This document shows positions 1-64,000 of a stretch of 64,000 nucleotides of DNA, piece after piece (the first letter of the stretch is position 1; each line of letters starts with the position of its first letter). The notes below the pieces were generated by a model. It worked only from the letters and a program-made list of their open reading frames with translations. It ran no database searches and had not been told where the DNA came from. The position numbers and the translations under genes were made by a program. Origin of the DNA: an uncultured Chloroflexia bacterium (GTDB lineage: Bacteria; Chloroflexota; Limnocylindria; Limnocylindrales; CSP1-4); NCBI GenBank assembly GCA_963720755.1, contig CAVRGP010000015.1:64001-128000 (forward strand). Direction: 5' to 3'.

Positions 1-365
1 GAGTGCCGGCCAGCCAGATCAAGTCCCAATCATGGTCGATGTCGGGCTATGTCATGACCCGCGTCCGGATGGGCGAGCGGAGCGGGTACACGGTCGGCTG
101 GTGTGACGCGCCGCATTGGGGGATGGTCATCGACGGGCGACTGGCGATCGAATGGGAGGACGACGCCGAGGTTCTCAGCGGCGGCGAGGTGTTCCACTGT
201 CCGGCTGGCCCGCCCGGACACCGGATCGAGGCTGCCGACCCGGCGACCTTCGTGGATTTCACGCCGGTCAGTGCGTTCGATATGGCCCGCATCGCCGACT
301 GGCGTCGCACCCCCGAGGCGGCGTCCGTCGCGACCGCCGAGCGGATCGCCGTCGCGCTCCGCTGA
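1..365 (+). CDS. cupin-like domain protein, probably 5'-truncated by the window edge
   Basis: Cupin-type motifs 'WCDAPHWGMVIDG' and 'GEVFHCPAGPPGH'; the frame is open at the window start. Confidence 0.55.
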   Translation, partial: VPASQIKSQSWSMSGYVMTRVRMGERSGYTVGWCDAPHWGMVIDGRLAIEWEDDAEVLSGGEVFHCPAGPPGHRIEAADPATFVDFTPVSAFDMARIADWRRTPEAASVATAERIAVALR

Positions 366-437
366 CCGGCCAGGGTCAGGCCGGTGGGGTGCCCCGGCGC
401 GGCTGTCGACCGCGTCCGGGAGGCGCCGTCGGTACTC

Positions 438-1154
438 TCAGGCGAAGCCCAGGGCAGCCCGCAGGGCGAGCGCCAGTTCCGGGCCGCGGCCGACCGGGTC
501 GTGGCGGAAGAACACGTAGGCGTCATCGCCGGCCGTGAGGAATGGCTCGATCCGGGCTGCCCAGGCGTCGATCTCCGCGTCCGTGTAATCGAGCTTCCGA
601 AGCCGCAGATACAGGAACGGGCCGGTCCGGCGGATGGCCGGAAGCTCGGCGTCGGGTAGGTCGGTCGCACACAGCGTCGCGCCGACGCTGGCCATCGCCT
701 CGAACGTCTCGTCGACGTGCCACGACGGGTCCGTGAATTCCAGGGTGAGCGGCAGATCGCGGGGCCAGGCCGCCAGCAGCGCCCCCAGCTTTGCGTCATC
801 CCGGCCGATGCCCTCCGGCACGCGGAACAGGACCGTGCCGAGGCGATCCCCGAACGCCCGGTACGGACCGGTCAGCCATGCCACGCTTGCCGGGGGGTCG
901 ACCTGGAGGGCTCGGAACGAACCGCCGCGCTGTGCCTTGATCGAGAAGCGGAAGTCCGGCGGTGTCGCGGCCAGCCAGGTCGCGATCTTGGCCACGGACG
1001 GCGACGCGTAATAGGTGTTGTTCAGCTCGACCGCCGTGAGCCGGTCGGCGTAGGCCACGAGGAGCCGGGATGCGGGCGTGCCGACCGGGTAGAAGCGTGG
1101 GATCCAGCCGCGGTAGGAGAAGCCACTGGTCCCTGTGTACAGGCGGCCGGACAC
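438..1154 (-). CDS. DUF72 family protein
   Basis: 'GTSGFSY..W', 'VELNNTYY', 'FRFSIKA', 'YLRLR' and 'YVFFRH' motifs. Confidence 0.9.
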   Translation of the reverse strand: MSGRLYTGTSGFSYRGWIPRFYPVGTPASRLLVAYADRLTAVELNNTYYASPSVAKIATWLAATPPDFRFSIKAQRGGSFRALQVDPPASVAWLTGPYRAFGDRLGTVLFRVPEGIGRDDAKLGALLAAWPRDLPLTLEFTDPSWHVDETFEAMASVGATLCATDLPDAELPAIRRTGPFLYLRLRKLDYTDAEIDAWAARIEPFLTAGDDAYVFFRHDPVGRGPELALALRAALGFA

Positions 1155-1161
1155 CGACCGA

Positions 1162-1701
1162 TCAGCTGGCCGAGGCGGGATCCGAGAGGTCGACGTCGTC
1201 CGTGATGCAGATCGCTTCCGGGTCGCGGCCGGGACCGGCCCGACGGGCGACCGCGGTCATGGACCGCTCCAGGACGTCGAGGTCCGCCGGATCGAGGACG
1301 CCCAGGAAGTGTTCGTCGATGCCGCGCAGGTGCGTCCGCGACGCCGCCCGAAGGCGAGCGAGGCCGCGATCGGTGAGGACGGCTTCGGCGCCCCGGGCGT
1401 CGGCCATGCAGGCGCTCCGCTCGACGAGGCCGTCGCCGACAAGGCGGTCGATCAGGCGGGTCACGCCGCTCTTGCTGAGAAGGACCTCCTCGGCGAGCTG
1501 GCCCATCCGGATCCGGCGCCCCGTCGCCTGCGCGATGTGGAGCAGCGCGTCGTACTCGGCGAAGGTGATGTCGTGCTCGGCCCGAAGCTCTTCGTCCATC
1601 CGCCGCGCGAGACGGGCATGGGCGATCTGAAAGGCACGCCAGGGCGCCAGGCGTGGATCTTCGGACAGCGGTCGTCGGGCGACCGTCTCGGAAACCGTCA
1701 T
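1162..1701 (-). CDS. MarR family transcriptional regulator
   Basis: Winged HTH 'LAEEVLLSKSGVTRLIDRL..DGLVER' and 'DARG...LTDRG'; divergent from a YceI gene. Confidence 0.93.
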   Translation of the reverse strand: MTVSETVARRPLSEDPRLAPWRAFQIAHARLARRMDEELRAEHDITFAEYDALLHIAQATGRRIRMGQLAEEVLLSKSGVTRLIDRLVGDGLVERSACMADARGAEAVLTDRGLARLRAASRTHLRGIDEHFLGVLDPADLDVLERSMTAVARRAGPGRDPEAICITDDVDLSDPASAS

Positions 1702-1740
1702 GCGCGGATGCTACCACCTCGTCCGGGTCGGGTCCGACAG

Positions 1741-1790
1741 ATAGTTGACACCGCAACTACATGTCGGATATCGTTGCACTGTCAACTATA
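1741..1790. promoter_or_regulatory. tandem palindromic MarR operator sites overlapping a TTGACA -35 element
   Basis: TAGTTG-N6-CAACTA (1742-1759) and TCGTTG-N6-CAACTA (1771-1788); ATAGTTGACA/TGTCAACTAT inverted repeat; lies between marR and yceI. Confidence 0.75.
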
Positions 1791-1833
1791 TCAGGGACCG
1801 GCGCTGCCGGGACCCACAGGAGGCTCCCATCCC

Positions 1834-2373
1834 ATGGCGACATTCGCGATCGATCCGGCGCATACGGACGTTCTCTTCTCAGCCAAGCACATGATGGTCA
1901 CCAACGTCCGCGGCAAGTTCACCGACGTCTCCGGCACGATCCATCTCGACGAAACCGACCCGACGGCATCCACGGCCGACGTTTCGGTCAGGACAGCCAG
2001 CGTCGACACCGGCTTCGGGGCACGCGACACGCACCTTCGATCCGCCGACTTCTTCGACGTCGAGGCGTACCCGGAGATGCGGGTGATCTCGACCGCGATC
2101 CGCCACAAGAACGGCAACGACTACGTGGTCACGGCCGACGTGACGATCCGCGACGTCACCCGGTCGGTCGACTTCGACGTCGAATTCCTCGGCTTCTACC
2201 CGGCCATGGACGGCGCTCGACGGGCCGGCTTTTCCGCTCAGGCGAAGGTCGATCGCAAGGACTGGGGTCTCGACTGGAACGTCGCTCTCGAGGCGGGCGG
2301 CTGGCTGGTCGGCAGCACGATCAGCCTGAACGTCGAGGTCGCCCTCCAGGAGGCCATCGCGATCGCCGCCTGA
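1834..2373 (+). CDS. YceI family lipid/polyisoprenoid-binding protein
   Basis: 'IDPAHT.V.F..KHMMVTNVRGKF', 'RDTHLRSADFFD', 'RKDWGLDWN'; GGAGG RBS upstream of ATG 1834. Confidence 0.93.
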   Translation: MATFAIDPAHTDVLFSAKHMMVTNVRGKFTDVSGTIHLDETDPTASTADVSVRTASVDTGFGARDTHLRSADFFDVEAYPEMRVISTAIRHKNGNDYVVTADVTIRDVTRSVDFDVEFLGFYPAMDGARRAGFSAQAKVDRKDWGLDWNVALEAGGWLVGSTISLNVEVALQEAIAIAA

Positions 2374-2400
2374 CGGCGCCGACCATCCTCGATCGGCGGT

Positions 2401-3637
2401 TCAGGACGCGTCGAAGCGGTAGAGCGTCCCACCGCCATCGAGGACATACAGTTCGCCCGCTTCATCCTCGCCGAATGCGGTGATGTGGAGCGAGGTCGAC
2501 AGGAGCGTGCTCCGTGTGGCCGGTTTCTTGGCCGTGCGCCCGATCGTCCAGATCGTGCCGGAGCAGTAGTCCCCGAAGACGTAGCGGCCGGCCAGCGCGG
2601 GCACTGCGCTGCCTCGATAGGCGTACCCACCGGTCACCGCGCAGCCCTGGCTGTGGCCGTACACGACGAGCGGCGTCTTCTTGCCGGTCCGGTTGCAGCC
2701 GCTGGACGGCTGGTAGCACCTTCCACCTTCCAGCACGTGCCAGCCATAGTTGGCGCCTCGACCCAGGCTCGTGCTGCGCGAGGTTCGCTTGGCGCGGTCG
2801 ATCTCCTCGTACCGGTTCTGGCCGACGTCCCCGATCCAAAGATCGCCGCTGACCCGATCGAACGACCAGCTCCACGGGTTGCGCAGTCCTCGCGACCAGA
2901 TCTCGTTGCGGCCCGGCCGACCGACGTACGGGTTGGACCGTGGGGACCGGTAGGCGTGCTTCGAGGTCACGTGGTTGATGTCGATCCGGAGCATCTTCCC
3001 GAGGAGTGTGTCCAGGCGCTGGGCGCGGTTGCCGGGATCGCCCCCGCTGCCGCCGTCGCCCGTGCCGATGTACAGGTAGCCATCGCGCCCGAACGCGATC
3101 TGGCCGCCATTGTGGTTGGCATACGGTTCGCTGATGGTGATGATCCGCCGCCCGGTCGCCGGATCGGCCACGTCCGCGTTCGACTTCGAGACCTTGTACT
3201 CATTGATCGCCACGGCGCCGTCCGACTTGCGGGTGAAATAGACGTAGAACCGGCCGTTCGACTTGTAGTTCGGGTGGAAGGCCAAGCCAAGAAGGCCCTG
3301 TTCGCCTCCGGTCGCCAGCTTGCCCGCGAGCGACAGGAATGGGGTCGGCAGCATGACGCCCGACTTGATGACCCGGATCTGGCCGCGCTGCTGGACGACG
3401 AACAGTCGGCCCGAGCCGTCGCCCGCGTTGACGACCCGGACGGGGCCGCTCAACCCTGACGCGACCGGGGTCAGGACGACGCCGGCCGCCACGGCCGTCG
3501 TCGAGGGGATGTCGGGCTGGATCGCGGGCATCGCCTTCGTCGCCGCCGGGGCTCCCTGCGCCGCTGAACGCGATGACCAGCAGCAGGGCCGGCAGGAGTC
3601 GTGGGATCCGGAGGAGCGCGGTTCGGTGGGTCGTCAT
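2401..3637 (-). CDS. secreted PQQ-dependent sugar (glucose/sorbosone) dehydrogenase, with a +1 frameshift at about 3550
   Basis: 'EQGLLGLAFHP', 'NHNGGQIAFG.DGYLYIGTGDGG', 'GLRNPW..SFD'; the signal peptide starting at 3637 joins the main frame if one base of the GGGG run at 3548-3551 is removed. Confidence 0.88.
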
Positions 3638-3728
3638 GGCGCGATGATGCGGAGTCAAGACGGAGATGGCAAGGCGGACCATCGGGCCACGCGGATCGAC
3701 ACGTCCCGGCACGACTATCCTGACCGGG

Positions 3729-4625
3729 ATGAGCACGATCGCGGTGAACGGCCGGCGCTACGGCGCCCAGAGCATGTCGTCGCCGCTGCTCGAGGTGCTG
3801 GTCAAGCGTCCCGGATCCTCATTCGGCTCGGCGTTCGACGATCCGGCCCACGGGTTCCTCCACCCGGTCGACCTGGTGGAAGCCCAGCGTGAGCACGATG
3901 CGTTCGTCGAGACGCTGGCGGCGCTCGGCCCGCGGGTCCATCGACTCGATGTCGAGCTTGACTCGCCCGATCTCGTGTATCCGTTCGATCCGTTGCTCAT
4001 CACCGACCGCGGGTCGATCGTCCTCCGACCCGGCAAGCCGAACCGAGCGGCTGAGCCAGCCGCGATCGAGGCCTGGACCCTGGCAGCCGGGATCCCGACG
4101 GCAGGACGGATCGAGGCGCCGGGCACGATCGAGGGTGGTGACACGTTCTGGCTGCGGCCCGACCTGCTGTGTATCGGGCGGACGCTGCGGACGAACGACG
4201 ACGGGGCACGGCAGCTGGCCGGGCTCGTCGGCGGCGATGTCCGGATCTTCGACGTCCCGTTCTGGCGCGGACCCGCCGAACTCATCCATCTCCTGTCGGT
4301 CATCTCGCCGGTCGCCGACGATCTCGCCGTCGTCTATCTGCCATTGCTGCCCGTCGGATTGTGGCGACTGCTGGGCGATCTCGGGATCCGGCTCATCGAG
4401 GTCCCGGACGAGGAGTTCACGACCCTCGGCTGCAACGTGCTGGCGGTCCGCCCCGGCGTCGTCATCCTGGCCGAGGGCAATCCGACGACGCAGGCCCGGC
4501 TGGTCGCCGCGGGCTGCGAGGTCCACACCTATCTTGCGACCGAGGTCGGCATCAACGGATCCGGCGGCCCGACCTGCATGACCCGGCCGATCCTGCGAGA
4601 CGAGATGGGGCCCGTGCGGGTCTGA
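3729..4625 (+). CDS. amidinotransferase superfamily protein (dimethylarginine dimethylaminohydrolase/arginine deiminase-like)
   Basis: 'IEGGD', 'IHL' and C-terminal catalytic Cys in 'GGPTCMTRP'. Confidence 0.88.
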   Translation: MSTIAVNGRRYGAQSMSSPLLEVLVKRPGSSFGSAFDDPAHGFLHPVDLVEAQREHDAFVETLAALGPRVHRLDVELDSPDLVYPFDPLLITDRGSIVLRPGKPNRAAEPAAIEAWTLAAGIPTAGRIEAPGTIEGGDTFWLRPDLLCIGRTLRTNDDGARQLAGLVGGDVRIFDVPFWRGPAELIHLLSVISPVADDLAVVYLPLLPVGLWRLLGDLGIRLIEVPDEEFTTLGCNVLAVRPGVVILAEGNPTTQARLVAAGCEVHTYLATEVGINGSGGPTCMTRPILRDEMGPVRV

Positions 4626-4638
4626 TCCGTGCTCCCGA

Positions 4639-5913
4639 TCAGCCGCCCGGTGCCGACGCGGTCCGGAAGCGGGTCAGGACGAGGGCGGCCGGCACCAGGA
4701 CGACGACCGCTCCCAGGAGCCCGAGGGTCGCATAGCCGGCACCGGCGACGATGATCCCCGAACCGAGGCTGGCGGCGGCCGCCGAGATCCAGATGAGTGC
4801 GTCGGTCAGGCCCGAGACCCTGGTCCGGTCGGCCAGTCCGAGGCCGGTCGTGAGCAGCGCGGAGCCGGCGACGAACCCAAGGTTCCAGCCGTAGCCGAGC
4901 AGGAACAGGGCCGCGAACAGCAGCGCGCCGCCCTCCATCGGGGCGACGGCCGAAAGGATCCCGGCGAAGCCGGTGATCGCAAGTCCCAGGAGGACGACTC
5001 GATGGCTGCCGAATCGGTCGGTCAGGCGTCCCGACAGCGGGGACAGCGCGTACATCCCGAAGGTATGGGCGCTGATGATCAGACCGACCGCGGTCAGATC
5101 GTGGCCGGTGTCGGTCATATGCAACGGCGTCATCGTCATGACCAGGACCATGACCACCTGGACGGTGATCAGGGCCACGATGGCGACCCGGACGTCGGGT
5201 CTCGCGAGGAGCTGGCCGAGGGGCGTCGAGGTGGTCGTATCGTCCGAGCCCGGGTCGGTCCGGTCGGCGAGCCGGTACGGATCGGGTCGCAGCGCGGCGA
5301 AGGTGAGGACGGCGGCCGACCCGACGAAGCACGCGGCGATCAGATAGATACCGGCCAATGACGGGAGGCCGACCGACTGACCGAGCGTATCTGCTCCGCC
5401 CACGAGGTTGGGTCCCACGATGGCGCCGATCGTCGACCCCCAGACCACGAGGCCGATCGCCGAAGCCCGCCTGACCGAGGGGTACAGATCGGCGGCGGCG
5501 TACCGCGACAGCTGGGCGGCGGCGTTGCCGAACCCGATGAGGACGGTCCCGATCAGCAGGACCGGGAACGCGCGGCCGATCACGGCCGTCACCGCGATCA
5601 GGGCGCCGGCGACGCCGATCCCGTAGCCCACCGTCAGCCCGATCCGGCGACCCCGCGTGAGCATCAGCCGAGACAGGAGCGCCGCGCCGGACGCGGCACC
5701 CAACACGGCCGTCGCTCCAGGCGCCCCGCTCAGGAGCGGTGAGCCGGACAGGTCGCGAGCGACGATCGTCCCGATCGTGACCGCCGCGATGTAGCCGACG
5801 CTCCCAAGGGCGACCCCTGAGAACAGGACCCGGACCGTGCGCCGGCGAAGGCTGTCGAGGCGGTCGGGAGCCAGGTCGAGCGGGGCGTCGGCCACGAGCG
5901 GGGTGCCGACCAT
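4639..5913 (-). CDS. MFS transporter
   Basis: About 12 hydrophobic segments, MFS motif 'SGRLTDRFG'; start overlaps the upstream stop (TGATG). Confidence 0.9.
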   Translation of the reverse strand: MVGTPLVADAPLDLAPDRLDSLRRRTVRVLFSGVALGSVGYIAAVTIGTIVARDLSGSPLLSGAPGATAVLGAASGAALLSRLMLTRGRRIGLTVGYGIGVAGALIAVTAVIGRAFPVLLIGTVLIGFGNAAAQLSRYAAADLYPSVRRASAIGLVVWGSTIGAIVGPNLVGGADTLGQSVGLPSLAGIYLIAACFVGSAAVLTFAALRPDPYRLADRTDPGSDDTTTSTPLGQLLARPDVRVAIVALITVQVVMVLVMTMTPLHMTDTGHDLTAVGLIISAHTFGMYALSPLSGRLTDRFGSHRVVLLGLAITGFAGILSAVAPMEGGALLFAALFLLGYGWNLGFVAGSALLTTGLGLADRTRVSGLTDALIWISAAAASLGSGIIVAGAGYATLGLLGAVVVLVPAALVLTRFRTASAPGG

Positions 5914-8900
5914 CAGTCGGTTCGGGTCGTGGCTCGCGCCGCAGCCTGGGTGGCCGCGATCTCCGCATAGCGGCACAGCGCATCCATCATCCGCATCTGC
6001 TCCGGCGTCCGGCAACCGGCATCGAGGAGGGCGGGCTCGGCAACCAGCAGGGCGACGCTTTGCGCCCGCGAGATGGCAACGTCGAGACGGTTGGGCGAGT
6101 ACAGGAAGCTCATGTCCCGCGGTAAATCCTCGCGGCTCGAGCTGGCCATCGAGTAGATCGCAACGACCCCCTCCCGACCCTGGAACTTGTCCACGGTCCC
6201 GACGTTGCCGTGGTCGCCTGTCCGGCGTTCGATCGCGGCCTGGATCTCGGCGACCTGGGCGTTGTACGGGGCGACCACGATGATGTCCGCGAGGGTGAGC
6301 CGCTGATGGGTCCCATCCAGCCGCTGCCAGGTCATCGCCAGCAACCGCTCGACGGCCTCAGCCACCACCTCGGCTTCCTCCGGCGAGCGTGGCCCGTTGC
6401 CGGTGTGTGTCACCGGGATCCAGCGCACGCCCGAGCCGGACAGGATGGGGTCGTCGGCCATCGACGATCCGCCGGGCGTTGTCCGGGTGGGTATCGAGAC
6501 GACCGGCGTAGAACGCGGGCGAGATGAACGCGTCCACGTCGGGATGCAGTCGGCGGGACGTTTCGAGGAACAGACCGCGCTCCGGCGGGACGGTCACCGC
6601 ATCCCCGATGAGGTGCTCGAGCGAGCTCGATCCGGCACCATCGGGATGGACGCCCTGGGTCACCATCTGGAGCTGGTTCGGGTCGCCGATGAGGACGATC
6701 GATCGGGCGCAGGTGCCGATCGCCACGGCATCGGCCAGGGAGATCTGGCTCGCCTCGTCAACGAACACGACATCGACGCCAGCATCGAACTCGCCCCGCG
6801 ACAGGAGCCACGCCGTCCCCGCGACGACATCGACCGTGCCGGCGGCAAGAGCCGCGCTGACGGCGGCGTTGTCGCCGACCCGGGTCACGCCAGGGAGGTG
6901 TCCGGCGTGCTCGTTGTCCTCATCCGCCTTCTGGATCACCCGAACGGCGGCGCCCGTCTCATCGGCAGCGGCCATCAGCGCCTCGAGGAGGTTGCTGACC
7001 GTCTTGTGGGACTGGGCCGTGACCGCCACCGTTTGGCCGGCTCGAACGAGATCGACGATCATCCGGGCGCCGGCGTACGTCTTGCCGGTCCCCGGCGGCC
7101 CCTGGATGGGCAGGACCCCGCCGTCGAGCTCCAGGGCGAGGCGTCTGGCGGCCGCCAGCACATCGGCGTCGGCGGCAGGATCGGTCAGCGGCCCGTCGTC
7201 CCCCGGTCCACGCCGAGGCGGTCGGCGCAGGATCAAGTCACGGACGGAACGATACGACCCGTCACCGTCGATCCCGTCGGCGATGACCGCGTCGGCCACC
7301 CGCAGCAGGGCCTGGCGCTGTGCCCTGGCCTCGATCGGGCCGGGCGGGATCAGGGCGTCCGGGTGCGGCCACGCCGAGTTGCGTGAGCGCTTGAGTTCGA
7401 TCCGTCCCCGGACGTCGTCGATGGCGACGATGGTCCCCGCCGACTTGCCGGTGCCTCGGTCGATCGGCTGGTCGCCCGGATGGAAGCCGTGATCCTGCGG
7501 CTCGAACCGATAGCGCCGATGGACCATCACCCCGACGCCATCCCACGCCTCGTCGAACGCGAGGCCGGCGAGCGCGTCTCGTTCGCCGACCAGCTCCTCG
7601 ACGGTTCGCTTGTCCTTGAGTTCGAAGTACCGCCACCACTGGGCTTTGGCCTCGCGCCGATGCCAGTCGAGCAGGTCGGCCAGCAGCCGGCGTCCCTCCG
7701 CCACGGGCGACCCGTCGTCGGGCGCGAGACCGTCGGTCAGGGCCAGCACTCTGGCCTCGACCTCGCGAAGCCAGTCGGTCAGCGCCGCTGACGTTTCCTG
7801 CGGGGCGGCGACCGGGCGCGTCCAGTCGAGGTCCGGCCAGCGGATCACCGCCTCGGCGCGGCGCTCCTCCAGCCACGCTCGGAGTCGCCAGGTCGAGACG
7901 CAGTCGTCGCGGTTGTAGTCGGCGATGCCCTGGAGGATCGCCGGGTCGCCCTCCTTCAGCCACGTCTCGAAGGCCACGACACTGAACCCGGCATCGGTGA
8001 CCGGTCCCTCGCGGACCGGCATGTAGAACTTCTCGATCTGCTTGAGCGAATAGGACTCGACGGACGCGCGGACTCCCTGCCGGACGACATTGAGGAGATC
8101 GACCAGGACCTCGCCGCGGAGCAATCGATCGACCTCATCGACGCACGTCCCGTGCCGCTGCATCAGGCGCTTGATCGCGCCCGACTCGTAGCCGCCGTAG
8201 TGGTACACGTGCATCTCGGGGTGGACTTCGAGGCGCTCGATGACCAGGCCGATGAACCGCTCGAAGGCGGTCTTCTCGTCTTCCTGCGAAGTGGCCCAGA
8301 TATCGACATAGCGAGGTTCCCCGTCGCTCGCGTCGACGATGCCGAGCAGATATTCCAGCCCGGCGTCGGTCGCCCACGGGTCGGCCTCGATGTCGAAGAA
8401 CAGATCCCAACGGGACGGCTCCGGGAGCGTCCCGAAGCCTCGGCCCGGGTCGGCTGGATCGGGTTCGATGAGTTCGAACACCCGCTCGCCGGTGATGCGT
8501 TCGTGGAGCTGCAGCCGGGCCTGCTCGCGGATCCGGGTCAGTTGTCGGTGCGAGATCCCCTCGATCGAACGGTCGGACGGGAGGGCCGCCAGGTCGGCCA
8601 GCGTCGGCACGCCGCTCGCCATGAGTCGCTCCGTGTCGACTCGTCGGGCTCCGGCCACGAGGGACAGGTGATCGTCCGCGCGGCGCCGGTCCATGCACGC
8701 CGGCAGCCAGCTGCACACCCGGCAGTGGTCGACCGGATCCGGGTAGGTGATGGCGGGCTCGTCGCGCAGGCCGCTCGCCATCCGGGCGTCGAAGCGGGCC
8801 CTGACGAACCGGAAATACGCCGAGAAGTCGTCGGTCCGGTAGGGATGGCTGGTGCCGTCGCCGGTGATGACCGTCAGCAGCTCCGGGGCGACCCCCTGGA

Positions 8901-9399
8901 GGTCCTCCAGGAGCGCGGCATACACGCACATCTGGAGGATGGCTCCAGCCTTGACCGAGCGGGCGAGCTTGGTGTCCGCGATGTCGTAGCTCCAGTCGCC
9001 CAGCGCAGGACTCGGCCGGTCCTCCCGCTTGAACAGGAAGTCCGCGTGCCCGCGCCAGCGTCCATCGAAGAATGTGGCCTGGAAGATGACGTCGGCGCCG
9101 GCCCGCATCGCCTCGTACGTCGTTGCCTGGGCGGTTCGCAAGTCGGCGGGCGTCCGGAGATCCTGCTTGGCGATCTCGACGACGGCCAGGCCCTGTGCGC
9201 GCAGCGTGGCCAGGTAGTCGGCCTCGTGCAGGTCGCCCTTCTGCTGGATCAACTCGATGGTCGGGTCGTCCCGCCGGATCGGCTTGTCCCAGCGCCCCAG
9301 CACGCGCCCGAGTTCCAGGGTCGCCAGGTGATCGCAGGCCAGGAAGCCGACGAGGTCCGTGGCGCTGACGATCACGGTCCCGTCGTCGGCGTGCTGCAC
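5913..9399 (-). CDS. TM0106-family RecB-like nuclease / RNase H-like / SF1B (DNA2/NAM7-like) helicase fusion, with a +1 frameshift at about 6458
   Basis: PD-(D/E)xK-like 'GHADFL...DTKLA', 'FFDIEADP', 'YNRDDC', Walker A 'GPPGTGKT', 'VDEASQ', 'GDPNQL'; remaining helicase motifs 'APYNAQ', 'TVDKFQGRE', 'VAISRA' continue in ORF 5913..6461. Confidence 0.88.
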
Positions 9400-9436
9400 G
9401 CTCGAACCGTACCAGCCGAGGGCGACAGCTAGGCTG

Positions 9437-9988
9437 TCAGTCGACGGTCGTGGGAGTCGGATCGTCCCGGAGGCGCGAGTAGACGACCAGGTCGTGATGG
9501 GCGCCGGCCCGGAACTGGACCTTCCTGAGGACACCGTCGCGGGTGAGGCCGGCCTTCTCGAGCGATCGCTGTTCCGCGATGTTCTCGACATCGGTCGAGG
9601 CCTCGACCCGATAGGTCGAGGTGGTCTCGAAGAGGAGGTCGACCAGGAGAGCCTGAGCCTCGGTCCCGTAGCCCTGGCCGCGTGCCTCCGGAAGCAGCTC
9701 GATACCGAAGTTCAAGACGCCGGACTCCGGGTTCGGGCCGTACCGCTCGACATGCCAGCTGACGGTGCCGATCGGGCGCCCATCGGCGACGACCTCGACG
9801 ATGAGCAGGCCGTTGCGTTCGTTCCTGAGCGGGCCCTTGGCGATGGCTTCGCGGTTGATGGGGTCGTGCAGCATCCCGAAGTCGTTGAATCCGCCGCGCT
9901 CACTGGCCCAGGTGTCGATCATGTCCGCATCGGCCAGCGTGACGTCACGCAGGCGGACTCGGGGAGGGTCGGCGGTCGGTCGTGGCAT
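9437..9988 (-). CDS. GNAT acetyltransferase (RimJ/RimL-like)
   Basis: 'RGQGYGTEA' acetyl-CoA motif and 'NIAEQRSLEKAG...GVLR'. Confidence 0.88.
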   Translation of the reverse strand: MPRPTADPPRVRLRDVTLADADMIDTWASERGGFNDFGMLHDPINREAIAKGPLRNERNGLLIVEVVADGRPIGTVSWHVERYGPNPESGVLNFGIELLPEARGQGYGTEAQALLVDLLFETTSTYRVEASTDVENIAEQRSLEKAGLTRDGVLRKVQFRAGAHHDLVVYSRLRDDPTPTTVD

Positions 9989-10046
9989 GCATCGGGAGTA
10001 TGCCGGAAGGCGGACCGTCGAGGCGCGACGCGGTACGATCGCGCGC

Positions 10047-10505
10047 ATGAGTCCACAGCGCAAGGACGCCGAAGGGCGGCCGCAGACTGCGCATTCCTGG
10101 GAGAGCCTCGTCGAGCGCCAGATCCGCGAGGCGATGGATGGAGGCGCGTTCGAGGGGCTGCCGTACCAGGGCGAGCGGCTGCCGATCGAGGACGACAGCG
10201 CGGCCGGGGAATGGGCCATGGCGCATCACATGCTCAAGAGCGTCGGCGCGGTGCCGCCCTGGATCGAATCGGACAAGGAAGCGCGCCGGCTGCTGGCAGC
10301 GATCGAGCTGACGATCGAGCGCGCCCCCCGCGTCTCGGCCCTCTCCCGAGCCAGGGTCCGGCGCGACTTCGAGACGGCCGTCCACGACGCCAACCGGGCC
10401 ATCGAGCGCGTCAACGCGGAAGCCCCGACCGACCGTCAGCACCGGCGACCCCTCGATCTGGCCGCCCAGGTCGAGCGTCTTGAGCGAGCGTTCGACTCAG
10501 CCTGA
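10047..10505 (+). CDS. DUF1992 domain protein
   Basis: 'LVERQIREAM..GAFEGLP..GE.L' and 'G.VPPWIE' motifs. Confidence 0.85.
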   Translation: MSPQRKDAEGRPQTAHSWESLVERQIREAMDGGAFEGLPYQGERLPIEDDSAAGEWAMAHHMLKSVGAVPPWIESDKEARRLLAAIELTIERAPRVSALSRARVRRDFETAVHDANRAIERVNAEAPTDRQHRRPLDLAAQVERLERAFDSA

Positions 10506-10581
10506 GGGCACGGCCCGCCACAAACGGCCCACAACGTCGCTGGCGGTGCCGTGGCCCGGCCGTGCCGGCGCCTCCATCGCG

Positions 10582-11946
10582 CTAGCCGAACAGCGCCTCG
10601 ACGGCCGCGCCGAAGATCTCGGTATGAAGATCGACGTCGCGCTCGGTGGTCGCGGGCGACATCAGGGCCATGTTGTGGAACGGCGTCATCAGGACGCCCC
10701 GGTTCATCGCCCAGAGGTGGAGGAAGCGCTCGAGGAGGTCGTCCATGCTGGCCCACTGCTGCGCCCCGGTGCGCGGCGGGTCCGGCATGAAGTGGTACTC
10801 GGCGCGGGCACCCAGGCGCGTGACGTGCCAGGGCACCGCCCACGCCGCGATTGCCGCGTTCACGCCCGCCTCCCATCGTTCCGCCAGGGGGATCATCCGA
10901 TCGAAGGCGTCACTGGTGAGGACCTCGCCGAGCGTCGCCCGGGTCGCGGCCAGTGACAGGGCGTAGCCGGCCAACGTCCCGCCGACACCGCCGATATCGG
11001 AATCCTCGACCGCGGTCGATCCGGCGATCCGGGTGGCGACCGCCGGACTGAACCCGTACGCGGCCGAGGGGATCCCGCCCCCGATGGTCTTGCCGATGAC
11101 CACGATGTCGGGCTCCAGGTCCCAGGCCTTCGTCGCTCCGCCCGGTCCGGCGCAGATCGTATGGGTCTCGTCGATGATCAGGAGCGTTCCGGTCGAACGG
11201 GTGATCGCCCGAACGGCCGCCAGGTAGCCGGGCTCGGGCAGGACGATCCCGACGTTGGTCAGGGCGGGCTCGATGAGGAGGGCGGCGACCTGGCGATCCG
11301 CCAGGGCGGCCTCCAGGCCCGGGAGGTCGTTGAACTCGACGACCCGGGTGGTCCTGGCCACATCGACCTGCGGTCCGACGGTCGTCTCGATCGGGACGAC
11401 CGCACCGTTCGCCCCGAGCATCGCGATGGCTTCGTCGACGGAACCGTGGTAGCAGTGATCGTGGACCGCGACCAGCGGCCGGCCGGTCACGTGGCGCGCG
11501 ATCCGGAGGACCCACCGGTTGGCGTCCGTGGCCGACAGGGCGAACTGCCACGACCCGACCCCGAACCGTCGGGTCAGTTCCTCACCGACCCAGGCCGCGT
11601 CCTCGGTCGGCAGCATGTGGGTGATCCCCCGACGCATCTGTCGCTCGACGGCGGCGATGGTTGGCGCCGGTCCGTGCCCGGCCATCGCGCCGGTATCGCC
11701 GAGGCAGAAGTCGATGTAGTCATGACCGTCGACGCAGCGGATCCGGGCCCCGGTGGCGGTTTCGACGTAGGGCGGGAATGGGCTGGCCCATTTCACCATC
11801 CAGGGCATCGGAACGCCGGCGAGCAGGGACGTCTCCGCCCGCGCATGGAGCGCGGCCGACCGCGGGTGGGCGGTCGTGAACGTGGCCTGCTCTTCCTGCA
11901 TCAGGTGTGCCAGTCGATCGCGATCGAGCCGAGCGGATGCCGTCAC
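10582..11946 (-). CDS. class III PLP-dependent aminotransferase (glutamate-1-semialdehyde aminomutase-like)
   Basis: 'YHGS', 'LLIIDETHT', PLP lysine in 'GKTIGGG', 'GGTLAG'. Confidence 0.9.
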   Translation of the reverse strand: MTASARLDRDRLAHLMQEEQATFTTAHPRSAALHARAETSLLAGVPMPWMVKWASPFPPYVETATGARIRCVDGHDYIDFCLGDTGAMAGHGPAPTIAAVERQMRRGITHMLPTEDAAWVGEELTRRFGVGSWQFALSATDANRWVLRIARHVTGRPLVAVHDHCYHGSVDEAIAMLGANGAVVPIETTVGPQVDVARTTRVVEFNDLPGLEAALADRQVAALLIEPALTNVGIVLPEPGYLAAVRAITRSTGTLLIIDETHTICAGPGGATKAWDLEPDIVVIGKTIGGGIPSAAYGFSPAVATRIAGSTAVEDSDIGGVGGTLAGYALSLAATRATLGEVLTSDAFDRMIPLAERWEAGVNAAIAAWAVPWHVTRLGARAEYHFMPDPPRTGAQQWASMDDLLERFLHLWAMNRGVLMTPFHNMALMSPATTERDVDLHTEIFGAAVEALFG

Positions 11947-12056
11947 GGTGTCCCCCTGGTGGAGCGTGGGTGGTTGCTGCAGGATGGCGGCTCGCCGCAT
12001 GATCCGCTCGGCCATCTCGCCCGACGCGACGGGCCACGTCCCAGGTCACGGACACG

Positions 12057-12137
12057 GCAACGCCGGCCCGGGATGACCGGGGCCGGCGTTGCGCTGGGAG
12101 GGGAGGAACCGCGCTCCGGAGGAAGGAGCGCGGGTTT
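12057..12137 (-). terminator. two adjacent GC-rich hairpins downstream of the DUF4397 gene
   Basis: GCAACGCCGGCCC...GGGCCGGCGTTGC (12057-12092) and GCGCTCC...GGAGCGC (12111-12131). Confidence 0.5.
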
Positions 12138-12152
12138 GCGATGCGCCGGGCG

Positions 12153-13001
12153 TTAGCGCCGAGCGCGGATCGTCACGAGGGTGAGACCGCCGACGAAGGC
12201 CGTGGCCGCGATGGCCATGAGCAGCAGGGCGGGGCTGGACGAGGCCGGGGCTGCGTCCGAGGTGCCGACGATGTCGGTCGGGGGCGCGGTGGCGACCGGC
12301 CCGGAGGCCGCGAGGAGCGCGTCAAGCGAGCCGATGGCCCAGACGCTGGTCGTGCTGTCCGCCGCGAGGTCGAGCGCCGGCGGGTCGATCGGGCAGACGC
12401 TGTGATCGGCGGCCGCGCAGACCTTGAGGTCGTACGTGCCCGGATCGAGCGACAGGTAGCCGGTCGCGTCCGGATAGGAAAGCCCGCCCACGACCGTCGC
12501 GCCGTCCTGGGTCAGGACGTCGACAGTGGGCGTGTCGGCGGAGAAGTGGACGACGCGAACCTGGGCCTTGCCGGCATCAGGAGCGGCCGGGTCGATGAGG
12601 AGCTGCGCCTCGATCGAGGCGACTTCGTTGGTGGCGGCGACGGTGTACTTGGTCTGATCCGCGAAGGCCAGGTCGGCATCGATCACACAGGTGGTCGTGC
12701 CGGCGACGCAGACCTTGATGTTGTAGGTCCCGGCGTCGACCGGGATGTAGTCCGAGATCGTTCCGAAGGCGACGCCGGTCAGGACGTCGGCGTCGTTGAC
12801 CTTGACGTCGACCGCGGGGGCATCCGGGGACGCATGAAGGACGCGCACCCAGGCCTTGCCGGCGGGCGGCGTATCGGTCGAATCGGCCGATGCGATGTAG
12901 GTCAGCGGTTCCGGGCTCGCGGCGGAGACGGGACCGACGACTGAGAGGGCGAGGGCGCCGGCGGCGACGAGGCCACCGAGGCGGGCGATGCGACGGTTCA
13001 T
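12153..13001 (-). CDS. secreted/surface DUF4397 protein with two repeats and a C-terminal membrane anchor
   Basis: Signal peptide; 'VRVLHASPDAPAVDV' and 'VRVVHFSADTPTVDV' repeats; C-terminal PPTD, hydrophobic helix and basic RARR tail. Confidence 0.88.
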   Translation of the reverse strand: MNRRIARLGGLVAAGALALSVVGPVSAASPEPLTYIASADSTDTPPAGKAWVRVLHASPDAPAVDVKVNDADVLTGVAFGTISDYIPVDAGTYNIKVCVAGTTTCVIDADLAFADQTKYTVAATNEVASIEAQLLIDPAAPDAGKAQVRVVHFSADTPTVDVLTQDGATVVGGLSYPDATGYLSLDPGTYDLKVCAAADHSVCPIDPPALDLAADSTTSVWAIGSLDALLAASGPVATAPPTDIVGTSDAAPASSSPALLLMAIAATAFVGGLTLVTIRARR

Positions 13002-13066
13002 TGAGACGGGCTCTCCTCGAATAGGGTCCGTTGTCGGGACCTGGTTGGCTCGGGGTCACCCAACCA

Positions 13067-13093
13067 TTCGGGAGGACTGGCGATCTGGATTGG
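13067..13093 (-). promoter_or_regulatory. candidate SigK-like ECF sigma promoter of the DUF4397 gene
   Basis: Minus strand reads CCAATCC-N15-CCGAA, resembling the mycobacterial SigK consensus CCATCC-N15-CCGAA. Confidence 0.5.
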
Positions 13094-13123
13094 TCCGCCG
13101 GCTTCCAGGGCCGGCCGTGTCGG

Positions 13124-13321
13124 TCAGTGGACGCGGCGAACGAACCCGCAGATGTGGCAGCTGGCCACGCCCGTGTCCGGATCCAGATCCAGCAGGCTGG
13201 CGCAGCCATTGGTGCCGCAGAAGAGGCGGCTGCCCGTGGTCGCGGCGTGGTTGCGGCGGCGCATCCGCCGGACGGCGGAGGCTCGTCCGGTGACGGACGA
13301 TGTGGTTGAACGAGTCATCAT
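13124..13321 (-). CDS. small basic zinc-ribbon-like protein (65 aa)
   Basis: CxxxxC...CxxC ('CGTNGC', 'CHIC') after an Arg-rich N-terminus; fills an otherwise empty intergenic space. Confidence 0.6.
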   Translation of the reverse strand: MMTRSTTSSVTGRASAVRRMRRRNHAATTGSRLFCGTNGCASLLDLDPDTGVASCHICGFVRRVH

Positions 13322-13500
13322 GGTGTGTTGCTTCGTGCTTTCTGGCGCGCTGTCGTCGCGGGATTTGCGATCGGCTGCGCGGCCGGGATGCGTTCCACGG
13401 ACATCTGTCCGGAACGACGGTTCTGTGGTGTCTGCGCGATCGGCCCGGGAGCGTGGTTTGGGCGCTCGAACCTGGTCGTCGCGGCGGACGGGTACCCAGC

Positions 13501-13529
13501 TACTATCGTCGAGACCGGCCGATCCGTCA
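13501..13529 (-). promoter_or_regulatory. candidate sigma70-type promoter for the zinc-ribbon gene
   Basis: Minus strand TTGACG-N17-GATAGT about 180 nt upstream of the start codon. Confidence 0.4.
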
Positions 13530-13704
13530 AACACCCGATGGTCCTGCGGCCCCGCGGATCGAGAATGTTGCGTTCTCTTCATCGAAGCTTGGTTGATTCA
13601 GCAACTCTCCGGGCTCACACTCCCTGCCGAACCGTGCACGCGCTTGCGCGTGCCCCGGCCGCGACGTTCCCCCAGACGTCGCTCTCGATCCGACAGTAGG
13701 AGGT

Positions 13705-14889
13705 GTGGCTGTGTCCGTGGCTTGGAAGGTGCGATCGGGGAGGGCGAGGGTCGTGCTCGCCGCGTCGATCCTGGCGCTCGCGTCGCTCAGTGGCGCGGCC
13801 CCCGTCGGTGCGGCTGCGGCGATCAGCCTGACCACGCCGTACCCGGCCGTGGCGGTCGCTCCCGGTTCGAGCCCGAGCTTCGACATCTCGGTCACCACCA
13901 GCCAGGCCGGCCGAGTCGATCTCGCCGTCGGCCAGGTGCCGACCGGATGGACGGCCGCCCTGCGCGGCGGCGGGTTCACGATCGACGGCGTCGAATCGAA
14001 CGGGAAGGATCCGACGAAGGTCACCCTCGCGGTCACGGTCCCTGTGGATGCGTCGGCCGGGACCCAGCGCATCGCGGTGCGCGGGACGACGAGTTCCGGC
14101 GCATCGACGACGTTGTCACTCGACATCCGGGTCGCGCCGAGCGCCGCCGGCAACGTGACCCTGACGACGGACACCCCGCAGCTCAAGGGGGCGTCGAACG
14201 CGAACTTCAGCTTCTCGCTGACCCTCACCAATGCCACCGCGGACGACCTGCCGTTCAGCGCCAACGCCACGGGGCCGGCCGGCTGGACGGTGACCGCCCA
14301 GATCGGCTCGCAGGCCCAGGCCGCGAGCGTCGTCGTCAAGGCCGGTGCGACGTCGCCGGTGACCGTGACCGCCAAGGCTCCGACCGATGCGGCGGCCGGT
14401 GACTATCCGATCTCCGTGGACGTGGCCAGCGGGAGCCAGTCCGCCCATGCCGACCTGGCGGTCACGATCACGGGGTCCTACACCCTGACGATGACGACCG
14501 TCGACCAACGGTTGAACATGACCGCGACCGCCGGCGGGACGAGTGACCTGACCCTGACCGTGTCGAACACCGGGACCGCCGATCTGGCCGCGGTCACGAT
14601 GAGCGCGAATGCGCCGACCGGATGGACGGTCACGTTCGATCCGTCGACACCGATCGCCGTACCCGCCAAGCAGCAGGTCAACGTCGTTGCCCACGTGGCG
14701 CCGTCGAGCGATGCGATCGCGGGGGACTACGTCACGACGTTCAAGGCGACCGCCCCCGAGGCCAACACCTCGTCCGACATCCGGGTGACGATCGAGACCT
14801 CCCTGTTCTGGGGAGCGGTCGGGATCGGTCTGATCGCGATCGTCCTGATCGGCCTGTGGTGGACGTTCCGCCGGTTCGGTCGCCGATGA
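13705..14889 (+). CDS. NEW3/COG1470-like Ig-repeat membrane-anchored exoprotein
   Basis: Signal peptide; three beta-rich repeats with 'PTGW', 'PAGW' and 'AGDY'; C-terminal TM plus RRFGRR; operonic with ABC-2 genes. Confidence 0.8.
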   Translation: MAVSVAWKVRSGRARVVLAASILALASLSGAAPVGAAAAISLTTPYPAVAVAPGSSPSFDISVTTSQAGRVDLAVGQVPTGWTAALRGGGFTIDGVESNGKDPTKVTLAVTVPVDASAGTQRIAVRGTTSSGASTTLSLDIRVAPSAAGNVTLTTDTPQLKGASNANFSFSLTLTNATADDLPFSANATGPAGWTVTAQIGSQAQAASVVVKAGATSPVTVTAKAPTDAAAGDYPISVDVASGSQSAHADLAVTITGSYTLTMTTVDQRLNMTATAGGTSDLTLTVSNTGTADLAAVTMSANAPTGWTVTFDPSTPIAVPAKQQVNVVAHVAPSSDAIAGDYVTTFKATAPEANTSSDIRVTIETSLFWGAVGIGLIAIVLIGLWWTFRRFGRR

Positions 14890-15983
14890 GCGCGGTCGGC
14901 GCGGCAGCGCTGCCGACGAACGACGAACCGAAGGCGGACGCGGACGCCACCGGCCGGGAGCCGGTCATCCGTACCACCCGCCTGACCAAGCGATACGGCG
15001 ACCTGACGGCGGTCGACCACCTGGACCTCGAGGTCTATCCGGGTGAGATCTTCGGGCTGCTCGGCCAGAACGGGGCCGGCAAGACGACGACGATCCTGAT
15101 GCTCCTCGGCCTGTCGGAACCGACGTCCGGCGAGGCCCGGGTGATGGGATTGGACCCGGCCTGGGAACCGCGCGAGGTCAAGCGGCGGGTCGGCTACCTG
15201 CCGGACGCCGTCGGCTTCTACGAGGGGATGACCGGTCGCCAGAACCTGCGCTACACGGCGCGGCTGAACGGGATCCGTGGCAACGATGGGGAGTCGGCCA
15301 TCGACCGGGTCCTCGACCAGGTCGGGCTGACCAGTCGAGCCGACGACCTCGTCGGGACGTACTCCCGCGGGATGCGCCAGCGGCTGGGCATCGCCGACGC
15401 CCTGGTCAAGGGGCCGGACCTGCTCATCCTCGACGAGCCCACGACGTCGATCGACCCACTCGGCGTCGTCGAGATCCTCGACCTCCTTCGCCGCCTCGTC
15501 GATGAGCACGGCCTCGCGATCATGCTGTCGAGCCATCTGCTCAGCCAGGTCCAGTCGGTCTGCGACCGGATCGGCATCTTCGCGTCAGGCCGGCTGGTCG
15601 GTGTCGGCACGATGGAGGAGCTGGCGACGAGCTTCGGCGACGGGACGGCCGCCATCGAAGTCGGCCTGGAATTGCCGAAGGCGGATGTCTCGCGCGCCGA
15701 AACCACCCTCCGTGGCATCGCGTCGGTCGAGACCGTCGAACCGCCCGCGGCCGGACACGACGCCTGGCGACTCCATGTCCGGCCCGCCCGGGACGAGGGC
15801 CGCGTCCGTCAGGACGTTCTGGTGGCGGCCGTGGAACACGGGCTGCGGCTGACGGCGATCCGCCCGATCGTCCCGTCGCTCGACGACATCTACCGGATCG
15901 CGGTGGAGCGGCCGCTGCCGAAGCGGGCCGGGGTCAAGTCGAAGACGGCTCGCCGGGCCGGCGCCGGGAAACGACCGTCATGA
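14886..15983 (+). CDS. ABC-2 type transporter ATP-binding protein
   Basis: 'GQNGAGKTT', 'YSRGMRQRL', 'ILDEPT', 'SSH'; ATGA overlap with the upstream gene. Confidence 0.93.
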   Translation: MSAVGAAALPTNDEPKADADATGREPVIRTTRLTKRYGDLTAVDHLDLEVYPGEIFGLLGQNGAGKTTTILMLLGLSEPTSGEARVMGLDPAWEPREVKRRVGYLPDAVGFYEGMTGRQNLRYTARLNGIRGNDGESAIDRVLDQVGLTSRADDLVGTYSRGMRQRLGIADALVKGPDLLILDEPTTSIDPLGVVEILDLLRRLVDEHGLAIMLSSHLLSQVQSVCDRIGIFASGRLVGVGTMEELATSFGDGTAAIEVGLELPKADVSRAETTLRGIASVETVEPPAAGHDAWRLHVRPARDEGRVRQDVLVAAVEHGLRLTAIRPIVPSLDDIYRIAVERPLPKRAGVKSKTARRAGAGKRPS

Positions 15984-16978
15984 CCGCCACCACGGCCCCA
16001 CGCAGCAGGGTCCCGCATGCCGGCTGGCGAGTCATCGCGGCCAAGGAATTCGGCGATCACCTGCTGAGCGTCCGGTTCATCGTCCTGATGGTCGTCCTCG
16101 GACTCGCCGGTGCGATCCCGCTGTACTTCGCGGCCGACCAGATCCGATCGCTGGCGCCTCAGGCCACCGGAGTCCCGGCGATCTTCCTGGCCCTGTTCAC
16201 GGTGGGATCGCCCGACGTCGGGATCCTCCGGGTCGACCGGTTCGTCGGGCTCCTGGCGCCGCTCCTCGGCCTCGCGTTCGCCTTCGATGCGGTCAACGGC
16301 GAGCGTTCCGAGGGGACGTTGCCGCGCCTGCTCGCCCAGCCGATCTACCGCGACGATGTGATCAACGGGAAGTTCGCGGCGGGGATGGCCGTCATCGGGC
16401 TCGTCCTGACGTCGATCGTCGTCTTGATCGCCGGCTTCGGGATCCTCCGCCTGGGCATCGTCCCGCACTCGGAGGAGGTCGTGCGGCTGGTCGCCTGGGT
16501 CCTTGCCACCTTCCTGTACGTGGGCCTGTGGCTCTCGTTCGGACTGCTGTTGTCGGTCCTCATCCGACGAGCCGCGACCGCGGCTCTCATCGGCTTCGGG
16601 GTGTGGTTCCTCGTCGCCGTCCTGGGCGATCTGATCACCACGATCGTCACCGGTCTCATCAAGCCGGCTGCTGGTGCGACGTTCGATGTGGTCGTCGGCA
16701 GCGCCCAGCTCCAGGAATTCGTCCGGCGGCTCATGCCCAGCGAGCTGTACTACGAGATCACGAAGGTCATCCTCGATCCGACGGTCAATGCCCGCGACGT
16801 CGTCATCCCTTCGACGATCGGGCAGTACACCCAGGCCCAACAGCAGGTATCCGCGCTCCTGTCGATCGATCAGAGCCTGCTGCTCGTCTGGCCGCAGATC
16901 GTCGCGCTGGTCGCCCTGACCGTGGTCTGTTTCGGGCTCGCCTACGTCGCGTTCATGCGCCAGGAGGTCCGCGCCTAG
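15980..16978 (+). CDS. ABC-2 type transporter permease
   Basis: 'AFDAVNGERSEGTL.RLLAQPIYR..VINGKF' and six TM segments. Confidence 0.9.
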   Translation: MTATTAPRSRVPHAGWRVIAAKEFGDHLLSVRFIVLMVVLGLAGAIPLYFAADQIRSLAPQATGVPAIFLALFTVGSPDVGILRVDRFVGLLAPLLGLAFAFDAVNGERSEGTLPRLLAQPIYRDDVINGKFAAGMAVIGLVLTSIVVLIAGFGILRLGIVPHSEEVVRLVAWVLATFLYVGLWLSFGLLLSVLIRRAATAALIGFGVWFLVAVLGDLITTIVTGLIKPAAGATFDVVVGSAQLQEFVRRLMPSELYYEITKVILDPTVNARDVVIPSTIGQYTQAQQQVSALLSIDQSLLLVWPQIVALVALTVVCFGLAYVAFMRQEVRA

Positions 16979-17017
16979 GATCCCGGATCGTTCGGGGCAC
17001 CGCGTAGACTCACGGCC

Positions 17018-17869
17018 ATGTCCACGATCCGGATCGCGGTCGCCTCCACGCCGTTGACGACGATCCTCGCCGATGCCGTCCCGGCGGCCGTCGCCGCGAT
17101 CGATGCGGCTGGGCGACTCGGCGCCCGGATCGTGTGTCTGCCTGAGGCCGGTCTCCCCGGTCACAGGATCCAGGCTCGACCCGTGCCGGACGTGTCGAGT
17201 GGTGCGCTCGACGAGGCACTCGGGGAGGTCGCGGCCGCCGTGGCCAGGGCGGGCATCGTCGCGATCGTCGGGACGGAGCGGATGACGCCGGCCGGCCGCT
17301 TGATCGTCTCGGTCGTCATCGGTGCGGATGGCGTCACGATCGGCGAACAGGCGAAGACCCAGATCGACCCGACCGAGGAGCCGGCCTACGTCCCCGGGTC
17401 GGGCCGGCGCGTGTTCACGGTCGAGGGCGTGTCGTTCGGGATCGCGATCTGCCACGAGGGGTTCCGCTACCCGGAGATCGCTCGCTCGCTCGTGCTGGGC
17501 GGCGCCCAGATCATCTTCGCTCCGCACTTCGTCACGACCGAGGACGGCTCGTTGCCGACGCACTGGTGCGACCCGTCGAACCCATACAACGAGAAGGCGC
17601 TGCTGTGTCGCGCCCTCGAGAACACGGTCTACGTGGCGGCGGCCGACATCGCCGGACCCGACCAGGGTTCGGGCACCGGGATCATCGCCCCGGACGGTCG
17701 ACTCGTGGCCAGTCTCCCGTACGGCGAGGTCGGGGTCGTCGCCGCCGACATCGATCTCGATCTGGCCGACAGATCGCTCGCCCTGCGCTGGGCGCCGGAG
17801 CGGAATCTGGGCGCGGGACCCCGTGATCAGGTCTCGGCGACGACGAGCGCCACGATCTCGTCGCCATAG
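17018..17869 (+). CDS. carbon-nitrogen hydrolase (nitrilase superfamily)
   Basis: E-K-C triad: 'CLPE', 'QAKTQ', 'AICHEG'; 'RALEN'. Confidence 0.9.
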   Translation: MSTIRIAVASTPLTTILADAVPAAVAAIDAAGRLGARIVCLPEAGLPGHRIQARPVPDVSSGALDEALGEVAAAVARAGIVAIVGTERMTPAGRLIVSVVIGADGVTIGEQAKTQIDPTEEPAYVPGSGRRVFTVEGVSFGIAICHEGFRYPEIARSLVLGGAQIIFAPHFVTTEDGSLPTHWCDPSNPYNEKALLCRALENTVYVAAADIAGPDQGSGTGIIAPDGRLVASLPYGEVGVVAADIDLDLADRSLALRWAPERNLGAGPRDQVSATTSATISSP

Positions 17870-19857
17870 CGGTCGAGTTTGGTCGGACCGATCCCGGGGA
17901 CCCGCCGGAGCTCCGCGATCGAACGCGGCTCGCGCGCGGCGATGGCCTCGATGGTCGTGTCGTGGAAGACGATGAACGGCGCGACCTTGTCCGCCCGGGC
18001 TCGGTCCGTCCGCCAGGCACGGAGGGCATTCGACAGCGGTGATCGCTCGCCGGGCTCGACGGGTGGGCCCGAGCGACGAGTCGCCGGCGTGCCTGGCCCC
18101 GTCGATCGTCCAGCGGCTTTCGGGACGAGCCCGTCGAGGAACCGTGAGCGACTCCGGCGACCTTCGCGTCCGGTGACCGCAGTCCGGCTGGCGGCCCATG
18201 ACAACCACAGATGACGCCTGGCCCGGGTGATCCCGACGTAGAGCAGCCGGCGCTCCTCTGCGACCTCGGACGGCTCCTTCGCCTGCCGGATCGGCAGGGT
18301 GCCCTCCTCGAGCGCCGGCAGGAAGACGGCATCCCATTCCAGGCCCTTGGCCCGGTGGTAGGTCAGCAGTTCGACCCCGCTGGCCTCGCCACCCGCCTCG
18401 ACGTCCGACAGTCGGGCGACTTCCGCGAGGAAGGCCGACAGGTCTGCCGCCGGCTCCACCCGGATGAGATCGTCCGCCAGTTCGAGCAGGGTGACGACGG
18501 CCGCATGACGTTCGGCCGCGGCGCCGCCGTCGGGCACGGTATCGCGCCGGACCCCGAGTTCCCGCTCGAACGCGATGGCCAATCGATCGGACAGCGAGCC
18601 AGGCGGCTCGTCCTGCCCGGCGGCGGTCGCGACTCGGACCGCCCGACGCACCTCTGGGCGGGCGAAGAAGCGTTCGCCCCGGACGTGGAAGGGGATCCCG
18701 GCCGCCCCGAGTTCGCGCTCGATCGCCGGGAGCTGGGCGTTGATCCGCACGAGGACGGCCATCGCACCATACGCGGTCCCATCCCTGGCCAGACGTCGGA
18801 TCGTGGCGATGACGGCCGCCAGTTCGGCATCGTCCGTCGCGAACCCACCGATCTCCGGGGCCGGTCCGGACGGAAGGCTCGGCACGAGGCGTTTGGGTGG
18901 TCGCGGAAGCGCGCCCGGCACACGTTCGTCGAGCGCCTGGCGACCATCGCCCAGGACCCGCTCGGCCAGGGCCAGCACCTCCGGCGTCGACCGGTAGTTC
19001 GTCTCGAGGGTGACGAGTCGCGCGGTCGGGAAGCGATCGGCGAATCCGATCAGGTAGTCGCTGGTCGCCCCGGTGAAGGTGTAGATCGTCTGGTCCTCGT
19101 CGCCGACCACGGCGAGGTCGTCGCGGCCACCCAGCCACGCATCGAGGAGCGCGGCCTGGAGTGGGTTGGTGTCCTGGTACTCGTCGACCGAGAACCACCG
19201 ATACCGGTCACGAACCTCGCCGGCGATCGCCGGGTCGCCTTCGATCAGGCCGATCGTCAGCTCGAGCATGTCCTCGAAGTCGATCCGGCCCGCGCGGCCT
19301 TTGGCGGTCTCGTAGCGCCGGTAGAGGCCGGCCATCAGGTCTGGCGGCAGGGGGGCGTCGCGTCCGTCGTCGATCGCTCGTCGCTCGTAGTCGGCGGGTC
19401 CGATCCGGCGCGCCTTGGCCCACTCGATCTCCGCCGCGAGGTCACGGACCGCCAGGTACCGGTAACCGCCTGGCAGGCTTGATGCGAGCGGCCCGAGGAG
19501 CGCCGCCTTCGACGCGAGGATCGTCGGTGGGTCCGTCTCGTGGAAGCGCGGCCAGAAGTGTCGGAGTTGGCGAAGCGCGGCGGCATGGAATGTGGAGGCG
19601 GCCACGCCGCGGTGGCCGAGCCGGATCAGCCGATCGGCCATCTCTCCGGCGGCCTTGTCCGTGTAGGTGACCACGAGGACATCGCGCGGTCGCACGACCT
19701 CGGTTGCCAGGGCGTAGGCGACCCGTCGGGAGATGACCCGCGTCTTCCCGCTCCCTGCACCGGCCAGGATGCACAGCGGGCCGGAGGTGATCGTCACGGC
19801 CAGGCGCTGAGCCGGGTCCAGGTCGTCGAGAAGGTCGTCGGGTCGGCGAGCTACCAC
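17827..19857 (-). CDS. uvrD2: ATP-dependent DNA helicase UvrD2 with C-terminal HRDC domain
   Basis: 'AGAGSGKT', 'VDEYQD', 'NYRS', 'HRAKGLEWD', 'YVGITRA'; HRDC 'LRAWR..RA....VAPFIVF.D.T...IA...P...ELRRVPGIGPTKLDRYG'. Confidence 0.92.
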   Translation of the reverse strand: MVARRPDDLLDDLDPAQRLAVTITSGPLCILAGAGSGKTRVISRRVAYALATEVVRPRDVLVVTYTDKAAGEMADRLIRLGHRGVAASTFHAAALRQLRHFWPRFHETDPPTILASKAALLGPLASSLPGGYRYLAVRDLAAEIEWAKARRIGPADYERRAIDDGRDAPLPPDLMAGLYRRYETAKGRAGRIDFEDMLELTIGLIEGDPAIAGEVRDRYRWFSVDEYQDTNPLQAALLDAWLGGRDDLAVVGDEDQTIYTFTGATSDYLIGFADRFPTARLVTLETNYRSTPEVLALAERVLGDGRQALDERVPGALPRPPKRLVPSLPSGPAPEIGGFATDDAELAAVIATIRRLARDGTAYGAMAVLVRINAQLPAIERELGAAGIPFHVRGERFFARPEVRRAVRVATAAGQDEPPGSLSDRLAIAFERELGVRRDTVPDGGAAAERHAAVVTLLELADDLIRVEPAADLSAFLAEVARLSDVEAGGEASGVELLTYHRAKGLEWDAVFLPALEEGTLPIRQAKEPSEVAEERRLLYVGITRARRHLWLSWAASRTAVTGREGRRSRSRFLDGLVPKAAGRSTGPGTPATRRSGPPVEPGERSPLSNALRAWRTDRARADKVAPFIVFHDTTIEAIAAREPRSIAELRRVPGIGPTKLDRYGDEIVALVVAET

Positions 19858-20024
19858 GCGGCCATCGTAGCGGGCGGGCGTGCACCGGCGGTCAACCGGT
19901 GCGGACACGCCCTCGTCAAGTCCGCCACGGGGCTTGCCAGACGTGGATCGGCCGGTAGGATGGGTGGCGCGCGAGGGCGGCGGGTTACGACCGACCCCGA
20001 TGTACATGAGGGAGGCACGCGCCC

Positions 20025-20549
20025 GTGACCGAATCGACACCGACCGAACCCACGCCCGAGCCGGCCGCCCCGACGCCGGCCCCGCCAGCCTCAGCCCCGG
20101 TGAGCCCCGCGCCGGCGCCTGCGGCCGCACCGCCATCGACGACATGGACACCGCCGGCCTCCGCGAGCGCCGGTCAGGCGGCGGCCCGTCCGACCGGGAT
20201 CACGATCCTGGCCGTTCTCGCGGCCATCGGCGGAGTGTTCGGACTCCTTGCCGGATTCGCCGTCCTGTTCGTCGGGACCGTGTTGTTCGGTGCGCTCGGC
20301 GGACTTCTCGGGATCGCCGCCCTTGCCTATGCAGGGCTGCTGATCGCGTTCGCCTACGGCGCGTGGACCCTCAAGCCGTGGGCGTGGCCCCTCGGCGTTG
20401 CCGTTGCCGCGTTCGGGATCATCCTGTCCGTGGTCTATATCCTCGGCGGATCGAGCATCACCAGCCAGGCGATCGGGATCGTCATCGACGGCGCGATCCT
20501 GTACTACCTCAACCAGCCCGGGATCAAGGCCATCTTCGGCCGCGCCTGA
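20025..20549 (+). CDS. four-TM membrane protein with a Pro/Ala-rich N-terminus
   Basis: 'RPTGITILAVL', four hydrophobic helices, 'YYLNQP.IKA.F'; GGAGG RBS. Confidence 0.75.
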   Translation: MTESTPTEPTPEPAAPTPAPPASAPVSPAPAPAAAPPSTTWTPPASASAGQAAARPTGITILAVLAAIGGVFGLLAGFAVLFVGTVLFGALGGLLGIAALAYAGLLIAFAYGAWTLKPWAWPLGVAVAAFGIILSVVYILGGSSITSQAIGIVIDGAILYYLNQPGIKAIFGRA

Positions 20550-20579
20550 CGTTCGCGGAGGGGCGCCGCACGGCGCCCC

Positions 20580-21314
20580 TCAGAACGGCGGCCAGGGAAC
20601 GGCCGGCCAATCCGGCGACGGATAGGGGAACCGAGCCGTGGCCAGGAGGGCATCGGCCCGGCGGGTCGTCGCCCGCACCTCGGCCTTCGACAGCAACGTC
20701 CTGAGCGTCTCGCCAAGGTCGGTGTCGAGCGCCGCCCGGATCGCTCGCACGCCCTCCAGCTCAGCGTCATCGAGCGGGCGTCCGCGCCAGGCCCATAGGA
20801 CGGTCCGCAGCTTCGGGACGGGCGAAAAGGTCACTCCATGGTCGACGCCGTAGATGTGCCGGCCGCCATCCACGGGCAGGATGTGGCCGCCTTTGCGGTC
20901 CGTGTTGTTCATGACCGCGTCGAGCACGGCCATCCGTCGCAGCCGGGGATCGTCCTCGACGACCATGGCGACGACATCCACGTCCGTATCCATCTCGACG
21001 TAAGCCTGGACCATCCCCTCACCGAACGGCCCGTCGCGGAGCACGGTGGGTGGGACGATCGACCAGCCACTCGCCTCCGAGACGTGCCAGGCGGCCACCT
21101 CGCGATTGGCCAGCGTCCCATCCGGGAAGTCCGCAAGTGGGCGTTCGCCCTGGGTCGGCTTGTAGATCGCGTGCAGGGTGAGGGCCGGTTCGGGGTCCGG
21201 GCAGGGCAGGGTCATCGTGACCAGCATCGCGTTGTTCGACGATCCGACGATCCGACCGATGATGTCGATGTCGCCGTCGCGGAGCACCTCCAGCGTCGGT
21301 CCGCGATCGATCAC
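20580..21314 (-). CDS. SCO1664 family PI3/4-kinase-like protein
   Basis: 'IYKP..GERPL.DFPDGTLA.REVAA', 'NNTDRKGGH', 'DHG.TF', 'KLRTVLW'. Confidence 0.92.
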   Translation of the reverse strand: MIDRGPTLEVLRDGDIDIIGRIVGSSNNAMLVTMTLPCPDPEPALTLHAIYKPTQGERPLADFPDGTLANREVAAWHVSEASGWSIVPPTVLRDGPFGEGMVQAYVEMDTDVDVVAMVVEDDPRLRRMAVLDAVMNNTDRKGGHILPVDGGRHIYGVDHGVTFSPVPKLRTVLWAWRGRPLDDAELEGVRAIRAALDTDLGETLRTLLSKAEVRATTRRADALLATARFPYPSPDWPAVPWPPF

Positions 21315-21326
21315 GGCCGCGATCCG

Positions 21327-21896
21327 TTAGTTGACGTAGTGGCCGTTACGGCGGGGGCAGATGTGCCCCTGCGGATCGAGCGGCGCGCCGCATAGCGGGC
21401 ACGGAGGTCGGCCGGACGCGACGATCCGGGCGGCACGCGCGACGAACGACCGGGCCGCTTCGGCCGAGAGCATGACCCGCAGGAGGTCCGGGCCGTCTTC
21501 GTCCTCGTCGTCGTCCTCGTCCGGGTCGATCGCCTCGCCGTCTTCCGATTGGGCGCGCGCTTCGACGAGGACGCGTTCCGCCTCGCCATCCCAGCCGAGC
21601 GTCAGAGAGCCGGCCCGGAACGCCTCGTTGAGGGGCTCGTCGAGGGGGCCCTGGTCGTCGGTTGGGGTCGAGCCCTCGTCATCGGGCGCAGCGGCGACAC
21701 CGCGTCGGCCAAGCTCCGAGAGGAGTTCCGACAGTCGCTCGGCGAGCACCGCGACCTGGACCTTTTCGAGGACGATGCTGACGACCCGGGCGCCGTCCCG
21801 GGCCTGCAGGAAGAAGGTGCGGTCACCGGGCTGGCCGACCGTGCCGGCCACGAACCGCTCTGGAGGGTCGAACAGATAGCGACGTCGAGGCATCAT
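21327..21896 (-). CDS. DUF3090 family protein
   Basis: 'RFVAGTVGQPG.RTFFLQA', 'LEK.QV', C-terminal 'GRPPCPLC..P....GHICPR.NGH'. Confidence 0.92.
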   Translation of the reverse strand: MMPRRRYLFDPPERFVAGTVGQPGDRTFFLQARDGARVVSIVLEKVQVAVLAERLSELLSELGRRGVAAAPDDEGSTPTDDQGPLDEPLNEAFRAGSLTLGWDGEAERVLVEARAQSEDGEAIDPDEDDDEDEDGPDLLRVMLSAEAARSFVARAARIVASGRPPCPLCGAPLDPQGHICPRRNGHYVN

Positions 21897-21945
21897 CTGA
21901 CTCTATCCGTTTCGTCTCGAAGCCGCCACGAAGGTGCGCCGAGGC

Positions 21946-23523
21946 TCAGCTGACGCTCACCGTGACGGTATCCCAGCCTCGCGCCCCGTCGGGTGCGGGT
22001 CGCGACGGTGTCTCCTCCTGGAGCGCGCCGGTGCCATCGGTCGCCCGGACGGTGATGATGTGGTCTCCGGGCGTCGCTGCCCAATCGAGGACCCACTGGA
22101 CCCAGGTCTGGTCGGAGATCGGAGTGGACATCCGGGCGTCCTGCCAGACACCGTCGACGGCGACCTCCACCCTGGATACGCCTCGATCGGGGGCCCAGGC
22201 GATCCCGGCGATGGCGACCTGGCCGGCCATCACCCCGTTCTTGGGCGTGTCGATCCGGGATTGGGTCAGGATCGGCGCCTCCTTGGCCCAGCCGAGCGGG
22301 ACCCAGTAGCCGTTGAACGCCTCGAGGGTCGTCAACTCGAGTTCGCTGAGCCACTTCGTCGCCGAGACGTAACCGTACAGGCCGGGCACGATCAGCCGCG
22401 CCGGGTAGCCGTGGTTCGGTGGGAGTGGCTCGTCGTTCATCTTCAGGGCGATCATCGGTTCGCGGGCCGGATCCATCACCCAGGCCGTGGGCATCCCGGC
22501 GGTGAAACCATCGACCGAACGCCCGACGAGCTGGGTCGCGCTGCTCTGAACCCCGGCCATCGCCAGCACCTCGCGCAATCGGACACCGGTCCACTTGGCG
22601 TTCCCGACGAGTCGGCCGCCGACCTCGTTGCTGACGCACGCGATCGTCGTGTATTGCTCGAACATCGGCAGGCTGACCAGCTCGGCCCAGGTGAGTGTCG
22701 TCTCACGATCGACCATCCCGTGGATCCGCAGGGTCCAACCATCCGTGCTCACACTCGGCGTCAGCAGAGCGGTATCGATCCGGTAGAAACGGTCATTGGG
22801 CATGACGATCGGGGTCAAGCCCGCCACGGCGGGCGACAGGTCCTGCGCGGCCGTCAGGGCGGGCGCGATGTCCGAGGCCGGCGGGATGGCCGGTCCGCTC
22901 CCGGCCGGGGCCACGAGTTGGCGTTCGAGGAGCCGGCGTCCGGCGACACCGATCGCCACGGACCCGACCCCGACAGAGGCGGCCCGGATGAGGAACGAGC
23001 GGCGTGACCAGTCCGGCATCTGCGCGACGGGAGCATCCGATGCGATGCGATGCGGCAGCAGCCAACCCAGGATCCACAGGCCGACGCCGACCGCGACCGC
23101 GGATGCGGCCGCCATGATCGCCGGATCGGCGAGGGGATCACCGAGCGCGGCCCCGAACCCGACCACGCCGAACGCGATGAAGATGCCGACGGCGATCGGG
23201 TATCGACGTCGGGCGATGAGGCCGAGCGCCGCTCCGATGACGAGTCCGACAGCGACGACGAACAGTTCCAGGGCCAGCTTGTCGTTCGTCCCGAAGAGCG
23301 AGACCACGACGTCCTTGGCGCCCGGCGGTTGGAGATCGATCGCGATCTGGCCGACCGATGCGACGAGCGATGTCGCCCCCGGCAGTAGTCCGGCCAGCAG
23401 TTCCGAGATACCCAGCGCGGCGGCCACGGCGACGATGCCGGCGATGGCTGCCTGGGCGTCCGGGCGAAGCGACGCGGGTGCCGGGATCGAGGCGGAGCGT
23501 GATGTCTGTGCGGTCGTGCTCAC
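21946..23523 (-). CDS. membrane-bound molybdopterin oxidoreductase (sulfite oxidase family)
   Basis: N-terminal TMs, 'FYRIDTAL', Mo-ligand Cys in 'CVSNEVGG', 'HGYPARLIVPGLYGYVSATKW'. Confidence 0.9.
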   Translation of the reverse strand: MSTTAQTSRSASIPAPASLRPDAQAAIAGIVAVAAALGISELLAGLLPGATSLVASVGQIAIDLQPPGAKDVVVSLFGTNDKLALELFVVAVGLVIGAALGLIARRRYPIAVGIFIAFGVVGFGAALGDPLADPAIMAAASAVAVGVGLWILGWLLPHRIASDAPVAQMPDWSRRSFLIRAASVGVGSVAIGVAGRRLLERQLVAPAGSGPAIPPASDIAPALTAAQDLSPAVAGLTPIVMPNDRFYRIDTALLTPSVSTDGWTLRIHGMVDRETTLTWAELVSLPMFEQYTTIACVSNEVGGRLVGNAKWTGVRLREVLAMAGVQSSATQLVGRSVDGFTAGMPTAWVMDPAREPMIALKMNDEPLPPNHGYPARLIVPGLYGYVSATKWLSELELTTLEAFNGYWVPLGWAKEAPILTQSRIDTPKNGVMAGQVAIAGIAWAPDRGVSRVEVAVDGVWQDARMSTPISDQTWVQWVLDWAATPGDHIITVRATDGTGALQEETPSRPAPDGARGWDTVTVSVS

Positions 23524-23530
23524 CGGGACA

Positions 23531-24343
23531 TCATCGTCGGTCGATGTGACGTTCTGGTGTCGGCGCCCTGGCCCATCGCCGATCGCCATCCACGCCGACC
23601 GTGATGGGCATGCCGAAGGCGCTGCTGAGCACGTCGCTCCGGATGGTGTCGTCGAGAGGCCCCGCAGCGACCGCGGTGCCACCGGCAAGCACGAGGGCGT
23701 GGCCGAAGCCCGACGGGATCTCCTCCACGTGATGCGAGACGAGGACGATCGCCGCCGGGCGGGCCGCAGAGGCGAGTTCTGCCAGGTCGGCGATGAGCGT
23801 TTCGCGGGCCCCGAGGTCCAGGTTGGCGGCCGGCTCGTCGAGCAGGAGCAGGTCCGGGTCCGGCATGAGCGCCCGGGCGATCGAGGTCCGCCGCCGCTCT
23901 CCCGCCGACAGGCTGCCGTACGGATGATCGGCGATCCCCTCCAGCCCGAAGCGTGCGAGGAGCATGCGTGCCCGTGCCTCGTCCTCCTCTGTGTAGACGT
24001 GCCACCACGGTTCGGTGGCCGCATGGCGGGCGGTCATCACCAGGGTCAACGGGCTGAGGTCGGCCCGAAAGAGACCTTCGACGGCGCTCCCGGCGGCCCC
24101 GATCCGCCGGCGATGCGCACGCGCATCCACCCGGCCGTAGCGTTCTCCCAGCACGTCGACGGTCCCAGAGGTCGGCCACAGGTCGAGGCCGATCACCGAC
24201 AACAGGGTCGTCTTGCCGGACCCGTTCGGTCCGATGACGACCCACCGCTCGCCGGTTTCGATGGTCCAGTCGAGTGGCCCCAGGATGGTCTGGCCCGAGC
24301 GCCGCACCCGAAGTCCGCGGACTTCGACGACCGGGCGGGTCAT
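23531..24343 (-). CDS. ABC ATP-binding protein (ModF/YlmA-like) without an adjacent permease
   Basis: 'GPNGSGKTT', 'LSAGE', 'LLDEP', 'VSHHVEEI'. Confidence 0.88.
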
Positions 24344-27117
24344 GGGGCCGGTGGCACCGGTGGCGTGGGCGTGGGCGTGGGCGACGGGGTCGGGCTCGGG
24401 GTCGGCGTCGGTTTCGGGGTCGGCGTCGGGGTCGGTGGTGGCAGGCTGGGTGGCTCGGACGGGACGTCCGAGGGCGACGGACTCGGGGTGTCGGCCGGCG
24501 TGGGCGTCGGGCAGGGCAGTGGCGCCGGACCGGATCCCGACGGGGACGGGATCGCGAAGGACGGGATCACGCCACTCGGATCCGGCGTCGGCAGCAGGTA
24601 GCACGTCGGTGATGGCTGCGGACCGCAACGGCCGCCGACCAACGCTCCCCAGGATGCGCCGTACGGCTGGTAGCCGCCGTTGTAGAAGTACGCGGTGCGG
24701 GTCCGGCTCGGCCCGCCAAGGGTCCCCGGGCCTCGCTCCGCACGACGCAGCCAGTCGGCGTCGGCGGTCATCCAGGAAGGGAACCCGGTCTCGACCTGGA
24801 CGCGCACGACCACGTCGATCCCGCAGGTCTCGGGGGCGAGCGGCGTGGTCGGCTGCGTGCCCACGATGTACCACTCGTTGACCGTGTTGCTGCCACTGGA
24901 CGGCAGCCCGGTCCATGGATCGATCCTGACCCTGGTGAGACCATCGGATGGCGGCTTGAAATCGGTGATCGGCCAGCTCGCCGTGGCCTCGTTCAGGAAC
25001 CCCTGCCAGACATAGGTGGAGACATCGATGGAGAACAGCGGTTGGCTCGACGTCGAGACCGGGGTGTTGTCCGAATTGCCATTCCAGACACCGACCGCGA
25101 GGGCATAGGCGCCTGCGGCCCGGCCCTTGTTCGTCGGGGCCGCGATGTATCCGTACGCGTTGAGGTCCTTGGTGTCGTTGTTGGTGCCGGTCTTGAGGGT
25201 CGCCGGCCGTCGGCCATCTGGCGACCGGATCGCGAACTTGCCCCAGTAGGGGTTGACCCTCGGGTTCGTGTTGCCGGCGAGGATGTCGGTCACGATGTAG
25301 GCGGCCTGCGGGCTGACCGCCGGCGTTCCGGCGGGTGGGACATACGGCGCGACGACGTCGGCGCCCTTGGTGTCCGTGACCGTCAGGATGGTCGTGTGGG
25401 GGATCTCCTGACCGCTGTTTGCCAGCGTGCCGTACGCGGTGACGAGGTCGACGGGACGGACCTCCTGGACGCCAAGGGCGAGCGCGAGTTCCGCGGTTCG
25501 CTGGCCCTGGAAGACCATCCCGAAGTCCTGGGCCTTGGCGAAGGCATGGGCGGGTCCGTTGATCGCCATCGCCTTGACCGATGGGATGTTGAGCGAGAAC
25601 TGGAGGGCGTTCCGGACGCGGACCGGGCCTCGTTCAAGCCGATCGGCGTCATTCGGGGTAAAGCCCTTGCCGAAATCCGTGCCGACGTCCATCAGCATCG
25701 TCCCGGCCGTCAGGGATTTGTCGTTGATGGCGATCGCGTAGTTGAACGGCTTGAATGCCGAGCCGGGTTGGCGGAAGCCTTTCCCGATGACGTCGTACTG
25801 AGGCTGGAACTTGTCCTTGGTCGAGGTCGCGTAGTAGTTGGCGCTCCCGACATAGGCGACGAGTTCGCCGGTCTGGTAATCGAGCGCGACCAGGGCGCTG
25901 TTGCGCAGGTCCTTGTTGCGCAGGTTCTGCATCCACGGCTCGAGCTTCGAAAACCCGAGCGCCTTGGCCGCAGCCGTGGGGTTCTTGGCATGGGGCACGA
26001 TGGCCGCGGCCTTGACCCACTTCTCGGCGATCTTCTGAAGCCCGACATCGAGCGTCGTGGTCACCCGCAGGCCACCCAGCTGGAGAGCGTCACAGGTCGG
26101 GGTATCCGGGCCACATAGCTTGGTCGCGAGCTCGTCTCGGACCGCCCACACGAAGTGCGGCGCGATCCAGCGCGTGGCCGACTGCCCCGCCAGGACGACC
26201 GGGTCGCTCTGCGCGGCGATGAATTCGGCGGGCGAATACTGGGTCCCGGACATCGGCGTCCGGCCATCGGCCAGGAGTCCCAGGATGAGATCGCGGCGCT
26301 GGACCACGGCCGAGTCCGGCTGGACGACGAGTTCTGATACGGGGCAATCCTCACCGTCGGCGACGACCGTGGTGCATGTTTCCTTGGCATTGCGCACGAG
26401 GTCGTAGTTGGATGGCGACTTGGGCAGTCCGGCGATGATCGCGGCCTGGGCGGGGTCGATATCGGCCAGGTCGATCCCGAAGTAGGACTGGACCGCGGCC
26501 TTCACGCCGTAGCTCTGGTTGCCGTAGTAGTTCTGGTTGAGATACGCGGTGATGATCTCCTGCTTGCCCTGCACACCGGGGAAGGCGGCCGTCACCCGGA
26601 CCGACTGGATGATCTCCTTGAGTTTGCGCTCGAGGTTCCGGCTGGGATCCTGGACGAGTGCCGGATCGAGCAGGCGGGCTCGCACCAGTTGCTGGGTGAT
26701 CGTCGACGCACCGCGGCTGTCGCCACGCAGGGAGTCGAGCGCTGCCGAGACGATCGCGACGGGATCGAAGCCGGCGTTCTCCCAGAAGGTCTTGTCCTCG
26801 ACCGCCGTCGTGGCGTCGAGCAGGATCTTGGGGATCTCGTCGAACGTGACGACCTCGCGCTGGGCGTCGCCGAAGCGAGCCAGCTCGACCTTCCCGGTCC
26901 GGTCGTAGATGACCGTCTCCTGGGGCAGGACGTACTTGGTCAGAGTGGTCGGGTCGGCGAGGCCGGACGCCAGCGAGTTGTAGGCGCCGACCGCCGCAAT
27001 GGCTGCGATGGCGCCGACGCCCGCCATGAACAGGAACAGGATGACCGCGATCCAGCCGAGGGTCGTCGGTTTCGTTCGGCGGGGCCGTCGGCGAGTGGCC
27101 TGGTGGGTTGCGGTCAT
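24340..27117 (-). CDS. class A penicillin-binding protein (transglycosylase/transpeptidase)
   Basis: GT51 'AVEDKTF', 'GASTITQQL', 'RKLKE'; transpeptidase SxxK 'SAFK', SxN 'SLN', 'KTGT'; Pro/Thr tail. Confidence 0.95.
24355..24520 (-). repeat. low-complexity (Pro-Thr/Ser)n coding repeat at the PBP C-terminus
   Basis: Degenerate hexamer repeats encoding [17 protein letters not shown]. Confidence 0.7.
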
Positions 27118-27267
27118 GGACGCGATGAGACTCCGCTAGGTGGCGTAAGGATGACGTACTCGCACCAGATCGCGTCCGAAGGGCGGCGGACGCGACGGAT
27201 CAGTGGCGGAACGGCCAGATCGGAGACGCTCGACCGACCCGCGATGTGTCGGCCCTGGTCAAGGGGT

Positions 27268-28263
27268 TCACCGGATGGTGTCCGTGGCGGTTCGATCGAC
27301 TGCCGAACGGAGGATCGCCGCCAGGTCCGCCCGATCGGGGAGGCTCGTCTGATCGCCGACAGCCGACGCCACCGCCGCCCCGCAGGCGTTGCCCATCTCG
27401 AGCGACATCGCGATGTCCGTCCCGTCCAGCTGGCCGGCGATGAAGCCGGCGCAGAAGGCGTCGCCGGCCCCGACCGGATCGACGACGATCGGGATCGGCA
27501 CGCCGGTCCGCGCCACCGGACCGCCACCATCGCGGACGAGCGCGAGCGAACCGCCAGGCCCGAGCTTCGCGATGGCGATGCGCGGTCCGAGACCCGTCGC
27601 GGCGACCAGCAGCTGTTCGGGTTCCTCGCCGGCGCCACAACCCGGTCACCACGGCCAGCTCGTCCGGCGCTCCCGAAGAGGACGTCTGACCCTGGCCGTG
27701 AGCGCTCGCAGGACCGGAGCGGCCGTTTCCTCCGACCATAGCCGGCGTCTCAGGTTCAGGTCGAGACTCACGGTGAGTCCCGCCGCCCGGGCGATCTCGA
27801 CCGCTCGATCCGTCGCCGCCCGACAGCGCTCCGAGAGGGCGGGTGTGATCCCGGTCAGGTGGAGCCAGCGAGCACCGTCGAACAACCCATCGGAGACCGC
27901 CCGATCCACATCGGTCGGATCCAACCGTGAACCTGCGGATCCCCGGCGTGCGTACACGACCTTGGCCCCACCGATCACGCCCCGCTCGCGGAACATGAGC
28001 CCGGTCGGCGCCGCGGGATCGACGGCGAGGGCACGAACATCGACCTTCTCGCCTCGCAGGCGTCGGACGATCGCATCGCCGAACCCGTCCTGACCCACGC
28101 GACCGACGAAGCCGACCGAGTGGCCCAGCCGGGCGAGGCCGACGGCGACGTTGGCTTCGGCGCCGGCGACGAAGCGATCGAACGATGGAACGTCGGCCAT
28201 CGGGCCGGGCGTCGAGGCGACGAAGGCGACCAGGCACTCGCCGATGGTCACGACGTCGGTCAC
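27268..28263 (-). CDS. PfkB family sugar kinase (KdgK-like), interrupted by three single-base insertions
   Basis: 'AGAEANVAVGLARLG', 'VG.DGFG', 'DLNLR..LW', 'DPVGAGDAF.AG'; three extra bases at about 27627-27690 create a TGA but return to the same frame. Confidence 0.88.
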
Positions 28264-28327
28264 CGCGAGGTACCAACGCGTGCCGAGGCCACTGCGTCGA
28301 CGGCTGTGTACCCCCGACCGCCGGCAG

Positions 28328-28522
28328 TCAACGCCGGGTCACGGCCATGAATACGCGCCTGATCGATCGGGCCGCGAGGACCACGACTAGCCCGAGGACG
28401 ATCGCGCCCGGGCCGTGCGGAAGTCCGTTTCCCGTCTCGTACAGTCCGAGCCGCTCGAGGAAGCTACCCGCTCCTTCTGATCGCTCGCTTTCGCCCGGGT
28501 CCCGGGTCGGCTTGCGGGCCAT
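28328..28522 (-). CDS. small single-TM protein (64 aa) coupled to the Crp gene
   Basis: TGATG overlap with the Crp stop; hydrophobic 'AIVLGLVVVLAA' segment followed by basic residues. Confidence 0.55.
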   Translation of the reverse strand: MARKPTRDPGESERSEGAGSFLERLGLYETGNGLPHGPGAIVLGLVVVLAARSIRRVFMAVTRR

Positions 28523-29223
28523 CAGCGGTGGCTCCGTTCCTGCCAGCGCCCGACCTGGGCGGCAACGCGGCCGACATCGAGGATCTCGATCGAACCAGCT
28601 GTCGTGGCGACCAGGCCCTCGTCGCGGAAGGCGTGAAGGATCCGTGCGACCACCTCGCGGACCGTGCCGACGCTATCCGCGAGCTTCTGCTGGGTGATCC
28701 TGACGATGACCCGCCCGGACGCCGGGTCAGGATGGGCCAGGTCCAGGAGGTGGCCCGCCACCCGCTCCCGCATGGAGCCGAAGGTGCTCGATGCCAGGGT
28801 GGCGTACAGGTCCTCGAGGCGCTGGCTCAGGACGGACATGACGACGAGGCTGGCGGCAGGGTCCGACTCGATGATCCGAAGCATGAGCTTCGCATCGAAC
28901 TCGAGGACCCGACAGTCGGTCACGGCCGCGATCCCGAGTGGGGCCCGATCGCCGGCGATCGGATAGACATTGCCGATGGTTCCTCCAGGTCGAATATAGC
29001 GGACCGTCATCTGACGACCGTCGGCCGCGCCGAGGTAGGCCCGGGCGATCCCATCGACGATCATCCCGGTCCTCGTCCAGTTCGCTCCCGGCGGAAAGAT
29101 CGTCTCGTCCGCACGGGCGGTCCATTCGGTCGCTTCGGCCTGGATCCGTTCACGAACGAACGGTCCCAATCGGTCGAGGAACGAGGCATCGCCCGCGACG
29201 ACACCGCTCGCTGGGTCGGGCAC
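28522..29223 (-). CDS. Crp/Fnr family transcriptional regulator
   Basis: cNMP-binding-like barrel ('G...DGRQ.T......G') and HTH 'ITQQKLADSVGTVREVVARIL'. Confidence 0.92.
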   Translation of the reverse strand: MPDPASGVVAGDASFLDRLGPFVRERIQAEATEWTARADETIFPPGANWTRTGMIVDGIARAYLGAADGRQMTVRYIRPGGTIGNVYPIAGDRAPLGIAAVTDCRVLEFDAKLMLRIIESDPAASLVVMSVLSQRLEDLYATLASSTFGSMRERVAGHLLDLAHPDPASGRVIVRITQQKLADSVGTVREVVARILHAFRDEGLVATTAGSIEILDVGRVAAQVGRWQERSHR

Positions 29224-29264
29224 GACAACTCCAGTCCGTCAGCCGGGTTGGGGACGCCGGCCCG

Positions 29265-29280
29265 TGTGACTTGGGTCACG
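29265..29280. promoter_or_regulatory. CRP-type binding site
   Basis: TGTGA-CTTGGG-TCACG between the divergent crp gene and the secreted-protein operon. Confidence 0.75.
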
Positions 29281-29397
29281 GACCACCGTTGCCGTGACGC
29301 ACCCCGAACGTCGGATAGCGCGGCGAGGCTACACCGCCTTTCATCAGGACACAACCAGATCCAAGCAGCCAAGCAGAGATATGGAGTCACACCGACC

Positions 29398-29787
29398 ATG
29401 AAGCGAGCCCTCATCGCGGCGATTGCCGCGCTCTTCACCTTCGGCGGCGCCTACGGCCTTGCCGCCAGCCTCAACCTCACGACCGACGGTCTCGGGGCGG
29501 CGAGCGGCGTGGTCGCCGCCTGTCAGGCCGGACCGCTCACCGCGACGTACACGTCGGCCTATTCGGCTGGGACGCCCGGATATACGGTCGCGACCGTCAC
29601 GGTGACCGGGCTGACCTCCACCTGCTACTCGAAGGCGTACCGGATCACCCTGACGGGCGCCGGCAATGCCTCGCTCGGGGAGGCCAATGGGACGACTCCC
29701 GCGACCGGTGCGAGCTTCGCGGCGACGTTCTCGCCAGCGGTCAGTGCGGCGACGATCACCGGCGTGTCGGTCGTCATCAGCGGCTGA
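29398..29787 (+). CDS. small secreted two-Cys protein, candidate major fibre/pilin subunit
   Basis: Signal peptide MKRALIAAIAALFTFGGAYGLA, then 'ASLNL..DGLGAAS..VAAC'; Ser/Thr/Ala/Gly-rich beta pattern; strong codon bias; GGAG RBS. Confidence 0.8.
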   Translation: MKRALIAAIAALFTFGGAYGLAASLNLTTDGLGAASGVVAACQAGPLTATYTSAYSAGTPGYTVATVTVTGLTSTCYSKAYRITLTGAGNASLGEANGTTPATGASFAATFSPAVSAATITGVSVVISG

Positions 29788-29855
29788 GCGGGCTGAGGGT
29801 CGCGCCGGCGGCGAATGCCGTCGGCGCGACCCTCGTGCTGCGAGGCCACCCACGC

Positions 29856-30224
29856 ATGCGCCGACATCTGATCGCGGCCGCGGTTCTCGCCGTTTCCAGC
29901 GGGTACGTCGTGGGGAGTGCGGCGTCCGCCGCGTTGACGGTGCGGACCATCGGGGCGGCATCGGTCGCCACGGCCCGGTGCACGAACGCCGGGCTGACGA
30001 TGGTTCCCACGCTGTCCGGCAGCGCCGTGGCTTCCGTGGCCGTCGGTGGTCTGCCGGCCGCCTGTGGCGGCGCCACGCTGCGGGTGACCGTCAACGACGG
30101 AACGGTCGCCGGAAGTGGATCTGCGACCGTGCCCGCGGCAGGCGGCTCGGTGGCGGTGACGATCGCGAGCAGCCCGGCCCTGAACGCCCACGTGGAGATC
30201 GACGCGGTCCTGGAGGGTCCATGA
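29856..30224 (+). CDS. secreted two-Cys paralogue of 29398..29787, candidate minor subunit
   Basis: 'AASAAL.V..IGAAS.....C' and 'VASVAVGGLPAAC...LRVTV' align with the preceding gene. Confidence 0.75.
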   Translation: MRRHLIAAAVLAVSSGYVVGSAASAALTVRTIGAASVATARCTNAGLTMVPTLSGSAVASVAVGGLPAACGGATLRVTVNDGTVAGSGSATVPAAGGSVAVTIASSPALNAHVEIDAVLEGP

Positions 30225-30965
30225 CGACACGACTGGGCAGGCGGTCCTCGGCCGGTGTGCTGCTCGGCTTCGGCCTTGCGCTTGGCATCCTCGGCGGACG
30301 ATCGGTCGAGGCTGGCGACGCCGCCAGCCTGTCGATCGGATCGAGCGCGCTCACCCCGTATCATGACCTGCGTCCTGACCGCGGCCACGACGACGACGAC
30401 GGTCGTTTCCGACGCCGAGGTTCGGCAGTCGAACGGCAACACCAACTACGGGACAGCGACAAGCCTGACGGTGACGTCGAGCGGGAGTGCCAATCGACGG
30501 ATCTATGTCAGCTTCGATCTGACCGCCTGTTCGCCGGCCATCCCGTCCGGCGCGACGATCCGCCTGGCGACTCTGCGCCTGTTCGCCACGGCGCTGCCGG
30601 GTGCCTGCCGCACGCTGGACCTCTTTCGAGTGACTGCCGCCTGGACCGAGGCCGCCGTCACCTGGAACAACCAGCCGTTCGGGACCACGATCAACAACCC
30701 CGCCACCGCTTCGCGGTCGGGCTCGTTCGATGTCGGGACGCCTGCCGGCTGCCAGAACCGGACGACCGCCGCGTACGTCGCCGGCGCGGGCGTGACCGCC
30801 GATGTCGCCGTATTCGTGGCGGGCAGCGCGACGAACCGCGGCTGGATGATCCGGGACGATGTCGAGGGTTCGGCCACGGCTCGGACCGCCACCTTCGCCT
30901 CGAAGCAACTCGGGACGCTCGCGAGGGCTCCGCAACTCATCGTGACCTACGTGGCCGGGCCATGA
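30221..30965 (+). CDS. secreted DNRLRE/CBM96-like domain protein, with a +1 frameshift at about 30360
   Basis: Signal peptide and 'AASLSI' in the frame from 30221; then 'DAEVRQ....TNYG', 'RRIYVSFDL', 'ATLRL', 'WTE..VTWNNQP', 'FASK......PQL.VTY' in ORF 30255..30965. Confidence 0.78.
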
Positions 30966-31477
30966 TCGCCCGCCTGCGGTCGTCGGTCGGGACGTCACTG
31001 CTCCTCGGTCTCGTGCTGATCTGGTTCCTCCTGCTCCGCCCCGTGTCGCTCGGTGGTTCGGCGTCCTGGATCGTGATCCGCGGGTCGTCCATGCTGCCCG
31101 GACTGACGTCCGGTGACCTGGTCATCGTCCAACGGGCCGGCAGCTATCGGATCGGCGATGTCGTCGCCTACCGGGTCGCGGCCGGTGACATCGGCGCCGG
31201 GCACGTCGTGATCCACCGACTGATCGGCGGCGACGGATCGACCGGGTGGGACGTCCAGGGTGACAACAACGATGCGCCCGATCCGTGGCGACCGACCGAT
31301 CACGACATCGTGGGGGCCTCGTGGCTGGTCATCCCGGGAGCTGGCCAGGCGATCGCGTGGATCCACCAACCGGTGATCCTGGCATCGTTGGCCGCGGCGT
31401 TCGTGGTCGCGTTCATCGTCTGGCGGCCGGCGGGCGACAAGGGTCGCGCCCACCCCGGGACGGTGCCACAGGCCTGA
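30962..31477 (+). CDS. sipW: signal peptidase I, S26B/SipW (ER-type) subfamily
   Basis: Catalytic Ser in 'GSSMLP', His general base in 'VIHR', 'GDNN..PD'; N- and C-terminal TM helices. Confidence 0.88.
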   Translation: MIARLRSSVGTSLLLGLVLIWFLLLRPVSLGGSASWIVIRGSSMLPGLTSGDLVIVQRAGSYRIGDVVAYRVAAGDIGAGHVVIHRLIGGDGSTGWDVQGDNNDAPDPWRPTDHDIVGASWLVIPGAGQAIAWIHQPVILASLAAAFVVAFIVWRPAGDKGRAHPGTVPQA

Positions 31478-31556
31478 CGACATGCGTCGGCCGCCGTCGA
31501 TGAGGCGGGTCCTCGTCGCCAGGATGTCGGGAACAGGCAGGTCTGCGAGGACTACG

Positions 31557-31901
31557 ATGTCCGAGACCGTGACCGCTGCCGACATTCCCGACCGGAAGAT
31601 CCTCCGCCACGTGGTGGCGTTCAGGTTCAAGGACACCGTCACCGACGCCCAGATCGGCGACCTCGTCGTGTCAGCCCGGCGACTCAAGGTGACGATCCCC
31701 CAGATCCGGGGTCTCGAATGGGGCCCGAACAACAGTCCGGAGAACTTCAACAAGGGTTTGACCCACTGCTTCCTCCTGACGTTCGAGAGCGAGGAGGACC
31801 GCGCCGTCTACCTGTCGCATCCGGCCCACGAGGCGTTCGGGGCGAAGCTGGGCCCGCTGCTCGATGACCTGCTGGTGATCGACTTCTGGAGTCAGGACTA
31901 G
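31557..31901 (+). CDS. Dabb family stress-responsive alpha/beta barrel protein
   Basis: 'LRHVVAFRFK', 'WG.NNSPE...KGLTHCF.LTF', 'YL.HPAH'. Confidence 0.9.
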   Translation: MSETVTAADIPDRKILRHVVAFRFKDTVTDAQIGDLVVSARRLKVTIPQIRGLEWGPNNSPENFNKGLTHCFLLTFESEEDRAVYLSHPAHEAFGAKLGPLLDDLLVIDFWSQD

Positions 31902-31910
31902 GAGGTTCGC

Positions 31911-33107
31911 GTGGACACGAATCCGGTGATCGAGATGCTCGGCCGACCGCTTCGCCTCGCCGTGATCGGAGGGGGTCCGGGCAGCTTCATCGGTTCGATC
32001 CACCGGACCGCGGCCCGCCTCGACGGTCGCTATCGACTCGTGGCCGGAGTCGTCTCGTCCGATCCCGAGCGATCGCGGAAGGCGGCCATCGGGATGGGGA
32101 TCGACCCGGATCGCGCCTACATCGACGCGGTCACGATGCTCGACGCCGAGCGAGAACGCGAGGATGGTGCCGAGGTCGTCGCCATCATGACGCCCAACGA
32201 CAGCCACCATCGATACGCCATGGCGGCGCTCGATCGCGGGTTCGATGTCATCTGCGACAAGCCCATGACGAACACGCTGGACGAGGCGATGGACATCGTT
32301 CGGAAGGTGGAGTCGACCGGGCTGGTGTTCTGCCTCACCCACAACTACACGGGCTACCCGATGGTCCGCCAGGCTCGCGCGCTCGTCGAGGCCGGCGAAG
32401 TCGGCGTCGTCAGGCTCGTGCAGGTCGAGTACGTGCAGGGCGGCAAAGCCGACGAGTCCGACCCCGACCCGGTCGCGGGCTTGCCCTGGCGCTATGACCC
32501 GGTGCGAGGTGGTCCATCGCTGGTGATGGGCGATATCGGGACGCACGCCCACAACCTGGCCCGGTTCGTGTCGCGCCTCGAAGTCGCCGAGGTCGCTGCG
32601 GAGATCGGGCACGTCATCCCGGAGCGTCTGGTCGACGACTACGGCGCGGCCATGCTGCGCTTCGACGGCGGCGCGCGCGGGACCTTCTGGGTCACCCAGA
32701 CGGCGGCCGGGGTGGAGAACGGTCTCCGCATCCGCGTGTCCGGCACGAAGGGCAGCCTCGAGTGGCACCAGGAGCGGCCGACGCGCCTCACGTTCAAGCC
32801 ACTCATTGGACCGGTCCGCGTCTACAGCCCCAACGGGCCGGGCGCCCTCCCGCCTTCGATCCGAGCGTGCCGGGTCGCCCCCGGGCACCCGGAAGGATTT
32901 CACGAGGCCTTCGCCAACCTCTACTCCGACGCTGCCGAAGCCATCGCTGCCCGGCGCTCCGGTCGCGACGTCGATCCGCTGGCGCTGTGGTTCCCGAACG
33001 AACGCGACGGGGCCGTCGGGGTGAAGTTCGTCGATGCGGCGGTGGCCTCGAGCCACGCCGATGGCGCCTGGACCGAAGCCAGGCTCTCGCTCATGGAGAA
33101 CCACTGA
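31911..33107 (+). CDS. Gfo/Idh/MocA family oxidoreductase
   Basis: 'GGGPGSFIG..HR', 'TPN..H', 'CDKP', 'DIGTH', 'GHPEG..EAFANLY'. Confidence 0.92.
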   Translation: MDTNPVIEMLGRPLRLAVIGGGPGSFIGSIHRTAARLDGRYRLVAGVVSSDPERSRKAAIGMGIDPDRAYIDAVTMLDAEREREDGAEVVAIMTPNDSHHRYAMAALDRGFDVICDKPMTNTLDEAMDIVRKVESTGLVFCLTHNYTGYPMVRQARALVEAGEVGVVRLVQVEYVQGGKADESDPDPVAGLPWRYDPVRGGPSLVMGDIGTHAHNLARFVSRLEVAEVAAEIGHVIPERLVDDYGAAMLRFDGGARGTFWVTQTAAGVENGLRIRVSGTKGSLEWHQERPTRLTFKPLIGPVRVYSPNGPGALPPSIRACRVAPGHPEGFHEAFANLYSDAAEAIAARRSGRDVDPLALWFPNERDGAVGVKFVDAAVASSHADGAWTEARLSLMENH

Positions 33108-33523
33108 TGCCGGAGCGACGGGAGGTCGGCCACGCCGAGGCGCGTCACCTCATCACGCTGATCGGAGACCGCCTCGTTGCCAACGGGGACGGGGCCGCCG
33201 TTGCCGTGGTCGATGCGCACGGCGAACTTGTCGCGTTCCTCCGAACCGACGGCTGCGGTCTGGCATCGATCAATATCGCCATCCACAAGGCGTTCACGGC
33301 GGCTCGTGAGCGGGTCGAATCAAGCGTTCTCGGCGAGCGGTCCCGGACCGAGGGGTTCCCGATCACCAACTTCGGCGACCCACGCTACGTGGGCTGGGGA
33401 GGAGGGGTCCCGATCGTCGTCGATGGCGAGGTGATCGGCGCGGTGGGGGTGAGCGGCCTCCCGGAGGACGCCGATGTCGAGTTGGCGCGGTGGGCCGCCG
33501 CAAGCCTCGGTGCCGATCGTTGA
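33107..33523 (+). CDS. GlcG/HbpS family heme-binding protein
   Basis: 'AVVD.HG.L..F.R.D', 'KAFTA', 'GGGVPI...G.VIGAVGVSG'. Confidence 0.9.
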   Translation: MPERREVGHAEARHLITLIGDRLVANGDGAAVAVVDAHGELVAFLRTDGCGLASINIAIHKAFTAARERVESSVLGERSRTEGFPITNFGDPRYVGWGGGVPIVVDGEVIGAVGVSGLPEDADVELARWAAASLGADR

Positions 33524-33565
33524 TGGGTCCGCACCCCGTTGCGTCCGCAGGCAGGAGGATCCTCG

Positions 33566-33964
33566 ATGGCTGTCCCTGATGGCACACCGTGGCCGAGTGG
33601 GATCGGCGCGATCACCCTCTTCGTCGAGGATCTCGCCGCATCGAAACGGTTCTATCAGGACGTCTTCGGTCTGCCAGTCAAGTTCGAGGACGACAATTCG
33701 GCCGTGTTCGACTTCGGCAACACGATCATCAATCTCCTGAAGGTCTCCGCTGCGTCTGCGTTGATCGAACCGGCCCCCGTCGCGCCGCGCGAGGCCGGTT
33801 CCAGGCTCCAGTTCACGATCGAGGTCGATGACGTCGACGCCATGTGCCGGGAGTTGGTGGCGCGCGGCGTCGAACTCCTGAACGGCCCGATCGATCGACC
33901 GTGGGGTGTGCGGACCGCGAGCTTCGCCGACCCGGGCGGACACATCTGGGAGATCGCCCACTAG
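33566..33964 (+). CDS. VOC/glyoxalase family protein
   Basis: 'LFVEDL..SKRFY..VFGL', 'VDDVD', 'PWG.R...FADPGG..WEI'. Confidence 0.92.
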   Translation: MAVPDGTPWPSGIGAITLFVEDLAASKRFYQDVFGLPVKFEDDNSAVFDFGNTIINLLKVSAASALIEPAPVAPREAGSRLQFTIEVDDVDAMCRELVARGVELLNGPIDRPWGVRTASFADPGGHIWEIAH

Positions 33965-34000
33965 CCTCGGCCTGAACGAAGGATCGACCCTGGTGGATGG

Positions 34001-34048
34001 TCATATTGACGGACGTCGATATGATGTATCGATGGATGTCGATATGAC
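34001..34048. promoter_or_regulatory. tandem imperfect palindromes upstream of the EamA gene, ArsR/SmtB-like operator
   Basis: TCATATTGA-CGGACG-TCGATATGA followed by TGTATCGA-TGGATG-TCGATATGAC; AT-rich against the background; includes TTGACG. Confidence 0.6.
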
Positions 34049-34091
34049 AGGCTCCGATCGCCCTCACCGCCGCGACGGCCCGGAGGATCCC

Positions 34092-35015
34092 ATGCCCGCC
34101 TCAACGGTCGACAGACACGACCTCGTCGCCCTGGTCCTTGCAGCGTTCTGTTGGGGCCTCGGCACCGTGATCAGCAAAGCAGCGCTTGCCGAGGTCCCGC
34201 CGCTGACTCTCCTGCCTATCCAGCTGACCGCCAGCCTCGCGATCCTGGCCGTTCTCATGCGCCGGAATGGGATCTCGTTTCGAAGCGGTGCATCGCCGCT
34301 GCTCGGAAGGCTCGGCCTTCTCAATCCTGGCGCCGCCTATGCGCTGAGCCTGATCGGGCTGGTGACCATCACGGCGAGCCTGTCAGTGCTCCTGTGGGTC
34401 CTGGAGCCGCTGATGATCCTTGCCCTCGCCGCCTGGTTCCTCCACGAGCGGATCACGCCGACGTTCGTCGTGCTGTCGATCACCGCGCTCGTCGGGCTGA
34501 CAGTGGTCATCTACGACCCGTCATCGAGCGGAGGTCAGCTCATCGGCGTCGCCCTGACGGTCGCGGGTGTGGTCTGTTGTGCGGTGTATTCCGTGATCAC
34601 GAGGCGCTGGATCCCCGACGCGAGAGAAACCAGCCAGGTGATCCTTGCGCAGCAGGCCCATGCGCTCGCCCTTGCGCTCGTCCTCGTGGTGCTCGTCGGC
34701 ATGGTCGGTGGGGCCGTCGCTCCGGCAGCGTTGACTCCGATCGGTCTCGCGAGCGCGGTCGGGTCGGGCGCCCTCTACTACGCGGGCGCCTACTGGTTCT
34801 ACCTCGGCGCGCTGCGCCACGTCCCGGCGTCGTTCGCCGCGGTCTCCTTCTACCTCATCCCGATCGTCGGCGTGGCCGGTGGAGTTCTGCTCCTGGGCGA
34901 GCACCTGGAGCCTCGTCAGTGGGTCGGCGCCGTCCTGGTGATCGCTGCCGTCCTCGCGATCTTCCGCGAGTCGTCGACGAGAGCCCGGGCATCGAAGCTC
35001 GACGTCGCCGCCTGA
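34092..35015 (+). CDS. DMT/EamA family transporter
   Basis: Ten TM segments in two EamA repeats ('FCWG', 'LHER', 'LGE'); GGAGG RBS. Confidence 0.9.
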   Translation: MPASTVDRHDLVALVLAAFCWGLGTVISKAALAEVPPLTLLPIQLTASLAILAVLMRRNGISFRSGASPLLGRLGLLNPGAAYALSLIGLVTITASLSVLLWVLEPLMILALAAWFLHERITPTFVVLSITALVGLTVVIYDPSSSGGQLIGVALTVAGVVCCAVYSVITRRWIPDARETSQVILAQQAHALALALVLVVLVGMVGGAVAPAALTPIGLASAVGSGALYYAGAYWFYLGALRHVPASFAAVSFYLIPIVGVAGGVLLLGEHLEPRQWVGAVLVIAAVLAIFRESSTRARASKLDVAA

Positions 35016-35096
35016 TTCCCTACTGCGGGAGTTGCCGCGGTCCTTCCGGCACGGCGAACTTGACGCTTCGGCCCGGCCACCCGATCGTGGGACACC

Positions 35097-36836
35097 ATGA
35101 CGGCCACCCACCCAAGCGCCCGCACCTACGGCTCGATCCTTGAGATCCTCGAGGGGGCGGCCCGACGTCACCCGACCGAGAACGCCATGGCTCTTGCGGC
35201 CGACACGGGACTCGAGCAGGAGTGGACGGCACCGGAGGTGCTACGACGTTCACGAGTGGCTGCCTGGCGCCTCTCCGCCCTCGGCCTGCGTCCGGGCGAC
35301 CGGCTCCTGACCTGGTGCCCGTCAGGCCCCGAGTTGGCGGCCCTGACCTTCGGGGCGATGCGGGTCGGGGTCGCGATCGTGCCGCTCGACCTGCGGATGG
35401 CACCCGAGGTCATCGAGCGCATCGCGGCCCGGGCGGACACGCGCTTCCTGGCGATCGGGACCGGCCGTGACGCGCCAGACCCGCGGGACGTGCGGCTCGC
35501 CGATGCGGTCATGCGCACGGTTCCCTCCCTCGTCGCGGAGCCGGGCGCGGATGGGGAGGCGCCATTCCCCGGCGACTGGGAGGCGCAGATCGACGCCCTG
35601 CCGCGGCCGACTCGCGAGACGCTGTTCGAGATCGTGTTCACGTCGGGCACGACGGCCGCGCCCAAGGGCGCGATGCTCAGCCACGGGAACATCCTGGCCA
35701 CCCTTGAGGCCGCGGACCACGTCATCCCTCGAAGGCAGCATCGACTCGTCTCGCTCCTGCCGCTGTCGCACCTCTTCGGCCAGCTCGAGATGGCCTATGC
35801 CCTGATGGTCGGTGCGCCCATCCTCTACATCCGGTCGCGCAATCCGCGGGTCATCTTCGAGGCGATCGCCGCGCACCACGTAACGACGATGGTCGTGGTG
35901 CCCCAGGTCCTGGACCTGTTCTGGTCATCCTTCCAGCGGGAAGTCGACAAGCGTGGCAAGACCGGGCAGGTCGCCCGCTTGCGCTCGGTCTCGCGCCGGC
36001 TGCCGTACACCGTGCGACGACGACTGTTCGGCTTCTTCCACGAGCGCCTGGGCGGCCAGCTCGAGCTGTTCATCTGCTCCGCCGCCTTCCTGCCGCCGAC
36101 GTTGCAGCAGGCCTGGGAGGACATCGGCGTCGTCGTGATCCAGGGCTTCGGATCGACGGAGTGCGGCTTCGCCGTCGCGAACCGGATCGACGACCACCCA
36201 CTGGGCGTCGTCGGGCGGCCCGTGGACCACGTCCAGGTTCGCCTGGCCGACGACACCGGCGAGATCCTTGTCCGCGGACCGAACGTCTTCTCGGGCTACT
36301 GGCGGGACCCGGAGGCGACGGCCGCCGCGCTCGACGCCGACGGGTGGTACCACTCCGGCGACGTCGGTCATCAGGACGCGAAGGGCCGGTACGTGCTGTC
36401 GGGTCGGATCAAGAACATGATCGCCCTCCCCAATGGCCTCAAGATCTACCCGGAGGACATGGAGAACGTCCTTCGGGAATCCGGGCTGCGCGACACGGTC
36501 GTGCTCGAGACGGCACCCGGTCGCATCGAAGCCGTGGTCCTTCCGCTCGATGAGCCGCTCATGCCGGGTTCCGGACCGGCGCCCGAACCGCGCCAGCGGA
36601 GCCCCGAGGATGCCGCGCGGATGCGCGAGCAGATCGAAGCCGCGGTGAAGGCCGCCAATGTCCGTCTCGGCATCCATCAGCGGATCGTCGCCTGGCGCCT
36701 CTGGCCCGAGCCGGATTTCCCGCGCACCCACACCCTGAAGATCAAGCGCCCGGTGGTGGCCGCCTGGATCGCCGCCGACGCGCGGCCGGACCAGCAGCCG
36801 ATCGGCCCACAGGCCGGCTCGCACGCACTGGACTGA
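35097..36836 (+). CDS. long-chain acyl-CoA synthetase (AMP-binding enzyme)
   Basis: 'FTSGTTAAPKG', 'QGFGSTE', 'WYHSGD', 'GRIKN', 'RTHTLKIKR'. Confidence 0.92.
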   Translation: MTATHPSARTYGSILEILEGAARRHPTENAMALAADTGLEQEWTAPEVLRRSRVAAWRLSALGLRPGDRLLTWCPSGPELAALTFGAMRVGVAIVPLDLRMAPEVIERIAARADTRFLAIGTGRDAPDPRDVRLADAVMRTVPSLVAEPGADGEAPFPGDWEAQIDALPRPTRETLFEIVFTSGTTAAPKGAMLSHGNILATLEAADHVIPRRQHRLVSLLPLSHLFGQLEMAYALMVGAPILYIRSRNPRVIFEAIAAHHVTTMVVVPQVLDLFWSSFQREVDKRGKTGQVARLRSVSRRLPYTVRRRLFGFFHERLGGQLELFICSAAFLPPTLQQAWEDIGVVVIQGFGSTECGFAVANRIDDHPLGVVGRPVDHVQVRLADDTGEILVRGPNVFSGYWRDPEATAAALDADGWYHSGDVGHQDAKGRYVLSGRIKNMIALPNGLKIYPEDMENVLRESGLRDTVVLETAPGRIEAVVLPLDEPLMPGSGPAPEPRQRSPEDAARMREQIEAAVKAANVRLGIHQRIVAWRLWPEPDFPRTHTLKIKRPVVAAWIAADARPDQQPIGPQAGSHALD

Positions 36837-36951
36837 CCCGGCCAGAAGCATCCGAATCGATCACGACGCATGACCCGAACATTGAGGGAGCGAGCGTAGG
36901 CCTCCGCGGCATCCAGTCTAGGTACGGACACCCCGCCCGCTTCGAGTAGGC

Positions 36952-37347
36952 ATGGACCTTAGCGTGCTGGTAGGCATCGCCCTCGGGCTCCTCGTTGTTT
37001 GGGTCGCACTCGTCGCGCTCTTTTGGGTGTTTCGTCCAAGAGGCGTGTCGGTTCGCGAGTTGGTTGGCGTGATACCCGACCTCGTGAGGATGCTGCGGTC
37101 CATCGTTGCGGACCCGTCCTCCCCGACCGACGTGCGCGTCGTGCTTGTCGGCTTACTCATCTGGATACTCTCGCCCATTGACCTGATCCCGGAGTTCATC
37201 CCGGTCGTCGGGCCGTTGGACGACGTCCTCGTGGCCGTCGTTGCGCTTCGATACGTTCGCCGGCGGGTCGGCGTCGATGAGATGCGCTCGCGATGGCCGG
37301 GCAGCGATCAGGGGTTCGCGCTGCTGGTGCGAGTCGTCGGCTCCTAG
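36952..37347 (+). CDS. DUF1232/YkvA family membrane protein
   Basis: 'SPIDLIPEFIPVVGPLDD' signature. Confidence 0.9.
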   Translation: MDLSVLVGIALGLLVVWVALVALFWVFRPRGVSVRELVGVIPDLVRMLRSIVADPSSPTDVRVVLVGLLIWILSPIDLIPEFIPVVGPLDDVLVAVVALRYVRRRVGVDEMRSRWPGSDQGFALLVRVVGS

Positions 37348-37364
37348 CCCGGCGGGCCGACCCG

Positions 37365-38048
37365 TTACGGGGTAGCGGGATCCGCGTACTGGATCGGTGT
37401 CACTGCGACGTCATCGGGCAATTTCACGCCGGTCGAGTGGTTCGGGCAGTAGCCCCCCGGATTCTTGTCGAGATATTGCTGGTGATAGTCCTCGGCGTAA
37501 TAGAACGGACCGGCGGGCACGATCTCGGTGGTGATGGCCTTGTATCCGGCGGCTGCGAGCCTGGCCTGGTATGCGTCGCGGGTCGCCTCGGCAACGGCGC
37601 GCTGTTCGTCATTCGCGGTCAGGATGATCGAGCGGTACTGCGTGCCATGGTCGTTGCCCTGGCGCATCCCCTGGGTCGGATCGTGGTGCTCCCAGAAGGT
37701 CTTGAGGAGCTGTTCGTACGTGATCCCGGCGGGGTCGAACGCGATCAGGACGACCTCGGCATGTCCGGTGCGGCCCGTGCACGCTTCGTTGTAGGTGGGG
37801 TTCGGGGTCGACCCGCCTGCGTAGCCAACCGCGGTCGTCACGACCCCCGGAAGCGACCAGAACGCCTTCTCGGCGCCCCAGAAGCAGCCGAGACCGAGGA
37901 CGGCAGTCTGGGTGCCGTCGGGCCACGGCCCGGCCATCGGGGTACCGAGCACGGTATGCCGGCCGGGAATGGCGACCGGATCGGGCCGTCCGGGGAGCGC
38001 GTCGGCGGGGGAGGGAAGTGTCTGAGGTTTGGGGCTGAGAAAACGCAT
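37365..38048 (-). CDS. msrA: peptide-methionine (S)-S-oxide reductase
   Basis: 'GCFWGAE', 'TGHAEVV', '[11 protein letters not shown]', '[15 protein letters not shown]'. Confidence 0.97.
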
Positions 38049-38192
38049 GCCCTGACTATAGGCCCGACCGATGACGGATTCATGTCACCGACCTGCCCGG
38101 GTCCTGCCCGACTCGTCCCGTCCGGTGTCGCAGGCGATGGCGTCGGGCAACGACCCGCAGCGCCCCTGACAACACCGCTCCGCACGGGACCG

Positions 38193-38230
38193 CCGACGGC
38201 CGACCCGGTTCGGGCCGGGTCGGCCGTCGG
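38193..38230. repeat. perfect 16-bp inverted repeat between divergent genes
   Basis: CCGACGGCCGACCCGG-ttcggg-CCGGGTCGGCCGTCGG. Confidence 0.75.
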
Positions 38231-38298
38231 TCTGGTCCGGGTCGCGGGCTGACCTTCGTAGCGTCGCGAATGGCCGACGCCCAACGCACAGTCGCAAG

Positions 38299-38871
38299 GT
38301 GCATATCACCTTCACGGGCTTTGCCGGCGACTGCCTGATCTCGGGTCAGCTGGACCTGCAGGGCGACCGACTGACCGACCACATCAACGCCCGACCCTCA
38401 TTGGTCCTCGAGGAGGTCGTCCTCGAGGGGCTCGACGGCGGACGGGTGACGGCGGACACGTTCACGATCGAGCGATCCCAGGTCTGCGCGGTCCTGGCCA
38501 GCGGCCCGCGCGGTGCGAAGGCCCGACGGATCCCGACCGACGAGCGTCGGATCCAGGCGCAGATCGGACCGTATGCGATCCTCGGGCGATACCACGGCCG
38601 CATCGGCGCCACCTCCCTGCGTAGCTTCTTCGAGCGTGACCCGATGGTGCCACTGACCGACGCCACGATCGCGTACGTGATCGACGGCATCCTCGAGGTC
38701 CGCGACGCGCCCGTCCTCATCGTCAATCGGGACCTGGCGGCCTGGTACCGCGACCCGGACGAAATCCGCGACGATGACCGGAGCGAGCAACCGCCGAGGG
38801 TCGCCTGGAGTTGGCGCCGCATCAGCGACCGACGTGGCGCCAGGGTGGCCGAGGTCGGACGTCGGCGCTAG
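38299..38871 (+). CDS. hypothetical protein (DUF6812-like, possibly internally duplicated)
   Basis: Globular composition with GC3 bias; 'RLTDHIN' and 'VPLTDA...LIVNR' motifs. Confidence 0.65.
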   Translation: MHITFTGFAGDCLISGQLDLQGDRLTDHINARPSLVLEEVVLEGLDGGRVTADTFTIERSQVCAVLASGPRGAKARRIPTDERRIQAQIGPYAILGRYHGRIGATSLRSFFERDPMVPLTDATIAYVIDGILEVRDAPVLIVNRDLAAWYRDPDEIRDDDRSEQPPRVAWSWRRISDRRGARVAEVGRRR

Positions 38872-38895
38872 CGGCATCGCGCGGTCGGATCGCGC

Positions 38896-40502
38896 TCAGG
38901 CGGGCTGCGTCACCCGGATGTCGTCGAGCTCGACTTCGAGGAGATTGGCCGGACCACCGTCGACGGCAACGAAGCGCAATCGAACCTGCTGGCCCGCGAA
39001 GGCATCCATCGAGACCGACGCCGTCCGCCATGCGCCATCGACATCGGTCGGACTGCCGTTCACCCGGAAGACCTCGACCAGGCTGCCATCGCCGAGCTCG
39101 ACGATGGCGCGCAGGCTGTCGGCGGACGTCGACTTCGCCGTGTGGGCGAAGACGTAGCGGAAGGTGAGATGCTGGCCCGTCGCCGCGGGCAGCTGGATCT
39201 GCGGTGAGCGGATCGTTGACCGGCCATCGAGGTCAAAGGCGGCCGGGGTCGCCCCGGCCCTGGCGCCGGTCACGAAGGCGCGCGACCCCGACGGGGTCGT
39301 CCCGAGCTGCTTCGGGCCCGACTTGGTCGTCGGGGCCGGGTTGGCCCGGGCGAACCGAGCACCGGCCGGCGCCGTATCGGTGCCATCGGGGTTGACCGTC
39401 CAGCCCCGCGAGACCTCGAGATCGTCGTCGAACGCACCGCATCGAGCGGCCCTGACCGTTGCTCCCAGAACGGCCAACGGACATGACGCCCGTTCCATCA
39501 GGTACAGGACGGCTTCCTTGTTACGGCCGGTCTCCTTCGCGATCAGCGAATCATCCGGGTAGTCACGGATCGACAGCTCGAAGGTGTAGCTGAAGATCCG
39601 GTACACGCCGTATTCGAAATCCCGCGACGTTCCCGAGGTGATGTACAGATCGCTCGCCTGCTCGGGTCGGTAGCCGTTGGTCGCCGCCATGTGCTTGCCG
39701 ATCCGTGCGAGCGCCGCGTGATCCTGCTTGGTCATGTCCGCCGGCACATTCGCTTTGGTGTAGCCGTACGGCCACAGGACGAGGCGGCCATATTCGTGGA
39801 ACGTGATCGCGGTCCGGATCTGCTGCCGACCGTCGACGACCCGGCTGGCGAGGAAATCGCGAAGCGCCCGGGCCTCCGGGCTTGAGAACGGTCCGGTCCG
39901 CGGTAGGTGATCGCCTGCGGGTTCGTGCTGGTCCTGCCGCCGCCGCCCCACCGGTATCCGAAGTTCCGGTTCAGGTCGGTCCCGATCGAGCTCGTGCCCG
40001 GCGTCGGCTGGCGGTTCTTCCGCCAGTAGTGGAACCTGCCTTTCCTGATGTCGAATTGCGCGCCGTCGGGGTTCATCATCGGCACGATCCAGATCTCGCG
40101 GGTGTTCACGATCGACGTGATCCGCGGATCGACCCCGTAGCCATCGACGAGCCAGTGCATGATCCGGAGCGCCATCTCCGTGCCCATGTGCTCATCGGCA
40201 TGGATGCCACCGTCGAACAGGACCTCGGGTTCCGCCTCGTCGACGTTCACGTTGTCGGAGATCTTGACTGCCCACAGCTGGCGGCCCTTGTAGCTCTGGC
40301 CGATGGAAAACCGCGAGACGATGTCCGGGTGGGCGGCGGCCACGGCTGCGAGGTCCGCGCCCACCTCCGCATAGCTGTGATAGCCCTCCTTGCCGGCGGG
40401 GAACTCGCTGGCGGCGGACGTCGGGATCGCCGTGACCAGGAGCAGCACGATCGCAACAAGGGGACCGAGCATGGACGCGGGGCGCGCGGAGGGATGTCGC
40501 AT
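38896..40502 (-). CDS. secreted M14 zinc carboxypeptidase (carboxypeptidase T-like) with a C-terminal beta-sandwich, frameshifted at about 39897
   Basis: Signal peptide, 'HADE', 'RKNR', 'DLNRN' in ORF 39732..40538; 'FSSPE', 'TFHEYG', 'TFEL' in ORF 38896..39951; one added base restores 'YRGTGPFSSPE'. Confidence 0.88.
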
Positions 40503-40607
40503 GTCGCCAGCATGCCGGGTCCGGGCCGCCCCTGTCATCCCTCGGACGGACCAGCGACGTCCGGTCGGTCGTCCGGGGCCGGGTCATGGACGGGTAGTCT
40601 TGGGCGT

Positions 40608-41438
40608 ATGACCCACCTCGCATCCGTCCTGGCGGAGGTCGACACCTGGGGCGCGGACCAGGCGGCGGCGGCCGTTGTCGATCAGGCGGGCGTCCGCGCG
40701 ATGCAGGGCGATCCCGGCCACCTGTTCCGGTGGGCGTCCATCACCAAGCTGGCCACCGCGATGACGGTCCTGATCGCCGCGGAACGTGGCCTCCTCGACC
40801 TCGACGAGGCGGCCGGCCCGCCCGACTCGACGGTGCGCCACCTGCTGGCACACGCGTCGGGCCTGGGGTTCGATGGCCCGGCGACCCTCGCCCGCCCCGG
40901 GACGCGACGGATCTATTCGAATACAGGCTTCGATCTGCTTGGCGAGTTGGTTGCCGAACGGTCGCACGGGCCGTTCGCCGCGGTCCTGGAAAGCTTCGTT
41001 CTCGGACCGCTCGGGATGTCGGGTACGCGTCTCGTGGAGCGGCCATCGCAGGGTCTCGTGGGACCCGTCACCGACCTCGTGCTCCTCGCGGCAGAGTTCC
41101 TTCGGCCGACCCTGGTCACGGCCGGCTCGTTCCGCACGGCCACCTCGGTCGCGTTTCCAGGGCTGGTCGGACTCCTGCCCGGCGTCGGTCGCTACGACCC
41201 ACTCGATTGGGGGCTGGGCTTCGAGTTGCACGATGGCAAGGGGGCCCACTGGATGGCCGCCGAGTGCAGCCCGGCGACCTTCGGTCACTTCGGCGGTTCG
41301 GGAACGTTCCTGTGGGTCGATCCGGTCGCCCGCCTCGCGGTCGTGACGTTGACCGATCGCCCGTACGGACCGTGGGCCCTGGAGACGTGGCCCGGCTTCT
41401 CGGGCCGGATCCTGGCGGCAGCCGACGGTGGGGATTGA
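40608..41438 (+). CDS. serine hydrolase (beta-lactamase family)
   Basis: SxxK 'SITK', 'LLAHASG', 'YSN', 'FGHFG.SG'. Confidence 0.9.
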   Translation: MTHLASVLAEVDTWGADQAAAAVVDQAGVRAMQGDPGHLFRWASITKLATAMTVLIAAERGLLDLDEAAGPPDSTVRHLLAHASGLGFDGPATLARPGTRRIYSNTGFDLLGELVAERSHGPFAAVLESFVLGPLGMSGTRLVERPSQGLVGPVTDLVLLAAEFLRPTLVTAGSFRTATSVAFPGLVGLLPGVGRYDPLDWGLGFELHDGKGAHWMAAECSPATFGHFGGSGTFLWVDPVARLAVVTLTDRPYGPWALETWPGFSGRILAAADGGD

Positions 41439-41487
41439 ACCGTTCCGGCCCGTCGGATAAGTGCCTCGCGACATCGTCATCGCCGAG

Positions 41488-41565
41488 GTGACATTCGGCA
41501 TGGCGATGCAGGACCATCGGTGCGTCGGGTGACCGACGGCCCCACCGAGGGGTGCCGTTGGACCC
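41488..41565. promoter_or_regulatory. cluster of candidate DosR/OsdR-like boxes upstream of the DoxX gene
   Basis: GTGACATTCGGCAT (41488), AGGACCATCGGTGC (41510), GTGACCGACGGCCC (41529), GTGCCGTTGGACCC (41552), spaced 19-23 nt. Confidence 0.4.
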
Positions 41566-41673
41566 TGTAACCTGACCGCGTCGCCGCCGAAAGTCTAGAC
41601 AGCACCGAATTGCGACACCGGCGGAGACGTGACCCGCCTCGCAGGCCGGACAGCACAAGGAGGAAGGAACCAG

Positions 41674-42440
41674 ATGTCCACTCTACGGAGACTCGCACTC
41701 CCGATCGCGGCGATCGCGGCGGTGCTGCTCTTCCTGCTCGTCAATCCGTGGATCGTCATCGAGCCGGACAGCACACTCAATCAGGCCGTGACCATCGGGT
41801 TCTGGATCTCGTTCCTCTTCTGCTCGTCGTGCTCTTCGAAATGCGCAACGACCAGGGCGGCGAGACGATCGAGGTCGAAGGTCCGGCGTTCACCCGTTTC
41901 CTGTTCGGGAATTCGCGAGCCGGGATGTTCTGGCTGCCGATCCGGTTGTATCGTCGGGCTTCAGCTGGCTGGAAGCCGGCTGGCACAAGTTCGTCGGCGA
42001 CCGGGATGGATCGACGGGGGCGACGGCCCTGAAGGGCTATTGGGAGCGTGCCGTCGCCATCCCGGACGGCGGGAGTCCCGCGATCAACTACGACTGGTAT
42101 CGCAGCTTCATCCAGACCCTCCTCGACAGCGGCTCCTACACCTGGTTCGCCTGGCTCATCACCCTGGGCGAGATGGCCGTCGGTATCGGTCTCCTGATCG
42201 GGATGCTCACCGGCCTGGCTGCATTCTTCGGAGCCCTGATGAGCATGTCCTTCCTCCTGGCTGGCTCCGGGTCCTCGAACCCGGTCGATGTTCACCCTGG
42301 CGGTCGGGCTCATCCTGGCCTGGAAGGTCGCCGGCTACTACGGCGTCGACCGCTACCTGCTCCCGCTCCTGGGGACCCCCTGGAAGCCGGGTGCGATCGC
42401 GGGCAAGGACACCAGCGCGGCAGGCTCGCCAGCTGGCTGA
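41674..42440 (+). CDS. DoxX/DoxD-like membrane protein, broken by several indels
   Basis: Pieces across frames read 'WLPIRL', 'WLEAGWHK', 'LKGYWERA', 'YDWY..F', 'GE..VG.GL..G.LT..AAFFG', 'FLLAGS.SSNP', 'WKVAGYYGVDRYL'; AGGAGG RBS. Confidence 0.8.
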
Positions 42441-42459
42441 CGATCAGACCGCAAATGAC

Positions 42460-42500
42460 AAGGACCCCGGGTCGCGGAGGAGGCGACCCGGGGTCTTTCC
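42460..42500 (+). terminator. intrinsic terminator after the DoxX gene
   Basis: 13-bp perfect stem GACCCCGGGTCGC/GCGACCCGGGGTC followed by TTT. Confidence 0.8.
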
Positions 42501-42597
42501 ATATGCCCTGCCGCATCCATGGTGCGACCTGGCGGTGTATCGTCTAGCGCCACACCCGGCTCGGACCCGGGGGCTCTTGCCAGTTGGAGTCCTGGTC

Positions 42598-43602
42598 ATG
42601 TCATCGACCGCCCCGAGCCGCCGCCGGGTCATGAACGCCCAGCTTCGGATCGTGTTCCTCGCATCGGTGGTCACGGTCGCCTTGGCGGCCTGCTCAGGGG
42701 CCACGTCGTCGTCGGCACCTGGGGCCACGGCCGGCGCGACATCCGTGGCGGGAGACCCAGCCACCGACAAGCTCGCCCAGGTCCTCCAGCGCGGAACGCT
42801 CATCCTGTCGACCGACCCGGAGTACCCGCCGCAGTCCATGGGTGTCGACGGCGCCGTGCGCCTGGCGGACACCAAGTGCGCCGCTAACCAGATGACGGCT
42901 CCGGAGATGACCGGCTATGACGCGGAGACCGGAAAGGCCGTGGCGGCCGCGCTCGGCGTGGAACCATGTTTCGTGGTGCCGAGCTGGACCGAGATCACCG
43001 GGGGCAGCTGGGGTGACCGGTGGGACATCTCGTACGGGTCGGGCTCGATCAACGCGGATCGCATGACCCGCCTGTGGATGACGCAGCCCTATTACGGCGT
43101 CCCAAATCACTACTTCGTTCGGTCCGATTCCCCGTACCAGACGCCCGCCGACCTGTCGGGTAAGCAGATCGGGGCGTGCGCGAGTTGCAGCCACGAATAC
43201 TTCCTCAAAGGAGAGCTGGAGATCCCCGGCGTTGTCATCACCCTTGATGTCACGAACCCGCAGATCGTGACCTTCGAGACCGAGCCGACCGGGCTCAAGG
43301 AGCTCGCCGACGGGAAGATCGACGCGTTCCTGGCCGCGGTTCCGGTCGGCCAGGCTGCCATCGATGGCGGCCTGGATCTGCGGATGCTGGCGCAAACGTC
43401 GTTCACCTACTACCCGTCGGGGTTCGTCGACAAGAGCTCCGGGCTCGAATCGAAGCCTTTCGTCGAGCGGGTGAATGAGATCGTCCGGGGGCTCCAGGCT
43501 GACGGCACCCTGAAGGCCCTGTCCATCAAGTTCTTCGGCGTCGATTACGCCCAGGCAGGCGCCGACTTCGATCTCGACGCCACGGGACAGGTGTTGCAGT
43601 AG
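42598..43602 (+). CDS. family 3 (polar amino acid-type) solute-binding lipoprotein
   Basis: Lipobox 'LAAC', 'D..YPP.S', 'GYD.E....VA..LGV', 'L..GKIDA', 'DGTL..LS.KFFG'. Confidence 0.88.
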
Positions 43603-43604
43603 GC

Positions 43605-46349
43605 GTGCGTATCCCGGGACCCTGGAACCGCAGCCTCCGGGCCCGGCTGGTCGCCTACTTCCTGGTGCTTTCGGGGGTCACGGTCGCCGTCGTCGGTGCC
43701 GTGGTCTACGCTCGTGCGACCGACGACCTGAAGAACTCCGTCTTCGAGCGGCTCGCCGCGGTCGCCGAAGTCAAGGCCGATTCGCTGGATCGCTGGATCG
43801 ACGAGCAGCGCCGCAACGTCGTGTTCGTAGGGAGCATCCCAGGGCTGGGCGACGAGGCCCGCGTCTTCCTGTCCGACCAGTCCAGCCCGGCTGAGCGCGA
43901 TGCTGCGCGGGCGAACCTGGCCAAGACCCTGGGCGTCGTCGTCCAGCAGACATCCGACGCGCAGGAGTTCACGATCCTCGACCTGGACGGCGTCGTCCGC
44001 CTGTCCACGGTTCCCGCCCATGAAGGGCAGTCCCAGGCCAACGAGTACTTCTTCACCAACGGCGTGTCGCACACGACCGTCCAGAACGTCTATACGTCAT
44101 CGCTCACCAACCTCCCGACGATCACCGTCAGCAATCCGTTGTTCGATGCCGACGGTCATGGGCGCCGGGTCGGCGTGCTGGCCGGGAACCTCAATCTGGA
44201 ACGGATCGATCGGATCGTGCTGGAACGGACGGGTCTCGGCGTGGGTGGCGCGACCTACCTCGTCGGGACGGATCACCGGTTCCTGCACGCTCGCCTCAAT
44301 CAGGGCGAGTTCGCGAGCGGCGTCACTTCCAAGGGGATCGAGCTCGCCCTGGCCGGTGGTTCCGGTCAGGCGTTATACACCGACTACCGCGGTGTCCCGG
44401 TCATCGGTGTCTACCGCTGGCTGGACGCGCACGATGCGGCCCTGCTGGTCGAGCTGCCCCAGTCCGAGGCCTTCGGCCCGGCCGAACAACTCGCCGCGAC
44501 GATCGGCCTGGTCGGCCTGATCTCCGCCCTCCTCCTCGCCATCGGGATCTGGCTCGTCGCTCGCCAGGTCACGCGGCCCATCCTCAGGCTCGCCTCGACA
44601 GCTTCCGCGGTGGCCGGCGGTGACCTCCACGCGACGGCGCCGGTGACGTCAGAGGACGAGGTGGGCCAGCTCACGACCGCGTTCAACGGGATGACGGTGC
44701 AGCTCCGCGAGAACGTCGAGACACTCGAGCGTCGAGTCGAGGAGCGAACCGCCGAGTCGACCGCCGCGCGCCTGGAGGCGGATGCGGCCAACCAGGCCAA
44801 GAGCTCGTTCCTCGCTGCGATGAGTCACGAGATCCGGACGCCGATGAACGCCATCATCGGGATGAGCGGCCTCCTGCTCGATACGCCCGTCACGGACGAA
44901 CAGCGCGACTACGCCGAGACGATCCAGACGAGCGGCGATGCGCTGCTGACGATCATCAACGACATCCTGGACTTCTCCAAGATCGAGGCGGGACGGATCG
45001 ATCTCGGGGCCGAACCATTCGATCTCCGTCGGGCCGTCGAGGGCGCCCTGGACGTCCTTGCACCAGCGACGGCGAAGAAGGGCATCGAACTCGCCTATCA
45101 CATCGACGAGGTGGTCCCGCAGCAGCTCGTCGGCGACGTCGGACGTTTCCGTCAGATCGTCCTCAACCTTTTGTCCAACGCGGTCAAGTTCACGGAGGTC
45201 GGTGAAGTCGAGCTGTCGGTCGGCGGCGGCCCGGTCGACCCGGACGCGATCGATCCCGGGACTCCACCGCGATGGGAGCTGGCAGTGGACGTCCGCGATA
45301 CCGGGATCGGCATCCCCGCTGACCGGATCGGCCGCCTCTTCCAGAGTTTCAGTCAGGCCGATGCCAGCATCTCGCGGCGTTTCGGCGGGACGGGGCTTGG
45401 CCTGGTCATCAGTCGGCGCCTGGCCGAGGCCATGGGCGGCTCGCTGATCGCCGAAAGCAGCGGCGTTCCGGGGCAAGGCAGCACCTTCCGGCTTCGGATC
45501 GTGGCCCCGATCGGAGTCGACAGCGACCGGCTGCCGACATCCGAGCCGGTGGATCTCGCCGGCCGTCGGGCGCTGGTCGTGGACGACAACGCCACGAGCC
45601 GCCGGATCCTGGTCGCGCAACTCGCGCGATTCGGGATGGAGGCGCGCGCCACCGGGAGCGCGTCCGAGGCGCTCAGCTGGCTCGGCGGACAGGGACCGTT
45701 CGACATCGTCCTGAGCGACATGCGGATGCCGGAGATGGACGGCCTGGCCCTGGCCTCAGCGATCCGCGCAACGATCACGCCGATCCTCCCGGTCGTCATC
45801 CTCTCGTCCGTCGGCGAGCGGATGCCGGCCGATGCACCGATCGCCGGCTCGCTGACCAAACCGGTGAAGCCATCGGTCCTGCACGGCGCGCTGGTGAACG
45901 CCTTCGACCTGGGCGTTGCGCCATCGGTCCCCCGCGTGCTGGAGCGGCCCAGCATCGACGCCAATTCGGCCACGCGACACCCGCTTCGGATCCTCCTGGC
46001 GGAAGACAACGCCGTGAATCAGAAGCTGGCGCTACGACTGCTCGAGCGGATGGGCTACGCGGCTGATCTCGCGGCCGACGGTCAGGCTGCCATCGATGCG
46101 ATGGAGACGAACAGCTACGACGTTATCCTGATGGACATCCAGATGCCCGAGATCGATGGGCTGGAAGCGACTCGCCGGATCCGCACGCGCTGGCCAGACC
46201 GGGACATCCGGATCGTCGCCATGACCGCCAATGCCATGGCCGAGGATCGAGCCGCCTGTCTCGAGGCTGGGATGGACGACTACGTCGCCAAGCCGATCCG
46301 GGTGGAGGAGTTGGTGGCAGCGCTCCTGCGTGCGACCCCGACGCCCTGA
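43605..46349 (+). CDS. hybrid sensor histidine kinase (Cache-like, HAMP, HisKA, HATPase, two REC domains)
   Basis: '[10 protein letters not shown]', 'NAVKFT', 'DTGIG', 'GGTGLGL'; two receivers ('VVDDN...SDMRMP', 'LAEDN...MDIQMP'). Confidence 0.95.
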
Positions 46350-46351
46350 GG

Positions 46352-47026
46352 TCAGTTCCGGGGGACGGCGGCGAGCAGCGCGTCGAGCGCGTCCGTGCCG
46401 ATCTCGCCGGCCATGCGTGCAACCACCTTGCCATCGCCGTCGAGGACGACCAGGAACGGGAACGCATTGAGGCCATACGCGTTGGCCACCGACCCCGTCG
46501 GGTCGACGATGACGGGAACCGTCCAACCGATCCGCTCGAGCCACGCGGCCGGTGGGTAATTCGGCGCGGTCGGATCGATCGCGGTGGATACCGAGCGGAA
46601 CTCGACATCGGATGGCGCACCGCCGCTGTCGAGCCACGCCTGCAGGATCGGGAGCTCGTTCTGGCAGTGGGTGCACCAATGGGCAGCGAACACGACGAGC
46701 ATCGGCTTGCCGGTCGGCTCGATGGTGACGGGCAAGCCCTGGTCGTTGTGGCCAGCGACGACCGGAGCGACCAGGCCCTTGGCCGGATCGTCACCGGTCG
46801 GGGAGTACACCGGCAGGGAATTGCCGTTGATCACCGGAGGCTGGACCGCCGCCGCGGAGGGGCTGGCCGACGCGCCTGGCCCGGCCTGGCTTGCCAGGAA
46901 GGCCGCCGCCGCCGTCCCCAGGATGACGATCCCGACGATCGGCAACAGCCAGCGCGCGACGGGGTTCTGATCCTGGCGACGGGCGGCTTCCCGCCGCGAT
47001 TCGCGGGCTCTGGCTCGTTCAGTCAT
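46352..47026 (-). CDS. membrane-anchored TlpA-like thioredoxin-fold protein
   Basis: N-terminal TM, 'WCTHC' CxxC, cis-Pro 'AFP'. Confidence 0.88.
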   Translation of the reverse strand: MTERARARESRREAARRQDQNPVARWLLPIVGIVILGTAAAAFLASQAGPGASASPSAAAVQPPVINGNSLPVYSPTGDDPAKGLVAPVVAGHNDQGLPVTIEPTGKPMLVVFAAHWCTHCQNELPILQAWLDSGGAPSDVEFRSVSTAIDPTAPNYPPAAWLERIGWTVPVIVDPTGSVANAYGLNAFPFLVVLDGDGKVVARMAGEIGTDALDALLAAVPRN

Positions 47027-47579
47027 CGGTCTCCTCGTTGATCTCGGCGCGTCGGATGGAAAGCAGCGTGATGATCGACAGGAATGCGGCGAGGGCCAGC
47101 AGCGGCAGGCTCACGAACCCGAACTCGCGGAACCAGATCAAGGTGCATGACGATCCCGTCCCGCATGCGCCGCTGTCGAGCGATGGGATCCATTCGAGTG
47201 CGAGGTGGTAGATCGAAATGATCGCCCCGATGGATGCCAGGACGCGCACATAGGTGATCACGGCATCGTCCCTGCGGACGGCAGCGATCCCGAGGATGAT
47301 CACCAACGGGTACATGGCGATGCGCTGGTACCAGCACAGCCGGCACGGATCGAAGTGGGCGACTTCGGAGAAGTACAGGCTGCCGACCGTTGCCAGCGAC
47401 GCCACCACGAATGCCATCCCGATGGCGTTCGGGCCGATGACGCTGCAGAGGGCGCGAAACCAGCCACGCGCCCGGATCGACCCGAGGGCGAGCAGCCGGA
47501 TCGCGACGATCGACCCGACGAAGAGGAGGGCGACGATCGCGAGGATCGAATAGAAGACCTGGACGCTGGCGACGGTCAT
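47019..47579 (-). CDS. disulfide bond formation protein B (BdbC/DsbB family)
   Basis: 'GSLYFSE...F.PC.LCWYQRI.MYP', second Cys pair 'C....SC', 'FGFVSLP'. Confidence 0.92.
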
Positions 47580-47606
47580 CGCGCGAACGTCATCGGTGGG
47601 CGCATC

Positions 47607-48047
47607 TCAGGCAGGGACGACGATGACCCGGCACGATGCCTTCTGGGTCACTTCGGTCGAGACGCTACCGAGCAGGAGCCGTCGCAGGTCCGTTCGCGGA
47701 CGCGAGCCGAGGACGATGACGTCTGCCGCCTCCGTGGTCGCCGCCTCGAGGATCGACTCGGCCGGATCGCCATCCCAGATCAGGTAGGTGGCTGACACGC
47801 CGGCATCGCGGGCGCGCCGGACGATGGCGTTCACGCCACTCTCCAGGCGGTCCCGCTCCTGGTCGATCCGGCGGATGCGTCCGCCAGGCAACCGAAGGTT
47901 GGACCGTTCGACGACGCTGAACACGACGAGCTCGGCATGATCGTCGGCGGCCAGGTGGATCGCCGCCTCGATCGCGCCGCGAGACGCATTGCTGAGATCG
48001 ATCGCCAGCAGGATCCGACGGGCCTGCGGCTCGACACGAGCTTCCAT
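47607..48047 (-). CDS. universal stress protein
   Basis: 'ILLAID.S..S', 'G.PA..I', 'IVLGS', 'LLLGSVS..V...A.C.V.VV'. Confidence 0.92.
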   Translation of the reverse strand: MEARVEPQARRILLAIDLSNASRGAIEAAIHLAADDHAELVVFSVVERSNLRLPGGRIRRIDQERDRLESGVNAIVRRARDAGVSATYLIWDGDPAESILEAATTEAADVIVLGSRPRTDLRRLLLGSVSTEVTQKASCRVIVVPA

Positions 48048-48158
48048 GCAAGCCATGGTGTTCGCCCGGGGCACACTCGTTCACGGTCCATCTGGCCGGT
48101 TGTCACGGGCCGGGTGGCACGAGGTTCGAGTGCGCCAGCCCTCTGCTACGCTCACCTC

Positions 48159-49313
48159 GTGAGTGGCATCGATCAGCCGACTGACGGCGGACGGGTCGTC
48201 GAGGCGTTCGACCGCGCCACTCGGGCCATCGCCGGCCTCCTGCCGCTCGAAGAGGTCCTTCAGGTCATCGTCGATGAGCTGCGTCCGCTCGTTGACGCGC
48301 GCTACGCGGCTCTCGGGATCGTCGACGCTTATGGCGTCATCGACCGCTTCATCACGTCGGGGATCGATGATCCGGTACGGGCCGCGATCGGCGCGCCGCC
48401 CCGAGGTCATGGCATCCTCGGGCTGATCGTGCGCGAAAACCGATCGATCCGGATCCCGGACCTGATGGCCGATCCACGTCGTCACGGCTTCCCGGTGAAC
48501 CATCCGCCGATGCATACCTTCCTCGGCGTCCCGATCTCCGTTCGGGGCCATTCGGTCGGGAACCTGTATCTGACCGACAAGGCCGGAGGAGGGGAGTTCA
48601 CCGTCGAGGACGAGGAGCTCGTCGAGACCTTCGCTCGCCACGCGGCGATCGCGATGGACAACGCCCGGCTCCACGAGGAGGTCCTGCGGTTGGCGGTCGT
48701 CGACGAGCGCGAACGGATCAGCAAGGACCTGCACGACGGCATCATCCAGAGCATCTATGCCGTGGGTCTGTCGCTCGAGGACGTGCCGGAACTCCTCGAG
48801 GATGATCCCCAGGAAGTCGCCCACCGCGTCGAGCGAGCCATCGACAACCTCCACCTGACCATCCGTGACATCCGGAACTTCATCTTCGGCCTCCGGCCTG
48901 AACTGCTGAGCGGCACGAACCTCGTGGCCGGCCTCGTCGCGATCGCCGAGGAGTTTCGCCATAACTCGATGATCGACATCGAGGTCCATGCGGAAGATCT
49001 CGCCCGCGAGCCGTCGCCAGACTTGACCGCGCACCTCCTGGCCATCGCCAACGAGGCGCTCAGCAACACCGCGAGGCATTCCGGAGCGTCGAGAGCGCTG
49101 GTCGGCGTGTCGGGCAACGAGAGCGGCGTGCACCTGACGATCACCGACAACGGTCGTGGGTTCGCCGGCTCCGCGGGGGGAAGCGTGGGCCACCAGGGGC
49201 TCAGCAACATGCGCTCACGTGCCGCGGACATCCATGCGACCATCGTCATCGATACCGGGAATGAAGGCACGACCATCCGGGTCGTCCTCCCGCCCGAGGA
49301 TGAGGACACATGA
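48159..49313 (+). CDS. GAF-domain sensor histidine kinase (DosS/DevS-like, HisKA_3)
   Basis: GAF 'ARYAALG', 'P.G.GILG', 'GFP.NHPPM.TFLGVPI...GNLYLT.K'; 'RI..DLHD..IQ', 'EALSN..RHS', 'DNG.G'. Confidence 0.9.
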   Translation: MSGIDQPTDGGRVVEAFDRATRAIAGLLPLEEVLQVIVDELRPLVDARYAALGIVDAYGVIDRFITSGIDDPVRAAIGAPPRGHGILGLIVRENRSIRIPDLMADPRRHGFPVNHPPMHTFLGVPISVRGHSVGNLYLTDKAGGGEFTVEDEELVETFARHAAIAMDNARLHEEVLRLAVVDERERISKDLHDGIIQSIYAVGLSLEDVPELLEDDPQEVAHRVERAIDNLHLTIRDIRNFIFGLRPELLSGTNLVAGLVAIAEEFRHNSMIDIEVHAEDLAREPSPDLTAHLLAIANEALSNTARHSGASRALVGVSGNESGVHLTITDNGRGFAGSAGGSVGHQGLSNMRSRAADIHATIVIDTGNEGTTIRVVLPPEDEDT

Positions 49314-49987
49314 CCGACGCTACGCGAAGTCCGAGCCAGGCGTTGACCATCCTGGTCGTGGATGACCACGAGGTCGTTCGGCAGGGGCTGTCCGCGATGC
49401 TCGACCGCCGCGAAGGGTTCCAGGTCGTCGCGGAGGCCGGCACCGTCGCCGAGGCGCTCGATTCCGCGCGCCGCTTCCAGCCGGATCTCGTGGTGATGGA
49501 TGTCCGCTTGCCGGACGGGTCGGGGGTCGAAGCCTGTCGCGAGATCCGAGCCGAGCTTCCCGAGACCCGGGTGGTGATGCTGACGAGTTATCCCGACGAG
49601 GAAGCCGTGCTCGCGGCCATCATCGCGGGCGCCAGTGGATACCTCCTCAAGCAAGTGCGCGCCCGAGATCTGGTGGCGGCCCTGGAAGCCGTCGGCCGCG
49701 GTGAATCGCTGCTCGACCCGGCGGTCACCGGCAAGGTCCTCGAGCGGATGCGCCGGATCGCGGCGTCAGACCAACCTGACGAACTCGCCGCCCTGACCCA
49801 ACAGGAGCGCAAGATCCTCGCGCTGGTGGCCGAGGGCAAGACGAACAAGGAGATCGCGGCCGAGGTCTACCTTTCGGACAAGACGGTCAAGAACTACGTG
49901 AGTTCGATCCTGGCAAAGCTCAATCTGGAGCGGCGAGCGCAGGCCGCCGCGTACGTCGCCAAACTCAAGGGACCGGGCGGCGGCTGA
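49310..49987 (+). CDS. NarL/LuxR response regulator (DosR/DevR-like)
   Basis: 'VDDHEVVR.GL', 'DVRLPDGSG.EACR', 'GASGY.LK', HTH 'TNKEIA....LS.KTVKNYVS..L.KL..ERR.QAA'. Confidence 0.92.
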   Translation: MTDATRSPSQALTILVVDDHEVVRQGLSAMLDRREGFQVVAEAGTVAEALDSARRFQPDLVVMDVRLPDGSGVEACREIRAELPETRVVMLTSYPDEEAVLAAIIAGASGYLLKQVRARDLVAALEAVGRGESLLDPAVTGKVLERMRRIAASDQPDELAALTQQERKILALVAEGKTNKEIAAEVYLSDKTVKNYVSSILAKLNLERRAQAAAYVAKLKGPGGG

Positions 49988-50491
49988 TCAGATCGATGCA
50001 GGCTGGGGCTGGATCGCACCGGCGATCTCGCGCGCCCAATCGTCGATGTCCCCCCAAACGCGGAAGTCGCCATAGGGCGCTCTGACCGCAGCGACCACCA
50101 GCTTCTCCGGTAACTTGAGGTCCGCCTTGTCGAGCCTGCCGGGGAACACCCGGTGCTCGACGGCTTCGGTGGCCAGCATGAGGGCCGCCACATCGTCTGG
50201 ATCGCCGTCAGGCTTGAGTGGCTCGCCAAGTGGGCCACACGAGAAGAGGAAGACCCGGCGTTGTCGTAGCGCTGCCTCGTGCCGACTCACGAACGCCTTT
50301 GCCGGACCGAGCCAACGACCCGCGTAGACGCCGCTACCGATCACGACCGCGTCGTAGCCGTCCAGCGACGTGACCGCATCGGGTTCCATGACCTCGACCT
50401 CGAGCTCGGCTTCCGAGAGGACGACGCCGATGTGATCGGCGATCTCCGTGGCCGTCCCGTGGCGGGAAGCGGAGGTGACGAGGACCTTCAT
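49988..50491 (-). CDS. HemG-like flavodoxin domain protein
   Basis: 'SRHGT..EIA..I', 'YDAVVIGS.VY.G.W', 'LFS.GP', 'GDFR.W..I..WA'. Confidence 0.88.
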   Translation of the reverse strand: MKVLVTSASRHGTATEIADHIGVVLSEAELEVEVMEPDAVTSLDGYDAVVIGSGVYAGRWLGPAKAFVSRHEAALRQRRVFLFSCGPLGEPLKPDGDPDDVAALMLATEAVEHRVFPGRLDKADLKLPEKLVVAAVRAPYGDFRVWGDIDDWAREIAGAIQPQPASI

Positions 50492-50581
50492 GATCGACTC
50501 CTTTGTGCGCTCGCGGGTCTCGCGCACGGTGATCGTCCTCCCGTCCCGCTCCCGATCGCAGCGCCATTCGTCGCGTTGGCG

Positions 50582-50597
50582 CGGTCCGATCGGCCCG
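50582..50597 (-). promoter_or_regulatory. candidate DosR/OsdR-like box upstream of the flavodoxin gene
   Basis: Minus strand CGGGCCGATCGGACCG, 13/16 identical to the Streptomyces OsdR-type palindrome AGGGCCGATCGGCCCT. Confidence 0.5.
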
Positions 50598-50633
50598 TCA
50601 GGGCACCTGCGGAGGACGAGCCGTCAGAGCTGC

Positions 50634-51905
50634 CTAGATGAGGTGGTAGCGGCGCGCCTCGGCCTCGAGATCCACTCGGTGATCGGGGTGGGCGACGCCG
50701 ATGAGCGCTGTCGCGCGCTCTCGAAGGCTCTTCCCATACAACTCGGCGACACCCCACTCGGTCACGATCGTCCGCACGTGGGCTCGGGTCGTGACGACGC
50801 CGGCGCCCTCGTGGAGGGTGGCAGCGATCCGAGACACGGTGCCACCAGCCGCCGTGGACGGGAGGGCGATGATCGATCGACCGTTCGAGGCGAGCGCTGC
50901 ACCGCGAATGAAGTCCATCTGGCCACCGACCCCGGAGTAAAGACGATGGCCGATCGAGTCGGCTGCGACCTGACCGGTGAGATCAACCTCGATCGCGGAG
51001 TTGATGGCGATCATCCGGCTGAACGACCGGATGACGTGCGTGTCGTTGGTGAAGTCGACCGAGCGCATCTCGACCATCGGGTTGTCTCTGACGAACTCGT
51101 ACAACCGGGCGGTGCCCATCAGGAACGCGGTCACGATCTTGCCGCGGTTGCGCTCCTTGCGTGTCCCGTTCACGACCCCGGCCTCGACCAGGTCGACGAC
51201 GGAGTCGGTGAACATCTCCGTGTGGATCCCGAGATCCTTCTTGTCCCGGAGGGCGAGCGCCGTGGCAGCCGGGATCGTCCCGATACCGAGCTGGAGCGTT
51301 GCGCCGTCCGGGACCAGCTCCGCGATGTACTCGCCGATCTTCCGTTCGACCTCCCCGATCTCGCCGATCGGGATCTCATACGGCGGCTGATCGACCTCGA
51401 CCGCGAGATCGATCTCGTTGACGTGGATGAAACTCTCGCCCAGCGTCCGCGGCATCGCTCGGTTGAACTGGACGAGCACGGTTTTGGCCGCCCGGACCGC
51501 CGCGTGCATGGCCTCCACGCTCGTCCCGAGCGAGCAGAACCCATGGGCGTCAGGTAGCGTCGCGTTGACGAACACGACATCGAGCGGGATCGTGCCCGAG
51601 TCGAACAGGTGGGGCACGTCGGACAGGAACGCCGGTACGTAATCCGCCCGACCCTCGTTGACGGCGGCACGTGCGTTGGGCCCGATGAACAACGCCCGAT
51701 GACGGAAATGCGGAGCCATCTCCGGGGCAAGGTGCGGTCCGGGGCCCTCGATGTGCAGATGGACGACCCCGACGTCGTGCAGGTCCGCCGCCCTCGCCAC
51801 GAGAGCGTCGAGCAGGACCGACGGCGTCGCGGCCGCGCACTGGAGATAGATCTGATCGCCCGACTGGATCGAGGCGACGGCCTCGGCGGCTGACACGATT
51901 CGCAT
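50634..51905 (-). CDS. acetyl-CoA hydrolase/transferase (4-hydroxybutyrate CoA-transferase-like)
   Basis: 'TLQLGIG.IP', 'LGIHTEM', 'INSAIEVDLTGQV', 'SGVGGQ.DF', 'VTEWG.A.L.G..L.ERA..LI..AHP'. Confidence 0.93.
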   Translation of the reverse strand: MRIVSAAEAVASIQSGDQIYLQCAAATPSVLLDALVARAADLHDVGVVHLHIEGPGPHLAPEMAPHFRHRALFIGPNARAAVNEGRADYVPAFLSDVPHLFDSGTIPLDVVFVNATLPDAHGFCSLGTSVEAMHAAVRAAKTVLVQFNRAMPRTLGESFIHVNEIDLAVEVDQPPYEIPIGEIGEVERKIGEYIAELVPDGATLQLGIGTIPAATALALRDKKDLGIHTEMFTDSVVDLVEAGVVNGTRKERNRGKIVTAFLMGTARLYEFVRDNPMVEMRSVDFTNDTHVIRSFSRMIAINSAIEVDLTGQVAADSIGHRLYSGVGGQMDFIRGAALASNGRSIIALPSTAAGGTVSRIAATLHEGAGVVTTRAHVRTIVTEWGVAELYGKSLRERATALIGVAHPDHRVDLEAEARRYHLI

Positions 51906-51975
51906 GTGTCCAGCGTACGCGAGACGGCGATCCGGCGGTGCGTTCCTGGCGGTTCGTCCACTGAGCACGCACGCG

Positions 51976-51991
51976 AGGGCCGAACGGCAGT
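51976..51991 (+). promoter_or_regulatory. candidate DosR/OsdR-like box between divergent genes
   Basis: AGGGCCGAACGGCAGT, 13/16 identical to AGGGCCGATCGGCCCT. Confidence 0.5.
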
Positions 51992-52041
51992 ATCGGTCGC
52001 CGCTCGAGCGAGGCTACTGTCAACCGAAAGGAGATACCGCC

Positions 52042-52398
52042 ATGACCCTACTCACACCGCTTGACCCGGTCGTCGCCCCTGTCGTTCCGCGAGGCGCGGT
52101 CGTCTGGCTCGATGGGCAGACAGCCATCGTGGCATCGACGGATGACGACGGACGGATCAACACGACCCAGATCGAACGTGGACTCGATGGCGAGCCGCCC
52201 TACCTCGCCAGGGTCGTCCACGAGATCGGCGAACGCGACCGGGTCGTGATCCTCGGACCCGGGGTGCATCGGCTCGAACTCGAACGGGAATATGTCGCGA
52301 TCTTCCATCGGCCAGACCGGCTCGTCGATGTCGAGCGATCCGGCCCGGTCGACGCCAGGGACCTGACCGAGCGACTTCGATCGCTGACCGCCCCTTGA
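52042..52398 (+). CDS. small hypothetical protein resembling aeRF1 middle-domain / host-attachment proteins
   Basis: AAAGGAG RBS; 'AVVWLD...A' and 'Y...V...I.....VVILGPG.....LE'. Confidence 0.65.
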   Translation: MTLLTPLDPVVAPVVPRGAVVWLDGQTAIVASTDDDGRINTTQIERGLDGEPPYLARVVHEIGERDRVVILGPGVHRLELEREYVAIFHRPDRLVDVERSGPVDARDLTERLRSLTAP

Positions 52399-52499
52399 TG
52401 GCCGTTCCGTGCGTCCGGTCACAGGCTCGCAGCTACATCCCGATGCCACTCGAGCGATAGCAGAAGATGCGGCCGGTCGGTATCCTGAGGCCGAAGCCC

Positions 52500-53489
52500 A
52501 TGGATACGCCAGCGCCGACGGATGCGGACGTCCTTCGCTCAAGCAATGACCACCTCGTCCGAGGTGCGCTGGCAGCCTATCTCGCCCTGGTCGCCGCTCT
52601 CGCCCTGACCAACGGCTTCCAGCTCACCGCCGAGGTCGTGCTGGTCGGGTTCGCGCTGGTCACGATCCTGATCGGCTGGAGATTGGCCGGTGCCGGCGGT
52701 CTCCACCCGGCCCGGGATTGGCTGCCGTTCATCCTGATCGCACTCGCCTACGAACTCATCCGCGGCTTCGGACCGTTCCTGGTCCGCAATGTGAACCTCG
52801 ACCTGGGCGCCGCCGTCGACCGGGCCCTGCTCGGAGGGGCCGTTGCGAGCGACCTCCTCCAGCGGGCGCTCCGACCATCCGGCTGGTTCGAACCGGTGGC
52901 CGTGGTGGCGACGATCGTGTACGCCCTGCATACCATCCTGCCGATCGTCGTGGGGTCATACCTGTGGAGGCGTGACCGCCGCCGCTTCCACGATTTCGTG
53001 GCTGCCCTCGTCATCCTCTCGCTCGCGGCCTTCGCCACGTACCTGCTCCTGCCGGTGGCACCGCCCTGGTGGGCTGCCGACTTCGGGCATATCCCGCCAA
53101 TCGGGCACCTGCAGGGTGCGGCGATCGACGGTCTCGTCGGGGCTTCGGGCTTGACCGGAAGCTGGATCGCCTCCTTCGCGTTCGGCGAAATCAGCCCGGA
53201 CCCGGTGGCGGCGTTCCCGTCCCTCCATGCCGCCTACCCGGTCCTCGCCTACCTCTTCCTCCGCGGCATGCCCGGGACGGCGAAAAGGCTGACTCTTGGG
53301 TTCACCGCGGTCGCCTGGTTCTCGATCCTCTATCTTGGCGACCACTATCTCGTGGATATCGCCGGCGGGCTCGCGTATGCCGTTGCGGCCTGGTGGTTCG
53401 TCACCCGCTACGGATCGCTTACCCGAGCCACGGAGCTTCGGTTGGCTGGTCTTTCGGACGCGACAGCGACCTCGGTCCGCGCTCCCTGA
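52500..53489 (+). CDS. PAP2 superfamily membrane phosphotransferase (AUR1/IPC synthase-like)
   Basis: Multiple TMs; 'P.APPW', 'AAFPSLH', 'HY..D...G'. Confidence 0.88.
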   Translation: MDTPAPTDADVLRSSNDHLVRGALAAYLALVAALALTNGFQLTAEVVLVGFALVTILIGWRLAGAGGLHPARDWLPFILIALAYELIRGFGPFLVRNVNLDLGAAVDRALLGGAVASDLLQRALRPSGWFEPVAVVATIVYALHTILPIVVGSYLWRRDRRRFHDFVAALVILSLAAFATYLLLPVAPPWWAADFGHIPPIGHLQGAAIDGLVGASGLTGSWIASFAFGEISPDPVAAFPSLHAAYPVLAYLFLRGMPGTAKRLTLGFTAVAWFSILYLGDHYLVDIAGGLAYAVAAWWFVTRYGSLTRATELRLAGLSDATATSVRAP

Positions 53490-53493
53490 TCCC

Positions 53494-54060
53494 TCAGCGC
53501 GACGGAAGGGAGCCTACGGCAGGGACGGCCTCCTCGTAACCGCGATCGAAGGCTGCCTGATCGGCGCGAACCAGTTCGGGGCGATCGCCGATCACGATCC
53601 CGAGTGCCTCGTGGACCGACGCCTGGCGCACCACCGGTCGGCGGGCGATGAGCCCACCGAGAGCGACGATGCTGACGAGCCGGTCGTCGCCGATCTCCCG
53701 GGCCAGCGCGGAGCACCGCAGTGAGGCGATCTCGATGTCCGACCGACGGGGTTCCGCCTCGATGAGCGATGTGTTGACGACGAGGAGCCCGTCCGCGACC
53801 AGGATCGATTCGAACTTCGCGAGCGACGGTGGATTCAGGGCGATGACACTGTCAGCACTGTCGACGATCGGCGAGCCGATCGGGTGGTCGGCGATGATGA
53901 CGGTGCACGAGGCCGTGCCGCCGCGCATCTCGGGACCGTATGAGGGCATCCAGGAGACTTCCAGCCCGTCGATCAGGGCGGCCTGGGCGAGCACCTTGCC
54001 GGCAAACAGGAGACCCTGGCCGCCGAACCCGGACACGATCGCAGCGTGTTGCATCGTCAT
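53494..54060 (-). CDS. 2-oxoacid:ferredoxin oxidoreductase gamma subunit
   Basis: 'GFGGQG', 'PSYGPEMRGGTA.C.V', 'I.SP'. Confidence 0.92.
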   Translation of the reverse strand: MTMQHAAIVSGFGGQGLLFAGKVLAQAALIDGLEVSWMPSYGPEMRGGTASCTVIIADHPIGSPIVDSADSVIALNPPSLAKFESILVADGLLVVNTSLIEAEPRRSDIEIASLRCSALAREIGDDRLVSIVALGGLIARRPVVRQASVHEALGIVIGDRPELVRADQAAFDRGYEEAVPAVGSLPSR

Positions 54061-54863
54061 GCCTCCGCGTCGCGCTCGGCGCGCGACTTCGGGCGATCGA
54101 CGAGAACACCGAGCGGATACGTCTCGACGACATCGTTGGCCACGTGCTCCATCGCCTCGGTCGGGGTCATGTTCCAGCCGACCGGGCAGGTCGACAGGAC
54201 TTCCACGATCGAGAAGGCGCCGCCGGCAAGCTGGATCTCGAACGCCCGCCGGAGCATCGTCTTGGTCCTGCCGATCCATTGTGGGTCCGCGATCGACCCA
54301 CGAGCTGCGTACGCCACCCCCGGGAGCAGTGCCAGCATCTCCGTGATCGGGATCGGGTAGCCGGCCGAACCGGCGTCGCGCCCGGTCGGGCTCGACGTGG
54401 TCCGTTGGCCGAGCAGCGTCGTCGGAGCCATCTGGCCGCCGGTCATGCCGTAGATGCCGTTGTTGACGAAGATGACGCTGATCCGCTCCCCGCGAGCCGC
54501 CGCGTGGATGATCTCGGCAGTCCCGATGGCCGCCAGGTCGCCATCGCCCTGATAGGTGAAGACGAACGCGTCCGGCCGGACCCGCCGGACCCCGGTCGCC
54601 ACGGCCGGGGCGCGACCGTGCGGCGACTCCACGAAGTCGATGGCGAGGTAGTCGTAGGCAAACACGCTGCAACCGACCGAGGCGACCCCGATCGTCGTCG
54701 GCCCGAGGTCCATCTCGTCGAGCAGCTCCGCGACGAGCCGATGGATGATCCCGTGCCCACAGCCCGGGCAATAGTGGGTGGATGTGTCGGTCAGGAGGTC
54801 GGGGTGCCGGTACACGCTGCGGAGAGGGGCGGCGGTCGCTGGCTGCGGTCCGGCTGGCATCAT
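54057..54863 (-). CDS. 2-oxoacid:ferredoxin oxidoreductase beta (TPP-binding) subunit
   Basis: 'YCPGCGH', 'HGRA', 'YQGDGD', 'NN.IYGMTGGQ.APT', 'S.CP'. Confidence 0.93.
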   Translation of the reverse strand: MMPAGPQPATAAPLRSVYRHPDLLTDTSTHYCPGCGHGIIHRLVAELLDEMDLGPTTIGVASVGCSVFAYDYLAIDFVESPHGRAPAVATGVRRVRPDAFVFTYQGDGDLAAIGTAEIIHAAARGERISVIFVNNGIYGMTGGQMAPTTLLGQRTTSSPTGRDAGSAGYPIPITEMLALLPGVAYAARGSIADPQWIGRTKTMLRRAFEIQLAGGAFSIVEVLSTCPVGWNMTPTEAMEHVANDVVETYPLGVLVDRPKSRAERDAEA

Positions 54864-55981
54864 GCGCGCTCCTTCCCGTCAGACAGCGACCATGCGCGGC
54901 GCACCGCCTCGACGACCGCCGCGGGCGTCGGGACCATGCCGCCTGTCCGGCCGTGGAAGAAGACCGGGGTCCGACCCTCGACCGCCAGACGGACGTCCTC
55001 GATCATCTGTCCGGCCGACAACTCGACGACGACCAGGGCGCGCAGGTTCGGGGCGATCGACGCCAGTGCCTCCGACGGGAACGGCCACAGGCTGATCGGC
55101 CGGAAGATCCCGACGCGCAGCCCGTCGCTCCTGGCACGCTCGATCGCGGTCCGCGCGACGCGAGCGGCGATGCCGTACGCCACGATGACGACCTCGGCAT
55201 CGTCCAGATGCTCGCCGGCCCATCGCACCTCGCGCTCGGCGATGGTGGCGAACTTCGCCTGCAGTCGCGTGTTGTGGGCCTCGAGATCCTCGGAACGGAG
55301 GTTCAGGGAGCGGACGACCCTGGGCGGCCGGTCGGCGGCTCCGGTGAGTTCCCATCCACCAGTCTGACGAGCGGGCATCCGGTACTTCGGTTCGATCGCC
55401 TCCATCGCCTGGCCCATCACCCCATCGGCGAGGATCATGACCGGGGTCCGGTAGCGTTCGGCCATCTCGAATGCGTCGGCGGTCAACTCGACGGCCTCCG
55501 CGATCGACGATGGGGCGAGGACCGGGACGCGGTAGTCACCGTGGCCATGCCCCTTGGTCGCCTGGAAGTAATCCGACTGCGATGGCCCGATGCTGCCGAG
55601 CCCGGGCCCACCGCGCATCACATTGATGAGGACCATCGGGAGTTCCGATCCGGCGAGATAGCTCATCCCCTCCGCCATCAAGCTGATGCCTGGGCTGGAC
55701 GAGGACACGAGAACGCGGGCTCCGGTGGACGCAGCTCCAAGGGCCATATTGATCGCGCCGAGCTCACTCTCCGCCTGGACGAACACGCGACCCAGTTCCG
55801 GCATGCGGCGGGCCATCCATTCCAGAAGCTCCGCTTGCGGGGTGATCGGGTAGCCGAAGTACGCATCGCAGCCGGCCTGGATCGCGGCCTCGGCCATCGC
55901 CTCGTTGCCCTTCATCAGGATTCGGCGCGCTCGCCCGGTTGCGACCTCCGACGGAGCGATCGCGTCGATCACCGCGGCCAT
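54860..55981 (-). CDS. vorB: 2-oxoacid:ferredoxin oxidoreductase alpha subunit (2-ketoisovalerate oxidoreductase VorB-like)
   Basis: 'KGNEA', 'GYPITPQ', 'QAESE', 'SSSPG.SL', 'RGGPGLG.I...Q.DY', 'GQM.EDV'. Confidence 0.9.
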   Translation of the reverse strand: MAAVIDAIAPSEVATGRARRILMKGNEAMAEAAIQAGCDAYFGYPITPQAELLEWMARRMPELGRVFVQAESELGAINMALGAASTGARVLVSSSSPGISLMAEGMSYLAGSELPMVLINVMRGGPGLGSIGPSQSDYFQATKGHGHGDYRVPVLAPSSIAEAVELTADAFEMAERYRTPVMILADGVMGQAMEAIEPKYRMPARQTGGWELTGAADRPPRVVRSLNLRSEDLEAHNTRLQAKFATIAEREVRWAGEHLDDAEVVIVAYGIAARVARTAIERARSDGLRVGIFRPISLWPFPSEALASIAPNLRALVVVELSAGQMIEDVRLAVEGRTPVFFHGRTGGMVPTPAAVVEAVRRAWSLSDGKERA

Positions 55982-55982
55982 G

Positions 55983-56255
55983 TCAGCTCCTCCTCGGTCG
56001 CGCATAGACGGCGAAGACCGCGTCCGGGCAGATCCGGGCGCACAGCGCGCAACTCGTGCAGGCGTCCGCGTCCGTCAGCTCGACGGGGTGGTAGCCGATC
56101 TGGTTGACGCGGGTCTCGTCGAGAACCAGGACATGTTTGGGGCAGATGGAAACGCACAGCCCGCACCCTTTGCACGAGTCGCTCGAGATGACCAACGGCT
56201 CGAACATATCGTGCGCGCGCGTCCCTGACCGGTCCGGCTTGACGGCGATCGCCAT
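55983..56255 (-). CDS. 2x[4Fe-4S] ferredoxin (oxidoreductase delta subunit)
   Basis: Two CxxCxxCxxxCP motifs ('[12 protein letters not shown]', '[12 protein letters not shown]'); GGAGG RBS. Confidence 0.93.
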
Positions 56256-56371
56256 CAGCACCTCCGATCGAACCGTAGGTGTCGCGGTGACGCTGGGACG
56301 AGTGCCGAATGGCGCCTCGACCCAGTGCCATTCGGCCGGACGAGGTCACAGACGTGCGGTACGGTCGGTCC

Positions 56372-57568
56372 ATGCATCGCCGTCTTCCGAAGACCGAGCA
56401 CCTCCCGGCGACCGCCGACGTCGTCGTCATCGGCGGCGGGATCGCCGGCGCGAGCGATGCGTTCTTCCTGCGTCGGGCTGGGTTCTCCGTCGTCGTCATC
56501 GAGCGTGGCAGTCAACTCGCAGGGCTGACGACGAGCCAGTCGGTCGCCTGCTTCCGCGCCCAGTGGGACGACCCCGACCACGCGGCGCTCGTCCTCCCGA
56601 GCATCGACTTCTACGGTGCGTTTGCGGACAGGGTCGGGCTGGCTGGCTGGGATATCGGGATCCGTCACCAGGGCTGGCTGTTCATCACCGGGGCCGACGA
56701 CGGGCCGGACGTCGTTGGGGACTTCGTGGCGGGTCATCGCCGGCTCGGGGTGGACAATTCGGAGTCGCTGAGTGGCGATGCGGCACGACAGCGGTTCCCA
56801 TGGCTGGGGCCGGCCGTTCGAGCGGCGTCCTACCGTGCGCTCGATGGATGGGTATCGCCGTATGAGGTCACGTACGGGTTCGCGCGGGCGAGTGCGGCAA
56901 CGTTCAGCCTGGGGACGACCGTGACCCGGATCCTCACCGACGGCGAGGCGGTCCGCGGCGTGGAGACGACGCGCGGGACGATCAGCACAGATCGCGTGGT
57001 CCTCGCCGCCGGTCCGTTCGTGGGTCGTCTGGCCGAGACCGTCGACGTCTTGCTTCCGGTGTCGGCGGTGCGCCGGCATCGAGCGATGGTGACGCCGCGA
57101 GCCGAGATCCCCGGCGATGGACCGATGACGGTCGACATGGACAGCCACGTGTACTGGCGCCCGGAAGGCGGCGGCGCGTTTCTCGGTCATGGACTGCCGG
57201 AGGATCCGAGCGAGCCGATCCTCGATGTCCCGGTCGACTGGACGTTCCCGGCCGTCGCCATCGACGCCGCCGGTCGCCTCGTCCCGTTCTGGCGAGATGT
57301 GGCTGATCAGTTGACCGGCGCAGAGGTCTCGGTCGGTGCCGGCCAGTACACCGTGACCTCGGACGGGCTTCCGATCATCGGCACGATCCCAGACGTCGAT
57401 GGCTTGTTCATCCACGGTGCGGACAATGGCTGGGGCGTCGAGTCCGCCCCAGAGGCCGGACGGCGCCTGGCCGAGGTCGTGGTCGCCGGCCGGGGCCGGC
57501 CCGATGATCCATTCCGCCTCGATCGGCCGGGGATCGACCAGCCAGCCGGGAGGACGATCACCTACTGA
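56372..57568 (+). CDS. FAD-dependent oxidoreductase (DAO/sarcosine oxidase beta-like)
   Basis: 'DVVVIGGGIAG', 'DG...P', 'VVLAAG', 'D..PIIG', 'G....P..G'. Confidence 0.9.
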   Translation: MHRRLPKTEHLPATADVVVIGGGIAGASDAFFLRRAGFSVVVIERGSQLAGLTTSQSVACFRAQWDDPDHAALVLPSIDFYGAFADRVGLAGWDIGIRHQGWLFITGADDGPDVVGDFVAGHRRLGVDNSESLSGDAARQRFPWLGPAVRAASYRALDGWVSPYEVTYGFARASAATFSLGTTVTRILTDGEAVRGVETTRGTISTDRVVLAAGPFVGRLAETVDVLLPVSAVRRHRAMVTPRAEIPGDGPMTVDMDSHVYWRPEGGGAFLGHGLPEDPSEPILDVPVDWTFPAVAIDAAGRLVPFWRDVADQLTGAEVSVGAGQYTVTSDGLPIIGTIPDVDGLFIHGADNGWGVESAPEAGRRLAEVVVAGRGRPDDPFRLDRPGIDQPAGRTITY

Positions 57569-58425
57569 CCCTGGCGCGCCTGCCCGTCGTTCCCGAGCGA
57601 CGCCCGCAGAGACGCGATCTCGGCCGTCTGGTTGGCCATCGCCGCCCGCAGGGCTGCCAATTCCTGCGCGATCGGATCGGCCGGTGTCTCGGTCCCCTCG
57701 GCGCTGGGCGTGCTCGGTTCGGTATCGGCGGCCGAGCCGTCGGGCGACGATGGCGAGACCAGCAGGCTGGCCAGGATGCTGGCGAGTGCGCCGATGATCC
57801 CGATGCCGGCGAACATCACGAAGACGCCCGTGACGCGTCCGAAGAAGGTCACCGGGTAGAAGTCGCCATAGCCGACGGTGGTGATCGTAACGATGCCCCA
57901 CCAGATGGCATCGCCGCCGGTCGTGATGTTCGCGTTCGGATCCGTCGATGTGCTCTCGACCTGGAGGACCAGCATGCTGGCTGTGCTGAGCACGATGCCG
58001 GCCAGCAGGATCGTGATGAAGGTCGCGTACTGTCCGCGGTTCGCGAGCACGTCGATGACGAGGTCCTTGCCAGCCTGTCCGCGCAGGAGGCGGGTGATCC
58101 GGGCAAGCCGGCTGAGGCGGGCCAGTCGGAGCAGTGCTCCGATCTGGAAGACGCCGATGCTCGGGATCGACCCGAGCAGATCGAGCCAGCCTCGCTGGCC
58201 GATGAAGTACGCCCGTTTCGGCTTCGAGCCCGAGATGTTGAACGTGAAGTCGATCAGGAAGATGACACACACGACGTTGTCGTAGAGGTAGAGCAGGTCG
58301 TGCTCGGCCGGGCTGACCGGCAAGAGAAGCAGGACCATGATCGCGAGCGAGAAGATGGTCAGGACCAGGATGAAGATGTTGTAAGCGTTGCCGTGCTCGC
58401 GCATCCGCGGCGCCTGGGCAGTCAC
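57562..58425 (-). CDS. six-TM voltage-gated potassium channel
   Basis: Selectivity filter 'TTVGYGD'; S4 'LRLARLSRLARITRLLR'; GGAGG RBS. Confidence 0.95.
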   Translation of the reverse strand: MTAQAPRMREHGNAYNIFILVLTIFSLAIMVLLLLPVSPAEHDLLYLYDNVVCVIFLIDFTFNISGSKPKRAYFIGQRGWLDLLGSIPSIGVFQIGALLRLARLSRLARITRLLRGQAGKDLVIDVLANRGQYATFITILLAGIVLSTASMLVLQVESTSTDPNANITTGGDAIWWGIVTITTVGYGDFYPVTFFGRVTGVFVMFAGIGIIGALASILASLLVSPSSPDGSAADTEPSTPSAEGTETPADPIAQELAALRAAMANQTAEIASLRASLGNDGQARQGQ

Positions 58426-58533
58426 GCTTGCTGAACCTCCTCGTACCCGAGCTCCGATCAGGAGCTTGACGCCATCCTACCGGCCGACGATGGTCGACGT
58501 GTCGCGGCCGATGTCAACCGAGCGACCTGACGA

Positions 58534-58941
58534 TCACCCTGCGGCCAGTGTCGCGAGGGACGAGGCGCGCAGACGGTCCTGGATCGCGGCCCTCGCCTCG
58601 GCGACGACGGCGTGTGCGGCACACTCGCCGCCGGCCAGGCAGGCGGCGTTGCGCAGGATGCACCCGCGATCCGGGTCGACGCCTTCGACGGCGGTCACGA
58701 TGTCGAGCACGGAGATCTCGTCGGCCGGGCGCGCCAGCCGATAGCCGCCGCTTCGTCCCGTGGACCCGACGACGAGGGAAGCGCGGACCAGGTCGGTCAT
58801 GACCTGTGGCAGGAAGGCGGGTGGGATCGCGTGCTCGGCGGCGATCGTACGGGCGCTCAACTGCTCGCCAGCGGGAGTCCGGGCCAAGGCGACCATGGCC
58901 CGGATCCCGTAACTCCCGCGACGCGTGAGGTGGAGGCGCAC
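58534..58941 (-). CDS. Rrf2 family regulator (IscR-like, Fe-S binding)
   Basis: 'YGIRAM..LA', 'G..GGY.LAR', 'IV.AVEG', C-x5-C-x5-C-x2-H. Confidence 0.92.
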   Translation of the reverse strand: MRLHLTRRGSYGIRAMVALARTPAGEQLSARTIAAEHAIPPAFLPQVMTDLVRASLVVGSTGRSGGYRLARPADEISVLDIVTAVEGVDPDRGCILRNAACLAGGECAAHAVVAEARAAIQDRLRASSLATLAAG

Positions 58942-58943
58942 CG

Positions 58944-60329
58944 TCAGTTGTTCGGGTCGCCGTCGCCGGCCTTGAACAGCCCGATGGCGCCGCGTCCGAC
59001 GAAGTTGAAGGCATGGGTGACGAATGGGTAGAGACCGTCCTGCCTCGGGCTGAATTCGATGATGGCCGCCTGCGCGGGCGACAGATCGACGGCCTGGCTG
59101 CCCCATCCGCCGGCGTTGCCCGGGATCAACCGGATGCCTTCCTTCGTGACGGTGTCGAAGATGGTCCCGACGACATGGAACGAGCTGTCGATGTTCGGGC
59201 CGGCATCGAGGACGAAGACGCGAACGCGACCATTGGTCGGCACCTCGATCGGGTTGTCCTTGTACTGGGCCGCGACGCCGTTGAAAACGACGAAGTCTGG
59301 CGCGGGGGCCGCTGCATTTGCCTTCGTGTAGTCGGCCGGCTGGCCCTGGGCACCCAGGTACCACTCGCTCTGGACCAGCGCGACCTCCTTGTCGACCTTG
59401 GAGTAGCCACCCTTCGGCTCGACGATGACCATGCCGAACATGCCATTGGCGATGTGATGGAGGGTGGGGGCGGTTCCACAGTGGTACATCCAGACACCAG
59501 CGTAGTCGGCCTGGAAGGTGTACGTGAAGGTCTCGCCCGGCTTGATGTCGGCCATCTGGCCGTTCCACGCCGTCTGACTGGCGTGGAAGTCGATCGAGTG
59601 GTTCATCTGGGTGTTGTTGGTCAAGTGAACGTGGACCGTGTCACCGAGGTGGACGCGGATCGTGGGGCCCGGCACGGTGCCACCGAACGTCCAGGTGTGA
59701 ACGACGAAGCCTTCGGCGACGGTGATGTCGCGATCGATGATCGGGAAGTAGACGTCGTGTTCCTTTCCCTCCATGACCGGTGGGGCCGTCGCATCGACGA
59801 GGGAGTATGCCGGCGCGTTGGGATCTGCGACTGGTGCGGCTGTGGTGCCCGCGGCGTCCCCTGGGCCGGCCGCTGGCGACGCTACGGCGGTCGACCCCGC
59901 GACCGTCACGGAACCGGTCATACCGGCCGCCGCGTGGCCCGGGATAGAACACAGAAACGTGAGTCCGTCAGCCGGGACATCGACCTCGCCGGTCACGGTC
60001 TTGCCCGCCTCGGCCGTCAGCTTCGTCCCGTCGGAGAACGTGACGTCGTGCGTCGTCGCTCCGTCGTTGACGAAGGTGACCGTGGCGGGTCCGGGCGCGG
60101 TCACCGTGAGGGCAGCCGGCTTGAAGCCGAGGTCGAAGGCATGGATCTCCAGTGCTCCAGTCGTCTGCGCGTCGGGCGACCCGGCCGGAACCGAGTCGGC
60201 GACGATCGCTGCCTGGGCGCCCGTCGCCAGCGTCGGCCCGAGCTTCCAGGACGACTGAGCCGAGGCCGTGCACCCGGTCAGGGCGACGATGAACAGGGCG
60301 ATGAAGGCGATGGTCGGGACGCGTCGCAT
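58944..60329 (-). CDS. nirK: copper nitrite reductase with an N-terminal cupredoxin domain, probably a lipoprotein
   Basis: 'HSIDFH', 'YHC.....HHIANGM', catalytic 'SSFHVVG', 'YPFVTH'; extra type-1 Cu site 'H...CSIPGHAAAGM'; lipobox-like 'LTGC'. Confidence 0.88.
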   Translation of the reverse strand: MRRVPTIAFIALFIVALTGCTASAQSSWKLGPTLATGAQAAIVADSVPAGSPDAQTTGALEIHAFDLGFKPAALTVTAPGPATVTFVNDGATTHDVTFSDGTKLTAEAGKTVTGEVDVPADGLTFLCSIPGHAAAGMTGSVTVAGSTAVASPAAGPGDAAGTTAAPVADPNAPAYSLVDATAPPVMEGKEHDVYFPIIDRDITVAEGFVVHTWTFGGTVPGPTIRVHLGDTVHVHLTNNTQMNHSIDFHASQTAWNGQMADIKPGETFTYTFQADYAGVWMYHCGTAPTLHHIANGMFGMVIVEPKGGYSKVDKEVALVQSEWYLGAQGQPADYTKANAAAPAPDFVVFNGVAAQYKDNPIEVPTNGRVRVFVLDAGPNIDSSFHVVGTIFDTVTKEGIRLIPGNAGGWGSQAVDLSPAQAAIIEFSPRQDGLYPFVTHAFNFVGRGAIGLFKAGDGDPNN

Positions 60330-60349
60330 GCCTGGATCCTCCGATGACA

Positions 60350-60379
60350 GAAACACTTAGTCTTTACATACTAGTTTCC
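60350..60379. promoter_or_regulatory. AT-rich imperfect palindrome upstream of nirK, candidate Rrf2 operator
   Basis: GAAACACTTAGT-CTTTACAT-ACTAGTTTC, strongly AT-rich in a GC-rich background. Confidence 0.55.
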
Positions 60380-60464
60380 GTGTCGACCTGGCCGATCGCG
60401 ACGTGCCGATGGTCATGAAATCGGTGGGCTGCCCGGCCCTCGGCATGCTCCGCGACGTGCCGGG

Positions 60465-62633
60465 TCAGTCCTCCAGGATCGCCGCGATGGCGGTCCCGAG
60501 CGCCGGCGCGAGCGACCGTGAGAATGTCGCCGTGAGGTGGCCCTCGTCGCGGTAGACGATCAAGCCGTTGACCACGACCGAGCACGGGTCACCCACGCAG
60601 ATGCGCGAAGTCAGGTCGATGCTTCTGGCACCGCTTGCCGCGACGGCGACGGTCTCGACCGCGCCGAGCCCGCCAGCGAACGCGGTGTCGTGCGCGATGG
60701 CGCACGCGTCGATGTCGCCTTGGTGCGCCGACAGGCACGCCGGGATGTCGCGCCCGGCGTTCGGAGTATCGACGATGACCGCGATCTGGCCGGGGATGCG
60801 TGCGACCATCCGGCCGACCGCCGCACCCTTGGCGGCCACCGTGTCGTCGCTCGCGCGCAGAGGATGCGTCGCCAGCCGGCTCATCGAGATCAGGGTCAGG
60901 TCGGGCTTGAGCGTCGTCAGTCGGGCGACCGTCGCCTCCTGGAAGTCGGCGCACTCGCGGTACTCGCGCTTGAGCGCGAGGTTTCGGACCGGCATGTCGA
61001 TGAACGGGCACGAGACCTTGACGAACGTGACGAGGCGCCAGCCCTCGTGGAGCGCAAGGCGCTCGAGGGCGGGAAACCACTGTGCGGCGTGCGAATCGCC
61101 GACGAGCGCCACGGTGAAGGTCGCGTCTGCGACGCCGTAGACACAGTCGGGCGGGTTCGTGACACGCTCGAATGCCAGGCACCCGTCGCGACGCAGACGC
61201 TCCTCGTCGGAGCGGGCATCGACGAGCGCAGGCTTGACCCCGGCGGGAAGCGCTCCCGAGTTCGCGATATCGGTCGCCGGTGCGAGCGTGGGGGATGGGC
61301 TCGGCAATGGGGAGCCCGCTGGGGAGCCCACCGGGATGACCACCTCGGCCCGTCCGCCGGCAGGTTTCGAACGGGACGCGGGGACGGGCGTCGCGTCGAT
61401 CCACGGTTCGTCTGTCATGTCGGCGCCGGCGAATTGCGCCGGGTCTGCGGCTGCGACCGTCTGGACCGGCGCCAAGCCGAGTGAGGGTCCCGAGGCGAGG
61501 ATCACGAAGACGAGGACCGAGGCCAGCCCGAACGACGCGCTGCGCCGGGGACGCAGTGCGAAGTTCGGTAGCCCCCGCCGGAGCGGATTCTCAACGAGCG
61601 CCCAGATGGCGAACGCCACCGCGATCGACAGCCCGACGAGGCCGGCGCGGGCCATGTCGTTCGGGTCGCCGATCACGAACGGGGCGAGCACGAAGATCGG
61701 CCAGTGGACGAGATACAGCGAGTAGCTGATCCGACCGAGGAACCGCAGCGGTCCGACCGATAGCAGGCGGCCCGGCCCGAGTGCGCGTGAGCCTCCCGCG
61801 ATGAGCGCGCCTGCGCCGATGGTCGGAACAAGGGCGGCGGCGCCCGGGTACGCGAGGCTCGAGTCGAAGACCAGGATCGCGACCACGATCGCGGCCAGGC
61901 CGAGCCAACCGGACAGCCCGACGAGGCGGTCGGGGACCCGGGCCAGGGCGCCGGCACCGACTGCGAGCAGCCCGCCCAGTCCAAGCTGCCAGGCACGGGT
62001 CGGTAGCGAGTAGAACGCCCAGTTGGCCGCGGCGTCGGTGAGGACCAGGTTGGCCGCGAACGAGGCCGCGACGAGGGCGACGAGGGCGATCAGGACCCGC
62101 CGCCGGGCGTGGGCCCCTCGCGCGACCAGCAGGATGAGGGCCGGCCAGACGAGATAGAACTGTTCCTCCACCGCGAGGCTCCAGAAGTGCAGGAACGGCG
62201 ATGGTGCGGCAACGCTGGTGAAGTAGTCCCCGGCTGCCAGGGCGAACCGGACGTTGCCGATCGATAGGGCTGCGGCCGCGCCGTCGAGCCCGACCGCCGG
62301 CCGGTCCAGCGGCGCCACGAGGTTGAGCGAGATGACGAGCGTCGCGACCAGCACGAAGATCGCCGCAGGCAGCAGACGTCGCGCACGCCGAGCGTAGAAC
62401 CCGACGAGACCGATCCGGCCGGTCCGTTCGTGCTCGCGCAGGAGGAGCCCGGTGATCAGGAAGCCACTGATCACGAAGAACACGTCGACCCCGACAAAGC
62501 CCCCGACCATGCCGGCCAGGCCGGCGTGGAATAGGACGACTGCGAGGACCGCGAGGCCGCGGATACCCTCGATGTCCGACCGGAAACCACCGCGGGAAGC
62601 GGAACCGCCGTCGACGGTCGCCGGTGTGGGCAT
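60465..62633 (-). CDS. acyltransferase-3 plus SGNH fusion (OatA/OafA-like O-acyltransferase)
   Basis: 'FR.DIEG.RGLAV..V..FH', 'GVDVFFVISGFLI', 'HFWSLAVEEQFY', 'SYSLYL.HWP'; SGNH 'GDSHA' and 'DEGH'. Confidence 0.93.
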   Translation of the reverse strand: MPTPATVDGGSASRGGFRSDIEGIRGLAVLAVVLFHAGLAGMVGGFVGVDVFFVISGFLITGLLLREHERTGRIGLVGFYARRARRLLPAAIFVLVATLVISLNLVAPLDRPAVGLDGAAAALSIGNVRFALAAGDYFTSVAAPSPFLHFWSLAVEEQFYLVWPALILLVARGAHARRRVLIALVALVAASFAANLVLTDAAANWAFYSLPTRAWQLGLGGLLAVGAGALARVPDRLVGLSGWLGLAAIVVAILVFDSSLAYPGAAALVPTIGAGALIAGGSRALGPGRLLSVGPLRFLGRISYSLYLVHWPIFVLAPFVIGDPNDMARAGLVGLSIAVAFAIWALVENPLRRGLPNFALRPRRSASFGLASVLVFVILASGPSLGLAPVQTVAAADPAQFAGADMTDEPWIDATPVPASRSKPAGGRAEVVIPVGSPAGSPLPSPSPTLAPATDIANSGALPAGVKPALVDARSDEERLRRDGCLAFERVTNPPDCVYGVADATFTVALVGDSHAAQWFPALERLALHEGWRLVTFVKVSCPFIDMPVRNLALKREYRECADFQEATVARLTTLKPDLTLISMSRLATHPLRASDDTVAAKGAAVGRMVARIPGQIAVIVDTPNAGRDIPACLSAHQGDIDACAIAHDTAFAGGLGAVETVAVAASGARSIDLTSRICVGDPCSVVVNGLIVYRDEGHLTATFSRSLAPALGTAIAAILED

Positions 62634-62645
62634 GCGACGGGCCGG

Positions 62646-63524
62646 CTAGGGCAGGAGCGCGTCGAGCGCTCTGTCGAGCGCCCCGCCCGGGGCGCCCAGG
62701 ATGGTCCGCGAGAACGTGGCGGTGAAGTGCTCCATGTCCCGAAACACCCGGATGCCCTTGACGAAGGCTGGACACGGCCATCGGGCGCAGGTCGCGCGGG
62801 TGAGATCGATCAGGCTGTCACCGCTCGACCTCACGGCCACATTCTCGATCGCTCCGAGGGCGTATGAGAGGGCGACCGACTTCGGGATCGAACGGAGCGG
62901 GTTGCCGGCGAACGGTGCGTCGACGATCACGGCGACCTGGCCGGGAACCTTCTTGAGCATCCGCCCGACGGCGAGACCTTTGGCCTTGTTGGAGCGGTCC
63001 GTCAAGCGGACCGGATGCATCGCCCGTCGGCTCGCCACGACGAGGGTCAGGGCCGGCCTGAGGGCCGTGAGGCGTCGCACGACATTGAGGTTCCAGGTCG
63101 CGCACTCCGTGTACTCACGGCCGAGCGCGATGTTGCGCAGGCGCATGTCCGCGAACGCACACGACACCTTGACGAGGACGACCAGCTTCCAATGGTGTGC
63201 CTTGGCGATCCTGTTGATCGCCGGGAAGAGATGTGACGCATGCGAGTCGCCGACGAGGGCGATGACGACCCGGCTTGTCCGGTCGCCGTAGATGCAGGCG
63301 GTGTTCGGCCTGGTGATCCGCTCCCAGGCCAGGCAGTGCTCGGTCCAGAGCCGCTCTTTGTCGTTCGCTGGACTGACTGCGCTGACCGTCTGGACCCCGA
63401 CCGCGAACCCGGACGACAGGACGATCACGGCCAGCAGCGACGCAGCCCCGACCGACAACAGGCGGCTAGACAACGCGCGCAACAGGATCCTCGACTTTCG
63501 GTGGCTGGCAGGTTGGGTGCTCAT
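62646..63524 (-). CDS. stand-alone secreted SGNH hydrolase-domain protein
   Basis: N-terminal hydrophobic segment; 'CIYGD', 'GDSHA', 'KVSC', 'REY.EC', 'DMEH.TATFSR', closely matching the SGNH half of the adjacent gene. Confidence 0.85.
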   Translation of the reverse strand: MSTQPASHRKSRILLRALSSRLLSVGAASLLAVIVLSSGFAVGVQTVSAVSPANDKERLWTEHCLAWERITRPNTACIYGDRTSRVVIALVGDSHASHLFPAINRIAKAHHWKLVVLVKVSCAFADMRLRNIALGREYTECATWNLNVVRRLTALRPALTLVVASRRAMHPVRLTDRSNKAKGLAVGRMLKKVPGQVAVIVDAPFAGNPLRSIPKSVALSYALGAIENVAVRSSGDSLIDLTRATCARWPCPAFVKGIRVFRDMEHFTATFSRTILGAPGGALDRALDALLP

Positions 63525-63755
63525 TCCCGGACTCGAGAGCCTGCCGAGAAGATGCCCGGGACTCGAGGCTTCCGTTATCCCCCGAATGCCGTCGGGCAAC
63601 ACACGGAGGGGGACTTTCGGATGCCTTCACGAGGGGCGTCCGCGTGACGTGGTGCCGCCAGTCACCGGCATCGGCGATCAGATGGGAGGTTCGGTGTGCT
63701 CCGGCGCTACACTGCCGACTTCGCGGCGGGCCCGACGCCGCATGGAGGAGGATCT

Positions 63756-64000
63756 GTGGAGCGGCGCGATCCGCACGGCCGACATCGACGACGCCTGTTC
63801 GTCGCGTTCATCTCGCTCGTCTCGCTGGCTGCTTTCGCGATGCTCGCGTTCGGACCGAACCAGCCCCACGCCTTGCCGGACGGTGGGGTCCTCGGCCTGG
63901 TCAGCGAGCTGGATCCCGCTGACGCGACATCGAACCAGGCGACCTCATCGGTCCCGACCCCCGCCAGTTCGCGCTCGCCGATCCTGGAGCCGATCCAGGA
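63756..64000 (+). CDS. exported or membrane protein, 3'-truncated by the window edge
   Basis: GGAGGAGG RBS, GTG start, open frame MERRDPHGRHRRRLFVAFISLVSLAAFAMLAFG... to the window end; not in the ORF track. Confidence 0.6.
   Translation, partial: MERRDPHGRHRRRLFVAFISLVSLAAFAMLAFGPNQPHALPDGGVLGLVSELDPADATSNQATSSVPTPASSRSPILEPIQ

What the first reader, a model, noticed from the sequence alone, without database searches (positions are those of the whole stretch)
28522..31477. Candidate undescribed SipW-processed fibre/pilus operon under Crp control
Seen: four co-oriented genes, the last three joined by ATGA overlaps. They encode two paralogous ~125-aa secreted proteins with a shared pattern (signal peptide, AAS..L, [LI]GAAS-x5-C, VxxVxVxGLxxxC, R[IV]T, terminal beta strand), a DNRLRE-like protein and an ER-type Ser/His signal peptidase. 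Established: Bacillus sipW operons process TasA/TapA/CalY subunits, which polymerise by donor-strand exchange into biofilm fibres. Inference: the subunits here lack a TasA-like 'A.F.D' start and have a two-Cys fold I cannot assign to a named family, so this may be a separate filament family with major subunit, minor subunit, adhesin and dedicated peptidase.
Basis: partly seen in the sequence, partly recalled or inferred. Interest (0 to 1): 0.85.

Follow-up and report, generated by a model that had tools for sequence, protein, structure and literature searches.

The report
Unannotated Ig-like donor-strand pilus operon
A soil bacterium carries a four-gene kit that most likely builds a thin surface fibre from small interlocking proteins of a large, so far unnamed family, with a sugar-binding tip and its own trimming enzyme; the design is known from Bacillus and archaea, but these building blocks are not recognisably related to the known ones.

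Summary
Largely confirmed. The genes encode two paralogous secreted two-cysteine subunits, a CBM96/DNRLRE tip protein and a Ser/His signal peptidase. Corrections: the tip gene has a one-base frameshift near 30361-30364 that relatives lack; crp is divergent and accessory (5 of 100 loci), but those five carry a CRP box. The subunit family is large (1069 clusters at 50% identity), has no Pfam/NCBIfam match and occurs in Actinomycetota (including Cellulomonas, Nocardioides) and Chloroflexota; 89 of 99 fetched loci hold the peptidase. AlphaFold2 and coevolution give an Ig-like sandwich lacking its last strand, with a free 19-20-residue N-terminus whose residues 32-39 co-vary in antiparallel register with the C-terminal strand. 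Tip proteins keep only that N-terminal motif, fused to interchangeable lectin-like domains; some paralogues keep only the body. Best reading: a chaperone-free donor-strand fibre (0.75), working like TasA/Tafi/AbpX but with no detectable profile link to PF12389. No fibre has been seen. The scan had no look-alike of this family; it has noted TasA-type operons on other DNA. Verdict: new variant of a known kind.

The parts
28522..29223 (-). Crp/Fnr-family regulator, divergent from the operon; accessory
   Evidence: Pfam cNMP_binding + HTH_Crp_2; orthologue-like gene beside 4 of 99 related loci; recognition helix reads R-E-x-x-x-R (likeness to CRP recalled)
29265..29280 (+). CRP-type box TGTGA-N6-TCACG, 133 nt upstream of subunit A
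   Evidence: 1 mismatch to consensus; 17 such sites in the 3.0 Mb genome; a box at -117 to -135 in all 4 related loci with a neighbouring crp
29398..29787 (+). Subunit A, probable shaft pilin: signal peptide 1-22, N-terminal extension 23-41, Cys42-Cys76, six-strand Ig-like body
29464..29520 (+). Predicted donor segment of subunit A (mature residues 23-41)
   Evidence: 19 or 20 residues long in 143 of 144 homologues; pLDDT under 50 for mature residues 1-15; residues 32-39 co-vary with strand 120-128
29856..30224 (+). Subunit B, paralogue, probable minor/adaptor pilin
   Evidence: second position in 14 of 20 class loci
30221..30965 (+). Tip/initiator: signal peptide + donor-type motif + CBM96/DNRLRE domain, without a subunit body; one extra base near 30361-30364 breaks the frame in this assembly
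   Evidence: intact single ORF of 239 aa in L033
30962..31477 (+). Dedicated ER-type (S26B, SipW-like) signal peptidase with Ser-His-Asp
   Evidence: TIGR02228 over cut-off, NF046067 far under; Ser, His and Asp in 88 of 88 locus peptidases

Best explanation
The operon builds a thin linear surface or matrix fibre by donor-strand complementation, without chaperone or usher. Sec exports the precursors, and the dedicated S26B peptidase cuts after the A-x-A site to free an exact N-terminus A-[ST]-L-x6/7-L-G-A (inferred). Each subunit is a disulfide-stabilised Ig-like sandwich (sheets A-B-E and C'-C-F) that lacks the G strand (predicted). Residues about 32-39 of subunit n pair antiparallel with strand F of subunit n+1, and residues about 23-28 probably run on beside the next donor strand (inferred from coevolution). 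The CBM96 protein has a donor motif but no groove, so it starts the chain and ends up at the distal tip as a glycan-binding adhesin. B is the adaptor and A the shaft (order inferred by analogy with Tafi). This operon has no anchor gene, so the fibre is either released into a matrix or held by an unprocessed subunit (unknown). In this lineage a Crp-type regulator with an unknown effector controls the promoter (box and linkage shown, binding inferred).
For: Peptidase beside the subunits in 20 of 20 class regions and 69 of 79 GTDB loci; 7 of the 10 misses end within 1 kb downstream. AF2 gives six strands at pLDDT about 84-93 and an unfolded N-terminus, with and without the signal peptide. Best structural matches are Ig/FnIII domains (Z up to 6.6, rmsd about 3 A, 79-86 aligned). 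In single-domain chains the match stops well before the end (8fha 7-115 of 142 residues; 8f90 7-114 of 148), and it covers to the end the 113-residue chain of a 'split' domain, 7ui8. Coevolution on 447 sequences (Neff 254) recovers the body ladders. For residues 32-39 the best of 156 registers is antiparallel to 120-128, score 2.04-2.06, against 2.0-2.2 for body hairpins and at most 1.11 in 25 shuffles. AF2 does not build that pairing within one chain. The donor motif is above the 99th percentile of 582 background N-termini in 33 of 39 DNRLRE tips and 10 of 13 ConA-like tips. Of 158 subunit bodies, 134 have the motif; 4 of 4 RTX-extended paralogues and 6 Cellulomonas last paralogues lack it. 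The same logic is described for TasA/TapA (PMC9674648, PMC10151520) and Tafi (PMC11821415); passages read.
Against: No filament has been observed, and there are no expression data. The coevolution signal is moderate: in the GTDB-only subset (Neff 117) the register falls to rank 3-7, and a parallel register (offset 87-88) scores 1.6-1.66 in the full set. Shuffles do not preserve relatedness. That the pairing cannot be within one chain is my geometric inference from contact ladders, not a measurement on coordinates. Z under 8 may reflect only a common beta-sandwich. The motif includes the generic A-x-A cleavage residues. Three full-length loci (L117, L123, L129) have no peptidase nearby. No anchor is identified. 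The tip gene is frameshifted here.
Confidence: 0.75

Rival explanations
1. Same donor-strand chemistry, but only a short stalk of fixed stoichiometry (tip-B-A, a few units) that displays or releases a lectin domain, not a long fibre.
For: Three of the four genes are joined by ATGA overlaps; no anchor or assembly genes in the window; many loci have only one subunit gene plus a tip.
Against: Gene A is separated from the coupled genes by a 68-nt gap and is far more conserved than B (71-86% against about 47-66% for most hits), as expected of an abundant major pilin. A has both donor and groove, so nothing stops self-extension. Coevolution pools many single-subunit loci and still shows donor-groove coupling.
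Confidence: 0.12
2. Secreted monomers or strand-swapped dimers whose N-terminus completes the fold within one chain or reciprocally; the CBM96 protein is an independent secreted lectin, and the shared N-terminal motif is only the peptidase's recognition signal.
For: The motif abuts the cleavage site. TasA itself has a self-complemented monomeric form (PMC9674648, passages). Coevolution cannot tell within-chain from between-chain contacts.
Against: AF2 does not self-complement. V39 and A40 couple to I120 and G89 at one end of the domain, while C42/Q43 couple to C76/T73 at the other. A80-A118/T119 couples top to bottom. Body-only paralogues lack the motif yet sit in the same operons.
Confidence: 0.09
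3. The locus in this strain is decaying (real frameshift in the tip gene, Leu-to-Ala in B's motif), so it may make tipless fibres or none. This concerns this strain, not the family.
For: One extra base near 30361-30364; B's motif scores 9.7 against 33.8 for A; patchy distribution (0 of 40 nearest genomes with P0001).
Against: A near-identical contig (2 other letters in 151 nt) lacks the base. Several related few-contig assemblies show similar single-base breaks (L037, L040, L043), which suggests assembly error. The other three genes, crp and the box are intact.
Confidence: 0.2

Closest known systems
Bacillus subtilis tapA-sipW-tasA fibre (PMC9674648, PMC10151520; passages read)
   Same: Dedicated ER-type signal peptidase; chaperone-free donor-strand polymerisation (inferred here); an initiator sharing only the N-terminal segment; donor residues reaching two subunits ahead (inferred here).
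   Different: Mature subunit 107 aa against about 170-250 aa for the Chloroflexota PF12389 proteins fetched. Motif A-[ST]-L...L-G-A instead of A-x-F-T-D...F-x-A-G. Invariant disulfide. hhalign to 17 PF12389 proteins gives 17% probability, signal peptide only. The peptidases fall on another side of a quick tree (SH-aLRT 89).
Haloarchaeal Tafi pili (TafC laminin-G tip, TafE adaptor, TafA shaft, TafF anchor, TafD peptidase, TafB regulator; PMC11821415, PMC12337348; passages read)
   Same: Nearly the same parts list and proposed order: lectin-fold tip, adaptor, shaft, own peptidase, linked regulator. One of the tip types here is also ConA/LamG-like (weak hits).
   Different: Bacterial, with Sec-type signals. 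The tip has no pilin domain, only a donor motif. No TafF/TafG (DUF5305) counterpart in the window. No Pfam link to the archaeal families.
AbpX/AbpA/CanA/thread 'TasA superfamily' (10.64898/2026.01.04.697558, passages and section 9; PMC12518558 and PMC9245690, passages)
   Same: Donor-strand polymers with a neighbouring TIGR02228 peptidase, minor subunits and variable tips.
   Different: Those are defined by a jelly-roll core and HHsearch links of 80-95% to PF12389 and its relatives; AbpX homologues have an aromatic residue at 2, an acidic residue at 4 and a 10-TM peptidase. Here the predicted core is a six-strand Ig sandwich, the start is A-[ST]-L, and the peptidase is 171 aa.
Chaperone-usher pilins (FimA/PapA; recalled, and described in PMC11821415)
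   Same: Ig fold missing its last strand, completed by the neighbour's N-terminal extension; one disulfide near the N-terminus (recalled).
   Different: No chaperone or usher in the window's operon; monoderm-type hosts; a dedicated peptidase; the adhesin donates rather than accepts a strand.

Membership tests
TasA/camelysin family (PF12389; SipW-cognate signal models, names recalled) | Profile match to PF12389 or NCBIfam SipW-cognate models | tested here: not met
   0 families at E<=1 for both subunits. None among the 25 shown of 28 NCBIfam and 25 of 45 Pfam families for 144 members; those not shown are single-member weak hits. hhalign 17%.
TasA/camelysin family | Donor strand with aromatic residue 2 and acidic residue 4 (AxFxD) | tested here: not met
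   Columns 23-26 are A93%, S/T90%, L94%, N/G71%
TasA superfamily (TasA, AbpA, AbpX, CanA, thread, Tafi) | Jelly-roll core shared with solved members | tested here: inconclusive
   Model and coevolution indicate an A-B-E / C'-C-F Ig-like sandwich; best structural matches are Ig/FnIII domains at Z up to 6.6, below a decisive level
TasA superfamily | HHsearch link to AbpA, AbpX, CanA, thread or Tafi profiles | not tested
   No alignments of these archaeal families were built; only PF12389-type proteins were compared
TasA superfamily / SipW-type fibre systems | Linked dedicated ER-type Ser/His signal peptidase | tested here: met
   TIGR02228 over cut-off; 89 of 99 loci; 88 of 88 with Ser-His-Asp
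TasA superfamily / SipW-type fibre systems | Initiator/tip sharing the subunits' N-terminal segment | tested here: met
   33 of 39 and 10 of 13 tips above the background 99th percentile
TasA superfamily / SipW-type fibre systems | Polymerisation by donor-strand complementation | tested here: inconclusive
   Supported indirectly by a free N-terminus, a missing last strand and coevolution; not physically shown
TasA superfamily / SipW-type fibre systems | Bundling and a role in biofilm matrix | not testable with these tools
   Needs EM and genetics
Bacillus SipW (NF046067) | Equivalog cut-off of 190 bits | tested here: not met
   20.8 bits: SipW-like, not SipW proper
Chaperone-usher pili | Ig fold lacking strand G, with an N-terminal extension | tested here: met
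   Predicted only
Chaperone-usher pili | Periplasmic chaperone and outer-membrane usher genes | not tested
   No family search run; no such ORF between 28522 and 31477
Endospore appendage (Ena) subunits (recalled) | Match to the Ena/DUF3992 Pfam family | tested here: not met
   0 Pfam families at E<=1 for both subunits

The most novel reading that the evidence does not exclude
This is an independently evolved pilus class, unrelated to the TasA jelly-roll superfamily: a minimal 107-residue Ig pilin that lacks strand G as chaperone-usher pilins do, yet self-assembles in monoderm bacteria with only a signal peptidase. It has plug-in lectin tips (CBM96, ConA-like and a third type) and acceptor-only terminators, and it is a common but unrecognised adhesive fibre of soil and freshwater Actinomycetota and Chloroflexota.
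Probability: 0.4. Interest if true: 0.8.

Novelty: new variant of a known kind. Interest (0 to 1): 0.62.

Why it matters
It would give a function to over a thousand clusters of hypothetical proteins and add a distinct subunit family to the small set of chaperone-free donor-strand fibres. It would also supply a candidate attachment or biofilm fibre for abundant, poorly studied soil lineages (Gaiellaceae, Acidimicrobiia, Limnocylindria). Cultured Cellulomonas and Nocardioides carry it, so it can be tested directly, for example for adhesion to plant polysaccharides. A four-gene fibre with a roughly 15-residue plug-in motif and naturally interchangeable tips is also an attractive display scaffold.

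Tried and rejected
Complex prediction of three mature copies of A: no verdict (score 0.00, controls not folded), used neither for nor against. Foldseek PDB: no match at E<=0.001 for either model. VIA searches listed no TasA, AbpA, thread, Tafi, cannula or pilin filament chain among the top 50 rows, which does not exclude them. Sequence searches of the PDB with A1 and A2: best E 0.72 and 0.068. ESM Atlas: only unnamed clusters, no usable named hit. Search for longer fused forms: none among 8000 candidates, weak evidence. P0131, an apparent frameshift-fused A+B record, was considered as a linked-dimer test and dropped because the alignments could not cover both halves. No RNA holder listed. No sigma-70 promoter or terminator match. 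A strong donor-motif hit on contig C1 is the signal peptide of an amidase-like ORF, judged chance. CRP boxes in GTDB loci: 4 of 78 at 2 mismatches, none better, near the roughly 2 expected, so Crp control is not general. A TIGR04088 search around Cellulomonas was not run. Literature searches listed no paper on this family. The library lacks most subscription papers, and no supplements were read; the AbpX preprint's Table S3/DataS1 could bear on superfamily membership.
Full report
OBSERVATION. The window (68-70% G+C) lies on contig C15 of a 3.0 Mb genome. Named homologues are Candidatus Limnocylindria/Chloroflexi, so the host is probably of that class (inference). The + strand holds subunit A (29398-29787), subunit B (29856-30224), gene 3 (ATG 30221 to stop 30965) and a peptidase (30962-31477); crp lies on the - strand (28522-29223). 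A and B are paralogues (39% over 119 aa) with no further copy in the genome. Neither hits Pfam or NCBIfam at E<=1. Gene 3's body is CBM96/DNRLRE, and the peptidase passes TIGR02228 but not Bacillus SipW NF046067. Gene 3 is broken in this assembly: the signal-bearing start and the CBM96 body are in different frames. The window has one base more than 5 of 5 relatives, contigs from two of four runs of one soil study lack a base at 30361 or 30364, and the gene is one 239-aa ORF in L033. Assembly error is likelier than decay but is not proven.

FAMILY AND CONTEXT. P0001 finds 491 proteins among 925 candidates. A profile finds 1069 clusters at 50% identity, 352 of them at E<=1e-10. In a 144-row alignment only C42 and C76 are invariant, and no curated family matches more than 7 of 144 members, all weakly. 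Distribution is patchy: 0 of the 40 nearest genomes with the single protein, 30 of 301 class genomes (this count includes G000 and one unpublished genome, G274, on which no other claim rests) and 8 of 301 phylum genomes. I fetched 20 regions from 19 of the 29 other positive genomes: 20 of 20 have the peptidase next door, and 14 have the order A-B-DNRLRE-peptidase. A GTDB scan with one subgroup motif gave 101 relatives, of which 79 loci were kept. They are mostly Actinomycetota (Cellulomonas, Nocardioides, Gaiellaceae, Acidimicrobiia, Thermoleophilia), with some Chloroflexota and two Acidobacteriota MAGs. 69 of 79 hold the peptidase; 7 misses are cut off within 1 kb downstream and 3 have full flanks without it. 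All 88 full-length locus peptidases have Ser, His and Asp. On a quick tree of 105 columns, 12 peptidases from TasA-type loci form one side of a branch (SH-aLRT 89; weak).

SUBUNIT STRUCTURE. AF2 on the precursor gives a signal helix 2-24, no secondary structure at 25-47 and six strands from 48 to 128. On the mature chain, residues 1-15 have pLDDT under 50 and the body 84-93. The stretch from the predicted cleavage site to C42 is 19 or 20 residues in 143 of 144 rows. Structural searches give only generic Ig/FnIII domains (Z up to 6.6). In single-domain chains the alignment ends well before the C-terminus (8fha, 8f90), and it runs to the end of the 113-residue chain of a split domain (7ui8). I infer a missing last strand. 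Mean-field and pseudolikelihood coevolution on 447 sequences (Neff 254) recover b1-b2, b3-b4, b3-b6 and b2-b5 ladders and C42/Q43 next to C76/T73, which is an A-B-E / C'-C-F topology without G. S36-S124 ranks 11-13 of all pairs, accompanied by A34-V126, V39-I120, G31-S128, G31-K79 and A40-G89. For residues 32-39 the antiparallel register with strand F is best of 156, as strong as body hairpins and above 25 of 25 shuffles. It ranks 1-2 in the protein-database subset but only 3-7 in the GTDB subset. Residues 39-40 couple to one end of the domain and 42-43 to the other, and AF2 does not build the pairing within one chain, so I read it as between subunits (inference). A parallel signal at offset 9 (23-28 with 32-37) is the top offset in all five analyses. 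It fits donor segments of successive subunits lying side by side, as TasA's donor touches two subunits (PMC9674648, passages).

MODULAR PARTS. The gene before the peptidase is interchangeable. In 40 loci it is signal + motif + DNRLRE. In 13 of 20 gap loci inspected it is signal + motif + a roughly 190-aa domain with weak ConA/LamG-type hits (Pfam E 2e-4 in 1 of 13; sialidase lectin domain E 0.012). A subunit-trained 13-position matrix scores 33 of 39 DNRLRE tips (L070 skipped, frameshifted) and 10 of 13 ConA-like tips above the 99th percentile of 582 hydrophobic N-termini of the own genome. Conversely, 24 of 158 subunit bodies score low, among them all 4 with C-terminal RTX repeats and 6 Cellulomonas last paralogues; others are simply divergent. 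Donor-only, donor-plus-groove and groove-only proteins are what a polar strand-exchange chain predicts.

REGULATION. A box TGTGA-N6-TCACG lies at 29265-29280, one of 17 one-mismatch sites in the genome. A box at -117 to -135 occurs in the window and in all four loci with a neighbouring crp, including two where crp lies downstream, which argues against mere autoregulation. Only 1 of the other 16 has a 2-mismatch site, at -12. No crp was found in the 79 GTDB loci, and boxes there are near chance. Crp control is therefore plausible but lineage-specific. The protein lacks the cAMP-pocket residues as I recall them, so the effector is open.

MECHANISM AND COMPARISON. Shown: the genes, their linkage, the motif sharing and the catalytic residues. 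Predicted: the fold. Inferred: cleavage site, strand exchange, subunit order and glycan binding. It works like TasA/TapA, Tafi and AbpX systems (passages of PMC9674648, PMC10151520, PMC9245690, PMC11821415, PMC12337348 and PMC12518558; passages and section 9 of 10.64898/2026.01.04.697558). It is not a member of the TasA family: no profile hit, a different motif, and hhalign 17% against 17 Chloroflexota PF12389 proteins. The own genome has no PF12389 match. Remote superfamily membership remains open because the archaeal profiles were not compared. Eight literature searches listed no paper on this family. The scan's notes hold no look-alike but do hold several TasA/AbpX/Tafi-type operons on other DNA, which confirms that the kind is common and the subunit family is the new element.

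VERDICT. New variant of a known kind; interest 0.62.

Noticed in passing
upstream of subunit A in L033-L035, L038, L041-L043, L045, L046, L051: A hexamer RGTACY lies 66-152 nt upstream in 9 of the 10 four-gene loci without crp, and not at that distance in the five Crp loci; 11 of 21 regions overall against 7% of genome windows (0 of 500 shuffles). Spotted after the fact; possibly a site for another regulator.
   Followed up: partly
L055:5412-6890, L112:5510-8092: In L055 the peptidase ORF runs on into a second signal + AASLGG..L motif followed by two Trp/Cys-rich repeats that look CBM2-like (recalled pattern, no Pfam hit): a third tip type, fused to its peptidase or joined by an assembly error. 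L112 ends similarly.
   Followed up: partly
L116:4286-5497, L074:6238-7482: Peptidases with long C-terminal extensions; the L116 tail resembles a degenerate EAL domain (recalled, no Pfam hit).
   Followed up: no
L047:7000-7800, L057:5872-6768, L075:5517-6446, L097:5826-6620: Subunit body + RTX calcium-binding repeats with no donor motif; candidate terminators or anchors.
   Followed up: partly
G030, G031, G036 (L051, L052): Three genomes of only 1.1-1.2 Mb keep 2-6 divergent subunit paralogues; in the two regions fetched a long-branch peptidase lies beside them.
   Followed up: no
L132-L151: TasA-type (PF12389) genes occur in 15 of 201 Chloroflexota genomes, including one of the same genus, many with a SipW-like gene, so two parallel fibre kits exist in this phylum.
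   Followed up: partly
window 31489-31522: Contigs from two runs skip 32 nt just downstream of the peptidase stop.
   Followed up: no
window 24340-27117 (-): 925-aa class A penicillin-binding-protein-like ORF with a Pro/Thr-rich tail (read, not searched); unrelated to the operon.
   Followed up: no
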